Shown here: one piece after another, positions 1 through 64,000 of the stretch
How positions within the stretch are numbered: the stretch's first letter is position 1
How the letters are laid out: every line of letters begins with the position of its first letter
NCBI GenBank assembly: GCA_017302575.1
Contig: JAFLDD010000001.1
Location: 1,365,409 to 1,429,408, forward strand
Reading direction: 5' to 3'
DNA length: 64,000 nucleotides
DNA from: Alphaproteobacteria bacterium
GTDB taxonomy: Bacteria > Pseudomonadota > Alphaproteobacteria > Rickettsiales > UBA3002
Position numbers and translations under genes: made by a program
The notes under the pieces: model-generated
Database searches by the model: none
What the model was told of the DNA's origin: nothing
The model's input: the letters and a program-made list of their open reading frames with translations, nothing else

Positions 1-596
1 TGGAATCAGAAAAGAAATTCCAGAATTTCGGTGTTTCTGCCTGCGCGACCTGTGATGGATTTTTCTTCAAAGGCAAAGATGTTGCGGTCATTGGCGGCGG
101 CAACAGTGCGGTGGAGGAAGCATTATTCCTATCCAAAATCTGTAAGTCGGTAACGCTTGTGCATCGTCGTGATAGCCTGCGCGCTGAAAAAATTGGCCAA
201 GACAGATTATTCAAAACCCCCAATATCAAGGTGATTTGGGATAGTGCCGTGGAAGAATTCTGTGGCACGGATAATCCACCCAACCTGACACATCTTAAAC
301 TCAAGAACCTCAAAACAGGGGCGATTTCTGAACTGCCTGTTCAAGGTACATTCGTGGCCATTGGCCATGAGCCTAATACATGGCTATTCAAAGACCAATT
401 GCAAATGGACGGCGACCGCTACCTCGTTACCAAGGCAGGAACGACGCAAACGAATATTGCGGGGGTATTTGCAGCAGGTGATGTGCAGGATAAAATCTAT
501 CGCCAAGCAGTGACGGCCGCAGGTACTGGGTGCATGGCTGCACTTGAGGCGCAGAAGTTCCTTGAGCATCAGCACGCAATTTCACAAGCAGCTTAG
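1..596 (+). CDS. trxB: Thioredoxin-disulfide reductase (5'-truncated by window edge)
   Basis: Frame from nt 3 reads ...GVSACATCDGFFF...VIGGGNSAVEEA...GVFAAGDV...QAVTAAGTGCMAAL: CATC redox motif and NADPH/FAD motifs. Confidence 0.97.
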   Translation, partial: ESEKKFQNFGVSACATCDGFFFKGKDVAVIGGGNSAVEEALFLSKICKSVTLVHRRDSLRAEKIGQDRLFKTPNIKVIWDSAVEEFCGTDNPPNLTHLKLKNLKTGAISELPVQGTFVAIGHEPNTWLFKDQLQMDGDRYLVTKAGTTQTNIAGVFAAGDVQDKIYRQAVTAAGTGCMAALEAQKFLEHQHAISQAA

Positions 597-1348
597 GATT
601 TTCCCCTACCGCCTGATAGCATCGCTTCTCTCGAATTTACTTCAACCAGTCTGGTGTGAGGTATTTCATTGCTGGTTGGATAGAAGGGTTCGGACTTGCT
701 TAAGTCTTCGCTCCATCCATCCACCAATCTTTCCCAACGCGGCAGGTCGTGGTGATAGAGCCGCACATCTTCGCCATCACGCACGGTTTCATGTAGTGTT
801 ACGTATTTTGGAGCGCCATCATGGGCTTCAAAACAAATAGATTTGTCGGGGAATAATCGGAAATATTCCCAATTGCGGATAAAGGATAACTGGTTAGGAA
901 TCACATCAGCTATGTACTTCTTGCCTTTGGCCAATCGGCGCTCAAGATACCCTTCTATATCCCGTATAACGCCATAGGCCTCTACCGTATATCCGCGCTC
1001 TTTGGCGCGCCCGACAAAGTCGACGAGTTGTTCCCTGTTTTCACAATGGGTTTCAAAGATGATGGTTTTGCCTGAGTCCAACGCCTCACTAAATACCTTT
1101 TCTCGCGCATCTAAAAAGCCTTGAAGATTAGCACCCGATTTCTCTGAGTGCGACACAGGCATATGGTGTGTGGCGATATCCTTAAAGTCATTAAAACTGA
1201 TGACATGACTATCGTCTGGTGCGCCAGAGAGTTTTTTTGCGTGTTTAAGCAAGCGTGATTTACCCGAGCCCGTCGCGCCAGCTACGAAGATTAATTTAGG
1301 GGTCTGTTCGGGCAGTTCATTGGTCATTAAATCCAGCTTATCCGCCAT
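593..1348 (-). CDS. Zeta-toxin-like P-loop kinase, orphan (251 aa)
   Basis: Walker A LIFVAGATGSGKS, then IIFETH and GYTVEAYGV segments typical of zeta toxin/AAA_33 kinases. Stop overlaps the trxB stop. No partner gene. Confidence 0.6.
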   Translation of the reverse strand: MADKLDLMTNELPEQTPKLIFVAGATGSGKSRLLKHAKKLSGAPDDSHVISFNDFKDIATHHMPVSHSEKSGANLQGFLDAREKVFSEALDSGKTIIFETHCENREQLVDFVGRAKERGYTVEAYGVIRDIEGYLERRLAKGKKYIADVIPNQLSFIRNWEYFRLFPDKSICFEAHDGAPKYVTLHETVRDGEDVRLYHHDLPRWERLVDGWSEDLSKSEPFYPTSNEIPHTRLVEVNSREAMLSGGRGKS

Positions 1349-1395
1349 ATATTAAAGATTTATGACATATGCTTAGAATGAAAGGCGTTCGCCGC

Positions 1396-1435
1396 TTGAT
1401 TACCGAATCGCTTCTGTCTATATTGCGCCGCAGCA
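1396..1435 (+). promoter_or_regulatory. Sigma70 promoter of the LysR gene with overlapping PhaR-type operator
   Basis: TTGATT (1396-1401)-N17-TATATT (1419-1424); TGCGCCGCAGCA at 1424-1435 fits TGCRNYGCASMA. Confidence 0.6.
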
Positions 1436-1448
1436 ATGAGGGGCACTC

Positions 1449-2339
1449 ATGGATTGGGACAAGCTGCGGATATTTTACAGCGTCGCCTTAAGTAAAAGCC
1501 TGACCAAAGCGGGCGAGTCACTCAACCTATCGCAATCGGCGGTGAGCCGCCAAATCTCCGCGCTCGAAGAAAAGCTTGGCATCGCGCTTTTTCACCGTCA
1601 TGCGCGCGGGTTAATGCTTACCGAACAAGGCGAGATTTTATTCCGCACCGTTTCGGACATGGTGACCAAACTTCAAACCACAGAGAATGCGCTTTCGGAA
1701 TCGTCAACGAAACCGAAGGGTCCTTATAAGCTAACAGCGCCCGCGACATTCACGAATATCTGGCTTTCCAAACAGATGAAGGAGTTCACCGACCTTTACC
1801 CCGACATTGATGTAACGCTGCTCAGCGAGGACCGCGAATTGGATTTGACGATTCGTGAAGCGGACGCGGCGATTCGCTTCTACCCTGCCAAGCACCCTGA
1901 TCTGGTGCAAGTGCCATTGATGACACTTCATAACTCACTCTACGCATCCAGCGACTATTTACAAATGTACGGCACACCCAAATGCGTTGCTGACCTGAAG
2001 CATCACAAATTGCTCGGGTTTGATGCGTCCTTTGCCAGCCCCTTCCAAGAGGTGAATTGGCTTTATGAATTGCCAGAGGCCAAAGATCTGGGCCTTAAAC
2101 CATTCTTCAAGGTGAATTCGCTATTTTCGTTACGCGTGGCAGTGAAACAGGGTATGGGGATTGCGCCGTTGCCAGACTATATCATGTATAAAACACGCCA
2201 CATCGCGCGTGTGCTTCCTGAAATTCAAGGCCCAACGACCGAGACCTATTACATTTACCCCGTGGAGCTTAAGAATTCGAAGCGCGTTGCTGTGTTTCGC
2301 AATTTTATCGCCCAGAAGATTGCGGAATCCGGCTTCTAG
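1449..2339 (+). CDS. lsrB: LysR-family transcriptional regulator, LsrB/VtlR-like
   Basis: N-terminus MDWDKLRIF...LSQSAVSRQISALE...LFHRHARGL.LTEQGE matches my recollection of LsrB/VtlR; trxB-adjacent position is the conserved context. Gene symbol is less certain than the family call. Confidence 0.85.
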   Translation: MDWDKLRIFYSVALSKSLTKAGESLNLSQSAVSRQISALEEKLGIALFHRHARGLMLTEQGEILFRTVSDMVTKLQTTENALSESSTKPKGPYKLTAPATFTNIWLSKQMKEFTDLYPDIDVTLLSEDRELDLTIREADAAIRFYPAKHPDLVQVPLMTLHNSLYASSDYLQMYGTPKCVADLKHHKLLGFDASFASPFQEVNWLYELPEAKDLGLKPFFKVNSLFSLRVAVKQGMGIAPLPDYIMYKTRHIARVLPEIQGPTTETYYIYPVELKNSKRVAVFRNFIAQKIAESGF

Positions 2340-2369
2340 TAATTTTAGTGCGCGCGTGCGGCGCGACCC

Positions 2370-2403
2370 TTACGTCCTCAACGGACGCTGAAGCGTCCGT
2401 TTT
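2370..2403. repeat. Palindromic intergenic repeat, family A, copy 1 (may also terminate lsrB transcription)
   Basis: TTACGTCCTCAACGGACGCTGAAGCGTCCGTTTT; near-identical copy at 19815-19847. Contains ACGGACGC-TGAA-GCGTCCGT hairpin followed by Ts. Confidence 0.75.
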
Positions 2404-2492
2404 AAGTGCACTAAACCCATGGTTTAGTTAGATTTTCACCCGTTTCACAGCCCCTATCAGTCGCTTAGCGAATTCCGTATAATTTGATTGAC

Positions 2493-2508
2493 TGGCACGT
2501 GAATTGCT
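2493..2508 (+). promoter_or_regulatory. Sigma54 (-24/-12) promoter
   Basis: TGGCACG-TGAA-TTGCT, exact match to TGGCACG-N4-TTGCW; predicted +1 near 2519. Confidence 0.75.
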
Positions 2509-2518
2509 CTAGGTTCCC

Positions 2519-2649
2519 CGTCCATTTGGCTTCTGGCCAGATGAACTGGTGCTTCGGCACCACTGGGCACTTGCCCGGTCGCCTGATTTTTCGATCGGGC
2601 GGGTAGCCTCCCTGTTATGCTCGCCGGGTGACAACGCCCGGCTTTTTTT
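2519..2649 (+). ncRNA. Candidate trans-acting sRNA with anti-SD (CCUCCCU) loop
   Basis: No ORF between the sigma54 promoter and a + strand terminator. Hairpins at 2527-2539, 2547-2562 (cUUCGg tetraloop), 2563-2578, 2581-2600 and 2599-2624 (CTCCCT loop). Confidence 0.65.
2623..2649 (+). terminator. Rho-independent terminator of the candidate sRNA
   Basis: GCCGGG-TGACAACG-CCCGGC followed by a T7 run; the U-tract exists only for + strand transcription. Confidence 0.85.
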
Positions 2650-3517
2650 ATGGGCGGCGCTCTATCTGCACAAAACGCACTTCATTGCTATCAAGCGCGC
2701 GTCGTAATTTTGTGAGTGCAGCATCTGCTTTCGTGGCCTGCTTGAGATAGGCTGGCGGCAAAGTAAGAAGGCGCTGTTCGTCTATGCGCATTCCGCGCAC
2801 CAACACATCCACACCCCATGCCAGCTCTCGCGCACCTAAAGTAATGCTGACTGGCTCGCTAGTGTGCGCAATGCGCTCACCTTTCGCATTGAATATGGTA
2901 ACAGCCGCACGAAGCGTTGCACCACAGCGCGCTGGTTCTTTCTTGTCGTTGCCTGCTACGAGCGTTACCGCCGTTGCCGATAAGCTATCTGGTGACATGC
3001 TGACGTGTTTCTTCAGGGTGAGGTGGAACTTGATTTCACTGAAGTTACGTTTTTCTGGATCCGAATAAACCTGACTGGCTGGAGCATCGAGCACGCGTTG
3101 GCCATCCAACTTCATTCCGATCAGACCTTCATTGAGCGCAGCAAAAGGTGCCTTACCCACCATGAATTCAAGGGGCTTGGACTCATCATGCGACGCGTCG
3201 AAATTAGCGCCGTCTTCACGCGTTCCACGCAGCAGCACGCTTACGTCGTCACCACACTGCACGCCTGCACCCTCACCTACACTTACTTCTTTAATGTCGG
3301 CATCACCGATATAGCTTGGGTTAATGGCGCGATACCAGCGATCACCATCGACCAGCTTGCGGAGTGATTCATAGTCTTTAGGTTGCGTTGCTTGTGAAGT
3401 AACGGGGGCTTCTTTAGGGGCGCTTTCGGGTGGCTTTTGCGACTGGTTGCCCACGTAAATAATATAGGCCAGCAGACATACAAAAATCCAACTAATCCAT
3501 TTTGGGAAAGGCATCAT
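2648..3517 (-). CDS. Membrane-anchored protein with two FKBP-type PPIase-like domains
   Basis: N-terminal TM helix, then DIKEVSVGEG...DGANFDASH...GLIGMK...QRVL and a second degenerate repeat (GVDVLVRGMRIDEQRLLTLPP). Confidence 0.75.
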   Translation of the reverse strand: MMPFPKWISWIFVCLLAYIIYVGNQSQKPPESAPKEAPVTSQATQPKDYESLRKLVDGDRWYRAINPSYIGDADIKEVSVGEGAGVQCGDDVSVLLRGTREDGANFDASHDESKPLEFMVGKAPFAALNEGLIGMKLDGQRVLDAPASQVYSDPEKRNFSEIKFHLTLKKHVSMSPDSLSATAVTLVAGNDKKEPARCGATLRAAVTIFNAKGERIAHTSEPVSITLGARELAWGVDVLVRGMRIDEQRLLTLPPAYLKQATKADAALTKLRRALDSNEVRFVQIERRP

Positions 3518-3548
3518 GGCATCGCTCCGTTACTACGAAGCGGGCATC

Positions 3549-4649
3549 TTACACATTAAATCGGAAATGGAAAACATCTCCGTCTTGCACGGTGTATTCT
3601 TTGCCTTCTAGGCGGAGTTTGCCTTTTTCTTTCGCGCCCGCTTCGCCATTACCGTCCACATAATCTTGGTAGGCAATGGTTTCGGCGCGAATGAAGCCCT
3701 TCTCGAAATCCGTATGAATGACACCCGCCGCTTCAGGGGCAAGAGCGCCTTTGCGCACATCCCACGCGCGGGCTTCTTTGGGTCCAACGGTGAAGAAGGT
3801 GATAAGATCAAGCAGCTTATAGCCTTCACGAATGATGCTATTAAGGCCCGTTTCTTTGAGGCCCAGATCTTTCAGGAATTCTAATTTCTCTTCGGCTGAG
3901 AGCCCTGCCATTTCCGCTTCGATTTGCGCAGAGATAATGACGGACGCCGCATTCTTTTCTTTTGCCATAGTCGCAGCTTTGGCGGAAAGCGCGTTACCAG
4001 CAGCAGCAGAGGCTTCCTCAACATTGAGTACATACATTGCGGGTTTGCTGGTGAGAAGTTGCAGTAATTTCACGCGTTTTGCTTCGTCACGATCTTTGGG
4101 CGTGTAGAGGCGCGCGGGCTTGCCGTCGCGCAGCAGCGCGAGAATAGGCTCAGCCAACGCAATCATAGCAGCAGCATCTTTGTCGCCGCCTTTGGCTTTC
4201 TTGGCACCATTATCGACGCGTTTTTCGAGGGACTCCATATCCGCCAAAATTAGCTCAAGCTCGATAATCTCTGCATCACGCAGGGGGTCGATGCTGCCTT
4301 CCACGTGCGTAATGTCACCATCTTCGAAGCAGCGCAGTACGTAGATAATCGCGTCCGTCTCACGGATATGGCTCAGGAATTGATTGCCCAATCCCTCGCC
4401 CTTACTAGCGCCACGTACGAGTCCTGCAATATCGACGAACTCAAGCTGCGTACCGATAATCGTTGCAGATCCAGCAATCTTGGCGAGCACATCTAGGCGC
4501 GCATCCGGCACGGCAACGCGGCCCACGTTTGGTTCAATCGTGCAGAATGGATAGTTCGCTGCCTCTGCCGCCTGTTGCGACAAGAGTGCGTTGAATAAGG
4601 TGGATTTGCCAACGTTTGGCAGTCCAACGATACCACATTTGAAGCCCAT
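3549..4649 (-). CDS. ychF: Redox-regulated ATPase YchF
   Basis: GIVGLPNVGKSTLFNAL, NYPFCTIEPN, DIAGLV, C-terminal TGS domain ending FRFNV. Confidence 0.98.
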   Translation of the reverse strand: MGFKCGIVGLPNVGKSTLFNALLSQQAAEAANYPFCTIEPNVGRVAVPDARLDVLAKIAGSATIIGTQLEFVDIAGLVRGASKGEGLGNQFLSHIRETDAIIYVLRCFEDGDITHVEGSIDPLRDAEIIELELILADMESLEKRVDNGAKKAKGGDKDAAAMIALAEPILALLRDGKPARLYTPKDRDEAKRVKLLQLLTSKPAMYVLNVEEASAAAGNALSAKAATMAKEKNAASVIISAQIEAEMAGLSAEEKLEFLKDLGLKETGLNSIIREGYKLLDLITFFTVGPKEARAWDVRKGALAPEAAGVIHTDFEKGFIRAETIAYQDYVDGNGEAGAKEKGKLRLEGKEYTVQDGDVFHFRFNV

Positions 4650-4691
4650 TTAGAATGCTCCCTGCTCCGGCCTGCTGGCCTACGCAATGGA

Positions 4692-4739
4692 GCGTGTTTC
4701 ACAGCTCATGGCTGTCTCGCGCTCCTGCGCTCGAATAAC
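4692..4739. repeat. Intergenic repeat, family B, copy 1
   Basis: GCGTG..CAGCTCATGGCTG..hairpin..CTCGAATAAC; same blocks at 25464-25515. Confidence 0.55.
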
Positions 4740-4765
4740 GTTTATAAGATGACGATGGCTATAGA

Positions 4766-5323
4766 TTATTCTGCCAAGAGTGCAAGCTTGCTCATGAGCG
4801 CGGCGGGAGAATGTTCCCAAAATAGCTGAATGTTATCCGCCAATGCATCAATCACGGGGTTGATGATGGGCTTTTCATCCTTACCAAAATTGCTCAATAC
4901 GTGATCATGCACTTTGTCTTTATCGCCTGGGTGGGCGATGCCAATGCGAATGCGCCAATATTCTTTGCCGATCTTTTCGTCGATATCACGCAGGCCATTA
5001 TGTCCGCCATGGCCGCCGCCTTGCTTGATGCGGACCTTGCCGAGGCTCAAATCCAGATCGTCGTGCAGCACGATAATCTGCTCGGGGGCGAGTTTATGAA
5101 ACGCCATGGCCGCCTGTACGGATTGGCCAGAAAGATTCATGTAGGTTTGAGGCTTGAGCAAAATCAGTTTCTCAGTACCACGCGCGATACTAGCAGCTTC
5201 GCCATGGAATTTTTTGGAAAAGCTCGCCGTGTCCGCCAGCGCGTCCACCACCATGAAACCGATATTATGCCGATTGCGCGCGTAGGAAGTACCCGGATTA
5301 CCGAGCCCTACGATCAGAAGCAT
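4766..5323 (-). CDS. pth: Peptidyl-tRNA hydrolase
   Basis: LIVGLGNPG, RHNIGF, KPQTYMNLSG, HDDLD, GGHGGHNGL. Confidence 0.98.
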   Translation of the reverse strand: MLLIVGLGNPGTSYARNRHNIGFMVVDALADTASFSKKFHGEAASIARGTEKLILLKPQTYMNLSGQSVQAAMAFHKLAPEQIIVLHDDLDLSLGKVRIKQGGGHGGHNGLRDIDEKIGKEYWRIRIGIAHPGDKDKVHDHVLSNFGKDEKPIINPVIDALADNIQLFWEHSPAALMSKLALLAE

Positions 5324-5326
5324 TGC

Positions 5327-6010
5327 TTACTTCTTCTTGGCAGGTGCAGCAGCAGCAGGTGCGGCCGCAGCAGCAGCTTGCGCCGCAGCAGCGTTCGTTG
5401 CTGGAACTTCTGCCGAGGTCGGAGCAGCCGTTGCCACTTCTTCTTCAGCCATGCGGCCTGCGATAGAAGCAATGGTGAAGTCACGCTTAATCGCTGGCTT
5501 CACGCCTTCTGGAAGGGCGATGTTGCTGATGTGTACGGAGTCACCAATGTTCAATTCAGCAACGTTTACTTCGAGGTATTTTGGAATCGAGTTAACATTG
5601 CAAAGCAGTTCCACATCGTGACGCACCACGTTGAGTACACCACCGCGCTTAATGCCCACTGATTTCTCAGCGTTCAAGAAGTGGATTGGCACCCATACTT
5701 TTACTTGTGATTTCTCATCCACGTGCATGAAATCTGCGTGTTCGATCTTGTCTGACACTGGGTTGAGCGCGATGTCGCGTGGGATCGCGTGGAAGGTTTT
5801 GCCGTCTGCTTTTAGCGCAACCACTTTGTTCATGAAACCGCCACGGAAATATTCCTGGCTGATTTTGTTTGCATCGACCGTCAGGCTGACGCTGTCTTGC
5901 TTGTTGCCGTAAACCACGACAGGCACGCGACCTTCGCGGCGGCTTTGACGTGCGGTGCCTTTGCCTGCTACGGGACGAAGTGTTGCTTCAAATTCTACTT
6001 GCGCTTTCAT
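5327..6010 (-). CDS. rplY: 50S ribosomal protein L25/general stress protein Ctc
   Basis: RREGRVPVVVYG, HADF, GIKRGGVLN; Ala/Pro-rich tail; prs-rplY-pth-ychF order. Confidence 0.97.
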   Translation of the reverse strand: MKAQVEFEATLRPVAGKGTARQSRREGRVPVVVYGNKQDSVSLTVDANKISQEYFRGGFMNKVVALKADGKTFHAIPRDIALNPVSDKIEHADFMHVDEKSQVKVWVPIHFLNAEKSVGIKRGGVLNVVRHDVELLCNVNSIPKYLEVNVAELNIGDSVHISNIALPEGVKPAIKRDFTIASIAGRMAEEEVATAAPTSAEVPATNAAAAQAAAAAAPAAAAPAKKK

Positions 6011-6065
6011 GGTTTTCTCCAGCGTTTCTCTTAGGTTTTGGGCGCTTGCTTGCGTTAGGGGCGCG

Positions 6066-6094
6066 GGTATAGCAGGGTTCTTTTGCTAAAGCAA
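6066..6094 (-). promoter_or_regulatory. Sigma70-type promoter of rplY
   Basis: Minus strand TTGCTT-N17-TATACC upstream of rplY. Confidence 0.55.
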
Positions 6095-6166
6095 GGGGTT
6101 AGGGGCTGGGAATCTTCATTCTTACAATATGCAGCCTAATCAATGACTTATAAGCTGGCAGACGCC

Positions 6167-7102
6167 CTAATCAAACAAGCTCGACACAGAGGTCTCTTCC
6201 GAGATGCGCTTGATAGCTTCCGCCAGAAGGGGAGCGATACTGAGCGTACGTATTTTCTTACCGTTCTTTACCGTGTCTGGCTGCGCGATGGAATTGGTCA
6301 CCACAACGGATGTCAGCGCTGATTTGCCAATACGATCAACCGCAGGGCCTGAGAGTACACCGTGCGTAATATACGCAGCGACCGACTTAGCGCCCGCTTT
6401 CATAAGCGCCTCGGCGGCGTTACATAGGGTTCCTGCCGTATCGACAATATCGTCGAACAGGATACAGTCACGCCCCTCTACATCACCGATGATGTTGAGC
6501 ACTTCTGATTTATTTGCGCCTTCGCGGCGTTTATCGACAATCGCCAGATCAACATCCAAGCGGCTAGCGAGTGAGCGTGCGCGCACCACACCGCCAACAT
6601 CAGGCGAGACTATCATGAGATTATCGAGGTTCTTGTACTGCTCCTTGATGTCTTCAACAATCACAGGGCGCGCATAGAGATGGTCTACGGGAATATCAAA
6701 GAAGCCTTGTATCTGGCCAGCGTGCAAATCAACACTCAATACGCGGTCGGCGCCTGCCTCGGTAATCAAATTTGCCACGAGCTTTGCCGTAATCGGTGTG
6801 CGGGGGCCTGGTTTCCTGTCTTGGCGCGCGTAGCCAAAATAGGGTAGTACCGCCGTGACGCGGCGCGCTGAAGCACGCTTGAGTGCGTCGAGCGTGATCA
6901 GCAATTCCATGAGGTGGTCGTTGGCGGGATACGAGGTGGACTGAATGAGGAACACGTCCTCGCCACGCACGTTTTCCATGACCTCAACGAAAATTTCCAT
7001 GTCCGAGAAGCGCTTGATGGAGGCTTCCGTAAGCTTTACGCCCAGCACTTTCGCCATTTCGGCGGCAAGCTGGGGATTGCTGTTACATGCAATGAGTTTC
7101 AT
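6167..7102 (-). CDS. prs: Ribose-phosphate pyrophosphokinase
   Basis: [48 protein letters not shown]. Confidence 0.98.
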
Positions 7103-7146
7103 GAGCAGGAGTGATAGAGAGTTGGACGCGCAGAGTCAATGCTCTA

Positions 7147-8841
7147 TCAATCTAGATTCGCAGGACCTGTATGGGCGCGCATGGTTTCCATTACCCTAGT
7201 GATTTCGGGCTCTGGCCAGTTCAGCTCTTTGAGCAAGCGGCTGGTCAAGCGCATCGCGCCTACATAAATTTCAGGGATAACGGCAGTAGCACCCGCTTTA
7301 TAAAGCTTCTCGGCATCGTCTTCGTCTTTGGCGCGCGCAAAAATCGGGATTTCTGGATAGACCGCTCGTAATAAGTGAAGCGCTCGTTCTGTGTCGGCCA
7401 TTTTGTGGAACGTGATGATAATGCAGCGCGCGCGGGTGACACCTAGGGCCTCGAGCACGTCGGGTCGGCTCGCGTCGCCGAAATAAACGGGGTGGTGGCG
7501 ACGCCTGCCGCGTGTAACGTGACGCGGGTTCACATCCAGCGCGATGAAGGGGATAGATTCATACGTCATCACATCCGCCAAGATGCTGCCCATGCGGCCA
7601 TAGCCCGCCATGACGATATGCTCTTTCATGTCACTGGCTTCTTCTTCAAGCTGTGGCAACGCATCACTGCGCGCACGCTTGCGCCATTCACGCTCCAGCT
7701 TTGTGCCCACCATATCGAGTAGCGGTGTGAGCGCCATGGTAACCGCAATGACTAGTAGTAAAAGCTGTGACTGGCCTTGTGGTAATACGCCAAGGGCTGC
7801 GGCCATTCCGAATAAAATGAATCCAAACTCACCCCCCTGTGCCATGATAAGCGCCGTGTGGCCCGAAGTCTGGCGATTACGACGGAAGAGGCGCAGAATG
7901 AAGTATAAAAGCGAGCCCTTAATCAGTAGCAAACCGCTTGATAATACCAGCACCGCTTGTGCGTGTTCGAGAATAAATGCGATGTCGATGTGCATTCCCA
8001 CGGTCATGAAGAATAGTCCCATGAGCAGGCCCTTATAGGGCTTCACATCCGCCTCGACCTGATGACGAAATTCCGTTTCAGAAATTAGGATGCCTGCCAA
8101 GAATGCGCCCAAGGCCATCGAAAGCCCATTCATTTCCGATATATAAGAAATCCCCAGCACCACGAGCAATGTGGTGGCGACAAATAATTCGCCGTTATCT
8201 AACTTTGCGATATAGCGGAATAATGGGCGAAGCACTAACCGACCCACGATAATGATGATCGTTAATGCTACGGCGGCACGCAGTGCTGTTTGGGCGAGTG
8301 TGTCCGCAAAATCTGCGCCCTCTATTGCCATGAGCGGGACGATGATAAGAAGCGGAATTGCCGCGATATCCTGCAGAATAAGAATGGCTAGTGATAGCCT
8401 GCCCGTTTGGGTAGAGCTGGCGCGGCGCTCTTGTAACACCTGCAACACCAGCGCGGTTGATGATAGTGCCAACCCAAAACCAACCAGCAGCGCAATGTCG
8501 GTTTTGAAGCCTAGCTGAGTGGCGAGCAGACTCAACACCGCACCCGTCAGCGTCACTTGCGCGCCACCAATGCCAAAGACTTTAACGCGCATGGTTTTAA
8601 GGCGGTCCCACGACAGCTCGAGGCCGATCATGAATAGCAATAGCACTACGCCTAATTTGGCGATGGCCGCCATATCATCGACATCGGCAATCCACTTAAA
8701 TCCGTAAGGGCCAATCAATGTCCCCGCCACCAAGTAGCCAAGCACGGGGCTTAATCGCAGGGCGCGAAACACCGTGACGATGCCTACCGCAGCAGCAAGC
8801 AACATGATGATATTGAGCAGTGGCGTGGTTTCCATACCCAT
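7147..8841 (-). CDS. CPA2-family (Kef-like) monovalent cation:proton antiporter with TrkA-N domain
   Basis: Multi-TM N-terminus (SPVLGYLVAG, GVVLLLFMIGLE, ALSSTA), C-terminal GYGRMG and FGDAS motifs. Start could be 8835. Confidence 0.92.
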   Translation of the reverse strand: MGMETTPLLNIIMLLAAAVGIVTVFRALRLSPVLGYLVAGTLIGPYGFKWIADVDDMAAIAKLGVVLLLFMIGLELSWDRLKTMRVKVFGIGGAQVTLTGAVLSLLATQLGFKTDIALLVGFGLALSSTALVLQVLQERRASSTQTGRLSLAILILQDIAAIPLLIIVPLMAIEGADFADTLAQTALRAAVALTIIIIVGRLVLRPLFRYIAKLDNGELFVATTLLVVLGISYISEMNGLSMALGAFLAGILISETEFRHQVEADVKPYKGLLMGLFFMTVGMHIDIAFILEHAQAVLVLSSGLLLIKGSLLYFILRLFRRNRQTSGHTALIMAQGGEFGFILFGMAAALGVLPQGQSQLLLLVIAVTMALTPLLDMVGTKLEREWRKRARSDALPQLEEEASDMKEHIVMAGYGRMGSILADVMTYESIPFIALDVNPRHVTRGRRRHHPVYFGDASRPDVLEALGVTRARCIIITFHKMADTERALHLLRAVYPEIPIFARAKDEDDAEKLYKAGATAVIPEIYVGAMRLTSRLLKELNWPEPEITRVMETMRAHTGPANLD

Positions 8842-8864
8842 GTTATGACATGGTCACATTATCT

Positions 8865-9626
8865 ATGGCAACCACTTCCACATATGCACCCTGTGCATTA
8901 ATTACGGGTGCGGCAAAACGGGTCGGACGCGAAGTCGCGCTGCATCTCGCATCGCGCGGCTATGATATTATTGTGCATTACCATTCTTCGGCAAATGAGG
9001 CGGAGAATCTGGCGAGCGAGATTCGTGCGCTGGGTCAACGCGCCCACGTAATTCAGGGCGATTTATCGCACGTGGATGTGGTGACGAAACTATTTGATGA
9101 TTTACCCATCGGCCCCGTCACTCTTGTGGTTCACAATGCTGCGCGCTTTATTCGCGACACGATTGACTCCATGAAGCCCGACGTGCTGGAAGAGCATTTC
9201 CGTGTCAACGTGCTCTCGCCCTTACTGCTTACACAAGCATTCGCTAAACATTTACCGCCTACCCTTTCGGGCCACGTGATTACCTTGTCTGATGGTATGA
9301 TGGGCTGGAGTGTTTCGCCGCAATTTTTCTCCTACGCCGCTAGCAAACTTTCGTGGCTACCATTGACGGATTTATTGGCCGCATCATTAGCGCCACGCAT
9401 TCGTATGAACACCATTGCATTGGGCGCAACCTTACCTGGCGTGATGGATACCGAGAACACCTTCAGTAATCTTGCGAAGGTCAGCCCGCTAAAAAGCACT
9501 AGCAGCACCGAAGAAGTGTGCCGCACTGTCTCTTATATTCTGGATACAGCAAGCATCACGGGACAAATTTTCTACCTATCTTCAGGCATGCACCTGAGTG
9601 CGGAACGCTGGATGAAGGCGGAGTAG
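8865..9626 (+). CDS. SDR-family oxidoreductase (pteridine reductase-like)
   Basis: ALITGAAKRVG, VHNAA, YAASK; conserved upstream of uvrC. Start refined to ATG 8865. Confidence 0.88.
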   Translation: MATTSTYAPCALITGAAKRVGREVALHLASRGYDIIVHYHSSANEAENLASEIRALGQRAHVIQGDLSHVDVVTKLFDDLPIGPVTLVVHNAARFIRDTIDSMKPDVLEEHFRVNVLSPLLLTQAFAKHLPPTLSGHVITLSDGMMGWSVSPQFFSYAASKLSWLPLTDLLAASLAPRIRMNTIALGATLPGVMDTENTFSNLAKVSPLKSTSSTEEVCRTVSYILDTASITGQIFYLSSGMHLSAERWMKAE

Positions 9627-9628
9627 TC

Positions 9629-11434
9629 ATGCGCGGCGCTGAGCAGATTAAGGCTGCGCTCAAAGATATACCTAATACTTCGGGCGTATACCGCATGCTG
9701 AATGCGGCGGGGGATATTTTATATATTGGTAAGGCAAAAAATCTTGCCAATCGCGTGAGTAATTATACGTCGGCAAGTGCGCTCTCGACACGCATCCTGC
9801 GCATGGTATCGCAGGTGGAGCGCGTTGAAATCACCACCACGCAAAATGAGGCAGAGGCGTTGTTGCTTGAGGCGAGCCTAGTCAAGAAACATCAGCCACG
9901 TTATAATGTTCTACTCAAGGACGATAAGTCATTTCCGTTTATCATTTTCTCCGATCACGTGTTTCCGCGCCTTAGCAAACATCGCGGCCGAAGCGCGCCA
10001 AAAGGCAGCAGATATTTTGGCCCCTTTGCATCAACAGGCGCCGTCAACGAGACGCTAGGGATTTTACAAAAAGCATTTTTGCTGCGCCCCTGCTCGGACA
10101 GTATTTTCAAAAATCGCTCGCGGCCATGTCTGCAATATCAAATCAAGCGCTGTTCAGCGCCTTGTGTAGGCTATGTCGATGAGGCGGGCTATGCGCAGCA
10201 AGTGGCGTTAGCCACCGATTTTTTGCGTGGCAAAAACCGCGACGTACAAGATGTGCTTGTCAAAGACATGGCGCAGGCTAGCGCGGCGATGGGTTATGAA
10301 AAAGCGGCGCTGCTGCGCGATCGTATTGCTGCATTGACCAAGGTGCAACAAGAACAAGCGCTACACGCCGTAGGTCTAGAGAATGCCGATGTTATCGCCC
10401 TGCATCGCGAGGGGGGTGCGGTCGTGGTAATGGTGTACTTCTTCCGCGCGGGGCAGCATTTCGGACAGCATGCGTATTTTCCAAAACAAGAAGAGGCGAG
10501 CGATAGTGAAATCCTACTCGCCTTCTTGGGACAGTTTTACCAACGTCATTTGCCGCCTGCAGAACTGTTATTAAGCCATGAGATTGAGGATGTGGCGGTG
10601 ATGGAAGATGCCCTTTCGCAACTTGCCGAAATTCGCGTAGCGATCCGTGTGCCGCAACGTGGTGATAAGCGCACGTTGATTGAACAGGCCCTCAGCAATG
10701 CAGCGCTCTCACTTGCCCGCAACCTGAATGAACGCGCCTCGATTGCCAAGCATCACCTATCCCTGCAGCAGTTATTTGGCTTGCGTGAGCCGCCGCAGCG
10801 TATCGAGATTTATGATAACAGCCACGTGATGGGTACGCAGGCAGTGGGGGTTATGGTGGTAGCAACACCTGAAGGATTTGAGAAAAAATCCTACCGAAGC
10901 TTTACCATTAAAGATCCCGCAACGATTGCAGGCGACGATTACGGCATGATGCGCGAGGTCATGAAGCGGCGCTTCAAAGAGGGGGCGACACTGCCTGATT
11001 TAGTGCTGATTGATGGCGGAAAAGGGCAATTAAGCGCCGTATTAGAGATAACAACATCATTGGGCATCGAAGGCCCTGTTTTCGTGGCGATTGCCAAAGG
11101 CGAAGACCGCAATGCGGGGCGCGAATGGTTTTTCCGCAGAGATCATGAGCCGTTTCAACTGCCAGAGAATGACGCAACCCTGCATTACCTACAGCGGCTA
11201 CGCGATGAGGCGCACCGTTTTGCGATTGGCGCACATCGCAAGAAGCGCAGCAAAACACTCACGCAATCAGCGCTGGATGACATTCCCAACATCGGTGCGA
11301 GCCGTAAGCGGGCGCTGCTATTGCATTTCGGTTCGCGGGCGGATGTGGAGCGTGCCACGTTAAATGAGTTGGAAAATGTTCCCGGAATCTCTAAGAAGAT
11401 AGCAGCAACCATTTATGAGTATTTTCATGCTTAG
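9629..11434 (+). CDS. uvrC: Excinuclease ABC subunit C
   Basis: GVYRM..LYIGKAKNL GIY-YIG, RIEIYDNSH, DGGKGQL, RDEAHRFA, HhH tail. Start refined to ATG 9629. Confidence 0.97.
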   Translation: MRGAEQIKAALKDIPNTSGVYRMLNAAGDILYIGKAKNLANRVSNYTSASALSTRILRMVSQVERVEITTTQNEAEALLLEASLVKKHQPRYNVLLKDDKSFPFIIFSDHVFPRLSKHRGRSAPKGSRYFGPFASTGAVNETLGILQKAFLLRPCSDSIFKNRSRPCLQYQIKRCSAPCVGYVDEAGYAQQVALATDFLRGKNRDVQDVLVKDMAQASAAMGYEKAALLRDRIAALTKVQQEQALHAVGLENADVIALHREGGAVVVMVYFFRAGQHFGQHAYFPKQEEASDSEILLAFLGQFYQRHLPPAELLLSHEIEDVAVMEDALSQLAEIRVAIRVPQRGDKRTLIEQALSNAALSLARNLNERASIAKHHLSLQQLFGLREPPQRIEIYDNSHVMGTQAVGVMVVATPEGFEKKSYRSFTIKDPATIAGDDYGMMREVMKRRFKEGATLPDLVLIDGGKGQLSAVLEITTSLGIEGPVFVAIAKGEDRNAGREWFFRRDHEPFQLPENDATLHYLQRLRDEAHRFAIGAHRKKRSKTLTQSALDDIPNIGASRKRALLLHFGSRADVERATLNELENVPGISKKIAATIYEYFHA

Positions 11435-12005
11435 CAAACCACAAATCCCTAACGCGCTCACCCTTGCCCGTATTGTGCTCATCTTGCCAATTTTATTCGT
11501 GCTGCATGAGCCTTCCTTGGCCAAGCAATGGATTTTCTGGCTATTTATCGTCGCGGCAGCGACCGACTTTTTTGACGGGTATTTTGCACGTAAGTGGAAT
11601 GTGAAATCCGAATTAGGTGCGATGCTGGATCAGATTAGCGACAAGCTGCTTATTACTGCCATCCTTATCCCGCTTGCGCTTTATGGCGTAACCGGTGTGT
11701 TGACCTTACTGGTTATTGTACTGCGTGAAATTTATGTTTCTGGATTACGCGAGCATTTGGGTTTGCAGCAGCGCTCCCTGCCCGTTTCACGCGCAGGCAA
11801 ATACAAGACTGCCGTGCAAATGGTTGCCATTGGCATCACTTTGGCAGGCCTTACCTTCAGTTTCCCTGAGTTCACCGTTTTTGATTATTATCTGGGCGGC
11901 AGCGCGCAGGTAGTAGTGTTGGGGAATATGGTGCTTGTCTTGGGCGCGATACTTGGTGTGGTATCGGCGATTCAATATAGCCTTGCGTTATACAAGAAGT
12001 CCTAA
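11427..12005 (+). CDS. pgsA: CDP-diacylglycerol--glycerol-3-phosphate 3-phosphatidyltransferase
   Basis: IPNALTLARI, TDFFDGYFAR..GAMLDQISDK; follows uvrC. Confidence 0.93.
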   Translation: MLSKPQIPNALTLARIVLILPILFVLHEPSLAKQWIFWLFIVAAATDFFDGYFARKWNVKSELGAMLDQISDKLLITAILIPLALYGVTGVLTLLVIVLREIYVSGLREHLGLQQRSLPVSRAGKYKTAVQMVAIGITLAGLTFSFPEFTVFDYYLGGSAQVVVLGNMVLVLGAILGVVSAIQYSLALYKKS

Positions 12006-12874
12006 GAGCGCACGAGCTTACTATAATCATCCATAAGCTGCTTGGTCACAGGGCCAATGGTATATTTGCGTCCTGCGATTTCACCTACTGGGGTGATTTC
12101 CGCCGCCGTGCCCGTGAGGAAAATTTCCTGCGCGTTCTCAAGCTCGCTGGGCTGCATGTGACGCTCAACAACCTTGATGCCACGCGCGCGTGCCAGATCG
12201 ATGATCGTTAGGCGCGTGATGCCATTCAGGAAGCAATCTGGTGTTGGCGTATGCAATTCGCCATTAATCACGAGAAACAGGTTAGCGCCCGTTGCCTCGC
12301 ACAAATAGCCACGGTAATCGAGCATCAGCGCGTCATCGAATCCGTCGCGCTCTGCTTCGTGCTTGCTGATAGTGCAAATCATGTAAAGACCCGCCGCTTT
12401 ACTAGCGCACGGCGCAGTTTCAGGCGAAGGACGCTTGTAGTTGGCCAGTGCCAAGCGAATGCCTTTTTCCTTGATTTCTTGCTTATACATGGTTGGCCAT
12501 TGCCACGCCGCAATCGCAACATGAATGACGTTCTTTTGTGCGCTAATGGCCATCATCTCGCTACCGCGCCACGCGACAGGGCGGAAGTAACCATCCACGA
12601 TATTATTTACTTTCATTACTTCTTGCTTAGCGGCCATCAACGCATCCACTGAATAGGGAATGGTGAAGCCCAACAATTGCGCCGAGCGATGAAAACGCTC
12701 CGTGTGCTCGCGGTCCTTGAAGATCTTGCCACCATAGGCACGCTCGCCCTCAAACACGCTGGAGCCATAATGCAGACCGTGCGTCAGCACGTGTGTTTTG
12801 GCGGCGCGCCACTCCACCATTTTTCCATCTAACCAAATGAATCCATCGCGATCGTCGAATGAAGGTGCTGACAT
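12002..12874 (-). CDS. ilvE: Branched-chain amino acid aminotransferase
   Basis: LHYGSSVFEG, KAAGLY, EATGANLF, LNGITR, TGTAAE (PLP class IV). Confidence 0.93.
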   Translation of the reverse strand: MSAPSFDDRDGFIWLDGKMVEWRAAKTHVLTHGLHYGSSVFEGERAYGGKIFKDREHTERFHRSAQLLGFTIPYSVDALMAAKQEVMKVNNIVDGYFRPVAWRGSEMMAISAQKNVIHVAIAAWQWPTMYKQEIKEKGIRLALANYKRPSPETAPCASKAAGLYMICTISKHEAERDGFDDALMLDYRGYLCEATGANLFLVINGELHTPTPDCFLNGITRLTIIDLARARGIKVVERHMQPSELENAQEIFLTGTAAEITPVGEIAGRKYTIGPVTKQLMDDYSKLVRS

Positions 12875-12877
12875 AGT

Positions 12878-13603
12878 TTATTCCTGAAGCATGATTGCTG
12901 ATAGTTGCCTACCGTAATCTGGTTCGTTACGCAAGGTGCTGCGACGATAACTGAAATACTCTTTTTCACTGGTAAGGGTATCTTGCCCGTTATTCTCGAT
13001 GGTGGTGACGCCTGCAGCAATCAGGCGGCTACGCACATAGGCGGGCAAATCGAACATAAAATGCTCTTCGCGAGCCGCAGGTATAAAATATCTCTTTTGT
13101 AATTCGGGCGCGAAGCGCTCGTAAAATTCGGGGCCGATTTCATAGCTTTTTTGCTGAATGCAGGGGCCTATCATGACGCGCATATCGGCCGTGCTGGCGC
13201 CCAGTTTTTTCATGGCAAGAATGGTGTTCTCCAGCACGCCACCATGCGCACCCTTCCAGCCCGCATGGGCCGCGCCAATCACGCGTGCCTTCGCATCATA
13301 AAACAGCACGGGCGTGCAGTCGGCGGTCAAAATACCCAGCATCACGCCACGCCTATTGGTTACCATGGCATCGGCTTGTGGTCTGGTAATGGCGGCACGT
13401 GATTCGATAACGTTGACAACTTCAGCAGAATGGATTTGGTGGAGAGTAAATAATTGTTCTGCATCTATCCCGAATGCGCGCGCGGCACGCGCGCGATTTT
13501 CGGCGACATGGTAGGGGTTATCTTTACTGCCGGGCCCACAATTGAGTGAAGCATAAAGCCCTTCACTTACCCCGCCCTCGCGTGTGAAAAATTTGTATTT
13601 CAT
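12878..13603 (-). CDS. pgeF: PgeF/YfiH purine nucleoside phosphorylase (laccase-domain)
   Basis: QIHS, ADAMVT, TADCTPV, HAGWKG, GPCI, FSYRR. Confidence 0.93.
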   Translation of the reverse strand: MKYKFFTREGGVSEGLYASLNCGPGSKDNPYHVAENRARAARAFGIDAEQLFTLHQIHSAEVVNVIESRAAITRPQADAMVTNRRGVMLGILTADCTPVLFYDAKARVIGAAHAGWKGAHGGVLENTILAMKKLGASTADMRVMIGPCIQQKSYEIGPEFYERFAPELQKRYFIPAAREEHFMFDLPAYVRSRLIAAGVTTIENNGQDTLTSEKEYFSYRRSTLRNEPDYGRQLSAIMLQE

Positions 13604-14673
13604 TGGAACCCTGGCACTTCGATTTTAGCGTCCGAGCAAATGGCCATTACTTTGAATAATTCGCCCATCGCCTGCGGTGAAACAATTCGCTGTAAACTGC
13701 TGGCAATTTGTTCGCGTTGAGCGGCATCGGCATTGCGCATCAACATTTCTGCACGAATTTCTGCACCCATGCGCGTCAAGAATGTGCCCTGATTTTCAAG
13801 TCCGTACGTAGGAACGCCCATCTCACGCGTTAGTTCCATCAGCGCAGTAAAGTCGACATGCGCGGTGATATCGGCATCGCCTGGCTCTTTGAGCACGGGG
13901 TGGAATTGGTGCGCTTTGACTGCTTGTAGCGTATCGCGGTGTGCATCGCCCATATAGCCATAATCGATGATGAGTGCCGCGCCCTGATGTGCCTTAATGC
14001 GTGTTGCAATCGTGCGCATAATGTTGCGCGCGGCGGGACACTGCTCCATCACCGTGCCCTCTGCGATGACTTTGCCGCTTTTGGCTAGTTGCAGCCCTGG
14101 TGGGCCAAGCACGAATTGTAATGATTCGGATTTATGGTCCCAATAGATTCGTCGTTCGCACATGCCTTCGCTGGTGATGACATATTGGCGAATGGGCAAA
14201 GCATCAAAGAACTCATTCGCGATGAGTAATGTCTTGCTTTCGGGAAGTTCATCGACGCTATCGAGCCACTCGACACGGCGATGCTCATTACGCAAGGTCA
14301 GATATTGCTCATGCGCCAATACAGGCGATGTCTCGATCATATGAATGGTGATGCTGTCATGAAATTCGGGGATTTTTTTGGTCGCACGCAACAAATCGGC
14401 CATCAAGGTGCCGCGCCCCGGCCCAAGCTCTACCAACGAGACGGGGCCACCGCCGAGCTGTCGCCACACTTCGCCAACCCAGACACCAATCATTTCACCA
14501 AAAATTTGCGATATTTCGGGGGAGGTGATGAAGTCTCCGCGCGCACCGAGGGGGTTATGTTTGCGGTAATAGCCATGCTCTGGGTGGCCAAGTGCCAGCG
14601 CCATATAATCGGCGATGCTTATGGGGCCTTCATTTTCAATTTTCTCACGAATGATGGGGAGCAGCGCACTCAT
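13600..14673 (-). CDS. SAM-dependent methyltransferase, NDUFAF7/MidA family
   Basis: GDFITSPEISQIFGE, VELGPGRGTL, ANEFFDALP, DITAHVDF. Confidence 0.93.
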   Translation of the reverse strand: MSALLPIIREKIENEGPISIADYMALALGHPEHGYYRKHNPLGARGDFITSPEISQIFGEMIGVWVGEVWRQLGGGPVSLVELGPGRGTLMADLLRATKKIPEFHDSITIHMIETSPVLAHEQYLTLRNEHRRVEWLDSVDELPESKTLLIANEFFDALPIRQYVITSEGMCERRIYWDHKSESLQFVLGPPGLQLAKSGKVIAEGTVMEQCPAARNIMRTIATRIKAHQGAALIIDYGYMGDAHRDTLQAVKAHQFHPVLKEPGDADITAHVDFTALMELTREMGVPTYGLENQGTFLTRMGAEIRAEMLMRNADAAQREQIASSLQRIVSPQAMGELFKVMAICSDAKIEVPGFQ

Positions 14674-14674
14674 A

Positions 14675-15463
14675 TCAGCTCACGGGATAACGTTTTGAAC
14701 GCAGCATAAGCCATGCGCCCGCCACTATCATTGGCACGCAGAGTAGTTGCCCCATGGTGAGCCACTGGCCAAACAAGAACCCGAGCTGCGGGTCGGGCAT
14801 GCGGAAAAATTCCATCACGAAACGTGCGACACCATAACCCGCGAGGAATAATCCACCCACCGCACCGCGATAGCGCATGATGTTGGTGGTACGAATCAGC
14901 ACATAGAGCAGTACAAATAATAATAGGCCTTCGGTCGCCGCTTGGTAGAGTTGGCTAGGGTGACGTGGCAAACCACCTGCGTGGGGGAACACGATTCCCC
15001 ATGATACGTCCGTGACACGACCATAAAGCTCACCATTGATGAAATTGGCGATACGGCCAAGGCATAAACCGATCGGTGTTGCGGCCGCCAAGTAATCCAT
15101 AATGCGTAACCAGTGAAGTTTGTGGCGGCGCGCATAGAGCCAGAATGCCGCGAAGATGCCCAGCAGGCCGCCATGAAAACTCATGCCGCCTTGCCAGATT
15201 TTGAGTGCATCACTTGGGTGTTCCATGAAGTATGGAAAATTATAAAAGAGTACATAACCGATACGGCCGCCGAGAATGATACCTATCACCGCATAGGTGA
15301 TGAGATCGTCGCGTGCTTTCTCGTTGAAATAGGGAAATCGCGCATTGAGTTTGCCGATGTAAAGATAAGCAAGCACAATCCCTGCAATGTAGGAAAGCGC
15401 ATACCAACGAATAACGAGCGGGCCTAGTTGCAGCGCGATCGGATCAATGTCGGGAAAAGGCAT
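14675..15463 (-). CDS. lgt: Prolipoprotein diacylglyceryl transferase
   Basis: GGMSFHGG, GRIANFINGELYGR, RHPSQLY. Confidence 0.98.
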   Translation of the reverse strand: MPFPDIDPIALQLGPLVIRWYALSYIAGIVLAYLYIGKLNARFPYFNEKARDDLITYAVIGIILGGRIGYVLFYNFPYFMEHPSDALKIWQGGMSFHGGLLGIFAAFWLYARRHKLHWLRIMDYLAAATPIGLCLGRIANFINGELYGRVTDVSWGIVFPHAGGLPRHPSQLYQAATEGLLLFVLLYVLIRTTNIMRYRGAVGGLFLAGYGVARFVMEFFRMPDPQLGFLFGQWLTMGQLLCVPMIVAGAWLMLRSKRYPVS

Positions 15464-16455
15464 TAGAAGTACGGATCTTCTTTGGCGAGATAGCTTTGGA
15501 CATAATCCTTGATGCCATCTTCAAGTGATGTCATCGGCTTCGTGTAGCCTGCAGCCACCAACCTGTCCATTTTCGCTTCGGTGAAATACTGGTATTTCGG
15601 GCGAATATGTTCTGGCATTTCGAAATAGCTGATGGCGGGCGGCTTACCAAGTGCCGCAAAGAGCGCATTCGCTAAATCCTTGAAGGTACGCGCTTTGCCA
15701 GTGCCAAGATTATACAAGCCGTTCACTTGCGGATTGGCCAGCAACCACTCAATGACCGATACACAGTCTTTCACGTACACGAAGTCGCGTAGCTGCTCGC
15801 CGTCTTTGTATTTGGCGTTATAGGACTTAAACAAATGCACAGGTCGACCATGTTTCGCGTGCGGGAAAATGGTGCAGGCAACGGATTTCTGGTCACCTTT
15901 GTGGTATTCATTCGGACCATAGACGTTGAAAAACTTAAGACCAACCCATTGGGGTGGCGTTTTGTCTTTATTGGCGACGGTCAGTGATACGAACTGGTCG
16001 AAGAGCTGTTTGCTCCAGCCATAGGCATTCATGGGCAAGAGCTTGGCGAGGTAATTCATATCAAGCTGGTCATCAAACCCCTGCTCGCCACCACCGTAGG
16101 TCGCCGCAGAAGATGCGTAGATAAAGCGCTTACCCGCATCCGTACACCAGTTCCACAGCGATTTGGAGAGCGAGAAATTCGTCTCCATAATCAGATCGAC
16201 GTTGGTTTCCGTAGTCGAGGAAATCGCGCCCATATGGATAACCGCCTCAAGCGATTCCTTATTCGATTCGAGCCAATAGAACGTCTCACCTGGTGAGATA
16301 ATTTCAAAAATACGGTGCTTGGCGAGGTTGCGCCATTTCTCGGTCGAGCCGAATTGGTCGACGATCACCACATGGTAAGCGCCCGAATTTGCTAGGTGCC
16401 CCGCAATCACTGAACCAATAAAACCTGCGCCGCCTGTTACGAGAATTTTCTTCAT
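15463..16455 (-). CDS. rfaD: ADP-L-glycero-D-manno-heptose 6-epimerase
   Basis: VTGGAGFIGS, HMGAISSTTE, YASSAATYG, YGWSK, FNVYGPNEYHKG, RDFVYVKD. Confidence 0.96.
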   Translation of the reverse strand: MKKILVTGGAGFIGSVIAGHLANSGAYHVVIVDQFGSTEKWRNLAKHRIFEIISPGETFYWLESNKESLEAVIHMGAISSTTETNVDLIMETNFSLSKSLWNWCTDAGKRFIYASSAATYGGGEQGFDDQLDMNYLAKLLPMNAYGWSKQLFDQFVSLTVANKDKTPPQWVGLKFFNVYGPNEYHKGDQKSVACTIFPHAKHGRPVHLFKSYNAKYKDGEQLRDFVYVKDCVSVIEWLLANPQVNGLYNLGTGKARTFKDLANALFAALGKPPAISYFEMPEHIRPKYQYFTEAKMDRLVAAGYTKPMTSLEDGIKDYVQSYLAKEDPYF

Positions 16456-16546
16456 AAAGCCATGAGTCGTTAGTTGTGAGTCGTGCGTAATGTGCTATAG
16501 ATTTGGAATACTGACAACCAAAGACTCGCGACTTGGGACGTACACC

Positions 16547-16783
16547 ATGCAAAAAGATTCTAAATTCTTCGAAGATGTTGCCAAACTGACCTCGGGCGCT
16601 GCGGGTGCGTTCATGGATATGAAGCGCGAGCTTGAAAGCATGGTTGCGGATGGTTTGGAGCGATTTATGGCCAAAGAGCGTTTCGTGACGCGCGATGAAT
16701 TCGAGACCGTGAAAGCCATGGCGCAAAAAGCGCGCGAAGAAAATGAAAAGCTCAAAGCAGAGATCGAGGCGCTGAAAAAATAG
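16547..16783 (+). CDS. ubiK: Accessory factor UbiK (BMFP) family protein
   Basis: FFEDVAKL...FVTRDEFETVKAMAQKAREENEKL. Start refined to 16547. Confidence 0.88.
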   Translation: MQKDSKFFEDVAKLTSGAAGAFMDMKRELESMVADGLERFMAKERFVTRDEFETVKAMAQKAREENEKLKAEIEALKK

Positions 16784-16786
16784 ACT

Positions 16787-17512
16787 CTATTCGTTTATAC
16801 GAACAAAATAGAGTGAGCAGATTTTATTTTTTTGACTCAGCTGATATGTTGCCGCGTAATCCGCAACGGATGTTGAATTGGCACAGCTCGTACGATTCGT
16901 TGCAATTATCGATCCCGCCCCTGGCATACCATCATCAATTTTCATATCGATATTCCACGCCTCTTCAGGATTAAGCACCATATTCCAGTTCCAGTTGGTT
17001 GCGATTTCGCCGCCCAAAACCATTACGTTCCCGTAGTTGATAGCAAAATTATCCGCATCTCCCGCACTCATATCTTGAAAAAATGCTCCCCAACCCCCAT
17101 TAGTAATAGTCGATTTAGGCGCATTGGTGCCCGGCACGACATGCCTTGGGCCACCCGAACCCGCAAGCCCCGTATATTGGCCTTCAATCTCCCCCGCCAA
17201 TGAGAGATGTCTCCAGAATTGTACGAATTCACCCGTGCCGTTCGCAGCGGCGGCCCATTCGATTAATCCATCACCATCGCCATTCACAGCGCCCGACCAA
17301 TAGCTAGCAGCGTCTGGAATATCTCCGGGTAGCGCTGCATATTTTCCTCGAAAGGTGAGAACCGCCTGCTTGTATTGATTATATTCCGTGATTACCGTTT
17401 TCACTTCCGTGTTACGAATCACCGATGCGCCCGCCATGATGCCGCCGACAATCAACCCCATGATCACCAGCACAATGGAAAGTTCGACGAGCGAGAAACC
17501 GTGACGACGCAT
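16787..17512 (-). CDS. Type IV pilin/pseudopilin-like protein with prepilin N-methylation motif
   Basis: MRRHG|FSLVELSIVLVIMGLIVGG class III signal peptide (Glu at +5); C-terminal Cys pair; GAGG RBS. Confidence 0.85.
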   Translation of the reverse strand: MRRHGFSLVELSIVLVIMGLIVGGIMAGASVIRNTEVKTVITEYNQYKQAVLTFRGKYAALPGDIPDAASYWSGAVNGDGDGLIEWAAAANGTGEFVQFWRHLSLAGEIEGQYTGLAGSGGPRHVVPGTNAPKSTITNGGWGAFFQDMSAGDADNFAINYGNVMVLGGEIATNWNWNMVLNPEEAWNIDMKIDDGMPGAGSIIATNRTSCANSTSVADYAATYQLSQKNKICSLYFVRINE

Positions 17513-17802
17513 AGCGTACCTCTTTTGATGATTTCAGCCTACTCTAACTAGGCTACGCTTTCACTATGAATTTTTATCACACACCCCAAGCCTTGGTATT
17601 ATTTTATGTGCAGGGCACCATATTTTGATAGATTTCGCCAAAATCTTGTGTTCTATTTCCCTTGTGCCGCGGCGGTTCTCGCCGAAGAGCACGGACAGTC
17701 GCTTGGATCAAGTAAGAGGCGTTTGGACCGTGTATCTGCACATCTCTTATTTGTCTGGCTACCGTCGTCACTAAGATCTTTGAGATCACGAAGGGAGTAT
17801 CT

Positions 17803-18300
17803 ATGTCCGCTGTTGCTTTCCAAGAAACCCTGCCTAACCCACTCGATCTTGCTGAAGAACTCATCCAAAACCGTGAATGGCTTTGCGACCGCCCGATTGA
17901 TGAAGAGCTGGTTGCTGAGGTCCAGTCTAGCTGGTGCAATTACCGTATCTGGTTCACGTGGCAGGCCGATTTGGGCGCGCTGATTTTCTCCTGCGCGTTT
18001 GAAACCAAGATTCCCGAAAAGCAACGTGCGAAGCTTTACCCGCTTCTAGCGAAAGTGAATGAGAAAATGTGGTTGGGTCATTTCGACATGGGTGCAGATG
18101 ATGGGCTGATTATGTTCCGTCATGCCATGCTGCTGCGCGGTGGCCAAGGCGCAACGAGTGAGCAGATGGAAGACCTGCTCGACATCGCCATTTCGGAGTG
18201 CAATCGCTTCTATCCTGCTTTCCAATCAGTTATGTGGGGCGGCAATTCGACCGACGAAGCGCTTGAAATCGCATTGATGGACACTGTCGGCGAAGCGTAG
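17803..18300 (+). CDS. YbjN domain-containing protein
   Basis: NPLDLAEE..NEKMWLGHFD..FRH..ECNRFYPAFQ; ubiK-ybjN-proC context; AGGGAG RBS. Confidence 0.88.
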   Translation: MSAVAFQETLPNPLDLAEELIQNREWLCDRPIDEELVAEVQSSWCNYRIWFTWQADLGALIFSCAFETKIPEKQRAKLYPLLAKVNEKMWLGHFDMGADDGLIMFRHAMLLRGGQGATSEQMEDLLDIAISECNRFYPAFQSVMWGGNSTDEALEIALMDTVGEA

Positions 18301-18313
18301 GCGTTTTGAATTA

Positions 18314-18357
18314 TGAGGGGGTCTTACCCCCTCAATGACTCCCCCGCCGCTAGCGGC
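18314..18357. repeat. GC-rich hairpin cluster, REP-like, single copy in window
   Basis: TGAGGGGG-TCTTA-CCCCCTCA and palindrome GCCGCTAGCGGC; no U-tract. Confidence 0.4.
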
Positions 18358-18437
18358 TCGCGCAGCTTACGGCGCTACGCAACTTTAATAAAATTGAAGC
18401 TATCGACTAACGTGTTTTCGCACGCTACAATCCGTGG

Positions 18438-19211
18438 ATGGAATTCACGAGTGAACATCCTTTGCTGATTATCGGCGGTGGCAATATGGGCACGGCGCTG
18501 GCGACACGCTGGCGGCAATGGTCGCCTCTGGTGGTCGAATCAAGTTCCCTGCGGCGCGGCATTCTCAAAGATGAGGGAATAGAAAGCATCGAGTCGCTGG
18601 CGGCTCTTACTACACCACCGCGCGCTGCCGTATTAGCGGTAAAGCCGCAAAGCTATCATGAGATCAAGCCCGCGCTTGCCAAGTGGCCCAATGATACGCT
18701 GGTCATATCCATTATGGCGGGCGTGCCATTAGGTGCGCTACCTAAGAACAGCGTGCGCGTGATGCCCAATACACCCGCTTTGGTTGGACAGGGCATGAGT
18801 GTGTGTTGTGGGCCGACTATTGCGGAAGAAGATCAGCGCATCGTACAGGACTTGTTCGCCGCAGGCGGTGAAGTGTGCTGGGTGAACGACGAAGAGCAAA
18901 TGCATGCGGTGACCGCTATTTCTGGTTCGGGCCCCGCTTATGTCTTTGCATTCATGGAGGCGTTAGAGCGTGCCGCTATTCATCTGGGCCTTGATGCGCA
19001 GACGGCACATCTTCTCGTCAAACAAACGGTGTTTGGTTCGGCATGCATGGCGAATACACCCTTCGCCGATGTGAGCAAACTGCGCGAGCAAGTCACCAGC
19101 AAAGGCGGCACAACCGAGGCAGCACTTGCTGTATTATTGCCGTCCCTCCAGACGCTTATAGAAGCCACAGCCCAAGCCGCAGAAAGCCGCTCAAAAGCCT
19201 TAAGTTCCTAA
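18438..19211 (+). CDS. proC: Pyrroline-5-carboxylate reductase
   Basis: IGGGNMG, AVKPQ, VRVMPNTP, TAISGSGPAY, VTSKGGTT. Confidence 0.97.
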   Translation: MEFTSEHPLLIIGGGNMGTALATRWRQWSPLVVESSSLRRGILKDEGIESIESLAALTTPPRAAVLAVKPQSYHEIKPALAKWPNDTLVISIMAGVPLGALPKNSVRVMPNTPALVGQGMSVCCGPTIAEEDQRIVQDLFAAGGEVCWVNDEEQMHAVTAISGSGPAYVFAFMEALERAAIHLGLDAQTAHLLVKQTVFGSACMANTPFADVSKLREQVTSKGGTTEAALAVLLPSLQTLIEATAQAAESRSKALSS

Positions 19212-19227
19212 ATCTGCGAAGTATTTG

Positions 19228-19285
19228 TGCAATGCACAATTAGGGTTGACAAGGGCGGATTCCCTCACTATATTGCAATGCAACA
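19228..19285 (+). promoter_or_regulatory. Phasin sigma70 promoter flanked by two PhaR-type boxes
   Basis: TGCAATGCACAA (19228-19239), TTGACA (19246-19251)-N17-TATATT (19269-19274), TGCAATGCAACA (19274-19285). Confidence 0.8.
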
Positions 19286-19332
19286 AAGCTGCACGGTGTA
19301 GCTTTTACTGGAACAATGAGATGGAGATGACC

Positions 19333-19785
19333 ATGGCTACCCAAAACCCTTTCGCGGATGCGATGAAATTCTGGAGCGATTTTAAAGCTCCTCAAATGCC
19401 TGCTATGCCTGCGTTCGACATGAACAGCGTAGCATCGTTCAACCGCCGCAACGCAGAAGCTGCTTCGGCTGCTTCACAAGCACTGGCTGAAAGCGCGCAA
19501 GCAATTGCACGTCGCCAAGCGGAAGTTGCACGCTCACATGTTGAGAAAGTGCTTAAGACCACCAAAGACATGCTGACCGGTGGTTCACCTGAAGTGAACA
19601 CTGCAAAGCAAGTTGAACTTGCAAAAACCTTCTTCGAGAACTCGCTCAGCAACCTGCGCGAAGTTTCGGAATTGGTAAGCAAGTCTGGCTTCGAGGCGTT
19701 TGATGTAATCAACCGTCGCGCTGCTGAAAGCCTGGATGAAATGACCAGCTTCACGGCAAAGCCTTCAAAGAAAAACGCTGCTTAG
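19333..19785 (+). CDS. phaP: Phasin family protein (PHA granule-associated)
   Basis: NRRNAEA..AQAIARRQAE..KQVELAK..NLREVSELVSKS..AFDVINRR phasin pattern; GGAG RBS before ATG 19333. Confidence 0.88.
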   Translation: MATQNPFADAMKFWSDFKAPQMPAMPAFDMNSVASFNRRNAEAASAASQALAESAQAIARRQAEVARSHVEKVLKTTKDMLTGGSPEVNTAKQVELAKTFFENSLSNLREVSELVSKSGFEAFDVINRRAAESLDEMTSFTAKPSKKNAA

Positions 19786-19814
19786 TTTTAAGTTCGCTCA
19801 GGCGGCGCTTAGCT

Positions 19815-19847
19815 TTACGTCCTCAACGGACGTCGAAGCGTCGGTTT
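19815..19847. repeat. Palindromic intergenic repeat, family A, copy 2
   Basis: TTACGTCCTCAACGGACGTCGAAGCGTCGGTTT, near-identical to 2370-2403. Confidence 0.75.
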
Positions 19848-19877
19848 GTAGCGAAGATAGGTTAGCAACAAATGGAG

Positions 19878-19908
19878 CGCCTCGTGGAAACACGGGGCGT
19901 TTTATTTT
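19878..19908 (+). terminator. Rho-independent terminator after phaP
   Basis: CGCCTCGTG-GAAA-CACGGGGCG followed by TTTTATTTT. Confidence 0.8.
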
Positions 19909-21257
19909 ACCATCGCGCGCGGTAGGCGCACGGTGACTTCAAGGCCTAGGATTTTGCCCTTAGCGTCTTTCTGATTCTCTAACGTGATGTCGCCGCCATG
20001 GCTTTGAGCAACGTCACGGGCGATGGAAAGCCCAAGCCCCACACCCCCTGTTTTGACATTGCGCGAAGATTCAAGACGCAAGAATGGTTTAAATACATCT
20101 TGCTGTTGTGCGTCGGGAATCCCTTCCCCCTCATCCAACACTTTGACGCGTACAAATGTTGTACTGACTTCAAGCGACACATGCGCTTTCTTGCCATAAC
20201 GAAGCGCATTATCAATGAGGTTCTGCAGACAGCGCCGCAGGGCTTGGGGGCGCGCATTTAGCATTACCGCTTCACAAGGGGCGAGGCTCACTGCGCGGGA
20301 TTGGCGCGTGTAATTCTCGACAATATCGGCAAGCAACATGTGAATCTGCACGGGCTCCATCGTCTCGCCAGCATCGCCGCGCGCGAAGTCCAGATACTCG
20401 TCAATCATGTGGCGCATTTCTTCAATATCTGCATGCAGCGCGTCTCGCGTTTGAGGGTCAATCTTCCCCATTTCGATTTCGAGTTTCATGCGCGTGAGTG
20501 GTGTACGCAAATCATGCGAGATGCCCGCGAGCATTTCGGTGCGCGACTGAATGGCGCGGCGCACCCTGTCGGCCATCGTTGTGAAAGCCCGACCTGCGCG
20601 GCGCACTTCACTGGCGCCACGCGGCGCGTATCCTTGCACGTCTTGCCCTAGTCCAAATTGCTCAGCAACACGTGCGAGCTGCACAATCGGGCGAATCTGG
20701 TTACGCAAGAACATAACCGCGATTGCCGTAAGCAACAGCGCGGTACCAACCATCCATAGAATAAAAATGTACGTGGTGGAGCTAGCAAGGCGCTTGCGAT
20801 CCATGCTGATACGCAAAATGCCAACATCCGTTTTCACGTTGACGCGCACTTGTTTACCAGAAGATGATTCGCTCACGCGGACGGGAAAATCGATAACCCT
20901 ATCGAGGTTTGAGCGAAATTCACGAAAACGAAATGCGTCCGTGTTGGGGCCCATCGTTGCGTTGTTGGCACGGTCCAGCCATAGGCGCATACCCATGCCC
21001 ATAGCGAGTGGCTCCATGCGTTCCATCGCTGCTTCGCTACCAAGCAAAATACGGTTGCGCTCAAATTCATTCACCAGCAGCGCTACGTTCCCTGATGCAG
21101 CAGAGGACAAATTCCGTACCACCGAATCCCAGTGGCGCTCATAGAAAATATAGGCAATCATGAGTTGCAAGATCACTACAGGCACGATGAGAATCATCAG
21201 CGCACGGCCAAATAAACTAGTGGGCAAAAACCGCTTAATGAGACGACCAATGCTCAT
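19902..21257 (-). CDS. EnvZ-like HAMP-domain sensor histidine kinase
   Basis: Two TMs, HAMP, H-box ISHDLRTPLTR, N-box NLIDNALRYG, DEGEGIP, GVGLGLSI. Confidence 0.93.
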   Translation of the reverse strand: MSIGRLIKRFLPTSLFGRALMILIVPVVILQLMIAYIFYERHWDSVVRNLSSAASGNVALLVNEFERNRILLGSEAAMERMEPLAMGMGMRLWLDRANNATMGPNTDAFRFREFRSNLDRVIDFPVRVSESSSGKQVRVNVKTDVGILRISMDRKRLASSTTYIFILWMVGTALLLTAIAVMFLRNQIRPIVQLARVAEQFGLGQDVQGYAPRGASEVRRAGRAFTTMADRVRRAIQSRTEMLAGISHDLRTPLTRMKLEIEMGKIDPQTRDALHADIEEMRHMIDEYLDFARGDAGETMEPVQIHMLLADIVENYTRQSRAVSLAPCEAVMLNARPQALRRCLQNLIDNALRYGKKAHVSLEVSTTFVRVKVLDEGEGIPDAQQQDVFKPFLRLESSRNVKTGGVGLGLSIARDVAQSHGGDITLENQKDAKGKILGLEVTVRLPRAMVK

Positions 21258-21949
21258 ACGCCATCCGTATAGAGAACATAGCCTTCATGACGAATAGTCT
21301 GAATGAATGCGGGTTTGCTAGGATTAGTTTCGATTTTTTTGCGCAGGCGATTAATCTGCACATCGATCGAACGCTCATTATGCACGTCACCGATCAACGC
21401 CGCCATGCGCTCGCGTGCCACAGGTTGGCCAGCATGTTGCGCGAGAATTTTCAAACATGCCTGCTCACTCGTGGTGAGATATACAGGGCCGTCTTGGTGT
21501 AATAATCTTCCCGTATCGAGCGAGAATTTATATGGACCGAAGCGCACAGCGCTGCTTGGTGCTTGTTTTTGGGTGCGGGCAATAAGCTTCTCTAGACGCA
21601 GCGCTAATTCACGCGGTGCAAAGGGCTTGGCCAAATAATCTTCGGCACCTGCTTCCAGCCCCTCAATGCGCTCGTCTTGCTCACCGCGCGCAGTAAGCAT
21701 TAATACGGGCACATCGCGCCCCTCGCGCTTGAGGCGACGCGCATAATCTGTTCCCTGCTCGCCTGGCATCATTACGTCGAGCACCACAGCATCCAGCGCA
21801 AAGACTTTCATCAACTGGTCGGCCTGCTTAGTGTCGGCCGCCGTGGATATATGGTAGCCCTGCTCGCTTAAATATTGCTGCAGCAATTGGCGCAGTCGAT
21901 CATCATCATCGACCACTAAAACATGCTGTGCTGTTGTTGCTGCTGTCAT
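21254..21949 (-). CDS. OmpR-family response regulator
   Basis: VLVVDDD, LDVMMPG, MLTARG, YLAKPF, winged helix RSIDVQINRLRKKIE. Start refined to 21949 (ATGA overlap with smr). Confidence 0.93.
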   Translation of the reverse strand: MTAATTAQHVLVVDDDDRLRQLLQQYLSEQGYHISTAADTKQADQLMKVFALDAVVLDVMMPGEQGTDYARRLKREGRDVPVLMLTARGEQDERIEGLEAGAEDYLAKPFAPRELALRLEKLIARTQKQAPSSAVRFGPYKFSLDTGRLLHQDGPVYLTTSEQACLKILAQHAGQPVARERMAALIGDVHNERSIDVQINRLRKKIETNPSKPAFIQTIRHEGYVLYTDGV

Positions 21950-22392
21950 CTCTTCCGTTTCATGAGTACGCGGTACGCGCCCTCGCCGCCTTCTTTGGGC
22001 GTAGCATAGGTCAGCGCAAGAATGAAGGGGCGAAGTGATGGTACGTCCAACCATTTGGGCACGGCAGCACGTAAAACGCCTTTTCCCTTACCCGTAATAA
22101 TCAAAAGGGTGCGTATTTCACTGGCGATGGCGGCCTTCATGAACCGCGTTAAGGCGCGGTGAGCGGCGTCTTCACTCATGCCATGCAAGTCGAGAGTTGC
22201 TTCGATGGTAGCCTTAAGGCGCTTAGCATCAATAGCTGCGGTATGTCCGAGCTCAATGGGCCGCGTAGCGGCTGATTTTTTAACCGGTGCGGCAGCCAGT
22301 ACCTGCTTTTTAGGAGCGGAGGCTTTTGGTTTTTGGCCGTTTTCGATGAGCCATTCCTCACGCTCTTGCTCTGTGAGGTCGCGCTTTTTCAT
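21946..22392 (-). CDS. Smr/MutS2 domain protein
   Basis: LDLHGM, IITGKG, GGEGAYRV. Confidence 0.92.
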   Translation of the reverse strand: MKKRDLTEQEREEWLIENGQKPKASAPKKQVLAAAPVKKSAATRPIELGHTAAIDAKRLKATIEATLDLHGMSEDAAHRALTRFMKAAIASEIRTLLIITGKGKGVLRAAVPKWLDVPSLRPFILALTYATPKEGGEGAYRVLMKRKR

Positions 22393-23490
22393 TTAGAATA
22401 CATCTAAAAATTTGAGGCCCACGCCTTGCGTATTAGGCAAAAGCCAGAAGACTTTACCCAAAGCATTTTGGTGACCCGCCTGCCATTCTTCCAATTCACC
22501 GCGACCAAAAAAGATATCGCCGCGATGCGCGCCTATAAGCGCCCCGCCCGTATCTTGTGCGACCAAGAGTCGTTGATAAGGGGCTTCATATCCCCGTGCA
22601 TTATGGCTCATGGTGGCAATGTAGATCGGCACGCCATAAGTTGAACGCTCATCATCCACGGCGAGGGAACGACCTGCAGTGAGCGGTATGCCAAGCGCGC
22701 CTTTTGCCATTTGGTCCCCTGGTGATTTCTTGAAGAAAATGTAGGACGGGTTCGTATTCATGATGCGTTGCGCATCGCGTGGGTTAGCATAAAGCCAGTC
22801 ACGAATGGTCTGCATGGTGACTTCTTCGAGCAGCCCCTCCTCCTTCATGACGCGGCCAATCGCAATGTAGTTATGCCCGTTCTGCCCCGCATAATTAATG
22901 CCGACGATGCGCCCGTCTGGCAGGCGCACTTTGCCCGAGCCTTGAATATGTAAAAAGAACAGCATGACAGGATCATCAACGTAGAGCAGCACAGGCGCAC
23001 GCCCACGCAGCGCGCCTGCCTCTATCGCCGCACGTGATGGGTAGGTTGAGCCGCTTGGCATGCCATACACTGGGGTTTGGTAGCGCCCTTCCCGTTTGAG
23101 CGAGCCTCGCAGAAGTGGTTCGTAATACCCCGTCAGACGGCCTTTGTCGCTTGATGGAGTGGTAATTCGGTAAGGGGTGAAATTCGCTTCGAAAAACTTA
23201 CGCGCCTCACCATCGGTTGGGTTAGCGAAGCGATAGGTCAAGGCGCAAACATTTCGCCACGCTGTACGATCACCAATCACATTACCCGCTTTGGTCACAT
23301 AGGCGCTGGGGCGCTTATCATTCACACGGCAGGAATCGACAAAGACTTTGTAGGCTTCTGCATGCTTGTCGCTGCTCCAGCCCGGCATGTCGCTGTAACT
23401 TGCTTGGGTAAGAATGGCTTTATGTGGGTCACCCTCATAGCCAGCGCAGGCGGTGAGGAGAATAAGGGATAAAAGAACAAGATGTTTCAT
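22393..23490 (-). CDS. mltA: Membrane-bound lytic murein transglycosylase A
   Basis: Lipobox LTAC, TGYYEP, IQGSG, NPSYIFF, RSLAVD, QDTGGA, DIFFG. Confidence 0.95.
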   Translation of the reverse strand: MKHLVLLSLILLTACAGYEGDPHKAILTQASYSDMPGWSSDKHAEAYKVFVDSCRVNDKRPSAYVTKAGNVIGDRTAWRNVCALTYRFANPTDGEARKFFEANFTPYRITTPSSDKGRLTGYYEPLLRGSLKREGRYQTPVYGMPSGSTYPSRAAIEAGALRGRAPVLLYVDDPVMLFFLHIQGSGKVRLPDGRIVGINYAGQNGHNYIAIGRVMKEEGLLEEVTMQTIRDWLYANPRDAQRIMNTNPSYIFFKKSPGDQMAKGALGIPLTAGRSLAVDDERSTYGVPIYIATMSHNARGYEAPYQRLLVAQDTGGALIGAHRGDIFFGRGELEEWQAGHQNALGKVFWLLPNTQGVGLKFLDVF

Positions 23491-23542
23491 GCGCCGAGTA
23501 AACTGGATTTACCACATGGCGTGAATGATAAAGTGATGGAAA

Positions 23543-24214
23543 TCAGGTTTCTACAACCATCCAGTTCGGACTTGAGGATGTTAAGTCACGCTCAAATACC
23601 CATTCATCGTCCATCAGATCAATGTCGGACGGATTGCCTTGGCTGATAGCTCCCGATGCATCGCGTACCACATGGATTTGCTCGCTGTCGAATTTCACGG
23701 TGATGCGTGCCTTTTTGCCATGAAGCGTGGCATGGGTGATGTCGGCCTTGTTGATGGCCACGAGTGTGGTTTGGTGGGTCACGTTTTGCTGCTTTTGTGT
23801 TTCGATTGCTTCGTTGAAGTTTTCGTACACATCACTTGCGAGTAGCATTTTTAATGTTTCGTGGTCGCGCTCGTTGAAGGCTTTAATCACCATCTCAAAA
23901 GCCATTTTTGCGCCTGTCACGAAATCTTCGGGTGAAAATTCAGCATCAATATTGCGCATTTGCTTGAAGGAAATTGCCAGCATCTCAGGGTAGGAAGTTT
24001 CGGGTTGTTCGGCTTTTTTGGCAGCTTCGCGCTCGACGAGCTTTACAATCGGCTCCATCGCGGCGGCGGCGGCTTTTTGCCGCTCCTGCTGAGTGCGTTG
24101 GATTTCGGAAGGGTCACGCCCTGCGTCAGAACCAAGCATAGAGCGGTAGCGCAGAATCACAAAAGCAGCGATTGCGCCGATCACGATAATGTCGCCGTAT
24201 TGGAAGCCTTCCAC
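23543..24214 (-). CDS. Tim44/TimA family adaptor protein
   Basis: DIIVIGAIAAFVILRYRSMLG, F..GAKMAFEMVIKAF, WVFERD...W. GTG start inferred at 24214. Confidence 0.9.
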   Translation of the reverse strand: MEGFQYGDIIVIGAIAAFVILRYRSMLGSDAGRDPSEIQRTQQERQKAAAAAMEPIVKLVEREAAKKAEQPETSYPEMLAISFKQMRNIDAEFSPEDFVTGAKMAFEMVIKAFNERDHETLKMLLASDVYENFNEAIETQKQQNVTHQTTLVAINKADITHATLHGKKARITVKFDSEQIHVVRDASGAISQGNPSDIDLMDDEWVFERDLTSSSPNWMVVET

Positions 24215-24281
24215 GCAATTTCTCCTAGCAATAATAGCACGGCTGATATAGAGACAAGCGCGAATAATTACAAGGATAGTT

Positions 24282-24737
24282 ATGAACACAGCGCCCGAAA
24301 CAGCACCTGAGCAGCCCGCCGCAATTGCCCTGCGCGCGCAATATGTTAAGGACCTCTCGTTTGAAAATCCCAAGGCCCCACAGAGCCTGTTCACACTCAA
24401 AGAGCCGCCTACCATGGAAGTGGCGGTGAACCTTGGTGCGCAACGACTCGACCAAGATGTGTTCGAGCTTTCCATTCATATTAATGCACGCGCAATTGCA
24501 GAGAACACCACCGTATTCATGGCGGATTTAACCTATGCGGGCGTGTTGGAAATTAAAGGTATTCCTGAAGATGCGATTGAACAAATCGTGTTCATTCAGG
24601 GTGCGTTCCTGATTTATCCGTTTGCGCGCCGCGTGATTTCGGATGTGACGCGTGATGGTGGTTTCCCGCCTCTGCAAATGGAGCCGATTGATTTCTTCGC
24701 GCTCTATCAACAAAATCGCGCAAAGCCTGCCGCTTAA
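24282..24737 (+). CDS. secB: Protein-export chaperone SecB
   Basis: QYVKDLSFENP, IYPFARRVI, GGFPPLQMEPIDF. Confidence 0.97.
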   Translation: MNTAPETAPEQPAAIALRAQYVKDLSFENPKAPQSLFTLKEPPTMEVAVNLGAQRLDQDVFELSIHINARAIAENTTVFMADLTYAGVLEIKGIPEDAIEQIVFIQGAFLIYPFARRVISDVTRDGGFPPLQMEPIDFFALYQQNRAKPAA

Positions 24738-25417
24738 GCTGCGCTCCAAATCGGGTTTTTAAGTTTCTCTAGCATGGTGCGGTGCGCCGCCAGCTCTTCC
24801 GCCGTGGGCGGAAAATGGCGGGTGGGAATATCGGTATGGCCCGTGAACGCGAGATCTATTTCATCATTGCTGCGCGTTTCTTCTTCCTTCAACGACAAGA
24901 CGGCCTGCCGTCCGCCACGCAGTTCCAGATACACGTCTGCCAGTAATTCTGAGTCAAGCAGCGCGCCGTGTTTGGTGCGGGTGGAAAGGTCGATGTTGAA
25001 ACGCTTACAAAGCGCATCGAGGCTCGCGGGTTGGCCTGGGAATTTCTGACGCGCCATAAGCACGGTATCGAGCGCACGGCTCATATCAAGGGCAGCAAAC
25101 CCTGCTGATTCCAATTCCGCATTGATGAATTTCATATCAAAGGCGGCGTTATGAATAACGAGCGGCGAATCGCCGATGAATTCCAGAAATGAGGCGGCGA
25201 TGGTTTTGAAAAGCGGCTTATCACTTAGAAAACTACTGGACAGACCATGGACCCGCTCTGCTTCTGGCGGCATATCGCGCTCAGGATTGAGGTAGGTTTG
25301 GAAATGATTGCCAGTACGGATGTGATTGATCAGCTCCACGCAGCCTATTTCTACGACTCTATGACCAGAATAGGGGTCAAGACCGGTGGTCTCTGTGTCT
25401 AAAACGATTTCGCGCAT
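24734..25417 (-). CDS. dnaQ: DNA polymerase III subunit epsilon
   Basis: LDTETTG, HNAAFD, HGALLDSELLA (DEDDh). Confidence 0.97.
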   Translation of the reverse strand: MREIVLDTETTGLDPYSGHRVVEIGCVELINHIRTGNHFQTYLNPERDMPPEAERVHGLSSSFLSDKPLFKTIAASFLEFIGDSPLVIHNAAFDMKFINAELESAGFAALDMSRALDTVLMARQKFPGQPASLDALCKRFNIDLSTRTKHGALLDSELLADVYLELRGGRQAVLSLKEEETRSNDEIDLAFTGHTDIPTRHFPPTAEELAAHRTMLEKLKNPIWSAA

Positions 25418-25463
25418 GGCGCTCCTTAAATGCTTCAGACATCGTCATGCTGACTAGTCCTTC

Positions 25464-25515
25464 GCGTGGCTTCGCCAGCTCACGGCTGACTTGATTCTAC
25501 TGAATCTCGAATAAC
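25464..25515. repeat. Intergenic repeat, family B, copy 2
   Basis: GCGTG..CAGCTCACGGCTG..GATTC-TACT-GAATC..CTCGAATAAC; compare 4692-4739. Confidence 0.55.
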
Positions 25516-25519
25516 AAGA

Positions 25520-26107
25520 TTAACGCAACCCCAACTCGCGCAATAGTAGCTCGACGCGCCTGCGAGTAAAGGCTTTGCCTAGTGTTGTGGGGATAACTAC
25601 GTCCGCAAGCAGGTTGCGCGTGACCTCGTCTAACTGACGAGCGACGAGGCGGTCGAATTTTTCGCCCGTCATTCCCTTTCGCAAGAACGCGCGCTTACGA
25701 CGCATGTCGAGTGGAGCGGCTGCGCTGATAACGATATCGCAGAGCGCTTCTGCCCCCGATTCAAACAGTAGGGGGATGTCCAAAATTACGGCGCGGCGGT
25801 TTTGTCTAACCGATTGTTTTAGTGCTGCTAATTCGGCTTCACGCACGGCGGGGTGAAGGACCATTTCTAGTGCGATAAGCGCCGCCTTATCTTTGGCGAC
25901 GATGGCGCCAAGCGCTGAGCGGTCAACGGCGCCGTTCTTAATCGCGGAGGGAAAGATTTGGGCGATTTCGCTGATGACGCTGGGTGTTTTCATGAGCCCA
26001 TGAACCAGCACGTCTGCATCGACATGGGTGATTCCGCGCTGTGCCATCATGCGGGCAATGGTTGATTTGCCTGAAGCAATTCCGCCTGTGATGCCAATCA
26101 CAATCAT
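25520..26107 (-). CDS. coaE: Dephospho-CoA kinase
   Basis: IGITGGIASGKST, DAD, LHPAV, DIPLLFE. Start refined to 26107. Confidence 0.96.
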   Translation of the reverse strand: MIVIGITGGIASGKSTIARMMAQRGITHVDADVLVHGLMKTPSVISEIAQIFPSAIKNGAVDRSALGAIVAKDKAALIALEMVLHPAVREAELAALKQSVRQNRRAVILDIPLLFESGAEALCDIVISAAAPLDMRRKRAFLRKGMTGEKFDRLVARQLDEVTRNLLADVVIPTTLGKAFTRRRVELLLRELGLR

Positions 26108-26928
26108 GCAATCTTCTCTATCACATGCGCGCGAAGCGCGCCCGTTACTTTTGGCTCCACCCCATGCCATAACGCAAACGCTTTCTGCGCCTGATAGAGC
26201 AACATGCCCAACCCATCGACAGTGGCAAATCCCTGCTCACTCGCTTCTTCCAGCAATCGCGTTTGTAGCGGCGCATAGACAATGTCGTGCACGGCAGCAT
26301 GGTCGGCAAGCTCGCTAATATCGATGATAAGCGGGTCTTTACCCTGCATGCCCAACACGGTGGTATTAATTAGCAATGTTGTGCCTGAAAATATCTTGTT
26401 ATTCACAGGCCAATGCTCTGTTTCACAATTAAATTCTTTGGCCAGCGCTGCGGCAGTTTGGACGGTGCGGTTAATGATGGTTACGCGCTTTGCGCCTGCA
26501 TCTTTAAGAGATAAAAGCACTGCTCGCGCCGCCCCTCCCGCACCTAATACGACGACCCGCTCCAAATAGGGTTCGAGATTTCCCAACCCTTCTTTCAGAT
26601 TAGTGATGAAGCCGTATGAGTCGGTATTAATGCCAATGAGCTTACCCGATCTATTCAGCACTGTGTTCACAGCGCCGATACGTCTGGCGGTTTCGTCTAT
26701 CTCATCCAGAAACGGCATGAGCGCTTGCTTATGTGGAACCGTGCTGTTGAAGCCGCGCACGGCTTCATCGCGCAGTTTACGCATGGTATCGCCCAATTGC
26801 TCGGGCGGCGTATCCCACAACTCGTAGTCGCCTTTGATGCCATATTGCGCCATCCAATAGCGGTGGATTTGTGGTGAGAGCGAGTGTTTCACGGGATGAC
26901 CTATCAACCCTGTGCGCAGACTAGTCAT
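26104..26928 (-). CDS. aroE: Shikimate dehydrogenase
   Basis: HSLSP, NSTVPHK, GAVNT, NTDSYGF, GAGGAARA, GLGMLLYQA. Confidence 0.97.
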   Translation of the reverse strand: MTSLRTGLIGHPVKHSLSPQIHRYWMAQYGIKGDYELWDTPPEQLGDTMRKLRDEAVRGFNSTVPHKQALMPFLDEIDETARRIGAVNTVLNRSGKLIGINTDSYGFITNLKEGLGNLEPYLERVVVLGAGGAARAVLLSLKDAGAKRVTIINRTVQTAAALAKEFNCETEHWPVNNKIFSGTTLLINTTVLGMQGKDPLIIDISELADHAAVHDIVYAPLQTRLLEEASEQGFATVDGLGMLLYQAQKAFALWHGVEPKVTGALRAHVIEKIA

Positions 26929-27754
26929 TACCACCTGCCTGGCGTTTTTCCACCTGACGCAGGCGGTATTGAATCATCAGCGTTGCGGTTTCCTCGACCG
27001 AACGACGGGTGACATCAATTACTGGCCAGCCCTGCTGGCGGAAGGTTTTCTTGGCGTTCTCGATTTCTTCTTTCACGGCCTCTTCGCGCACATAATCGGT
27101 GTTAGTGTCCTGATTCATGGCCATTAGGCGCGAGCGGCGAATATCAATCAAGCGGTCGTCACTAATCGTCAGGCCGACGACGAGTGGTTGCCTCAATTTT
27201 ACAATATTATCTGGTAACGGAACATTTGGCACAAACGGGACGTTCGCTGCCTTAAAGCCGCGATATGCAAGGTATACGCAGGTTGGTGATTTGCTGGTAC
27301 GCGAAACGCCGACAATGACAATGTCGGCCTGCTCCAACTCCCACGTTGCCTGTCCATCATCGTGCTCGAGTGCGAAATTAATCGCGTCGATACGCTGAAA
27401 ATAATCCTCGCTCATTTCATGCTGTACACCTGCTGCGCCCGTGGCCTTCTCATTCAGGTAATTCGAGAATTCACGAATCACATGGCCCAGAATCGGGATA
27501 CAAGGCACTTTGAGTCTGCCGCAAGCTTGGCGCAAATATTCGCGCATTTCTGCATCCACCAAGGTGAACATGACTATGCCTGGGTTGGCCTCAAGCCCCG
27601 CGATGACCTTTTCCAATTGTCCCTTGGTTCGCACCAGCGACCAGCTATGCTCTATCGGCTGAGCGTGCTCAAACTGCGCCATGGCGGCACGTGCAACGCT
27701 GCTCACCGTCTCGCCAGTGGAATCGGAAACCAAATGCAAATGGAAGCTTTTCAC
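26921..27754 (-). CDS. ppsR: PEP synthase/PPDK regulatory kinase-pyrophosphorylase (DUF299)
   Basis: LVSDSTGET, HDDG, GVSRTSKSP, ANVP, RRSVEETA. Confidence 0.93.
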   Translation of the reverse strand: MKSFHLHLVSDSTGETVSSVARAAMAQFEHAQPIEHSWSLVRTKGQLEKVIAGLEANPGIVMFTLVDAEMREYLRQACGRLKVPCIPILGHVIREFSNYLNEKATGAAGVQHEMSEDYFQRIDAINFALEHDDGQATWELEQADIVIVGVSRTSKSPTCVYLAYRGFKAANVPFVPNVPLPDNIVKLRQPLVVGLTISDDRLIDIRRSRLMAMNQDTNTDYVREEAVKEEIENAKKTFRQQGWPVIDVTRRSVEETATLMIQYRLRQVEKRQAGGND

Positions 27755-28120
27755 TTACGCACATCCTCTTGTGTATAGAATACGAGTTATGCACTGATTT
27801 TTAAAAATCGCCAGTTCTACACACATTCGCTATACCCTAACTCAGAAAATTATCCACCTGTGACACAGTTGCGCGGTTGGTCTGTGAATTGGGTGTGTAG
27901 ATGGTTTGTCCCCGATGTCCTGTTGGTGATTTTCCGCTGTGGATTGAATTACTTGTCTGGAATCTGCACATTTTTATGCCTTCAAAAAACAGGGCGTGTA
28001 TATGCGCGTAGAGGTGGGGAGTAGTTTTGAGTTTGCGTGAATCCCCATTATATGCCATCCCCACTACCACCTCTATTCTTATTTAATATAAAGAAAGTAG
28101 TAGTAAGTGACCGAGGATAA
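27755..28120. other. Probable chromosomal replication origin (oriC)
   Basis: Intergenic between divergent DUF299 gene and hemE, the alphaproteobacterial origin position. DnaA-box-like sites at 27770-27778, 27850-27858, 27883-27891, 27938-27946, 28112-28120; AT-rich 28076-28096; TAG trio array 28098-28106. Confidence 0.8.
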
Positions 28121-29138
28121 ACTTCTCATATCGACCCTTCAGGGTAAGCAGTCGGATCAAGTTCCTTTTTGGTTCATGAGGCAAGCAGGTCGATTTTTAC
28201 CAGAATATAAAGCGACGCGAGCGACAGCGAGCGGTTTTTTAGATTTATGTTTCTCTCCAGAAAAGGCAGCGGAGGTAACCTTACAACCGTTGCGTCGTTT
28301 TGGAATGAGCGCAGCTATTTTATTTTCCGATATCCTTGTGATTCCCTATGCGCTTGGTGTTGATGTTAGGTTTGCAGAAGGTGAAGGACCAATCGTTGAA
28401 GTAACAAACACCAAGCAACGTATTGATGCTTTTCAAGTTGATAAAGTGAGAGAGCGTTTAGAGCCTGTTGCTCAAACCGTAAGGTTAGTAAAAAAGGAAT
28501 TGCCAAAGGGCGGTGCCCTCATTGGATTTGCTGGAGCTCCTTGGACAGTAGCGTGCTACATGCTGCAAGGAAAAAGCGGCAAAGAATTTGCCAAGGCACG
28601 TCAGTTCGCACAGGCAGAACCAGTATTGATGCAATCGCTCATCGACAAAATAACGGATGCAACGATTGAATATCTCAAAATGCAGATCGATGCAGGTGCA
28701 GAAGCGATCCAGATTTTTGATAGTTGGTCGGGATTATTATCACCTGCACAATTTGCAGTATGGTGCATTAAGCCAACAACGAAAATCGTCAAAGCATTGC
28801 GAGCTTATAAAAAAGAAATACCGATTATTGGTTTTCCAAAAGGTGCGGGATTGTTTTTGAAAGATTATGCGCAAACGGGCGTTGATTGCTTTGGTATTGA
28901 TATGAACACCCCCATGGAGTGGGCAAAACAAAATGCGCAAGGCCGTGCCTTGCAGGGTAATCTCGATCCGTTATTGCTGTGCTATGATTTGAAGGGTGCA
29001 TTGGACGAAGCAAAGCGTATTTTAGAAACGATGAAAGATTCAGCATTTGTGTTTAATTTGGGTCACGGCATGATTCCTGAAATGCCAATTTCGCATGTGG
29101 AAGCGCTTTCAAATTTACTGAAAGAATACCGCCGATGA
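28107..29138 (+). CDS. hemE: Uroporphyrinogen decarboxylase
   Basis: [36 protein letters not shown]; GTG start. Confidence 0.97.
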
Positions 29139-30121
29139 CACGGAAAGCCGTGATACTTTTTAATCTCGGTGGCCCTGATTCATCTGAAGCAGTGCAGCCC
29201 TTTTTATTTAATTTATTCAATGACCCCGCGATTATCGCTGTGCCAAACCCTATGCGGTATTTTTTGGCAAAATTGATTTCGTCGCGTCGTGCACCAAAGG
29301 CCCAAGGTATTTACGCCGAGCTAGGCGGTAAATCACCGATTTTGGAAAATACCAAAGAGCAAGCAGAAGCGCTACAAGCAGCGCTAGGGTCAAATCATAA
29401 GACATTTATTTGTATGCGTTATTGGCACCCAATGAGCGATGAGGTAGCCAAACAGGTGAAAGCATATAATCCCGATGAGATTATTCTTTTGCCGCTTTAT
29501 CCGCAGTTTTCGACGACAACGACAGGCTCTTCGGTGAAGGATTGGCAGCGCGCGGCATCTGCTGCGCAATTGAATGTGCCCACGCGCATTGTTGGATGTT
29601 ATCCTATTCAGAAAGATTTTATTACCGCGCAGGCAAAATTGATTCGCCAAGCGTATGAAAAAGCATCGGCGCAAGGCACCCCGAGAGTGCTGTTTTCAGC
29701 GCACGGCTTACCAGAAAAGATCATTGCCAAAGGTGATCCTTATCAATGGCAAGTGGAACAAACGACGCTCAAGGTCGTTGAAGAGCTTGATATTTACGGA
29801 CTTGATTTTGTGAATTGCTACCAGTCGCGTGTTGGCCCTTTGAAGTGGATCGGGCCAAGTACGGAAAATGAATTGTTGCGCGCAAAAGACGATAATGTTC
29901 CGATTGTTCTTGTGCCAATAGCGTTTGTGTCAGAGCATTCTGAAACACTGGTGGAGCTCGATATCGAATATTGCCACCTTGTTGGCGACGCCCCCTATTT
30001 CCGCGTGCCGACAGTTTCGATCGAATCTGCCTTTATTGAGGGACTGAAACAGCTTTGTTTGAATGAGCCGCCCGCGCGTATCTGTCCGAAAGAATGGACA
30101 AAGTGCCCCTGTAAAGCGTAG
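29135..30121 (+). CDS. hemH: Ferrochelatase
   Basis: [40 protein letters not shown]. Confidence 0.97.
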
Positions 30122-30130
30122 GAGTGTTTC

Positions 30131-30568
30131 ATGGATATGTATCTGCTTGCCAAGACACTTCACATCATCAGCGTCATTAGTTGGATGGCGGGCATGTTGT
30201 ATATGCCGCGCCTTTACGTGTATCACGCCGAAACCAAGGTTGGCTCCGACGCCTCCGAGATGCTGAAGGTGATGGAGCGCAAGCTGCTGCGCGCCATTAT
30301 CAACCCCGCCATGATCGCGAGTTGGGGGTTTGGTATCTGGTTGATAGTGATAACGGGGTTTGGCGGACCGGGGACAGGCGGGTGGATTCACGCTAAGATT
30401 TTGCTCGTTTTGGGTCTTTCGGGGATGCATGGCTGGTTTTCAGTCATACGAAAGAAGTTTGCTGCGGACGAACGGCCACACTCTCATAAATTCTATAGAA
30501 TTATCAATGAGTTGGTAACTTTATTGATGGTCGGGATTGTCGTCTTGGTGGTGTTTAAGCCCTTCTAA
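30131..30568 (+). CDS. hemJ: Protoporphyrinogen oxidase HemJ
   Basis: HIISVISWMAGMLYMPRLYVYH, MERKL, INPAM, RIINE. Confidence 0.96.
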   Translation: MDMYLLAKTLHIISVISWMAGMLYMPRLYVYHAETKVGSDASEMLKVMERKLLRAIINPAMIASWGFGIWLIVITGFGGPGTGGWIHAKILLVLGLSGMHGWFSVIRKKFAADERPHSHKFYRIINELVTLLMVGIVVLVVFKPF

Positions 30569-30604
30569 AAATCCAGCAAAATAAGGCGCTTGGATAAAAA
30601 AAGC

Positions 30605-30728
30605 TTGACCCTGTGATTCATTTCTATATAAGTGGTGCATCTTTGATTGCAGATGGCCCAAAATTTTCGCGCCGTTTCTGCCCTCTTCCCAAAAACATCC
30701 GCCTTCACAACCCTCCGAGATTCCAACC
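30605..30728 (+). promoter_or_regulatory. rho promoter and C-rich leader (possible rut site for autoregulation)
   Basis: TTGACC-N16-TATAAG (30605-30632), a CATCT..AGATG hairpin, then a visibly C-rich, G-poor leader up to the ATG. Confidence 0.45.
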
Positions 30729-31988
30729 ATGAGACTACAAGACCTAAAAAGCAAAAAACCTAACGAACTGCTTGAAATGGCAGAACAGTACGGCGTTGAA
30801 AACGTTGGCAACATGCTTAAGCAAGAAATGGTCTTCGCCATTTTGAAACGCATGGCGGAGCAAGGTGAAGAAATTATCGGCGTTGGTGTGATTGAAGTCC
30901 TGCAGGACGGATTTGGCTTCCTGCGCTATCCAGAAGCAAACTACCTCGCGGGTCCAGACGATATTTACGTCGCGCCGCAAATTGTTAAAAAGATTGGTCT
31001 TCGTACGGGCGATACGGTTGAGGGTATTTTGCGCGCCCCTAAAAACGAAGAGCGTTATTTCGCGCTTAATCATGTGAAATCAGTGAATTTTGACGAGCCA
31101 GAGAAGTGCCGTCACCGCGTGAATTTCGACAACCTAACACCGCTTTATCCTGAGCAAAAACTCAAGATGGAGTTTGTTGATCCGACTAAAAAGGAAGATC
31201 TGTCGCGCCGTGTGATTGACCTTGTTGCGCCACAAGGTAAGGGCCAGCGTACGCTGGTGGTTGCGCCGCCGCGCACAGGTAAGACGGTGATGTTACAGAA
31301 CATTGCGCACGCAATTACGGCAAATCACCCTGAATGTTACCTCATTGTGTTGCTCATCGACGAGCGCCCTGAGGAAGTGACCGACATGTCGCGCACTGTG
31401 AAGGGCGAAGTGGTTTCCTCGACCTTCGACGAGCCAGCGACCCGCCACGTGAATCTCGCGGAAATGGTCATTGAAAAAGCTAAACGACTTGTTGAACACA
31501 AGAAAGACGTTGTGATTCTGCTCGACTCGATTACCCGTCTTGCGCGCGCCTACAACACCGTGATCCCATCATCCGGCAAGGTATTGACTGGCGGTGTGGA
31601 TGCCAACGCGCTTCAGCGCCCAAAACGCTTCTTTGGTGCGGCGCGTAACATTGAATTCGGCGGTTCGCTCACCATCATCGGTACGGCGCTGATTGAGACC
31701 GGCTCGCGCATGGATGAAGTGATTTTCGAGGAATTCAAAGGTACGGGTAACTCTGAAATTATTCTGGACCGCAAAATGTCCGACAAACGCGTGTACCCTG
31801 CGATTGATATCGCCAAGTCAGGTACGCGTAAGGAAGAAATGCTCTACGAAAAAGGCGATGTTTCCAAGATCTGGATGCTTCGCAAAATCCTCAACCCCAT
31901 GGGGCCAATGGATGCGATGGAGTTCCTGCTCGATAAGATGAAGGACACCAAGTCGAACGAAGAATTCTTCGCAAGAATGAATAAATAG
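30729..31988 (+). CDS. rho: Transcription termination factor Rho
   Basis: [40 protein letters not shown]. Confidence 0.99.
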
Positions 31989-31991
31989 CGA

Positions 31992-32486
31992 TTAGCGAGC
32001 AACAGATTGCTGTTCGGCCGCTTCTTGCGCCCTCAGCGCTTCAAAACCGAGTGATACGCGACGCGATGGAAACATCTCGATAGTTTCACCAGCGCGATGC
32101 TGTAGCTCGATAAAGCTTATATTGCTCCGCTCTCCAAGATAACGGTCGGTTTTCGCGTAATTGCAGGTTGTCATGGGCGTTAAAAATACGCCTTTAACAG
32201 GAATCATTTCGTGTGGTTCTTGTATCATTTTTTCTGGCACTGAATTAATGCCTTCGCAGACTCTTTTTATTATTCTGTCTAATCCATCATCGTCGTCAGG
32301 GCGCAACCATAAAAGCTCTTTTGCGGCATCGCGATTAAACGCAAAAACGCTTATATTGCCAGAGAGAGTAGATTTAGCCTCGTGTGAAAAATCTCTGAGC
32401 GAGCCATCGCTCAGCGCAGCGGCGAGGCGTACGGCCTGACGGTCTAGGCTTAATAATGCAGCTCTCTGTGTTTTTTCATCACCCAT
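31992..32486 (-). CDS. Orphan hypothetical protein (164 aa)
   Basis: Fills the gap between rho and mdh, converging on rho; no recognisable motif. Confidence 0.6.
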   Translation of the reverse strand: MGDEKTQRAALLSLDRQAVRLAAALSDGSLRDFSHEAKSTLSGNISVFAFNRDAAKELLWLRPDDDDGLDRIIKRVCEGINSVPEKMIQEPHEMIPVKGVFLTPMTTCNYAKTDRYLGERSNISFIELQHRAGETIEMFPSRRVSLGFEALRAQEAAEQQSVAR

Positions 32487-32589
32487 GAAGTAATCCTTAG
32501 CTTGGAATTGTTAAGAAAATGTTACGAAGCTGCATCAATTTGGAGAATGCGTCGCAACTTTACCCTTTCTTCATACTTACCCCCTATAA

Positions 32590-33624
<1,035 letters not shown>

Positions 33625-33650
33625 GGCACTTTGTTTAGGAGCGTAGTAAT

Positions 33651-34823
33651 ATGAATATTCATGAGTATCAGGCGAAGTCTGTTTTAGCAAAATTCGGAGT
33701 AGCAGTGCCACGTGGTGGCGTTGCCTATACGCCAGCAGAGGCAGAAGCAGCGGCGCAAAATTTAGGTGGCGCGCTTTGGGTAGTAAAAGCGCAAATTCAT
33801 GCTGGTGGTCGCGGTAATGCGGGCGGCGTGAAGCTTGCGAAGTCGCTTGATGAAGTGAAGCGTTTGACCAAAGAAATGCTCGGCATGATCCTTGTTACCC
33901 ATCAAACGGGTCCTGAGGGTAAGGAAGTAAAGCGTGTCTATATCGAAGAAGGTTCGGACATTGGCGAAGAGCTTTATTTGTCGGCGGTGCTTGATCGTAA
34001 ATATTCAGCGATCACGTTCATTGGTTCCAAAGAAGGTGGCGTGAACATCGAGGATGTGGCACACAATACGCCCGAGAAAATCATCACCGTTCCTGTTGAT
34101 CCAGCCGCAGGTTTCCAGCCGCACCATGCGCGCAAATTGGCGTTTGGTATGCAGGTTCCAACCGAGCTTCATGGCGAATTCGCGAAATTGGTTGAGGGTG
34201 TTTACAATGCCTTCTTGCATACGGATGCATCGCAAGTGGAAATTAACCCGCTCGTGATCACTAAGCAGAAAAAACTCATCGCGCTTGATGCAAAATTCAA
34301 CTTCGATGACAACGCGCTGTTCCGCCAGCCAGAGGTTGCTGAGATGCGCGATGAATCCGAAGAAGATCCGCTTGAATTGCAGGCGGGTAAATTCGGCCTT
34401 TCCTACGTGAAAATGGACGGCAACATTGGTTGCATGGTGAATGGCGCAGGCCTTGCCATGGCGACGATGGACATCATCAAGCTTTATGGCGGCGAGCCTG
34501 CCAACTTCCTCGATGTGGGTGGTGGTGCCAATAAAGAAAAAGTGACCGAAGCATTCAAATTGATTCTCTCGGATCCGAATGTTGAAGGCATCTTGGTCAA
34601 TATTTTCGGCGGCATTATGCGCTGCGATATTATTGCGGAAGGTATTATTTCGGCGGCGCGTGAAGTCAGCCTTAATGTGCCGCTCGTCGTGCGTTTGGAA
34701 GGCACGAATGTGGAGTTGGGCAAGAAAATGCTCGCAACATCTGGCCTGCCGATTATTGCGGCTGACAACCTTGCCGATGCTGCAGAAAAAATCACCGTTT
34801 CCGTTAAGAAAAAAGCGGCATAA
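33651..34823 (+). CDS. sucC: Succinyl-CoA ligase beta subunit
   Basis: [31 protein letters not shown]. Confidence 0.98.
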
Positions 34824-34832
34824 GGAGTTATC

Positions 34833-35708
34833 ATGTCCATTCTCGTTAATAAGAATACTAAAGTAATTTGTCAGGGCTTCACGGGTCGTGAAGGCACCTA
34901 CCACTCTGAGCAAGCAATTGCTTACGGCACGCAAATGGTGGGCGGTGTTACGCCTGGTAAGGGCGGCACGAAGCATCTCGAGCTTCCCGTGTTCAACACA
35001 GTGCACGAAGCAAAGGCTAAAACAGGCGCAAATGCGTCGGTGATTTATGTTCCGCCTCGTTTTGCAGCAGACGCGATTTTGGAAGCAATTGATGCAGAAA
35101 TCGAATTGGCGATTTGTATTACCGAGGGCATTCCCGTGCTCGACATGGTGAAAGTAAAGCGCGCGCTTTCGGGCTCGAAGACGCGTTTGGTGGGTCCAAA
35201 CTGCCCAGGCGTGATTACGCCAGGCGAGTGCAAGATCGGTATTATGCCTGGCCATATTCACAAAAAAGGCCGCATTGGTATTCTTTCGCGCTCAGGCACG
35301 TTGACCTATGAGGCAGTGGGCCAGACGTCGGCGATTGGCCTTGGCCAGTCTAGCTGCGTAGGTATTGGCGGCGACCCCGTTAATGGCACCAACTTCGTTG
35401 ATGTGTTGGAGCTATTCCTCAAGGATGACGAGACGGACGCGATCATCATGATTGGTGAAATTGGCGGTGATGCAGAAGAGCAGGGCGCTGAGTTCCTCAA
35501 GAAGTCGAAAATCAAAAAGCCAATCGTAGGCTTTATTGCTGGTCGTACGGCTCCTCCAGGTCGTCGTATGGGTCACGCGGGCGCGATTGTTTCGGGTGGT
35601 TCAGGCGGCGCAGAGGACAAGATTGAAGCCATGAAATCTGCAGGCATCAAAGTGACTGATAATCCAAGCTTTATGGGTCGCACCATGAAAGAAGTTTTGG
35701 GTAAATAG
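34833..35708 (+). CDS. sucD: Succinyl-CoA ligase alpha subunit
   Basis: [28 protein letters not shown]. Confidence 0.98.
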
Positions 35709-35842
35709 CCCATAATAGTGCACAACCCAAACTGATTGACGCAGTCAACTAGTTTTGGAATTTTCTTGAATTTCCAATGGGTGAGGCCTACAACCCAAGG
35801 GAGCGTATGGCTCATCATACGCACTCGCACTTGGGACCTTTT

Positions 35843-38743
35843 ATGTCACGCGAAACGCTTGAAAATTCCTATCTGTACGGCGCGAACTCTGTTTTTATTG
35901 AAGAGCTTTACAAGCGCTACCTTGCCAACCCTGCATCGGTAGATGCGAGCTGGCAGAAATTCTTTGCCGCGCTTGGCGACCCAAGCCCGCAAAAGCCGTC
36001 ATGGGATAAAACACCCTCCGCGGTGATTGGGCAGGCAGATCCTGATGCTGCTCAAAAAGCAGATAAAACGAAAGGCGCCGGCGCCTCGCCAGCCGATCCG
36101 AAGGCGATTGAAGCGGCGGCGTGGGACGCTATTCGTGCCCAACGCTTGATTCGCGCATACCGCGTGCGCGGCCACTTGGCGGCGGATCTTGATCCGCTTG
36201 GTTTGGAGCCACCTAAGTCGCATCCTGACCTTGACCCCGCGACGTATGGATTTACCTCTGCTGATTATGATCGCCCGATTTATTTGGGCGGCACGCTCGG
36301 ATTCGAGCGCGCAAGCTTGACTGAAATTCTGGGTATTCTACGTGCAACCTATTCGAGCGCGATTGGTTTCGAGTACATGCACATCCAAGATCCTGCGCAG
36401 CGCGAATGGATTCAGTCGCGCATTGAAGCCGCGCAAGGCCGCCCAAACCTCACGAAAGACGAGAAGAAGCGCATTTTGAATACGCTGCTTGAGGTTGAAG
36501 GGTTCGAAGAATTTGTGCAGCTAAAATATACGGGCATGAAGCGCTTCTCCGTGCAGGGTGGCGACGCAATGGTGCCTGGTTTGGAAGCGATTTTGGAAAC
36601 AGCAAGCAATCTTGGTGTAGAAGAAATTGTTATTGGTATGCCGCACCGTGGCCGTATGAACGTACTCACCACCATCATGGGCAAGCGCTATTCGGAGCTG
36701 CTGTCGATTTTTAATGGCAACTTGGATTTCCCTGAGTCGGTCAATTCATCGGGTGATGTGAAATATCACCTTGGCGCATCGCATGATCGCGTCATGTCGA
36801 ATGGTAAGAATTTGCACTTGTCGCTTAACGCCAACCCTTCGCACTTAGAGGCAGTGAACCCTGTTGTAGTGGGTAGAGTGCGTGCAAAACAGGACCAGAA
36901 AAAAGACGGTGTGCGCAGTAAAGTAATGGGCTTAACCCTGCATGGCGATGCCGCATTCGCGGGCCAAGGTTCGGTGCCAGAGACGCTCGCGCTTTCGGAT
37001 TTACGCGGCTATCGCACGGGTGGCACGGTGCACGTTATCGTGAACAACCAAATTGGTTTTACCACCGCACCACGTTATTCGCGGTTTACGCCCTATCCAA
37101 CGGATTGTGCGAAGTCGGTTCAATCGCCTATTTTCCATGTGAATGGTGAAGATCCAGAAGCCGTGATATTTGCATGTAAGCTGGCGACAGAATTCCGCCA
37201 ACAGTTCCAGCGCGATACGGTGGTCGATATTATTTGTTACCGTAAATACGGCCATAACGAGGGTGACGAGCCGATGTTCACCCAGCCTATCATGTACAAA
37301 ACCATTGCTCAAAAACAGTTACCTGCACGTATTTATGCGCAGAAATTGATCGCCGAAGGCACGCTGTCTGAAGATGAGGTGGCAGCAGAAATTGAGAAAC
37401 TCAATGTGCATTTCAATAAGGAATATGAAGCAGGCAAGGACTTCAAACCCAACAAGGCAAACTGGCTTGAGGGTAAGTGGAGCGGCTTTGCGCAGCCAGA
37501 AATTGGTCTTGGCAAAGAGCCAGATACAGGCGTGGACCTCAAGAAGCTGAAAGAAATTGGCGCCGCGTTGACGCAATTCCCGCAGGGTTTCAACATTAAC
37601 CGAAAAGTAGAGCGTCAGCTAAAAGCTAAGCAAGAGATGATGGAAACGGGTGAAGGCCTTGATTGGGCAATGGGCGAGGCATTGGCCTTTGGTTCGTTGC
37701 TTAAGGAAGGAAAGCCGATTCGTTTGACGGGTCAGGATTCGGGTCGCGGCACGTTCTCGCATCGCCATTCCGTATTCATCGATCAAGAAACAGAAGCGCG
37801 CTTTGAGCCGCTCAATCATTTAGGCGGTGAACAGGCGCACTACGAAGTGCATGATTCAAACCTCAGTGAGTTTGCCGTACTCGCGTTCGAGTATGGCTAT
37901 TCGCTCGCCGAGCCAGAAGCGTTGGTGTTGTGGGAAGCGCAGTTCGGTGATTTCGCCAATGGCGCGCAGGTGATCATCGACCAGTTTATCGCAAGCGGTG
38001 AGATCAAGTGGCTGCGTATGTCGGGTCTCGTGATGTTACTGCCGCATGGTCATGAAGGTCAGGGTCCAGAGCATAGCTCGGCACGCCCTGAGCGTTTCTT
38101 GCAGCTTTGTGGTGAAGACAACATGCAGGTCTGCAATATCACGACGCCTGCGAACTTCTTCCATGCGTTGCGCCGCCAGATTGTAGGCCGTAAATTCCGC
38201 AAACCTTTGATTGTAATGACGCCAAAATCACTATTGCGTCACAAGCTTGCTACCAGCTCGCTCAAGGATTTTGCACCAGGCTCTAGCTTCAAGCGCGTAA
38301 TCGGCGAGATCGACAAGATTGCAGCAGATGACAAAGTAAAACGCCTGATTTTCACGAGCGGTAAGTTCTATTACGAATTGCTGGAACAGCGTCGTGAGCG
38401 CAAGGCAGACGACGTCGCGATTGTGCGTGTCGAGCAGTATTATCCTTTCCCGCGCAACGAGATTGAAGAAGCGTTGGTAAAATATAAAAACGCTGAAATA
38501 TTCTGGGCACAAGAAGAGCCGGAGAATATGGGTGCGTGGCGCTTTATTGGCCCACGTATCGGCGACGTGTTGGATGCATTGGGTCGTAGTAATCAGCGTA
38601 TTCGTTATGTGGGCCGCAAAGAAGCCGCGTCTCCTGCAGAAGGGTACATGAAGCTGCACCAGCGCGCACAAGCTGAGATTGTCGAAAAAGCCTTCGCACC
38701 AACGGAAGATGCGAACGCACAAAAACAACGTAAGAAAGCATAG
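35843..38743 (+). CDS. sucA: 2-oxoglutarate dehydrogenase E1
   Basis: GMPHRGR, NPSHLE, HGDAAFAGQG, GHNEGD, WEAQFGDF. Start refined to 35843 (GGGA RBS; possible internal promoter TTGAAT-N17-TACAAC at 35766-35794). Confidence 0.98.
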   Translation: MSRETLENSYLYGANSVFIEELYKRYLANPASVDASWQKFFAALGDPSPQKPSWDKTPSAVIGQADPDAAQKADKTKGAGASPADPKAIEAAAWDAIRAQRLIRAYRVRGHLAADLDPLGLEPPKSHPDLDPATYGFTSADYDRPIYLGGTLGFERASLTEILGILRATYSSAIGFEYMHIQDPAQREWIQSRIEAAQGRPNLTKDEKKRILNTLLEVEGFEEFVQLKYTGMKRFSVQGGDAMVPGLEAILETASNLGVEEIVIGMPHRGRMNVLTTIMGKRYSELLSIFNGNLDFPESVNSSGDVKYHLGASHDRVMSNGKNLHLSLNANPSHLEAVNPVVVGRVRAKQDQKKDGVRSKVMGLTLHGDAAFAGQGSVPETLALSDLRGYRTGGTVHVIVNNQIGFTTAPRYSRFTPYPTDCAKSVQSPIFHVNGEDPEAVIFACKLATEFRQQFQRDTVVDIICYRKYGHNEGDEPMFTQPIMYKTIAQKQLPARIYAQKLIAEGTLSEDEVAAEIEKLNVHFNKEYEAGKDFKPNKANWLEGKWSGFAQPEIGLGKEPDTGVDLKKLKEIGAALTQFPQGFNINRKVERQLKAKQEMMETGEGLDWAMGEALAFGSLLKEGKPIRLTGQDSGRGTFSHRHSVFIDQETEARFEPLNHLGGEQAHYEVHDSNLSEFAVLAFEYGYSLAEPEALVLWEAQFGDFANGAQVIIDQFIASGEIKWLRMSGLVMLLPHGHEGQGPEHSSARPERFLQLCGEDNMQVCNITTPANFFHALRRQIVGRKFRKPLIVMTPKSLLRHKLATSSLKDFAPGSSFKRVIGEIDKIAADDKVKRLIFTSGKFYYELLEQRRERKADDVAIVRVEQYYPFPRNEIEEALVKYKNAEIFWAQEEPENMGAWRFIGPRIGDVLDALGRSNQRIRYVGRKEAASPAEGYMKLHQRAQAEIVEKAFAPTEDANAQKQRKKA

Positions 38744-38752
38744 GAGATTTTC

Positions 38753-39937
38753 ATGGCAACCAAGGATATCGTCGTTCCAACTTTGGGCGAGTCGGTGAGT
38801 GAAGCGACCATCGCCAAATGGTTCAAAAAAGTGGGCGACGCAGTGAAAGTCGATGAGCCGCTTTGTGAGCTCGAAACCGATAAGGTGACCGTTGAGGTAC
38901 CATCACCTGCTGCTGGCGCGCTGAAGGAAATTCTCGCTGCGGAAGGTAGCAATGTTGGCGTTGGCGCGATTTTGGGTAAAATTGAAGTGGGCGCTTCTGG
39001 CGCTGTAAGTGCGGCAGCACCTGCTGCGGCTCCCGCCCCTGCCCCTGCGAAAGCGGCAGCACCTGTTGCTGCGCCTGCTGCGGCAAATGGCCCTGCAGTA
39101 ACCAAGATGCTGGCAGAGAATCCGCAAGTGAATCCTGCAAGCATCTCCGCTTCTGGCAAAGATGGTCGCATCACCAAGGGCGACGTGATTACTGCGCTTG
39201 AGGGCGATGGTATGGGTACGAGCGGCGCTGCTGCTGGACCACGCGAAGAGCGCGTGAAGATGACCAAATTGCGCCAGACCATTGCACGTCGTTTGAAAGA
39301 TTCACAGAACACGGCGGCGATTTTGACTACGTTCAACGAAATCGACATGACGAACGTGATTGCGCTGCGCAACGAATACAAAGACGAGTTCGAAAAGAAG
39401 CACGGCATTAAGCTTGGCTTCATGGGCTTCTTCATCAAGGCTGCAGTGAACGCGCTCAAACAGGTTCCTGCAGTGAATGCGGAAATTGCTGGCGATGATA
39501 TCATCTACAAAAACTACTACGATATCGGCGTTGCTGTTGGTGGTGCGCAGGGTCTTGTGGTTCCAGTAGTGCGTGATTGCGACAAAAAGTCGCTCGCACA
39601 AATCGAGGCGGATATCGCGATGTATGCTGACAAGGCACGTAGCGGCACGCTGAGCATGGCAGAAATGACGGGCGGTACCTTCACCGTTTCGAATGGTGGT
39701 GTGTATGGCTCGCTGATGTCGACGCCTATCGTCAACCCACCACAATCGGGTATTTTGGGCATGCACAAAACCGAAGAGCGCCCCGTGGCAGTGAATGGCC
39801 AAGTGGTGATTCGTCCGATGATGTATGTGGCGCTTTCGTACGACCATCGCATCATTGATGGTCGTGAGTCAGTGACCTTCCTTGTGAAGGTGAAGCAGGC
39901 GATTGAAGATCCTCGCCGCTTGTTGCTAGGTCTTTAA
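38753..39937 (+). CDS. sucB: Dihydrolipoamide succinyltransferase E2
   Basis: Lipoyl [22 protein letters not shown]. Confidence 0.98.
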
Positions 39938-40155
39938 TGCTACGTTTGCTGCTCGTGATGGTTTTGCTCGCGTCGCCGCTTGCGGCATGCGCCAAGGCAT
40001 CGAGTAGCAAGCAGAGTAATGCTTCGAATACGCAATCTGAATCCTCCAAAGAGGAAGATGCCGAGGAAGATGATGAAGAAGAAATGGACGACGTTCTCGA
40101 TACGAATGAGACCGAAGATTTCATGGATGATTTAATGGAAGATGATGGGTTTTAA
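39937..40155 (+). CDS. Small, highly acidic predicted lipoprotein (72 aa)
   Basis: Signal peptide with lipobox LAAC; 21 of last 34 residues are Asp/Glu; TAATG overlap with sucB; fills the sucB-lpdA gap. Confidence 0.65.
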
Positions 40156-40156
40156 T

Positions 40157-41538
<1,382 letters not shown>

Positions 41539-41542
<4 letters not shown>

Positions 41543-44500
41543 CTAAGCAACTCGACATTCCCGCCAATGGCGGCGGTGTTAATGGTCGTGGTGCGTTCAT
41601 GTGCAAAGCGTAGCAGATAGTATGGGCCGCCCGCTTTGGGACCCGTACCTGAGAGGCCTTCGCCGCCAAAGGGCTGCACGCCGACCACGGCGCCAATCAT
41701 CGAGCGATTTACGTAGCGATTGCCGACATGGACAGCGCTTAGGATTTCGTCCATCCCGCTTCTTAGGCGCGTATGTAGGCCGAAGGTGAGGCCATAACCT
41801 GTTGCGTGAATTTGCTCGATGACGTGTGGCAGCTCTTTAGCCTTGAAGCTGATGAAATGCAGGATGGGACCGAAATGCTCTTCCTCCAAGTCGCTAAGGG
41901 ACTGGATGGGGAATACATGTGGTATCACGAAGCTGTCATACGCGATATTAGCGGCATCTACGGGGGTGGAGTGATACCAGCGTACGGCGCGAATCAGAGC
42001 CTTTTTATGTGCTTTTAGTTTGGTTTGGGCTTCTTCGTCGATCACGGGGCCGATCTCGGTGGTGAGTTCTTTTGGATCGCCGAGGCGCAATTCATCCATC
42101 GCGCCCATGAGCAATTCACGCAGCGCAGGCACAATATCTTCCTGCACGAAGACGCAGCGTAGCGCCGAGCAGCGTTGACCCGCCGAACCAAAGGCGCTGG
42201 TGATGATATCATCCACCGCTTGTTCGAGTAGTGCCGAGCTGTCGACAATCATTACGTTCTGGCCACCCGTTTCAGCAATGAGTGGCACGATTGGTCCGTC
42301 TTTTTCGGCCAAAGAACGCTGGATAAGTTTGGCCACATAGGTAGAGCCCGTAAAGCAGACACCTGCCGTGTGTGGCGATTTAATCAGCGCGGCGCCCACG
42401 GTTTCACCTTTGCCGCAGACGAGTTGTAGTACGTCTTGGGGAACGCCCGCGCGGTGCAATGCTTCAACTGCTTTTGCCGCAATCGCAGGTGTTTGTTCGG
42501 CGGGTTTGGCAAGCACGCAATTGCCCGCAACGAGTGCGGCAACGACTTGGCCCATGAAAATAGCGAGAGGAAAATTCCACGGGCTGATACACACGAACAC
42601 ACCACAACCATGTAAGCTTAGCACGTTGCTTTCACCCGTTGGTCCCGTAAGCGTTTGCGGGGTGAAGAGCTGCTCGGCATGAAGTGCGTAATAGCGACAG
42701 AAGTCGGCTGCCTCACGGATTTCAGCTAGCGCATCATAGATGGTTTTTTTGCCCTCTTGCTGTAGCAGCGCAATCCACTCCATTTGCTCGGCTTCGAGTA
42801 TATCGGCTGCCTTTCGTAGCATCTCTGCGCGGGTGGCGATGGGTGTTACGTCCCATGATTTTTGCGCAGTTTTTGCTGCAGCAAAGAGGTTGGGTATTTC
42901 TTTTACGTTAGTGTCCCTTGGCGCTTCATATTTTTTGCTGAGAAGTGGTTTCAGAGCGCTGGTTACGCGCTCATATTCGGCACGATAGCCAAGCTCAAAG
43001 CCACCAGAATTCTTGCGATTACCATACAGATTTACAGGTAATGGAATCGCAGCGCTTGGCATGGAATTAGCGGCAAGTGATAGCGTAATCGGACTTTCGG
43101 TGAGGGAGTCAATCGGCGTGGCTTGGTCGAGCAGTAAATGGACAAAACTGGTATTCGCGCCGTTTTCCAATAAGCGACGAATGAGATACGCCAGCAAGTC
43201 TTTGTGTGCACCTACGGGCGCGTAAATGCGGCTGCGATATTCGCCCACCAGTTGGTCATGCAGGCTCTCGCCCATGCCATGCAAGCGCTGGAATTCGAAG
43301 GCCGACACGGCCAGCGATTTTGTTTTTGCTAATTCGATAATCGTGGCGACGGTGAGGGCATTATGCGTAGCAAATTGCGGATAGAGCACGTCTGTTGCAG
43401 CAAGCATTTTTTGCGCGCAGGCAAGATAGGAAAGATCGGTGTAGAATTTCTCCGTGAAGACAGGATAACCGCTTAATCCATTCACTTGGGCATATTTTAT
43501 TTCGCTGTCCCAATAAGCGCCTTTCACGAGACGCACGGGGATTTTATGGCCCGTTTCGCGCGCCATGTGAATGAGGGCATCAACGGCGTAGAATGCACGC
43601 TTTTGATAGGCCTGTAATACAAAGCCAATACCTTCGAACGCAGCGAATTCTGGATCACGCAGAAGCTCATAATAGAGTATCAAATGAAGGTCGAGACGGT
43701 TGGCTTCCTCTGCGTCCAACGATACGGCGATGTCGTGTTTCATGGCTTCGCGTACGATGGTTTTGAGGCGCGGCAGAAGCTCAACGAGTACACGGTCGCG
43801 CTGCAAATAGGCATAGCGCGGATGCAGGGCGGAAAGCTTTACGGAAATGCCTGGTTTAGAAAATAATTCACCCGTGCGATTCGCGCCGATTTTGGCAATC
43901 GCTGCCATATAGGCATCGACATAATGTGCTGCTTGTTTTTGGGTACGCGCGCCTTCGCCCAGAATGTCATAGGACATCATGTAGCCTTGCTTTTCAGGCT
44001 TGGCGGCGTTCTTAATCGCGTCGTCAATGTCTTCGCCCATGACAAACTGCTGGCCGATGAAACCCATAGCAGAGCGCAGTGCTTGGCGAATGACGGGCTC
44101 ACCCGAACGTTTTACAAGTCCACCAAACCAAGAAGCGAGCGAGTCGCCCGAATCCAGTTTAAGCACTTCACCGGTAAGCATTAGTCCCCATGTGCCTGCG
44201 TTGACCAATGTCGAATCGCTTTGCCCTAAATGCTGTTTCCAGTTGCCTGATTTGAAAGTGTCTTCAATCAGCGAATCGGCGGTGGTGCTGTCGGGGATAC
44301 GCAGCAGCGCTTCTGCCAAGCAAAGCATGGCGATGCCTTCTTTGGTGGAGAGGCCGTAGGATTGTAAGAATGCCTCTACGGCCGTGCCAGCACCAATCGC
44401 GCGCTGTTTGGTGATGAGTTCGCTGGCGCGGGTGCGTACGCCCGTGTCCATTGCTGTGAGAGGTTTGGTTGCCGCAAGCAGTGCGTTCACGGCGCGTGTT

Positions 44501-44586
44501 TCGTCGAGCAAGGCGTTGCTGCTGACCTCAAGCAACAATGTGTCGAGTGGAATGGTTGAATCTTGCTTTTGTGCGGCGCGCGTCAT
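41539..44586 (-). CDS. putA: Bifunctional proline dehydrogenase/P5C dehydrogenase
   Basis: [51 protein letters not shown]; no N-terminal RHH domain apparent. Confidence 0.97.
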
Positions 44587-44597
44587 AGGGTTACTGC

Positions 44598-45530
44598 ATG
44601 GTAAAATGGTTTACTATTCTGACGCTGACATTAGCCGCTTCTCACGCATTCGCCAAGCCCGAACGTGAAACACTTCTACATGTTTCGTATGATGCGACGC
44701 GTGAGCTTTTTGCTGACTATAATCGCCACTTCAAGAGCACTCACCCCAAGGCGCGTATTCGCATGTCGCATGGTGGGTCGGGGAAACAGGCCCGCTCCGT
44801 TATGGATGGTCTGCCAGCAGACGTAGTATCGCTAGCGCTAGAGTATGATGTTGAGATGATTGCACAAAAACGCGCCAAGCCCGTCGTGCCACGTGTCCCG
44901 TTTTATTCGACAATCGTGTTTTTGGTGCGGGCGGGAAATCCCAAACAAATCTATGATTGGGGTGATTTGACGCGACCAGATGTGCGGGTATTGACGCCCA
45001 ATCCCAAAAGCTCAGGCGGCGCAAGGTGGGGCTATTTGGCGGCGTGGGGTTATGCCCAAGCGCGCTATGGTGAAAATTCCCCAGCAGCGCGTGACTACAT
45101 GAAATCATGGCTTAGGCATGTGCCGGTATTTGATACGGGAGCGCGTGCCGCGACCACCAATTTTGTGCGACGTAAGCAAGGCGACGTGTTGATTACGTGG
45201 GAGAATGAAGCGCATCTGGCGCAGAAATATTTTGGAGCGGACGCATTCGAAATTGTGATGCCGCGAGTGACTATAAAGGCAGAGCCAGTGGTGGCGGTGC
45301 TTAGTGAAGCTGCCATCGCCAATGACTATGTTGAAGGGCTTTTTGGGCCAGATGCACAAGCTCTTGCCGTGCAGCATTTTTTCCGCTCAGCGACAATGCG
45401 TGATGATTTGCAAAGCTTGAATCATACGCGCGTGCTAAACATCGAAGCGTTCGGAGGCTGGAAAAAAGCCCAAGCAGAACATTTTGACGCAAATGGCCTA
45501 TTCGACCAATTCATGAAGAGGTCCGAATGA
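44598..45530 (+). CDS. sbp: Sulfate ABC transporter substrate-binding protein
   Basis: Signal peptide, VSYDATRELF, SHGGSGKQAR, TPNPKSSGGARW, WENEA. Confidence 0.93.
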   Translation: MVKWFTILTLTLAASHAFAKPERETLLHVSYDATRELFADYNRHFKSTHPKARIRMSHGGSGKQARSVMDGLPADVVSLALEYDVEMIAQKRAKPVVPRVPFYSTIVFLVRAGNPKQIYDWGDLTRPDVRVLTPNPKSSGGARWGYLAAWGYAQARYGENSPAARDYMKSWLRHVPVFDTGARAATTNFVRRKQGDVLITWENEAHLAQKYFGADAFEIVMPRVTIKAEPVVAVLSEAAIANDYVEGLFGPDAQALAVQHFFRSATMRDDLQSLNHTRVLNIEAFGGWKKAQAEHFDANGLFDQFMKRSE

Positions 45531-46366
45531 AATTCCGCCCCTTCGCATTGACGGCGCATAGCGTGCTTCCTGCCTATCCTCTTGCGATGGGCACAACACT
45601 ATTGTGCTTGTTTAGTATTGTGGTGCTGCCATTGGCGGTGCTGGTGTTGAGCGTGACGCAACTTACATGGGTAGAGATCATGCGCGTTGCAACGGACGCG
45701 CGGGTGCTAGCGTCGTTTCGCGTCAGCATCATGGCTGCCGTTGGCTCAGCGATGATTGCGGGGATTTTGGGTATAGTGATTGCGTGGGTGTTGGTGCGTT
45801 ATGAATTTGCAGGGCGTGGCTTTCTCAACGCGTTGATTGATTTACCGTTTGCATTGCCGACGGCGATTGCAGGCATTGCGCTTTGCGCCGTTTATGCACC
45901 CGATGGTTGGGTTGGCGGCTATCTGCAATCTATCGGAATTGAGTTGGTGTTTAATCAGGCAGGCATCTGGCTGGCACTAATATTTGTTGGCTTGCCTTAT
46001 GTTGTGCGCGCACTTGAGCCAGTGTTGGAAGCGCTCGATAGCGAAATCGAAGAGGCCGCACTTTCGCTTGGTGCAACTCATGGGCAGATGTTTTTGCGCG
46101 TGTTGTTGCCGCATTTATTTCCAGCGCTGGTCTCTGGATTTTCGCTCGCGCTGGCGCGAGGATTTGGTGAATTTGGCTCAGTTATTTTTCTTTCCAGCAA
46201 TATTCCGCAAGTGGCAGAAATTGTGCCGCTAGTGATTTTGGTGAAGCTCGAAGAATATGATATGGCGGGTGCGCATGTGATTGCGGTGATGATGCTTATG
46301 GTTTCGTTTGCGGTGCTTTACGGACTTAACAGCGTGCAGCAATGGAAAGTGAGTCGCGTCGTATGA
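45527..46366 (+). CDS. cysT: Sulfate ABC transporter permease CysT
   Basis: [27 protein letters not shown]. Confidence 0.94.
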
Positions 46367-47187
46367 AGCACATGGCAACGCATGAACCGCTCGCATGGCG
46401 AATGGGCCTGTCTTTAATCGCGATTAGCGCGATTTTGCTGCTGATCGTCTTGCCTGTTATTGCGGTTTTCACAGAGGCCTTTAGCCAAGGTCTTGCGGTG
46501 TTTCTAGAAAGCATCAGTGAAGCGGATGCGGCGGCGGCGATTATGCTTACAGTGGTGGTCGCGGCGATTGCTGTGCCATTCAATGTGGTATTTGGCGTGG
46601 CTGCAAGTTGGGCGATTGCGAAGTTCCAGTTTCGCGGCAAGCGCTTGCTGCTAACGTTGATTGACCTGCCCTTCTCGGTGTCGCCTGTGATATCGGGCGT
46701 TGCGTTTGTACTGCTCTTTGGCGTGCATGGATTGATCGGTGATTGGTTGGTGCGCCATGATATCGAGATTATTTTTGCGCTGCCCGGCTTGGTGCTTACC
46801 ACCATATTTGTGACCTTCCCTTTTGTGGCGCGAGAATTAATCCCCCTTATGCAAGAACAGGGGCGCGAAGAGGAAGAGGCTGCGATAATGTTAGGCGCAA
46901 CGCCGTGGCAAATGTTCTCGCAAGTGACCTTGCCAAACATTCGACTTGGACTGCTTTATGGCGTGCTTTTATGTAATGCGCGCGCCATGGGCGAGTTTGG
47001 TGCTGTCTCGGTCGTATCGGGTCATATACGTGGTGAGACAACAACCATTCCGCTTTATGTGGAGATGCTTTATAACGAATATAACTTTGCGGCAGCCTTT
47101 GCGGTAGCGTCGGTATTGACGTTGCTTGCGCTCATCACTTTGGCTGCTAAGCAATGGGTGGAGAGGAGGAAGCTGCATGGGCATTAG
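46363..47187 (+). CDS. cysW: Sulfate ABC transporter permease CysW
   Basis: [31 protein letters not shown]. Start refined to 46363 (ATGA overlap). Confidence 0.94.
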
Positions 47188-48328
47188 CATACAGCAGGTC
47201 AGTAAGCGATTTCGGGAATTCAGCGCGCTCAAGGATGTGTCGCTGTCGATTGCGGACGGGGAGTTGATAGCGTTGCTTGGGCCCTCTGGTTCGGGCAAGA
47301 CGACGTTGCTGCGCATGATAGCGGGGCTTGAGAAACCCGATAAGGGCGTCATCCAGATTGCCTCAAAAGCGAATGTCTCAGCACGCAGTGCGGTGGGCTT
47401 TGTGTTTCAGCATTATGCATTATTCAAACATATGAGCGTTTTTGAAAACGTTGCGTTTGGTCTTCGTGTGCGCAAGGGTGCGCACAAACTTTCCGAAGAA
47501 GTGATTCATGAGAAGGTCATGAAGTTGCTCAATCTTGTGCATTTGGAATCCTATCATGCGCGTTACCCGTCGCAGCTTTCGGGTGGACAGCGCCAGCGTG
47601 TCGCGTTGGCGAGAGCGCTAGCGGTGGAGCCAAAAATTCTACTGCTCGATGAGCCCTTTGGTGCGCTAGATGCGAAGGTGCGCAAAGAGCTAAGACGTTG
47701 GATGCGCAGGTTGCATGAGGAGCTGAACATCACCACGATTTTCGTAACGCATGACCAAGAAGAAGCCATGGAAATGGCCGATAGAGTGGTGGTGATGAGC
47801 CAGGGGAAAATCGAGCAAGTGGGAACGCCCGAGCAGGTATATTTACAACCCGCTAACGGCTTCGTGTATGATTTCTTGGGGCATTATAACGAGTTTGACG
47901 CGTGGCAATTGCCCGACGGAACGTTGCTTCTACAAGAGGGCGAAAAGCAAGAACCCGTGCGCTTGCTAAGCGAGAAAAGTAATGATTGGGTAAAGAAGAT
48001 TCCCCTGCTTTCGCGCTTGTTGCGCGCCGAACAGCCCAAGATACCCGTGTCACAAACCAAGAGCGTTGCGTCCAATACGGTTGGGGTTCCCGTGAAGGTA
48101 TTTTGCAGACCACATGAGCTCTATTTTTACATTACACGTGAGCCGGGAACGGTGAAGGCCGAGATCATTCACATGAATCCTGCGGGTCCGCTTGTGAAAA
48201 TTGAACTAGAGCGCGAGAATGGCGCATTGCTGGATGCAGAATTGCCTAAAACGGTTGTCGATCAATTGCATTTGATGAAGCACCAAGCAGTCTATGTCAT
48301 GCCTAAAAATATGAAGGTGTTTGCTTAA
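47177..48328 (+). CDS. cysA: Sulfate ABC transporter ATP-binding protein
   Basis: [43 protein letters not shown]-terminal TOBE. Start refined to 47177. Confidence 0.94.
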
Positions 48329-48405
<77 letters not shown>

Positions 48406-48406
48406 C

Positions 48407-48619
48407 TTACGCATCGGCTTTGTTTTGTTGAATACGCAGCATCAAGAGCGCATCAAATTCTGCTTTATTCAGTGGTCGCCCTTCATCAGAGATGAGCAAT
48501 GGTGAGGCTTGCGTAAAACCTACGCCCACTTCGTAGATTTCAGCTTTTATAGCTTTGCCATTTTGCATTTTGATGCGGCACGGCATGCTGTCGAATTTAT
48601 AATATGCCCAGTTGCTCAT
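48407..48619 (-). CDS. Small hypothetical protein (70 aa), candidate immunity/antitoxin
   Basis: ATGA overlap with the upstream 608-aa gene and its own GAGGGA RBS; function inferred only from position. Confidence 0.6.
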   Translation of the reverse strand: MSNWAYYKFDSMPCRIKMQNGKAIKAEIYEVGVGFTQASPLLISDEGRPLNKAEFDALLMLRIQQNKADA

Positions 48620-50442
48620 CGTTCCCTCACAGGCTGTAGAGGCTCGCTTTTTGGTTTGTTATTAATCATATCCAACATGCGCTCTGGAATAATCTCGGCG
48701 CCCTTTTTCTGGTTCAGTTCGCGCGCCATTTTTACATATTCTTGCTGCCAGCTAGGATCCGCGTCACGAATATAGGCGATATGAACAAGCTTGTGCACGT
48801 TTTGTAGTTGGGTAACGGCGTCTGCCACTCTCTCCTTCTTTTCGTCAGGGCTTAGAGCTTCCAGCTCATCATCCATCATGGCTGGGATAACAAGATCTTC
48901 TCGGCGCTGTAGTGTGGTCGGAGAAGCTTCAGCGCGAGCGTCTTTGTGGCCGATGTAGTCGCGTAAGAATGTAGAAAGATAAAATAGGGTTTCTTTGTTG
49001 TCGATGGCCCTCAAAACTTTAGTAATATCGTGATCAGGAATTGGGCTATTCTTTTCCTGAGCAAGGCCTCTGCTTACATGATTTATATAGGATTCCAGCG
49101 ACGGGTGCGAATTAACATTGGCCACGAAATCATCTTGCATCATGTGCTCAATCAAGCGTGACCAAAAGCGAATGCGTTGAATCACACTTTCCAGCTTGGA
49201 ATCATTGGGAAGTTCAAAATCACGACGTATTTCGTACATCAAATGACTGATGCGATCTGCGCGATTGACCTGATCTTTTTCACCAATGCTGATGTCGGCA
49301 ATAAGGCCGTGAAAAGCGATATTAAACTCGTCGCTCACATTCCCACCATCGCGCATATGCATCGATTCTATGACGTGTGGGTAGCTAGTGACGAGGCGGT
49401 CGCGAATATGATGCAGCGTTTCAGGAAAACTTTTTGAAGTGAATTTAATACGAATCAAATCATCAATCGCATTTTCTTCTTTGCCACGTGCCAGCGCCTT
49501 ATCTTTAGTGCGTTCTTCATTTTTGGGACCATTGGCAATAATGCGAATATCCAAGCGCATTTCTTTGGCGAGTTTGTTGAAATGCATGGCGAGGTACTTG
49601 TCTTTAGGGGTTCTGCTTCTCTCTTCGTCGGATAGTTTTGACCACTTTTCTTCGGTACTTTTTTCCACGCTTTCTAAAAGATCCGATGCGTTGTCGCGTG
49701 TTTTCAGGAATGTACGGAAGGTAACCAGAATGGCCTTGCGCACGAGCGCATATTGCATTTCCTGCGCACGAGCGAGTAGTGTTTGCAGATCATCCTTACC
49801 TTGGGTGATGCGCACCAAATTCTTTTTGCCCGCGTGGGGATTTTTTATTTCGCTAGCTTTCTGCGGATCATCACTGAAATTAAGCAAATGGTCGTAGCGC
49901 AGCATATGTAGCGTTTCAGGGAGGTCCTGGTGCGTAATGCTGTGGCTTGTTTCGATTGGCAAGTTATGTTCTTGGCGTGGCTCGCCCACTAATATTGGCA
50001 GTGCGCCCGCACGCTCGGCGGCCCGCATATCATGCGGTGTGTTTCCGATGTAGACGCGTTTATAGCCTTCATAATTCTTATAGCCATCCAGCAATAGGAA
50101 GGGAGCTGGCTTGCGCCGTAGTGATTCTTTTCCTGCTTTGAAAATAGGAAAGCCATGGTCTGGCGTATCTAGGTTTCCGAAGATGGACTCATAATCTTCC
50201 GGGAAAGCCTTCATAAGCTTTTCTTCGACAGATAGCTTGTCGCCATCATCGTTTGTGGCGATGAAGAAGGGTATATTTTGTGCTTTGAGATATTTCAGGG
50301 TCTCAAGCGCGCCCTTTATAGGCGTTACAGCGCCCGTTTGTTTGTCGTAATTTAGCAGCGTACCATTCAGGTCCAGTCCTACCACCAATTTGTTATTGGC
50401 CGGGTGGTCGCTATGCGGGATTGTAAATACCGAGTCGGGCAT
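48616..50442 (-). CDS. HAD-like domain fused to divergent RelA/SpoT-like nucleotidyltransferase domain (608 aa)
   Basis: HAD motifs DLNGTL (24-29), ATN, RKPAP, YIGNTPHD (131-138); RSH-like GPKNEERTKDK (305-315), DDLIR (327-331), LIADISI, SHLMYEIRR (399-407); GGAG RBS. Confidence 0.6.
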   Translation of the reverse strand: MPDSVFTIPHSDHPANNKLVVGLDLNGTLLNYDKQTGAVTPIKGALETLKYLKAQNIPFFIATNDDGDKLSVEEKLMKAFPEDYESIFGNLDTPDHGFPIFKAGKESLRRKPAPFLLLDGYKNYEGYKRVYIGNTPHDMRAAERAGALPILVGEPRQEHNLPIETSHSITHQDLPETLHMLRYDHLLNFSDDPQKASEIKNPHAGKKNLVRITQGKDDLQTLLARAQEMQYALVRKAILVTFRTFLKTRDNASDLLESVEKSTEEKWSKLSDEERSRTPKDKYLAMHFNKLAKEMRLDIRIIANGPKNEERTKDKALARGKEENAIDDLIRIKFTSKSFPETLHHIRDRLVTSYPHVIESMHMRDGGNVSDEFNIAFHGLIADISIGEKDQVNRADRISHLMYEIRRDFELPNDSKLESVIQRIRFWSRLIEHMMQDDFVANVNSHPSLESYINHVSRGLAQEKNSPIPDHDITKVLRAIDNKETLFYLSTFLRDYIGHKDARAEASPTTLQRREDLVIPAMMDDELEALSPDEKKERVADAVTQLQNVHKLVHIAYIRDADPSWQQEYVKMARELNQKKGAEIIPERMLDMINNKPKSEPLQPVRER

Positions 50443-50603
50443 AGCTCCATCTTAGAGGATAAGTATGACAAGCGCGTGACAAAGAAAGGAAAAATGGGTT
50501 TGTCGCACCAAGGTTTTTATGAAGGTTTTGTGACAGATATGCGTGCTTGATTCGTTTGCCCACTCTGCTACTTGATTGCCAAACCCTCACAGGAACGAGT
50601 GCC

Positions 50604-51809
50604 ATGGCCAAAATATCCGTTAATACCCCCGTTGTAGAACTTGATGGTGATGAAATGACACGGATCATCTGGCAGATGATTAAGGATAAGCTTATCCTTC
50701 CCTTCCTCGACATTAAGCTGGAGTACTACGACCTCGGTATTGAGAAGCGTGACGAGACGAATGATCAGATTACCGTCGATGCTGCCAATGCCATCAAGAA
50801 GCACGGCGTGGGCATTAAGTGCGCGACCATCACGCCTGATGAGGCGCGGGTCAAAGAATTCGGCCTTAAGCAAATGTGGAAGTCGCCTAACGGTACGATT
50901 CGTAACATCTTGGACGGTACGATTTTCCGTGCACCGATTATCTGCAAAAATATCCCGCGCTATGTGCCAGGCTGGACGGCGCCGATTATCGTAGGCCGTC
51001 ATGCGTTTGGTGACCAGTACCGTGCAACGGATATTATTGTTGATCGCCCTGGTAGACTGGTGATGAAATTCACGCCTGATGACGGTAGTGAGGTTTACGA
51101 ACAGGAAGTCTATCACTTCAAGAGCGCCGGGGTGGCGATGTGTATGTATAACCTTAATCGCTCGATTGAGGGTTTTGCACGTGCCTGCTTCAATTATGCG
51201 TTGACGGTGAATTACCCCGTCTATCTTTCGACCAAGAACACCATTCTCAAGAAATACGATGGTGACTTTAAGCACATCTTTCAGCGCGTGTTCGACACGG
51301 AATTTAAGGAGCGTTTTGAAGCCTCTAAATTGTGGTACGAGCATCGCTTGATTGATGATTTGGTTGCTTATGCCATCAAGTCGAATGGTGGTTTTGTGTG
51401 GGCCTGCAAGAACTACGATGGCGACGTGCAGTCGGACGTGGTGGCGCAGGGATTCGGTTCGCTCGGCCTTATGACCTCTATCCTGCTAACGCCAGATGGT
51501 AAAACAGTTGAGACCGAAGCGGCGCACGGAACCGTCACGCGGCATTTCCGCGATCACCAGGCGGGCAAAGAAACGAGCACGAACCCCATCGCGAGTATCT
51601 ATGCATGGACCTCAGGCCTCAGATACCGCGCGAAGTTTGATAATAATACTGCGCTGGAAGCATTCTGCACCACGCTTGAGAAAGCGGTGATTGATACAGT
51701 TGAGGCGGGCATCATGACCAAAGACCTAGCTTTACTAGTAGGCACACAGCAAAAATACGTGACGACGGGGCAGTTCATTGACGCAGTTGCCGCACGTTTG
51801 AGTGCGTAA
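50604..51809 (+). CDS. icd: NADP-dependent isocitrate dehydrogenase
   Basis: [37 protein letters not shown]. Start refined to 50604. Confidence 0.98.
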
Positions 51810-51870
51810 TTTTTAAGCAGGAGGGCGCATCGTCGCCACCGCTTCGCGTCCCTTACCAAGCTTGGCCCTC

Positions 51871-51904
51871 AAAAGAAAACCTTCGCATGGTAACCATGCG
51901 AAGG
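51871..51904 (-). terminator. Rho-independent terminator (minus strand)
   Basis: 11-bp stem CCTTCGCATGG-TAA-CCATGCGAAGG with an A-rich run on the left (U-tract on minus strand), downstream of the 65-aa gene. Confidence 0.7.
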
Positions 51905-51970
51905 TGTGAAGAAGTCAATTCACGCGAATTCCCGTAAATTCGGGGAAAACGCTTCTATCGATTAGCGTAA

Positions 51971-52168
51971 CTAGTGACTAGCGAGATGCGATTTAAGCAT
52001 CGGCAGTACATAGTATACTGTACCCAAGCCGATCACGAAATGTATGATCGTCATATGGATGCCGCTGCCAAGCAACGTACCCAACATATCGATACCCAGC
52101 GTACTGAAAATGGTGTGAACACCACCTAAAACTACGAGGAACAACGTGATGAGATGAATAATCTTCAT
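51971..52168 (-). CDS. Small two-TM membrane protein, DUF378-like
   Basis: MKIIHLITLFLVVLGG...DMLGTLLG...HFVIGLG resembles DUF378; GGAG RBS. Confidence 0.6.
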   Translation of the reverse strand: MKIIHLITLFLVVLGGVHTIFSTLGIDMLGTLLGSGIHMTIIHFVIGLGTVYYVLPMLKSHLASH

Positions 52169-52199
52169 AAACTTACTTCACTCCTTTATGTGGACGTCA

Positions 52200-52345
52200 T
52201 TATCCACAGTTTCTTTATACCACATCTGCACAAAAAAACTTAGGAAATCCCTAGCTGCGCCGCATCATAGCAGTGCGCCGCAACAATTCTATCCACAGTT
52301 TTGTTGCATCGCAGCAAAGAAAATGCTGCACGGTTTTGCTGCAGT
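52200..52345. promoter_or_regulatory. Divergent promoter region with DnaA boxes and clustered PhaR-type boxes
   Basis: TTATCCACA (52200-52208), CTATCCACA (52289-52297); TGCGCCGCATCA (52256), TGCGCCGCAACA (52274), TGCATCGCAGCA (52305). Confidence 0.6.
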
Positions 52346-52361
52346 TGTTAGAGTAATGTTT

Positions 52362-52628
52362 ATGAGCAGCATGAACAAGTTACGCAGCAAAATTGCGAGC
52401 GCTATCCAAGCGGCGGATAGCAGTTACTTCAATGAAAACTACACCAAGCAAGCAGATGCGGTGCTTAAGGCAATAGCGAATGAGGGATTTGTATTGTTGC
52501 CAAAAGAGCTTGCGCCAGAGTTATGGAAGCAGGTTTCTGACAACATGCGCACGGGGCGTCTTAAGCCAGAAGAGCACGTGAAAGATGTGTTTGAAACGGT
52601 GATTCGTACTGCAGCGACGCTCAAATAA
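52362..52628 (+). CDS. Small conserved-looking hypothetical protein (88 aa)
   Basis: KIASAIQAADSSYFNENYTKQADAVL; looks like an alphaproteobacterial conserved hypothetical; stop abuts the xerC stop. Confidence 0.7.
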   Translation: MSSMNKLRSKIASAIQAADSSYFNENYTKQADAVLKAIANEGFVLLPKELAPELWKQVSDNMRTGRLKPEEHVKDVFETVIRTAATLK

Positions 52629-53579
52629 TTATTCTGCCAATGGGTGCGCGTCTTGATAGGCGCTTAGTAGTCGTGCAGCATCGACATGCGTGTAGCGCTG
52701 CGTCGTGCTAAGCGATGCGTGGCCGAGTAGTTCTTGGATATCGCGCAGCTCTGCGCCACGACTCAGCAGGTGCGTTGCAAAAGCATGGCGTAGTGCGTGT
52801 GGTGTGAGTGATTCGGGTAATCCGAGCTGGCGGCGTATGTCACGCACGAGGCGTTGAAAGATCGCAGGCTGCATGGCCTTGCCGCGTGCGCCATAAAATA
52901 GCGGTACGCTGTCGTCATTGTCTTGATGGAAGGGCGAGCATTTCAAATACGCCTCTACGGCGTCACGAATAATGGGCAGCACAGGAACTTGTCTGTATTT
53001 TGCACCCTTGCCGCGTACGCGCAGCGAATCTTTGTGACGAATATCGTTCACGGTAAGTGAGAGCGCCTCGCTGATACGTAGGCCCGCACCATAAAGCAGT
53101 ATAGCGAGCGCATGATTGCGTGCGTTGATCCATGTCTTGCGATCAAAGTCGAGCAGGCCATCCAGCGCCGCGTTGGCTTGTGACTCATTGGGCGCTTTGG
53201 GAAGCGGCTTATCGAGTTTGGGTGCCGAGATATTCATAACGGCAGTATTCTCAAGCCCCGTATGTTTATGCAGGAAGCGGAAGAAGGTGCGTAGTGCGGA
53301 AATGGCACGTGCGTTTGAACTTTTCGCGTAACCGCGCTTAAGGCGGAAGGCAAGCCACGCGCGCACATCTCGCTCTTCTAGGGTGGTGAGTGTTGCGTTG
53401 GTTACGGTTTCGCCCGTGTGCTGGTGTAAGAATGCCAGAAAGGCGCTAACATCATGCGTATAGGCAGTGACGCTGTGCGTGCTTGCACGCTTGACGCCTG
53501 AAAGTTCTTTCAGCCAGTCACGGATGTGAAGTGCGATTTCGGGTGCTAGGGGGCCTTTGCTCATGCTGTTTTTATACAC
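52629..53579 (-). CDS. xerC: Tyrosine recombinase XerC
   Basis: LYGAGLRISE, VRGKG, TPHALRHAFATHLL, LLGHASLSTTQRYTH; next to DUF484. True start may be 53564. Confidence 0.92.
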   Translation of the reverse strand: MYKNSMSKGPLAPEIALHIRDWLKELSGVKRASTHSVTAYTHDVSAFLAFLHQHTGETVTNATLTTLEERDVRAWLAFRLKRGYAKSSNARAISALRTFFRFLHKHTGLENTAVMNISAPKLDKPLPKAPNESQANAALDGLLDFDRKTWINARNHALAILLYGAGLRISEALSLTVNDIRHKDSLRVRGKGAKYRQVPVLPIIRDAVEAYLKCSPFHQDNDDSVPLFYGARGKAMQPAIFQRLVRDIRRQLGLPESLTPHALRHAFATHLLSRGAELRDIQELLGHASLSTTQRYTHVDAARLLSAYQDAHPLAE

Positions 53580-53656
53580 AGCTTTTCATACTGAACAATA
53601 AGAACTTTTAATACACTCAAGCAGCGCATGACCTTGCGCCAACAAGAAGGGTTTTA

Positions 53657-54406
53657 CTACACAGGTAATTCCGCGTCGTTCAGGCAACGATCTAGCGACA
53701 CAGCCATGACTGCGGCGAGGAAGCCGAGTAGCTCACTGCCCTGGCTTGGATTGAAGTGGCCTGAATCGCGAACCCCGAAGGAAAGAATGGCGGGCTTGCC
53801 CACGCGTTCGAGGTCGAGTCGCAGTAGGGCGCATGAGCGTACCAGATTCGAGCAATCGGCGAAAATCATCTCGAAGCCAATCGGGGGCTCGTTATGTGTG
53901 TCGGCAATCAGCCGAACCTTCTCGTTCATCAATGCGGCTTGTGCAGTATTGATGGGCACGAAGCAAATGCCAGAGTAGTTATGCTCTGAATAATAGGTGT
54001 CATACAAGCCAGCCGCGTTCGATTCGATGGCGAGACGCACGACATCTACATCAAAGAGCGTCAGCAAATCGGTGGTGAGCACTTCGAGTAGTTGCTCAAG
54101 ATTCTTGGCGCGGATTATGGATAATACCGCGCGCTGTACCTGCTGCTGCGTTGACATATTGTCGCGCGCGCTAGTGACGAGGTGATTGAATTTGTCTTTC
54201 ATTTTCCCCATGCCACGACGCAGATTATCGATGGCGAAGAATTGGAAGTCGACCACGCCACGCCCGTGGTTCTGGGCGGGGGGTAATAACACCTCCAGCA
54301 TTTCGGGGTTGTCCATCAAGAAGGTGGGGTGAGAACGCAGATAGTCCTCAACCAGCTTTTTGGTGTCTTCTGCGGGAATGTCGTTGCTTTTTGTCATAGT
54401 TTCCAT
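53657..54406 (-). CDS. DUF484 family protein
   Basis: V.DYLRSHP.FL..PE.L, GVVDFQ, F.PSQGSELL.FLA; conserved xerC neighbour. Confidence 0.88.
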   Translation of the reverse strand: METMTKSNDIPAEDTKKLVEDYLRSHPTFLMDNPEMLEVLLPPAQNHGRGVVDFQFFAIDNLRRGMGKMKDKFNHLVTSARDNMSTQQQVQRAVLSIIRAKNLEQLLEVLTTDLLTLFDVDVVRLAIESNAAGLYDTYYSEHNYSGICFVPINTAQAALMNEKVRLIADTHNEPPIGFEMIFADCSNLVRSCALLRLDLERVGKPAILSFGVRDSGHFNPSQGSELLGFLAAVMAVSLDRCLNDAELPV

Positions 54407-54495
54407 GTGCTCAATCTAGCAAGGAAACGTGCAACATTCACTGCCAAACGGCGGTTTTTGTGCTTTTGCGAAGGATTTTAGAACGGTGTGGCTTT

Positions 54496-54891
54496 TTAGA
54501 GAAAGCCAAACCAATTAAGATGCGGAAAGACACGCCAAGCACAATAAAGTGCCAAAGGCATTGCGATGATGCCTGCAAGAACTTCCCAGCGCCTTACGCC
54601 GATAATCATTGCAATCAGATTTCCAATGATTGGCAGAACCAAGCATAGGATGAGTAGCTTCACCATTTCCATCCATCCGAAGCTATAGCCGAAAGCAATG
54701 ACGGTAAGAATGCTGATGAAGTGCACCAGATTGTCGAATGCTTCGCAGAAGGAAATGTACCACTCCAGCAAGCCCTTCTCTTTTTTCGGGCGCAACCTTG
54801 CTTTGAAGAAATGAAAACTCGCAGTCACCATGAGCGCAATAAGCAATACTAATGTTGCATCCGCACTAAAGAATGGTTGCAGAAATCTCAT
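54496..54891 (-). CDS. Hypothetical multi-pass membrane protein (131 aa)
   Basis: About four hydrophobic segments; ATGA overlap with the transaldolase stop. Confidence 0.6.
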
Positions 54892-55541
54892 AGTTTTTGG
54901 CCTGTTGCTGCCCAGTCTTTCATGAACTGGTCGAGACCTTTATCGGTCAATGGGTGGTTAGCAAGTGCCTTAAGTACGCCCGCAGGTGCGGTTGCCACAT
55001 GCGCACCCAGTTTGGCGGCTTCCACGATATGCATGGGGTGGCGCACGGAAGCGACCAATACTTCAGTTTTGAAATGTGGGTAGGCTTTGTAGATGGTCAT
55101 GATGTCGGCAATCAGATCCATGCCGTTCATGCTGATATCGTCGAGGCGACCAACGAATGGTGAGATGAATGTCGCGCCCGCTTTCGCAGCAAGCAGCGCC
55201 TGTGATGCCGAGAAGCACAAGGTGACATTCACCATGGTGCCTTTGGACGTGAAATACTTGCACGCTTTCAGACCATCAATGGTGAGTGGTACTTTAATCG
55301 TGACGTTCTTGGCGATTTTGGCGAGGTCTTCGCCTTGCTTCACCATGCCTTCATAATCAAGCGCGACGACCTCAGCGCTTACGGGGCCGCTGGTGATGGC
55401 GCAGATTTCTTTGATGACTTCCTTGAAGTCGCGCCCCGATTTTTTGATGAGGCTGGGGTTAGTGGTAACGCCATCGAGCAAACCTGTTGCAGCGAGGTCT
55501 TTAATTTCGGCAACATCTGCGGTATCAACAAAGAACTTCAT
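54888..55541 (-). CDS. fsa: Transaldolase / fructose-6-phosphate aldolase
   Basis: [46 protein letters not shown]. Start refined to 55541. Confidence 0.95.
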
Positions 55542-55583
55542 GGCAATTCCCCCGTGAATAATGAAACTTCGGTAGCCCACACC

Positions 55584-57512
55584 ATGCCACGCGTCAATGT
55601 CTTACTCGCAACTTCGCTCGATAAATCGCTCGACTATCGTGCCGATAGCGGCATTCATTTGGGCAGTATTGTGGAAGTGCCGCTTGCGGGGCGTAAGGTC
55701 ATGGGCGTGGTTTTGGGTGCTGGAAGCGACGATGTACCCGAAGCTAAAATGAAATCGGTGCTACAATCGCCGGATGTGCCAGCGCTGGGTGCGGCGTTTT
55801 TGAAATTCATTGACTGGGTGGCTGAATATACTTTAGCGCCGCGCGGGGCGGTGTTGGCATTAAGTGGCCTTGCGCACGCCACTAAATTGCCGCGTAAGAC
55901 TTATGTGCCGCCCACGTATCATTCTAACTTACCGACATTATCGATTGAGCAACAAAACGCCTATGAAGCGATTAAAGTAAATGGCAGCATACCCACGGTG
56001 CTGGATGGTGTGACGGGTTCAGGTAAAACGGAAGTCTATTTCCATATTATTGATGATGCCATCAAAGCCGGAAAACAGATTCTGATTTTGGTGCCGGAAA
56101 TCTCCCTCACCCATCAATGGATGCAGCGCTTTGAAAAAACCTTCGGTGCGCCGCCAGTGGTATGGCACTCCAGCCAATCACCTGCCGACCGCAAACGTGC
56201 ATGGCATGCTGTCGCAGCGGGCGAAGCGAAGGTGATTGTCGGGGCGCGCTCGGCGCTCTTTTTACCCTTCAAAGACCTTGCGCATATCATCGTCGATGAA
56301 GAGCATGATCTTTCCTACAAGCAAGAAGACGGCGTGCTGTATCATGCGCGCGATATGGCAGTGGTGCGCGCCAAGTTCGAGGATATTCCCGTTACGCTTG
56401 TCTCGGCCACACCATCACTTGAAACCGTGCAGAATATTAAGGCTGGTCGCTATAAGGCCGTGCAGCTTATCGAGCGGCACGGTGCGGCAGGACTGCCGAG
56501 CATTCATCTATTGGATATGACAAAACATCCCCCCGAGCGCGGGAATTTTTTGTCGCCGGTGTTTATCCAAGAAATGAAGAGCACGTTAGCGCGTGGCGAG
56601 CAAGTGTTGCTGTTTTTGAATCGACGTGGCTATGCGCCGCTCATGCTCTGTCGTGCCTGCGGATATCGTTTTGAGTGTTCGGATTGTTCGTCATGGCTTG
56701 TGCTGCACCAAAGCAAACACCAGCTACATTGCCATCATTGCGGACATAAAGAAAAAGAACCAACCGAGTGCCCAAGTTGCAAGGTGGAAGGCAAACTTGC
56801 TGCCTGCGGCCCTGGTGTTGAGCGTATCGCGCAGGAAGTCGCCGCGCTGTTTCCAGAAATAACACCACTCACCTTGAGTAGTGACGAAGTGGTGGATGCA
56901 GGGGTCATTGATAAAGTGATTTCGGGCGAAGCCAACATCATCATTGGTACGCAAATGGTGGCGAAGGGTCACCACTTCCCTAACCTCACATTGGTGGGTG
57001 TGGTGGATGCGGACTTGGGGCTAAATGGCGGTGATTTGCGCGCCAGCGAACGCACCTATCAATTGCTGCATCAGCTTTCGGGGCGTGCCGGTCGGGGAGA
57101 TACGGCGGGCCATGTCTATTTGCAGACCTATGAATCCAAGCACCCTGTCATGAAGGCGCTGGCGGCGGGGGATAGGGACGGATTCATGCGTGCTGAAATG
57201 GAAATACGTGAGCGCGGCCATTGGCCGCCTTATGGGCAACTCGCTGCCATATTGCTCGATGGTACAGTAGAGGCCGAGGTGCAGCGTGCGGGCATTCAGC
57301 TTGCCCGAACCGCCCCTGCGGATGTACGCATCAAGGTGCTGGGCCCTGCCCCTGCCCCACTCTCGCGACTTAAGGGGCAATATCGTTACCGCTTGTTGGT
57401 CAAGGCTGATAAGCCTGTAAACCTCCAGAAAACCTTGCAATTATGGCTAGATTCGGTCGTATTCAAGCGCGTGCGGCTGAAGGTGGATGTGAACCCGTAT
57501 TATTTCATGTGA
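55584..57512 (+). CDS. priA: Primosomal protein N'
   Basis: [33 protein letters not shown], CxxC repeats, QLSGRAGR. Start refined to 55584. Confidence 0.96.
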
Positions 57513-57560
57513 AAAAACACTTGTCTTTGTGACTTTCCTTGCTAGGTTGCGCGCGCATTT

Positions 57561-58112
57561 ATGAGTACATCACACACTGAACGTCTGACTATCGCCTCGC
57601 GTTACGCCGAAGCCATCTTCGCGCTGTCGCTTGCTGCGAAAAAAGAACAAGAGGTTGTCGGCGCGATTGTTGCGCTGGCTCAGGCAATTAGTGCGCATGA
57701 TGCGGCAAAAGCCGCCTTGGCTAATCCCCTACTGGGCCGTGCGCTTAAATCAGGTATTTTGGTAGAACTGCTCGCCAAGGCTGACAAAATCGCTGCGGAC
57801 TCGGTTCGCGTGATTGCTGAGCAAGGCCGCGCAGAGCTGCTTCCAGAAATTGCACAGCTTCTCGCGAAGAAACTGACCGCGCACAAAGGTGAGCTCGACG
57901 CACATGTTACCAGCGCCCGCGCATTGTCGGCGATGGAGCAAAAAGAAGTCGCTGCAGCGCTTACAGCAGCTACCGGTAAAAAAGTGAATCTCACCCTCAC
58001 CGAAGACGCAGCCGTGATCGGCGGTCTTAAGGTTCGCGTAGGTTCGCACTTACTAGATGGAACGGTGGAAACCGCGTTAAAACGTATGCGCCAGCAATTG
58101 TTGGCCGCTTAA
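57561..58112 (+). CDS. atpH: ATP synthase F1 delta subunit
   Basis: IASRYAEAIF, VTSARAL, IGGLKVRVG..DGTV; first gene of atpHAGDC. Confidence 0.93.
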   Translation: MSTSHTERLTIASRYAEAIFALSLAAKKEQEVVGAIVALAQAISAHDAAKAALANPLLGRALKSGILVELLAKADKIAADSVRVIAEQGRAELLPEIAQLLAKKLTAHKGELDAHVTSARALSAMEQKEVAAALTAATGKKVNLTLTEDAAVIGGLKVRVGSHLLDGTVETALKRMRQQLLAA

Positions 58113-58130
58113 GAAATAAAGGAGACTGGT

Positions 58131-59657
58131 ATGGATATTCGTGCAGCAGAAATTTCGGACATTTTGAAAAAGCATATCTCGGGCGCATCGACTGCCGCAG
58201 AGCTGGCTGAAGTAGGCCAAGTTGTTTCCGTCGGTGATGGTATTGCCACCGTTTACGGCCTTGAGAACGTTCAGGCTGGTGAGATGGTCGAGTTCGATGG
58301 TGGCCTTAAAGGTATGGCGCTGAACCTTTCAACCGATTCTGTCGGCGTGGTAATTTTCGGTAACGACAAGGCCGTGAAAGAAGGCGACTCTGTAAAACGT
58401 ACGGGCACCATCGTGGACGTGCCAGTGGGCGAAGAGATGCTCGGCCGCGTGGTGGACGCGCTCGGTAACCCTATCGATGGTAAGGGCCCAATCAACGCGA
58501 AAAAGCGTAGCCGCGTAGAACTTAAAGCGCCTGGTATCGTATACCGCAAATCGGTACATGAGCCTGTGCAGACCGGTATTAAATCGATCGATGCGCTGAT
58601 TCCAATTGGTCGTGGCCAGCGCGAGCTTATCATTGGTGACCGCCAAACCGGTAAGACCGCTATCGCTATCGACACCATCTTGAACCAGAAAGCGGCGTTC
58701 GAGTCGGGCGATGATAAGAAAAAACTCTATTGCGTCTATGTTGCGGTTGGTCAGAAGCGTTCGACCGTTGCGCAAGTTGTGAAGAAACTCGAAGAAACCG
58801 GTGCGCTGAAATACACCATCGTGGTTGCTGCGACCGCTTCGGATCCTGCGCCGCTTCAGTATCTCGCTCCTTATGCTGGTTGTGCGATGGGTGAATATTT
58901 CCGCGACAACGCCAAACACGCCGTGATCGTGTATGATGACTTGTCGAAACAAGCGGTTGCATACCGCCAAATGTCGCTCTTGCTGCGCCGTCCACCAGGA
59001 CGTGAGGCGTATCCTGGTGACGTATTCTACGTGCACTCACGCTTGCTTGAGCGCGCGGCAAAAATGTCGGACGATAAAGGCGCAGGTTCATTGACGGCAT
59101 TGCCCGTGATCGAGACCCAAGCGGGTGACGTATCGGCCTATATCCCAACCAACGTGATTTCGATTACCGATGGTCAGATTTTCCTTGAGACCGAATTGTT
59201 CTATAAAGGCGTTCGCCCTGCGGTGAACGTTGGTCTTTCGGTATCACGCGTAGGTTCTGCGGCTCAGGTGAAGGCAATGAAACAAGTTGCTGGTTCGATT
59301 AAGCTGGAGCTTGCACAGTTCCGTGAGATGGAAGCATTCGCGCAATTCGGTTCCGACCTTGATGCGGCAACTCAAAAGCTGCTGGGTCGTGGCCAGCGCC
59401 TCACTGAACTTTTGAAGCAAGCGCAATACGCGCCACTGCAGATGGAAGAGCAAGTATGCGTAATTTACGCAGGCGTGAAAGGTTACCTCGATGATGTGGC
59501 TACCAACAAAGTGGGCGCTTTCGAAGCAGAGTTGCTGCGCACGCTGCGTGGTGAGAAGTCGCTGCTTGAGACTATCCGCAAAGAAGAAAAGCTGTCGGAT
59601 GCATCAGAAGCGAAGTTGAAAGAAGTGATTGGCCAAGTGAAAGGACGCATTGCGTAA
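58131..59657 (+). CDS. atpA: ATP synthase F1 alpha subunit
   Basis: [18 protein letters not shown]. Confidence 0.99.
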
Positions 59658-59663
59658 TACACT

Positions 59664-60536
59664 ATGCCGTCACTCAAGGACCTTAAAAACCGAATCAAAA
59701 GCGTGAAGTCGACGCAGAAGATCACCAAAGCCATGAAGATGGTGGCGGCGAGCAAGCTGCGCCGTGCGCGTGAAGCGGCTGAAGCAGCGCGTCCTTACGC
59801 GATGGCGATGGATCGCATGGTATCGCGTTTGGCGGCGTCCTATCAGCATCAAAGTAACGGGCCGTTACTGCTTAAGGGTACGGGCAGCGACAAAAATCAC
59901 CTGATCATTGTGGCAACCGCAGACAGAGGTTTGTGTGGTGCGTTCAACAGTTCCATCACCCGCGCGACGCGCAAGCAGGTGAAGGAATTGCAAGCACAAG
60001 GCAAAAACGTGAAGCTTTATTGCGTCGGCAAGAAATCACGCGATTTGCTGCAAAATGATTTTGGTAAATTGATTGTTGGCGTGAAAACCGACATTGCGAA
60101 AAAGACGGTTGCTTACACTGTTGCGGAAGCAATCGCTGAAGATGTGCTTGAGATTTTTGAGCGCGAAAAAATCGATGTGGTGAGCATTTACTATAACCAC
60201 TTCAAATCAGTCATTTCGCAAATCGTAACGCACCAGCAATTGATTCCTCTGGCGATTGAAACGTCCTCACAATCATCGGATGCTTCGTATGATTACGAGC
60301 CAGAAGAAGAAGCGATTCTCGCCGATTTATTGCCGCGTAACTTTGCGATGCAGATTTTCAAAGCGTTGCTTGAGAACGCAGCATCTGAGCAGGGTGCACG
60401 CATGAACGCGATGGAAAACGCCACCAAAAACGCAGGCGAGATGATCAAGAAAATTACCCTGAAGTATAACCGTACACGTCAGGCGAATATCACCAAAGAG
60501 CTCATCGAGATTATCTCGGGTGCGGAGGCCGTGTGA
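59664..60536 (+). CDS. atpG: ATP synthase F1 gamma subunit
   Basis: KITKAMKMVAA, DRGLCG, RTRQANITKELIEII. Confidence 0.98.
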   Translation: MPSLKDLKNRIKSVKSTQKITKAMKMVAASKLRRAREAAEAARPYAMAMDRMVSRLAASYQHQSNGPLLLKGTGSDKNHLIIVATADRGLCGAFNSSITRATRKQVKELQAQGKNVKLYCVGKKSRDLLQNDFGKLIVGVKTDIAKKTVAYTVAEAIAEDVLEIFEREKIDVVSIYYNHFKSVISQIVTHQQLIPLAIETSSQSSDASYDYEPEEEAILADLLPRNFAMQIFKALLENAASEQGARMNAMENATKNAGEMIKKITLKYNRTRQANITKELIEIISGAEAV

Positions 60537-61042
60537 TGAACGAGACATACAAGCCGACTCGCGAGGAATACCGGGCACTTAACAGCGTTTCGTGGCGCGT
60601 TGCTTTGCTGTTTAGCGTATTTAGTATTATTGTCGCTATCGCAGGCGTAACAGCAACGCTCGCTTTTATGAAAACAGGAGAATTGAGGGAAGCGGTAAAT
60701 AATCTACCATTTTTGCTACCCATCGTTATCGAAATTATTTTCCTGAGCATTGCTTCATACTTTTTGTTCATGCGCGTATTCAAGCCACGTAAGAAATTCA
60801 CCATCAGTCCAAATGTATCGCACGAGAAGCTTAACATCTATCGTTGGCGCTGGGTTGGTACGGTGATTGTTCTGGAAATCCTGATCGTAGCTTTGTTCGT
60901 TATATTGGATATGTTTGTATTCAAGAAAGAAGGTGGCAGTTCGCACGGTGCACTAGCTACGTTTCTCGGCATGATGTCGGCAACTCAATTGATGCTGACG
61001 AAGATGATAAAGAAAAACGAAATCACTATTGAGACAAGATAA
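60533..61042 (+). CDS. Orphan four-TM membrane protein inserted in the atp operon (169 aa)
   Basis: Four hydrophobic segments; start overlaps the atpG stop; ends 12 nt before atpD. Confidence 0.7.
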   Translation: MMNETYKPTREEYRALNSVSWRVALLFSVFSIIVAIAGVTATLAFMKTGELREAVNNLPFLLPIVIEIIFLSIASYFLFMRVFKPRKKFTISPNVSHEKLNIYRWRWVGTVIVLEILIVALFVILDMFVFKKEGGSSHGALATFLGMMSATQLMLTKMIKKNEITIETR

Positions 61043-62503
<1,461 letters not shown>

Positions 62504-62511
62504 GGACTATC

Positions 62512-62910
62512 ATGAGCAACGTCTTCCATCTGCATATTGTTTCTCCCGCGCAAAGCGTGCTTGATACGCATGTGGAGATGGTCGATATCCCAGGCCTTGA
62601 AGGGGATTTTGGTGTGTTGCCTAACCATGCGCCGTTCTTCTCGATGCTGCGTCCTGGGGTGATTTCGATCTATCTGCCAGAGAAACGCCAGAAGCGTTTA
62701 TTCGCAACGTCTGGCTATGCAGAGGTATCGCCTGAGGGCTGCACTGTGATTTCGGATGATATTCATGACCTTGAAAGCATTACCCTAGAGGAAGCGAAAG
62801 AGGTTCTGGATCGCGCCGAACGTGACGTGAATAGCGCGAGCACCGACTCCGACAAGGCAAAGGCTGCTAAGCGTATGGAAGCGGCAAAGGCCCTCGTAGC
62901 TGCTTTATAA
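62512..62910 (+). CDS. atpC: ATP synthase F1 epsilon subunit
   Basis: IVSP, PGLEGDFGVLPNHAPF, GYAEV. Confidence 0.95.
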   Translation: MSNVFHLHIVSPAQSVLDTHVEMVDIPGLEGDFGVLPNHAPFFSMLRPGVISIYLPEKRQKRLFATSGYAEVSPEGCTVISDDIHDLESITLEEAKEVLDRAERDVNSASTDSDKAKAAKRMEAAKALVAAL

Positions 62911-62919
62911 GGCAGGCTT

Positions 62920-62935
62920 TGGCACGGGGCTTGCA
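62920..62935 (+). promoter_or_regulatory. Sigma54 (-24/-12) promoter
   Basis: TGGCACG-GGGC-TTGCA, exact consensus match; predicted +1 near 62946, next to ATG 62947. Confidence 0.7.
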
Positions 62936-62946
62936 ACGCAGTGCCC

Positions 62947-63537
62947 ATGGCCATTGAAGAAATCAGACAAATCCCTACCAAGCTGAGCGCAATGGCAGCG
63001 CCAGAGGCTGACTATAAGGCTGCGAGCAAAAGCAAAGATACGGAAGAGACGGAATATGGGTTTTGGGACTTTCTCGACCTGATTAATCCGCTACAGCATA
63101 TCCCTGTTGTTAATACGATTTACCGCGAAGTGACTGGCGATACCATCAAGCCTGAAATGAAACTGGCGGGCGGTGCGGCATTGGGTGGCGTATTTGGTTT
63201 TGTCAGCAGCTTGGCGGATGTGATTTTTGAGCAAGAAACCGGCAAGGATATTGGCAGCACTATGGTCGCCGCCGTATTTGGTGATGACGATAAAGATGTG
63301 CCCGTGCAAGTAGCAAAGGCTGAGCCCATCCAGCATACAGAGCCTAGTATTCACGATGTTAAGCCTCATGCTTTCATGAATGAAATGACGTCAAAAATCA
63401 GTGCGCTTGATACACAGCGTGCACAAGTGCTGGCACTTTATGGAGCTTCAACACCCCCTGAACGGGCTTCGCGCGCCTACCAGCAGGCTGATATGCGGGC
63501 CTATTTACAGCAATCATCCATGAATGCGACTTTCTAG
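62947..63537 (+). CDS. Conserved hypothetical protein (NPLQHIPVV motif)
   Basis: FWDFLDLINPLQHIPVVNTIYREVTGDTI..GGAALGG.FG looks like an uncharacterised proteobacterial family; function unknown. Confidence 0.75.
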   Translation: MAIEEIRQIPTKLSAMAAPEADYKAASKSKDTEETEYGFWDFLDLINPLQHIPVVNTIYREVTGDTIKPEMKLAGGAALGGVFGFVSSLADVIFEQETGKDIGSTMVAAVFGDDDKDVPVQVAKAEPIQHTEPSIHDVKPHAFMNEMTSKISALDTQRAQVLALYGASTPPERASRAYQQADMRAYLQQSSMNATF

Positions 63538-63565
63538 CTGCCCCCGTTTGTGGTATAATTCGCCT

Positions 63566-63718
63566 ATGTTCCAGAACCGCTCAGGCGCAACAGCGATTGA
63601 ATATGCACTTATTGCATCATTGATATCTGTGGCGGCGATTGTTGCCTTCCAACTATTGGGTGATTCACTGGATGGCGTCTGGGTAGCGATTAGCAATGCA
63701 ATGGAAGCAGCGCTTTAG
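63566..63718 (+). CDS. Flp family type IVb pilin
   Basis: SG|ATAIEYALIASLISVAAI Flp motif. Start refined to 63566. Confidence 0.88.
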   Translation: MFQNRSGATAIEYALIASLISVAAIVAFQLLGDSLDGVWVAISNAMEAAL

Positions 63719-63734
63719 TTTGCAGTGTCGGTTC

Positions 63735-64000
63735 TTAGGAGTGATTGCGGGCGCCGAATAATGCAGTGCCTACACGTATCATCGTAGCCCCAAAACGAAG
63801 CGCGGTTTCATAATCCCCACTCATGCCCATGCTAAGCTCAGCTAGTTGGTGCGTTCGTTTCAATTGGTACATTAGCGCAAAGTAGGGCGCTGGGTTCTCA
63901 CCCTCAGGCGGAATACACATGAGTCCGTGAATGGGCAGGCCAATTGTATGGCAATGTTCAAGTAGCGCGGCTAAGTCCTGCGGCAATACGCCTGCTTTTT
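63735..64000 (-). CDS. yggS: YggS-family PLP-binding protein (5'-truncated by window edge)
   Basis: KAGVLP..GLMCIPP..LSMGMSGDYETALRFGATMIRVGTALFG. Confidence 0.95.
   Translation of the reverse strand, partial: KAGVLPQDLAALLEHCHTIGLPIHGLMCIPPEGENPAPYFALMYQLKRTHQLAELSMGMSGDYETALRFGATMIRVGTALFGARNHS

Follow-up and report, generated by a model that had tools for sequence, protein, structure and literature searches.

An unannotated small regulatory RNA (sRNA) gene of the trans-acting type, with its own terminator, almost certainly lies directly 3' of the LysR-type regulator gene lsrB in the DNA analysed here, a stretch of 64,000 nucleotides that is referred to as the window. The sRNA is very probably the local member of a class-wide, uncurated anti-Shine-Dalgarno (anti-SD) sRNA family that is found directly downstream of trxB-lsrB. 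Judged from the sequence, the unusual trait of the window sRNA is a genus-specific, exact sigma-54 promoter element at the place where relatives carry an LsrB-type binding box. The best overall reading, to which a probability of roughly 0.6 is assigned, is that of a trans-acting member of this family that would act by an anti-SD mechanism and would be transcribed from its own promoter, with sigma-54 contributing to or dominating its expression.

The window comes from an uncultured sludge bacterium and has the gene order trxB (3-596), lsrB (1449-2339, + strand) and sRNA, in agreement with an earlier note on this DNA, which had placed the RNA at an AbcR-like position downstream of lsrB. The lsrB open reading frame encodes an LsrB/VtlR-type LysR regulator of 296 aa with the Pfam domains HTH_1 and LysR_substrate. 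The sRNA is located 180 nt downstream of lsrB in the same orientation, and its U-tail is overlapped by the stop codon of a convergent gene for an FKBP-type protein (2648-3517, - strand; Pfam FKBP_C), which synteny shows to be followed by ychF. Both genes that flank the sRNA are conserved neighbours: lsrB orthologues with 46-98% identity lie beside the sRNA at most homologous loci, and the FKBP-type gene is the conserved neighbour on the downstream side.

The predicted transcript (2519-2649, + strand) is about 127-131 nt long and is supported by fold statistics and by a covariance model. Its folding energy is -66 kcal/mol (z = -5.7), and none of 200 shuffled sequences folded as well; the reverse strand of the same stretch reaches only -52.1 kcal/mol (z = -3.4). 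The architecture consists of three or four 5' hairpins (H1, a genus-specific cUUCGg hairpin, H2 and H3), followed by an unpaired seed, a rho-independent terminator and a U-tail. H1 (2520-2546) pairs CAUUUGGCU with GGCCAGAUG around a UCU loop, and its pairs are preserved by the changes at 2539 and 2540 in the variant X25. X25 was the only candidate returned by a search of RNA runs; it is of unknown type and behaves like DNA, since its 285-nt contig overruns both ends of the RNA. The runs X3, X5, X6 and X7 contained only pieces identical to the stretch, together with fragments of relatives and of the repeat copy. The complete stretch is present in the DNA runs X1, X2, X5 and X8. The cUUCGg-loop hairpin (2547-2562; UGGUGC/GCACCA) is an insertion specific to the genus, and two compensatory pairs were observed within it, namely 2550U>C with 2559A>G in X25 and 2547U>C with 2562A>G in G003/X28. 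For the region 2565-2609, the minimum-energy fold is one long helix, and the alternative is a pair of helices conserved in the family, H2 (2563-2578; CUGGGC/GCCCGG, loop ACUU) and H3 (2579-2602; UCGCCUG/CGGGCGG). The change 2577G>A in X25 converts the U-G pair 2564/2577 of H2 to U-A and would break the long minimum-energy helix. The changes 2583C>U and 2584U>C, found in three variants, keep the pairing of H3.

Downstream of H3 is the unpaired seed region (2603-2622; GUAGCCUCCCUGUUAUGCUC), which includes the anti-SD motif CCUCCCU and has a mean unpaired probability of 0.66-0.82. It is followed by the intrinsic terminator (2623-2649), in which GCCGGGUG and CGCCCGGC pair around an ACAA loop to form a hairpin at 2623-2642 that precedes U7; this terminator was called on the + strand only. 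The earlier note had described about 130 nt with short hairpins and a terminator on the + strand only, and these features are confirmed; the RNA is strongly structured, and an anti-SD CCUCCCU is exposed just before the terminator, as in SorX and MmgR. Other parts of its structural description have to be revised. The proposed hairpin exposing CUCCCU (GUAGC/GUUAU) is weak and outside the conserved structure, and 2603-2622 is best read as unpaired. The alternative pairing of 2517-2523 with 2597-2603 reflects real complementarity (7 bp including one G-U), but the pairing is in competition with that of the conserved helix H3, and transcription would have to begin 5' of the predicted +1 (2519 to about 2522). 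The 5' domain, which the earlier note had considered an extra one, is the norm, in that a 5' part made of H1, H2 and H3 is usual in the family and many relatives have one more upstream hairpin. In several relatives, the H1 loop carries a second anti-SD motif, CCUCCC or CUUCCCU, which is absent in the window sRNA.

Membership in a wider family is indicated by covariance models. The model R2, built from nine other genera with the window's own genus left out, finds 2563-2650 with 69.5 bits (E = 1.3e-14) as its sole match in 64 kb. With the model R1, one copy was found in 25 of 40 genomes at the level of the taxonomic family, representing 12 of 13 genera, and matches were obtained in 32 of 301 genomes of the order and in 138 of 401 sampled Alphaproteobacteria. 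The sRNA is single-copy and has a fixed position; at most of the fetched homologous loci it is adjoined by lsrB and/or trxB, usually co-oriented with and downstream of them. A pattern scan of metagenomes returned two loci, one of them new. The feature by which the sRNA family is recognised, an unpaired GCCUCCCUGUU that follows the last internal hairpin and precedes the terminator, is present in the window sRNA, and GUAGCCUCCCUGUUA is invariant in alignments A1, A2 and A4. Covariation with homologues, which the earlier note had named as a check, is present throughout: 95.6% of cells are paired, and all 18 modelled pairs (18 of 18) have changes on both sides, as counted on an alignment that was fitted to the model structure. 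None of 500 shuffles matched the observed values, and pairing fell to about 45% when the partners were slid against each other. All seven terminator pairs covary among 43 homologues, with 99% of cells paired.

These results also bear on whether there is an RNA gene at all, or instead a small-protein ORF or a set of stacked terminators and repeats between convergent genes. ORFs of 40-52 aa do overlap the stretch, and a repeated palindromic element is located just upstream of it. However, the overlapping ORFs are mechanical ones only, as the earlier note had implied in reporting no ORF here, and the reading frames are broken by compensatory changes and a 1-nt insertion in G003. Additionally, the seed does not vary, whereas the helices show covariation over the whole bacterial class, and the RNA occurs once per genome at one place. 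An explanation that dispenses with an RNA gene is accordingly given next to no credence.

The sequence between lsrB and the sRNA contains two hairpins that resemble terminators. The first belongs to a palindromic repeat element (2366-2403, + strand; GGACGC/GCGUCC, then UUUU), of which a second copy is present at about 19815-19847. The second (2410-2428, + strand) was identified as a terminator call and pairs ACUAAACC with GGUUUAGU; an A-to-G change in G003 leaves the affected pair as G-U, which points to a hairpin at the RNA level. Together, the two hairpins argue against plain read-through from lsrB. For the same reason, it is very improbable that the RNA is cut out of the lsrB 3' UTR, in the way that RNase E cuts SorX from the RSP_0847 transcript. 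Such an origin would suit the orientation of the RNA and its distance from lsrB, as well as the resemblance of its 3' module to SorX, itself derived from a 3' UTR (PMC6238624). Nevertheless, promoter elements immediately precede H1, at least three genomes (loci L003, L016 and L026) have the sRNA and lsrB in convergent orientation, and at L024 the sRNA follows trxB with lsrB absent. At these loci, the sRNA is therefore independent of lsrB transcription.

The earlier note had also proposed an Rfam scan, and no full-strength sRNA match was obtained: at gathering scores, only a tRNA was found in the window. The best match for the sRNA is SorX (RF02784; 23.3 bits, E = 0.002, 2562-2649), which does not reach the cut-off of 46.6, while relatives of the window sRNA reach 44.9-46.8 bits against the same cut-off. 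SorX of Rhodobacter/Cereibacter sphaeroides has a hairpin, an unpaired (A)CCUCCCUGUU and a GCCGGGC-type terminator. The 3' module of the window sRNA is likewise composed of a hairpin, an unpaired GCCUCCCUGUUAUGCUC and a terminator, and when aligned to the SorX consensus it has the corresponding layout of hairpin, unpaired CUCCCUGUU and terminator. However, SorX is 75 nt long and is released by RNase E from the 3' UTR of an OmpR-like gene (PMC6238624), whereas the window RNA carries some 85 nt of additional hairpins on its 5' side, has its own promoter elements and lies behind lsrB. Its upstream gene encodes a LysR regulator, with the two terminator-like hairpins and the promoter elements in between.

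The suhB/MmgR family (RF00519) scores 13.8 bits on the window (E = 3.3) against a cut-off of 41, and up to 36.6 bits on relatives; the membership in suhB/alpha-r8 that had been considered for the window sRNA is thus not upheld. MmgR of Sinorhizobium meliloti (alpha-r8) is similar in having the anti-SD motif CUCCCU upstream of its terminator, but it is 77 nt long and is encoded at a different locus, near suhB. A link of the window sRNA to PHB cannot be inferred from its likeness to MmgR. Both an RpoD and an RpoN signature are listed for MmgR, which NtrC induces (PMC7143759), and these signatures parallel the overlapping promoter elements of the window sRNA.

The closest parallel in position is AbcR. 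AbcR1 and AbcR2 of Agrobacterium, Sinorhizobium and Brucella (alpha-r15) occupy the same gap next to lsrB/vtlR beside trxB, and AbcR transcription depends on this neighbouring lsrB/vtlR gene (PMC8844928). AbcR and the window sRNA are both about 115-130 nt long, expose UCCC-type anti-SD motifs and end in an Hfq-type terminator tail, and most homologues in the family of the window sRNA have a LysR-type T-N11-A dyad before a sigma-70 promoter, as does PabcR1 (PMC8844928). Even so, membership in alpha-r15 finds no support, as this model gave no match at E <= 10 on 2300-2750 when 4227 Rfam families were searched. AbcR folds into three hairpins, the first of which has the motif M1 (CUCCCA) in its loop and is separated from the second by M2 (GUUCCC) (PMC5461406, PMC4152367). 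In contrast, the window RNA has four internal hairpins plus the terminator, a single seed directly before the terminator, and the loop UCU in H1 rather than an anti-SD loop; the sole GUUCCC of the sRNA region, at 2513-2518, coincides with or precedes the predicted start. The window locus further differs in carrying a sigma-54 element instead of an LsrB box. A further search for a link between the family and AbcR, in which model matches from large alphaproteobacterial genomes were scored with Rfam, returned only SorX and suhB matches below their cut-offs.

Repression by anti-SD pairing is the likely mode of action of the window sRNA. Within mRNA leaders, the unpaired CCUCCCUGUUAUGCUC would pair with Shine-Dalgarno regions and the nucleotides immediately 5' to these, and this pairing would block ribosome entry and/or trigger decay, probably with the help of Hfq, which is encoded in the genome. 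In a global duplex scan, pairing was not enriched at 1692 start regions relative to intragenic windows, with a mean of -13.2 kcal/mol in both, and only extended perfect complements are informative with respect to targets. Two leaders contain perfect complements of 13-14 nt that give duplexes of 14-15 bp, and these would be the best candidate targets. The first, GAGCAUAACAGGGA, is at genome positions 1790219-1790232, in a leader that is 97% identical in G003. The second, GGGCAUAACAGGGAG, precedes the start codon (AUG) of an ORF of 100 aa at about 39.8 kb by 8 nt and is also found in G003. The two candidate duplexes have energies of -26.8 and -34.9 kcal/mol, compared to a first percentile of -22.6 for start regions, which were scored with a seed 3 nt shorter. 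Pfam and NCBIfam returned no family for either of the two proteins. In genus g5, a 17-nt complement tracks that genus's own seed variant, UGCUUGCC. The pairing with ychF that the earlier note had put forward (9 bp with one GU) amounts to generic SD pairing, with 7 bp plus one G-U by eye.

The exact sigma-54 motif described in the earlier note, TGGCAC-N5-TTGC, is indeed present as a -24/-12 element (TGGCAC-GTGAA-TTGC, TGGCACGTGAATTGC; 2493-2507, + strand), and its predicted +1 at about 2519 coincides with the base of H1. A motif scan of the window gave two exact matches, at 2493 and 62920. The genome has a real sigma-54 regulon. It encodes RpoN (216 bits) and three activators with GAFTGA, namely FlbD, NtrC and a third response-regulator activator, as well as an NtrX that lacks GAFTGA. 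Intergenic DNA makes up only 8% of the genome but contains 15 of the 47 matches to a relaxed motif, and most of these intergenic matches are located 6-90 nt before flagellar genes or glnB/K. With the exact motif, five intergenic matches were found genome-wide, whereas the density of matches within genes predicts about 0.8; of the four besides the one at the sRNA, three are within about 45 nt of a gene start.

Sequence variation suggests that the motif at the sRNA appears under constraint. Its GG/GC core is invariant in the four variants known from the genus, and all five substitutions in the spacer miss GG, CA and TGC (P of about 0.03 by our own count). Additionally, the variant V4 has 8 changes in the 47 nt upstream and none in the 32-nt promoter. 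The element of G003, TGGCAT-N5-ATGC, has only 8 of the 10 consensus bases, and at the promoter position of the other 61 homologous loci the motif is absent, so that this genus is the only one to have it. When k-mers were compared between this promoter and the genome's other sigma-54 promoters, no shared enhancer motif emerged, and no NtrC-like site was recognisable by eye upstream. The sole candidate for an enhancer is a TTTTA(A)GTGC repeat pair at 2343-2353 and 2400-2411. On this sequence evidence, it is plausible that sigma-54 contributes to transcription of the sRNA.

The same promoter also contains a pair of sigma-70-type hexamers, read from the sequence: a -35-like TTGACT (2488-2493, + strand) and, 16 nt after it, a -10-like TAGGTT (2510-2515, + strand), with a predicted +1 at about 2521-2523. 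The TAGGTT hexamer was not called by the promoter scanner because only 3 of its 6 bases match. TTGACT-N16-TAGGTT is conserved in all four genus variants, and the sigma-54 element overlaps this sigma-70-type arrangement. In every other genus, the sRNA homologue has a sigma-70-type promoter. For instance, TTGACT with 16-nt spacing heads the promoters of several homologues in genus g9, and TAGGTT aligns with their TATGTT/TATAAC boxes. A LysR-type dyad, ATGC-N7-GCAT (T-N11-A), is exact in 31 of 63 homologous loci and absent from the window and from G003; locus L179 is an example of a homologue whose promoter carries it, and the published LsrB consensus GCAT-N3-TG-N3-T is absent upstream of the sRNA. 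In the window, X25 and G003, sequences that deviate from this consensus at one or two bases overlap the -35; they were not considered convincing.

The conservation of the hexamers here and the sigma-70-type promoters of all other genera mean that sigma-70 alone could suffice. Under such an alternative, the sRNA and its action would be the same, transcription would depend on TTGACT-N16-TAGGTT, and the sigma-54 match would be a non-functional by-product of the spacer or, at most, a site where a closed complex of sigma-54 blocks access to the sigma-70 promoter. None of the four variants departs from either hexamer, and in the closest genera clear sigma-70 promoters combine the same TTGACT with a spacing of 16 nt (TATAAC, TATGTT). 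Some related spacers, in genus g9, already hold TGGC...TGC at a spacing unsuited to sigma-54, and part of the motif may therefore be inherited; the failure to find an enhancer site and the incomplete element of G003 point in the same direction. However, chance is an unlikely source of a 10/10 match placed exactly where the right +1 results, given the genome-wide excess of exact intergenic matches and the proximity of three of the other four to gene starts. The spacer is also far more conserved than the upstream flank, with substitutions that avoid the sigma-54 core, whereas a pure spacer should drift. Furthermore, TAGGTT is a poor -10 hexamer, and the activator dyad of the relatives is missing. 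Transcription by sigma-70 alone is thus considered possible but rather unlikely.

The preferred reading is that the sRNA would be transcribed from its own promoter, the LysR-type dyad of half of the homologues being missing in this genus, and that sigma-54 would contribute to or dominate expression together with NtrC, FlbD or the third activator. As the sigma-54 element is inside the spacer of the sigma-70-like hexamers, both would start at nearly the same base. This is comparable to glmY of Escherichia coli and Salmonella, where sigma-54 and sigma-70 elements overlap before an sRNA gene and share approximately the same start (PMC3045617). The RNAs themselves are unrelated, GlmY being a protein decoy rather than an anti-SD pairing RNA, and at glmY the activator GlrR/QseF and its sites are known, whereas the activator of the window sRNA is only a candidate. 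NfeR1 of S. meliloti (alpha-r14) is another anti-SD sRNA, with a sigma-70 promoter that is activated by LsrB and bound by NtrC (PMC10746234), which shows that promoters of such sRNAs are a meeting point of LsrB-type and nitrogen-type inputs. It differs from the window sRNA in that it is not linked to lsrB and has three identical anti-SD motifs, and in that NtrC represses NfeR1, whose promoter has no sigma-54 signature. A more specific proposal, put forward tentatively and at somewhat less than even odds, is a glmY-like arrangement in an alphaproteobacterium, in which an sRNA at the AbcR position would have been uncoupled from the neighbouring redox regulator and placed under NtrC (nitrogen) or FlbD (flagellar) control, and would use a seed of 14-15 nt on two orphan leaders instead of generic SD pairing.

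To our knowledge, the LsrB/VtlR-AbcR circuit, the textbook case of an sRNA under a neighbouring regulator, has been studied only in Rhizobiales. The locus described here adds evidence that a related, Rfam-invisible sRNA is present at the same spot across much of the Alphaproteobacteria, and for genome annotation it makes a case for a new or widened Rfam family bridging SorX and AbcR. The value of this particular member is limited in that its host is uncultured and its candidate targets encode proteins of no known family. It nonetheless represents a natural experiment in promoter turnover, in which the RNA, its seed and its neighbours have been kept, while the LysR-type dyad is gone and a sigma-54 element is found inside the sigma-70 hexamers. 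If this element is functional, the promoter would be a second, independent case of the overlapping design of glmY, and an sRNA regulon would have been handed from redox to nitrogen or flagellar control with the RNA unchanged.

The stretch 2519-2649 (+) is a real, conserved sRNA gene of a known kind, belonging to a widespread but uncurated family. In BLASTN searches, another species of the genus (G003) matches it at 91% identity over its full length, and many genera retain the 3' core GGGUAGCCUCCCUGUUAUGCU and the terminator. Aligned homologues share a common plan: H1, whose loop often carries CCUCCC or CUUCCCU; H2 (CUGAGC/GCUCAG); H3 (CCGUCCGA/UCGGGCGG); and finally an invariant GUAGCCUCCCUGUUA followed by the terminator. 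Outside the window's family, the class-wide form is ...ACGU-CUCCCAG-ACGU followed by GAAGCCUCCCUGUU and a terminator, often with additional UCUCCC loops. A covariance model of these RNAs (R1) finds a single copy in 25 of 40 family genomes (12 of 13 genera), and it matches 32 of 301 genomes of the order and 138 of 401 sampled Alphaproteobacteria. As a guard against circularity, model R2 was made from nine other genera only; its sole match in the window is 2563-2650 (69.5 bits, E 1.3e-14). Additionally, in a 43-homologue alignment, itself fitted to the model, 95.6% of cells are paired and 18 of 18 pairs changed on both sides, values that 0 of 500 shuffles reach; with sliding partners, pairing is about 45%. 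Some genomes depart from the single-copy pattern. G006, a genome of the family, has two copies (C72:18-122, 97.4 bits, and C55:18091-18166, 56.3 bits); these sit at the start of one contig and possibly at the end of another, and either a gene divided during assembly or a genuine duplication may explain them. A divergent copy in G014 (locus L273; CCUCCCUGUUAAAACU plus terminator) was missed by R1. No sRNA-like sequence follows lsrB in G001 (locus L270; same genus, LsrB 80% identical) or G017 (locus L271), where the stretch may instead be a convergent gene.

For 2519-2649 the folding energy is -66 kcal/mol (z = -5.7; opposite strand, z = -3.4). Several features reported in the earlier note are present: only mechanical ORFs of 40-52 aa occur, the cUUCGg hairpin (2547-2562) and the remaining hairpins are found, and the + strand terminator is called at 2623-2642, followed by T7. 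Two of its descriptions need revision, namely the hairpin said to expose CUCCCU, which depends on weak GUAGC/GUUAU pairing outside the conserved structure and is better called an unpaired stretch, and the supposedly extra 5' domain, which is the norm of the family. The family fold (-58.5 kcal/mol) comprises H1, the cUUCGg hairpin, H2 (2563-2578), H3 (2579-2602), an unpaired seed (2603-2622), and the terminator; GCCU of the seed is buried in the minimum-energy fold of the single sequence. Further genus variants were obtained by aligning metagenome contigs to this region: one in run X25, one common to X26, X27, and X29 (V4), and one in X28 that matches G003. Compensatory changes occur among them (2550U>C with 2559A>G; 2547U>C with 2562A>G). 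Because 2577G>A converts U-G to U-A in H2 but would break the long minimum-energy helix, and changes at 2583 and 2584 leave H3 paired, the family fold, not the minimum-energy fold, is the evolutionarily supported structure.

A tblastn search with proteins of the window places most of the homologous loci that were fetched, from family to class, next to lsrB and/or trxB. The sRNA usually lies downstream of lsrB and co-oriented with it; the two genes converge in at least three genomes (L003, L016, L026), and in one genome (L024) the sRNA follows trxB, with lsrB absent. The same genomic position is held by AbcR1/2 of S. meliloti, in a gap flanked by lsrB (PMC8844928). The argument from position made earlier holds, and the window RNA is the positional counterpart of AbcR. 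The genome itself is closed (1.86 Mb, 50.8% G+C) and derives from activated-sludge and wastewater metagenomes. Gene order is trxB (3-596), a minus-strand 251-aa ORF with a Zeta-toxin/AAA-type kinase domain (593-1348), the LysR gene lsrB (1449-2339), the sRNA locus with its promoter (2493-2649), a convergent FKBP-type gene (2648-3517), and then ychF, pth, and rplY. G003 also has the Zeta-toxin-domain ORF. The fetched loci of several other genera showed none, with trxB directly adjoining lsrB. The FKBP-type stop codon (2648-2650) overlaps the sRNA U-tail (2643-2649), and as the minus strand has no U-run after the terminator, read-through of the FKBP-type mRNA would be antisense to the sRNA. A terminator-like hairpin after lsrB (2366-2403) belongs to a short palindromic repeat (TTACGTCCTCAACGGACG..GAAGCGTC.G) that recurs at about 19815-19847; the second copy differs at 4 of 28 positions and is matched by contigs in run X6.

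In comparison to known families, the Rfam scan suggested in the earlier note gave no sRNA match at gathering scores. The best permissive match was SorX (RF02784; 23.3 bits, cut-off 46.6), and because it comes from the hairpin, CUCCCUGUU, and the terminator, the 3' module is SorX-like. The suhB/MmgR model scored 13.8 bits against a cut-off of 41, so the RNA is not an alpha-r8 member. Nor is it an AbcR: alpha-r15 gave no match at all, even permissively, and the defining AbcR layout of three hairpins, with CUCCCA in the first loop and then GUUCCC (PMC5461406, PMC4152367), is absent. Relatives of the window RNA reach 44.9-46.8 bits with SorX and up to 36.6 bits with suhB. The family probably shares ancestry with SorX, and the window RNA lies outside every curated family by each family's own criteria.

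The argument for an anti-Shine-Dalgarno (SD) seed also stands. The invariant unpaired CCUCCCU would pair, by complementarity, with SD sequences; at its 3' end the RNA has a hairpin and U7, the genome encodes Hfq, and we infer that the RNA works as an anti-SD sRNA. Generic SD pairing confers no specificity. In a duplex scan of 1692 start regions, pairing was indistinguishable from windows inside genes, and ychF, proposed earlier as a target, offers generic SD pairing only. Two candidate targets are conspicuous. One is a leader at genome positions 1790219-1790232 (GAGCAUAACAGGGA, 14 bp, -26.8 kcal/mol). This leader of about 190 nt (C1:1790100-1790290; L034 1382-1572) is 97% identical between the window's genome (G000) and G003, despite different ORFs downstream, and may represent a conserved 5' UTR element or act as an RNA sponge. 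The other, near 39.8 kb, precedes a 100-aa ORF (GGGCAUAACAGGGAG, 15 bp with one G-U, -34.9 kcal/mol); 8 nt separate the end of the complement from the AUG, and G003 retains it. For either site, we estimate the chance of 8 extra specific bases beyond the SD-like AGGGA at about 1.5e-5 per site. Genus g5 has a leader with a 17-nt complement tracking its own seed variant (UGCUUGCC). The candidate target proteins belong to no known family.

Other genera have recognisable sigma-70 promoters before the sRNA. For instance, genus g9 has TTGACT-N16-TATAAC or TATGTT, and the long-form genera have TTGAAA/TTGCTT-N17-TAATAT, the spacer of which contains a TTAAT-N4-ATTAA palindrome. Palindromes of this type occupy the -35/-10 interval, an operator-like position, in L003, L004, L007, L008, L009, L013, and L167, mostly loci without the ATGC-N7-GCAT dyad. 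That dyad, a T-N11-A LysR box, occurs exactly in 31 of 63 homologous loci (about 0.005 expected per locus), an arrangement that agrees with the LsrB-dependent architecture of PabcR1 (PMC8844928). The window and G003 lack it, and of the 63 loci only these two have a sigma-54 motif correctly spaced from the RNA. The window has two exact TGGCAC-N5-TTGC matches, one of them the element reported earlier (TGGCACGTGAATTGC, 2493-2507).

This element sits within the spacer of TTGACT (2488-2493) -N16- TAGGTT (2510-2515), and the predicted starts, 2519 for sigma-54 and about 2521-2523 for sigma-70, both fall at the foot of H1. A sigma-70-type promoter is an alternative, and both hexamers are as invariant as the sigma-54 core across the genus variants; some g9 spacers likewise hold TGGC...TGC, at a spacing wrong for sigma-54. 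However, the spacer appears to be under constraint that a plain sigma-70 promoter would not require. The window and V4 share TTGACTGGCACGTGAATTGCTCTAGGTT, X25 differs only by TGGCAT for TGGCAC, and G003/X28 have TGGCATAAGAAATGCA between identical hexamers. The five substituted positions all miss GG, CA, and TGC (C(9,5)/C(16,5) = 0.03 by our count) and are those also variable in the genome's own sigma-54 promoters. V4 has 8 changes in 2440-2486 and 0 in 2487-2518, and X25 diverges by about 40% just upstream, with its single promoter change.

The genome encodes rpoN and four activator-type proteins (FlbD, NtrC, an NtrC-like response regulator, and NtrX, which lacks GAFTGA). The relaxed motif TGGCAY-N5-WTGC occurs 47 times, 15 of them intergenic (intergenic share of the genome, 8%), mostly 6-90 nt upstream of flgK/fliD-like, fliK, flgB, flgF, fliM, or glnB/K; a match 57 nt before flgE was counted as genic on a crude ORF map. 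Exact matches number 5 in intergenic sequence against about 0.8 expected from within-gene density, and therefore roughly four in five should be real. The second exact element in the window (62920-62934 (+), TGGCACGGGGCTTGC) precedes a 198-aa ORF without a Pfam family by 6-12 nt, depending on whether GTG (62941) or ATG (62947) is the start codon; so short a distance suggests that a sigma-54 transcript here would be leaderless or nearly so, perhaps as part of the flagellar regulon. No enhancer site was identified upstream of the sRNA element; the only candidate for activator binding is a pair of direct repeats, TTTTAGTGCGC (2343-2353) and TTTTAAGTGCAC (2400-2411), located roughly 175 and 119 nt upstream of the predicted start. 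G003 retains the two repeats, and G002 the first. A relevant precedent is the anti-SD sRNA MmgR, which is NtrC-induced and for which RpoD and RpoN signatures are listed (PMC7143759). Overall, the claim of sigma-54 control is partly supported by its exact motif, constrained spacer, and available rpoN and activators, and is weakened by the invariant sigma-70-like hexamers, the g9 spacers, and the enhancer result; we put the probability that sigma-54 functions at this promoter at roughly 0.6. A genus-confined sigma-54 promoter would be the sole distinctive feature of this sRNA.

Follow-up and report, generated by a model that had tools for sequence, protein, structure and literature searches.

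A rare RelA/SpoT-like enzyme gene with an overlapping 70-aa partner gene in an uncultured wastewater alphaproteobacterium

By analysing a 64,000-nt stretch of DNA (the window) from an uncultured wastewater alphaproteobacterium, a lineage labelled Rickettsiales in public records, we found on the minus strand a two-gene module that looks like a new branch of RelA/SpoT-like (RSH) fold toxin-plus-antidote systems. In the reading that we favour, to which we give a probability of roughly 50%, the 608-aa product of the first gene is a toxic RSH-fold pyrophosphokinase that is neutralised by the 70-aa product of the second. RSH-fold enzymes make the (p)ppGpp and (p)ppApp alarmones and include the tRNA-pyrophosphorylating toxins, and to our knowledge every RSH branch added to date has come with a novel substrate or mode of control. 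The branch described here escapes current family models, has a C-terminal domain of its own and is strictly coupled to a 70-aa partner whose conservation is unusually high. The module and its surroundings comprise the following features.

48616..50442, minus strand: large gene, 608 aa (open reading frame), laid out as HAD domain, helical linker, RSH-fold core and family-specific C-terminal helical domain
48407..48619, minus strand: small partner gene, 70 aa (open reading frame), coupled by an ATGA overlap and an SD
49963..50391, minus strand: HAD domain, residues ~18-160, capless and IIIA-like (Pfam HAD_2, TIGR01662)
49141..49839, minus strand: RelA/SpoT-synthetase-like region, residues 202-434, N-terminal helices and a five-stranded core (AF2, Foldseek and motif table)
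48619..49140, minus strand: C-terminal helical domain, residues 435-608, family-specific (AF2 model and alignments)
50465..50482, minus strand: Pho-box-type direct repeat TTGTCAC-GCGC-TTGTCAT, perfect, in place of a -35 and kept in the orthologous locus of G003
50449..50454, minus strand: predicted -10 TAAGAT (TAGAAT in G003), separated from the box by 10 nt and from the ATG by 6 nt
50519..50536, minus strand: second box-like repeat CTGTCAC-AAAA-CCTTCAT, weaker than the first and lying 54 nt upstream of it
48329..48405, plus strand: tRNA-Arg(CCT) (ARAGORN), convergent with the module; a neighbour only, outside the system

The large protein contains, judged from its predicted structure, a very divergent RSH synthetase-fold domain of a rare, unclassified family. 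The AlphaFold models have a pLDDT of 83-84 (83.7 for the core in AF2), and the AF2 model of residues 190-608 has a pTM of 0.82; the solved structures that they matched were nearly all RSH synthetases. When the core model was compared with the PDB by Foldseek, matches 1-22 were all RSH synthetases, at E values from 3e-5 to 2e-2 and with probabilities up to 1.0 (best match 7oiw, E 2.9e-5); they included Rel of S. aureus, T. thermophilus and B. subtilis as well as RelSeq, SpoT, SAS1, Tas1 and an exported SAS. Foldseek of the whole C-terminal model agreed on RSH, with a probability of 1.0 to Tas1, RelA/SpoT- and Tas1-named matches were obtained from the viral library, and hhalign against the SYNTH domains of long RSHs (E 3.5e-4) aligned GxK...K and LSD. 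In the PDB the RSH match arose by fold comparison only, since a sequence-only profile search with whole-family and core profiles returned no RSH. Pfam likewise gave no significant match for the protein centre, with no hit of PF04607 (gathering score 27 bits) to the window protein. RelA_SpoT was the sole Pfam family matched by several members, below threshold and over nearly the full model length, with 12.6-13.5 bits for the distant homologues and a best single-member E of 0.014. The preliminary description had made its reading depend on a nucleotidyltransferase fold in the central domain, and the RelA/SpoT-synthetase fold was found there by Foldseek. The protein fails the curated RelA_SpoT sequence model.

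At the motif level, the RSH set RxKxxxSxxxK, DxxxxR, GY(Q)S.H, ExQ.RT and H..YK was compared with the family, whose motifs are GxK.......K, D..R (spacing D+3, not D+5), (S/G)G-hydrophobic, [E/D/Q]x[Q/S/..] and H..Y. The earlier motif mapping (GxK...K, D..R, G-loop, ExQ position and H..Y) agrees with the family alignment, and the peptides quoted for it are all present in the 608-aa protein. Core residues G305, K307, K315, D328, R331 and R407 are invariant in the family, with Q391 and H400 nearly so. D383 occupies the position of the RSH catalytic Glu and is followed by a conserved Glu, in IGE, and N368 occupies that of the G-loop Tyr. The catalytic Glu is kept in 10 of 16 members and is replaced by Gln in three; the ExQ motif as a whole reads DxS in the window protein and QxE, QxL or QxH in three relatives. 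Because the core is 92% identical between species, its omega is ~0.03 and all family-invariant residues are present in the window protein, function appears to be retained; for the large gene, dN/dS is ~0.07. The C-terminal domain has a conserved helix, H..AYI..A...W...Y......N, and a family search with this domain found nothing except a sub-threshold 30-residue match to DUF7167.

The enzyme family is very rare, with seven clusters among 1.8 billion representatives. In its subfamily A, the enzyme gene overlaps a downstream homologue of the small gene at 13/13 loci in four different genomic contexts, and because of this recurrence the pairing lies far beyond chance. The gene-neighbourhood check thus found the same pair across the subfamily-A loci and bears out the 70-aa protein as a coupled partner, as had been proposed, and as a conserved one. 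Three shorter relatives (P0005, P0007 and P0008) lack it. The pair is an accessory chromosomal module, present in 9/40 genomes of the taxonomic family (3/13 genera) at four different insertion sites; an empty site, with sspB directly next to tadA and no trace of the module between them, was seen in G022 and G021. Orthologues of the large gene that are 70-84% identical occur in G003 and on a JGI contig. A canonical 724-aa RSH is encoded elsewhere in the genome and was the sole PF04607 match of the whole-genome scan.

The small protein has homologues in 17 clusters, and all those that were examined are encoded immediately downstream of an enzyme gene of the family. Alignment of seven homologues showed Y6, P13, R15, A26, Y29, G32, G34, F35 and P49 to be invariant, and identity is 36-43% among the small proteins as against 20-25% among the enzyme cores. 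A partner that is more conserved than its enzyme is atypical of immunity proteins and antitoxins. The small protein matched no Pfam, NCBIfam, PADLOC or PHROG family and has no DNA-binding domain and no known antitoxin domain, and a metagenome contig scan with it returned no relatives. The charge patterns of the pair are not of the basic-toxin/acidic-antitoxin type.

The two genes lie between tRNA-Arg and icd as one minus-strand unit with an ATGA overlap, in agreement with the coordinates first described: the small-gene ATG (48619-48617) overlaps the large-gene TGA (48618-48616). The small-gene stop is 1 nt from the 3′-end of tRNA-Arg(CCT), and icd, on the plus strand, starts ~160 nt upstream of the large gene. 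A ribosome-binding site had been proposed for each gene; the one of the small gene stands (SD GAGGGA at 48628-48623, with a 4 nt spacer), and that of the large gene is questionable, its GGAG standing just 2 nt from the ATG and reading GAAG in the orthologue. The module had also been described as lying at a tRNA 3′-end; this adjacency shows no sign of an integration event. Since no att-like direct repeat of the tRNA 3′-end was found on the icd side, no integrase was found within the 2-kb segment and the G+C shift of this segment is mild (0.45-0.49 versus ~0.52), the tRNA adjacency was taken as incidental and a tRNA-targeted genomic island was rejected. The module has cysA, the tRNA and icd as neighbours, no mobile-element neighbours at the locus, and no match in PADLOC or PHROG. 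In G002, a genome of the same genus, an inverted tRNA-Arg lies directly beside icd, with a transposase-like fragment at the contig end; because of this fragment, the junction does not represent a clean empty site.

In this genus, the module acquired a capless HAD domain at the N-terminus of the enzyme and a predicted leaderless promoter of the PhoB type. The HAD domain, which had been placed at residues ~20-155, matched Pfam HAD_2 above its cut-off in the 608-aa protein (30.7 versus 23.8 bits, E 4e-7) and the HAD-IIIA model TIGR01662 (E 4e-6). The nucleophile is retained, and T63 (motif II) and K110 (motif III) are present; measured against the full catalytic set (DxD, S/T, K and (G)DxxxD), the domain lacks the general acid/base and one of the metal ligands. 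Motif I reads DLNGT (D23-L-N25, with Asn at Asp+2), and motif IV reads GNTPHD, with its first Asp changed to Asn and opposite GDSISD in the PDB alignment. The corresponding motifs in G003 are DLHGT and GDVGTD, and the catalytic acids therefore vary within the genus (N/H at Asp+2, GN/GD in motif IV). Because these acids are altered, efficient phosphatase activity is doubtful. The HAD fusion is limited to this one genus, the conserved unit being the enzyme with the small protein, and it had been called undescribed; consistently, the literature searched contained no paper joining HAD with SAS or toxSAS, nor any with this architecture. A separate HAD gene directly follows the solo relative P0007, and the cores are 29% identical (E 5e-9); the adjacent HAD has a C1 cap, whereas that of the window protein is capless. 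Since the cap types differ, this adjacency may be coincidence (~6% by chance, as estimated), and a 'Rosetta-stone' argument drawn from it was kept as suggestive only.

Upstream of the large gene, the arrangement TTGTCACGCGCTTGTCAT-N10-TAAGAT, with its 7-4-7 repeat, reads as a putative Pho-box promoter of a type enriched in the genome, in which 12 exact sites were counted as against none for the reversed control; it is the only zero-mismatch site in the window. As the -10 lies only 6 nt before the ATG, a leaderless large-gene mRNA is predicted from the promoter geometry. The box-N10-TAnnnT-N6-ATG geometry is identical at three other genome boxes, each before an orphan gene, and the same Pho-box/leaderless promoter type precedes several Pfam-orphan genes of the genome. 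This promoter would tie the large gene to an orphan-gene regulon in an uncultured Rickettsiales-like lineage and offer a handle on the role of that regulon. The second repeat is conserved in G003 as CTGTCAC-ACAA-TCTTCAT. The Pho box was rejected as a feature of the family, since the modules of genera g9 and g12 have no such box in front of them. A wastewater RNA run yielded one 250-nt mismatch-free contig (49981-50229), which is too weak as evidence of expression because DNA carry-over is possible.

In the favoured reading, the enzyme would bind ATP via the conserved GxK...K and D..R and move pyrophosphate onto the 3′-OH of a nucleotide or of the tRNA CCA end, which would be harmful when unchecked. 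Translational coupling would keep the two proteins at a fixed ratio, and the small protein would bind the enzyme and hold it inactive, following the logic of toxin/antitoxin or toxin/immunity pairs such as toxSAS and Tas1/Apk; freed enzyme would stop the producing cell from growing or, if exported, a recipient cell. The HAD domain would most likely bind or slowly dephosphorylate the phosphorylated product or substrate, as a cis counterpart of the long-RSH hydrolase domain or of the hydrolase antitoxins. Conserved overlapping bicistronic SAS operons turned out to be TA systems, hydrolases can serve as antitoxins (PMC7229694), and toxSASs are accompanied by immunity or antitoxin proteins (PMC12691689). 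Points against a toxin are the conservation of the partner above the enzyme, the three solo relatives and the lack of an antitoxin domain in the partner, and further the lack of a PADLOC match and of mobile neighbours, the change of Glu to Asp or Gln, the missing G-loop Tyr and the charge pattern.

An alternative that we regard as possible but rather unlikely is a non-toxic signalling or metabolic enzyme. Its RSH-fold domain would make a phosphorylated nucleotide messenger under PhoB-type control, and its HAD domain would remove a phosphate from that messenger, either in a 'make-and-break' pair like HD-SYNTH of long RSHs or as the second step of a biosynthesis; the small protein would be an indispensable subunit for regulation or specificity. 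A partner more conserved than its enzyme, solo relatives without an antidote, housekeeping neighbours, strong purifying selection and the conditional expression suggested by the predicted Pho-box promoter would all suit such a role. HAD would also have been recruited twice, fused here and as the adjacent separate gene after P0007, although the two differ in cap type and the adjacency may be coincidental. The patchy, accessory distribution with variable insertion sites argues against it, as do HAD catalytic acids that are not conserved even within the genus and the canonical long RSH already present in the genome.

That the enzyme is an effector which a type IV secretion system exports into neighbouring eukaryotic or bacterial cells, with the small protein as self-immunity or secretion chaperone, is improbable; it would be a sub-variant of the toxin with its target in another cell. 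A VirD4/TraG coupling protein encoded in the genome, the Rickettsiales label and the promoter type common to several Pfam-orphan genes are consistent with export, but the protein has no signal peptide and no delivery domain, no locus shows a link to secretion genes, and the modules of other genera are without the Pho box. Pfam, NCBIfam and the neighbouring genes revealed no delivery determinant (PAAR, MuF, Sec signal peptide or secretion gene cluster). The R/G/E-rich tail of the large protein arises because the SD of the overlapping small gene sits in the reading frame (GTG AGG GAA CGA TGA), and a basic C-terminal tail as a T4SS signal was ruled out on this ground. In a further, speculative reading, to which we give somewhat lower odds again, the HAD-RSH fusion and its small subunit would form a self-contained machine that makes and turns over an undescribed phosphorylated product, perhaps a nucleotide with a 3′-(pyro)phosphate or a tRNA with a modified 3′-end. 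The HAD domain, capless and PNKP-like, would hold the 3′ phosphate or trim it; the 70-aa protein would serve as an obligatory subunit for regulation, or could itself be the substrate; and a PhoB-type regulator would switch the machine on, along with a regulon of orphan proteins that may be secreted. A catalytically inactive RSH-fold and HAD-fold scaffold that only binds a nucleotide or another protein, perhaps in a sensing or regulatory role, is very unlikely: the degenerate ExQ motifs here and in three relatives, the loss of the acceptor-stacking G-loop Tyr and a HAD without its general acid and one metal ligand would suit it, but the protein keeps the phosphate-binding lysines as well as D328, R331, Q391 and H400, its core is highly conserved, most members keep the Glu, and Asp, here followed by the IGE Glu, can stand in for Glu as a metal ligand.

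Whether read as a toxin with its neutraliser or otherwise, the pair is compact and testable and lends itself to a clear set of mutants, and natural variation, both in the catalytic residue (E, D or Q) and in whether a partner is present, could show the reach of RSH chemistry and of RSH neutralisation.

Compared with known systems, the promoter resembles the Pho boxes of E. coli pstS and phoA in its 18-nt 7-4-7 repeat of the CTGTCAT type, placed 10 nt upstream of the -10 and replacing the -35, whereas the box here would drive leaderless accessory and orphan genes rather than phosphate-acquisition genes. Long RSHs (HD-SYNTH) share the order of a hydrolase-superfamily domain N-terminal to a synthetase fold, and Rel catalytic domains are the best structural matches; in the window protein, however, the hydrolase is a partly degenerate HAD with phospho-Asp chemistry, not an HD pyrophosphohydrolase, and the TGS, ZFD and ACT regulatory domains are absent. 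The effectors Tas1/Apk1-Tis1 and MuF-Apk2, which are (p)ppApp synthetases with downstream immunity genes (PDB 6ox6; PMC12691689, PMC12226406), resemble the module in their divergent RSH fold and in the small gene immediately downstream, but the family has no PAAR, MuF or other delivery domain and no secretion cluster nearby, and its N-terminus is a HAD domain or nothing. From the toxSASs FaRel, FaRel2, PhRel, PhRel2 and CapRel (PMC7229694, PMC11782079), the window protein differs in scoring below the RelA_SpoT Pfam threshold, in its extra ~175-aa C-terminal helical domain and in lacking the G-loop Tyr, and the module differs in its partner, which belongs to no known antitoxin family and is conserved above the enzyme, in having the enzyme gene first and in a context free of defence or phage genes. 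With the toxSASs it shares the RSH synthetase fold, an accessory distribution and a conserved operon in which the enzyme gene overlaps that of a small, unrelated partner, the bicistronic arrangement of SAS and small gene being found at all 13 subfamily-A loci, and the hydrolase-type neutralisers known among them (SAH antitoxin) provide an analogy for the HAD domain.

The 608-aa enzyme and the 70-aa small protein encoded directly 3′ of it were located by ORF calling, and their coordinates agree with the two-gene minus-strand unit between tRNA-Arg and icd given in the preliminary description, whose quoted peptide motifs were all found in the window protein. The features of the locus are as follows.

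48616-50442, minus strand: enzyme ORF, 608 aa
48407-48619, minus strand: small-protein ORF, 70 aa
48329-48405, plus strand: tRNA-Arg(CCT), convergent with the small gene and 1 nt from its stop codon
50482-50465, minus strand: perfect Pho-box-type repeat, TTGTCAC-GCGC-TTGTCAT

The two ORFs share an ATGA, in which the small one begins and the enzyme one stops, with GAGGGA lying upstream of this start at 4-nt spacing, and icd diverges from the enzyme gene on its upstream side. The C-terminal tails owe their basic character to the SD embedded in the enzyme reading frame and are an artefact of it. No terminator was predicted for the module; read-through of the small gene would enter tRNA-Arg antisense, the tRNA beginning 1 nt past the stop codon (window 48407-48405). 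A mismatch-free 250-nt contig covering window 49981-50229 in a wastewater metatranscriptome run (X11) is a weak sign that the HAD-coding part is possibly transcribed.

Residues 190-608 gave a significant sequence match in none of the libraries searched. RelA_SpoT was the sole Pfam family touched by several family members (3/10, best E 0.014), with matches spanning nearly the whole 113-position model, and hhalign of the family core against the SYNTH domains of long RSHs (RelA/SpoT homologues) from the own and related genomes (E 3.5e-4, prob 37%) paired GxK...K with GReK...K and LSD with LSD. Sequence support for an RSH identity is weak but consistent, and it is the predicted structure that decides the fold. 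AlphaFold2 models built on a 10-11-sequence family alignment reached pLDDT 83.3 and pTM 0.82 for residues 190-608 and pLDDT 83.7 for the core (residues 202-434), and Foldseek of the core model against the PDB returned exclusively RSH synthetases as matches 1-22, including S. aureus Rel (7oiw, the best, E 2.9e-5, prob 1.00), Tas1 (6ox6, E 1.1e-3, prob 1.00), T. thermophilus and B. subtilis Rel, RelSeq, SpoT, an exported Streptomyces SAS and SAS1. Nucleotidyltransferases of other types (TENT2, Pol beta, TUTases) followed at far lower probability. The 190-608 model and the viral library concurred (Sinorhizobium phage phiN3 'RelA/SpoT family protein', E 4.7e-5; also a phage protein named 'Tas1'). 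The RelA/SpoT-type synthetase domain proposed from sequence is therefore borne out at the level of modelled fold, and since TM-scores are modest (0.33-0.45), the core is best placed as a remote RSH branch.

Among the family, G305, K307, K315, D328, R331 and R407 (full-length numbering) are invariant and Q391 and H400 nearly so. In the 16 members compiled for comparison, the RSH catalytic Glu position holds E in 10, D in 3 (all of this genus) and Q in 3, and the G-loop Tyr that stacks on the acceptor is unconserved. Between genome G000 and G003, a same-genus genome with an orthologous pair, amino acid identity is 92% in the RSH-like core (residues 291-415), 65% in the HAD domain, 66% in the C-terminal domain and 81% in the small protein; with a core dN of 0.045 and omega ~0.03 (dS saturated), the D/S-bearing core is strongly constrained, not decaying.

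The N-terminal HAD domain likewise stands, as residues ~20-155 score 30.7 bits with Pfam HAD_2, whose gathering score is 23.8 bits, and match a capless HAD-IIIA model below threshold. The domain keeps its nucleophile D23 together with the Thr of motif II and the Lys of motif III; Asn takes the place of the Asp+2 general acid/base (His in the G003 orthologue) and of the first motif IV acid (GNTPHD, pairing with GDSISD of PDB 3kzx), G003 retaining GDVGTD. The HAD fold is therefore genuine, and its active site is partly degenerate and varies within the genus. In line with the preliminary description, to which no HAD-RSH fusion was known, no paper of the literature searched names HAD alongside SAS or toxSAS.

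Just 7 clusters of the enzyme family turned up when 1.84 billion representatives were searched exhaustively with HMMER. Subfamily A (13/16 members; 340-493 aa, rising to 608-612 aa where the HAD domain is present) carries in 13/13 cases an overlapping gene for a 66-73-aa small-protein homologue directly after the enzyme gene, and the small protein, used as profile query, gave 17 clusters, each placeable one directly behind a family enzyme gene. The partner is more conserved across genera (36-43% identity) than the enzyme core (20-25%). One GTG-started partner gene overlapping its enzyme gene (L012 1107-1322, plus strand) is missing from the public gene set, and such partners may be under-annotated. 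The three shorter subfamily B members (P0005, P0007, P0008; 318-321 aa) have no partner at their loci.

By profile search, the enzyme occurs in 9/40 genomes and 3/13 genera of the taxonomic family, and the pair occupies four kinds of site: cysA-tRNA-Arg/icd in this genus, sspB/tadA in several species of genus g9, adjoining malate synthase, and pgk/gap. In G022 and G021 sspB adjoins tadA directly with no trace of either module gene, and in g9 the cargo of this variable neighbourhood changes from species to species. The pair is accompanied by neither an integrase nor an att repeat, nor by phage or defence genes. The tRNA-icd cargo also differs between genera, as cystathionine beta-synthase- and gamma-lyase-like genes fill the tRNA-Arg(CCT)-icd interval of genus g2 in place of the module (L039, G004:C40, 48-5101). 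In a same-genus contig lacking the module (L042, G002:C51, 1-333), tRNA-Arg(CCT) is inverted ~150 nt upstream of icd and the contig end beside it encodes an IS481-like transposase N-terminus (MNRLAERYDINPKTVAKWKKR...), which suggests IS-mediated rearrangement. Activated sludge or wastewater is the source of the organism, related records bear the label 'Rickettsiales bacterium' as MAGs, and the own genome also encodes a canonical 724-aa RSH.

Upstream of the enzyme gene, the Pho-box-type repeat is followed by 10 nt, TAAGAT, 6 nt and ATG (50449-50482, minus strand), and G003 keeps this arrangement with TAGAAT as −10. Exact boxes number 12 in the genome vs 0 for the reversed control, and 4/12, the enzyme gene's own included, share the box-N10-TAnnnT-N6-ATG geometry, which would imply leaderless mRNAs; the other three (C1:431684, 1711347 and 1736850) precede genes for 316-389-aa proteins without a Pfam family. 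Given this conserved and recurrent geometry, the enzyme gene is probably leaderless, with a PhoB/OmpR-type activated promoter common to orphan genes, a new observation. Of the ribosome-binding sites earlier assigned to both genes, that of the small gene was retained and that of the enzyme gene is doubtful, its SD-like GGAG being GAAG in G003. The box is absent at modules of other genera. Exact repeats occur in g9 (L043 1183-1199, L044 820-836, L053 988-1004, L048 918-934) before genes for large proteins (282 to >800 aa) without a Pfam family, beside sspB.

The modelled fold, conserved phosphate-binding lysines and Asp/Arg pair point to an RSH-type transferase that uses ATP. We give a probability of about 0.5 to the pair being a harmful pyrophosphokinase that the small protein would neutralise by stoichiometric binding, because coupling to the partner is strict and translational, the module is accessory and has entered the chromosome at several sites, and RSH-family operons with a coupled partner turned out to be pairs of toxin and antitoxin or of effector and immunity protein (PMC7229694, PMC12691689). 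The enzyme may act in its producer or after export; for the latter, an effector, the promoter class and a VirD4/TraG homologue encoded in the own genome are the sole basis. In the main rival reading, which seems rather unlikely, the enzyme would be non-toxic and serve in signalling, with the small protein as its regulatory subunit and the HAD domain as a 'break' domain. In its favour are how well the partner is conserved, the existence of solo relatives without one, and a second HAD association, in which a separate HAD gene with a C1 cap follows P0007; its core is 29% identical to the window HAD domain (E 5e-9). A purely non-catalytic scaffold is very improbable in view of the conservation pattern.

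In its working, the module would be most like the toxSAS toxin-antitoxin modules and the Tas1/Apk-immunity pairs. The enzyme fails the curated RelA_SpoT model and is without delivery domains; its family has its own C-terminal domain and its own partner family and, within this genus, a HAD fusion.
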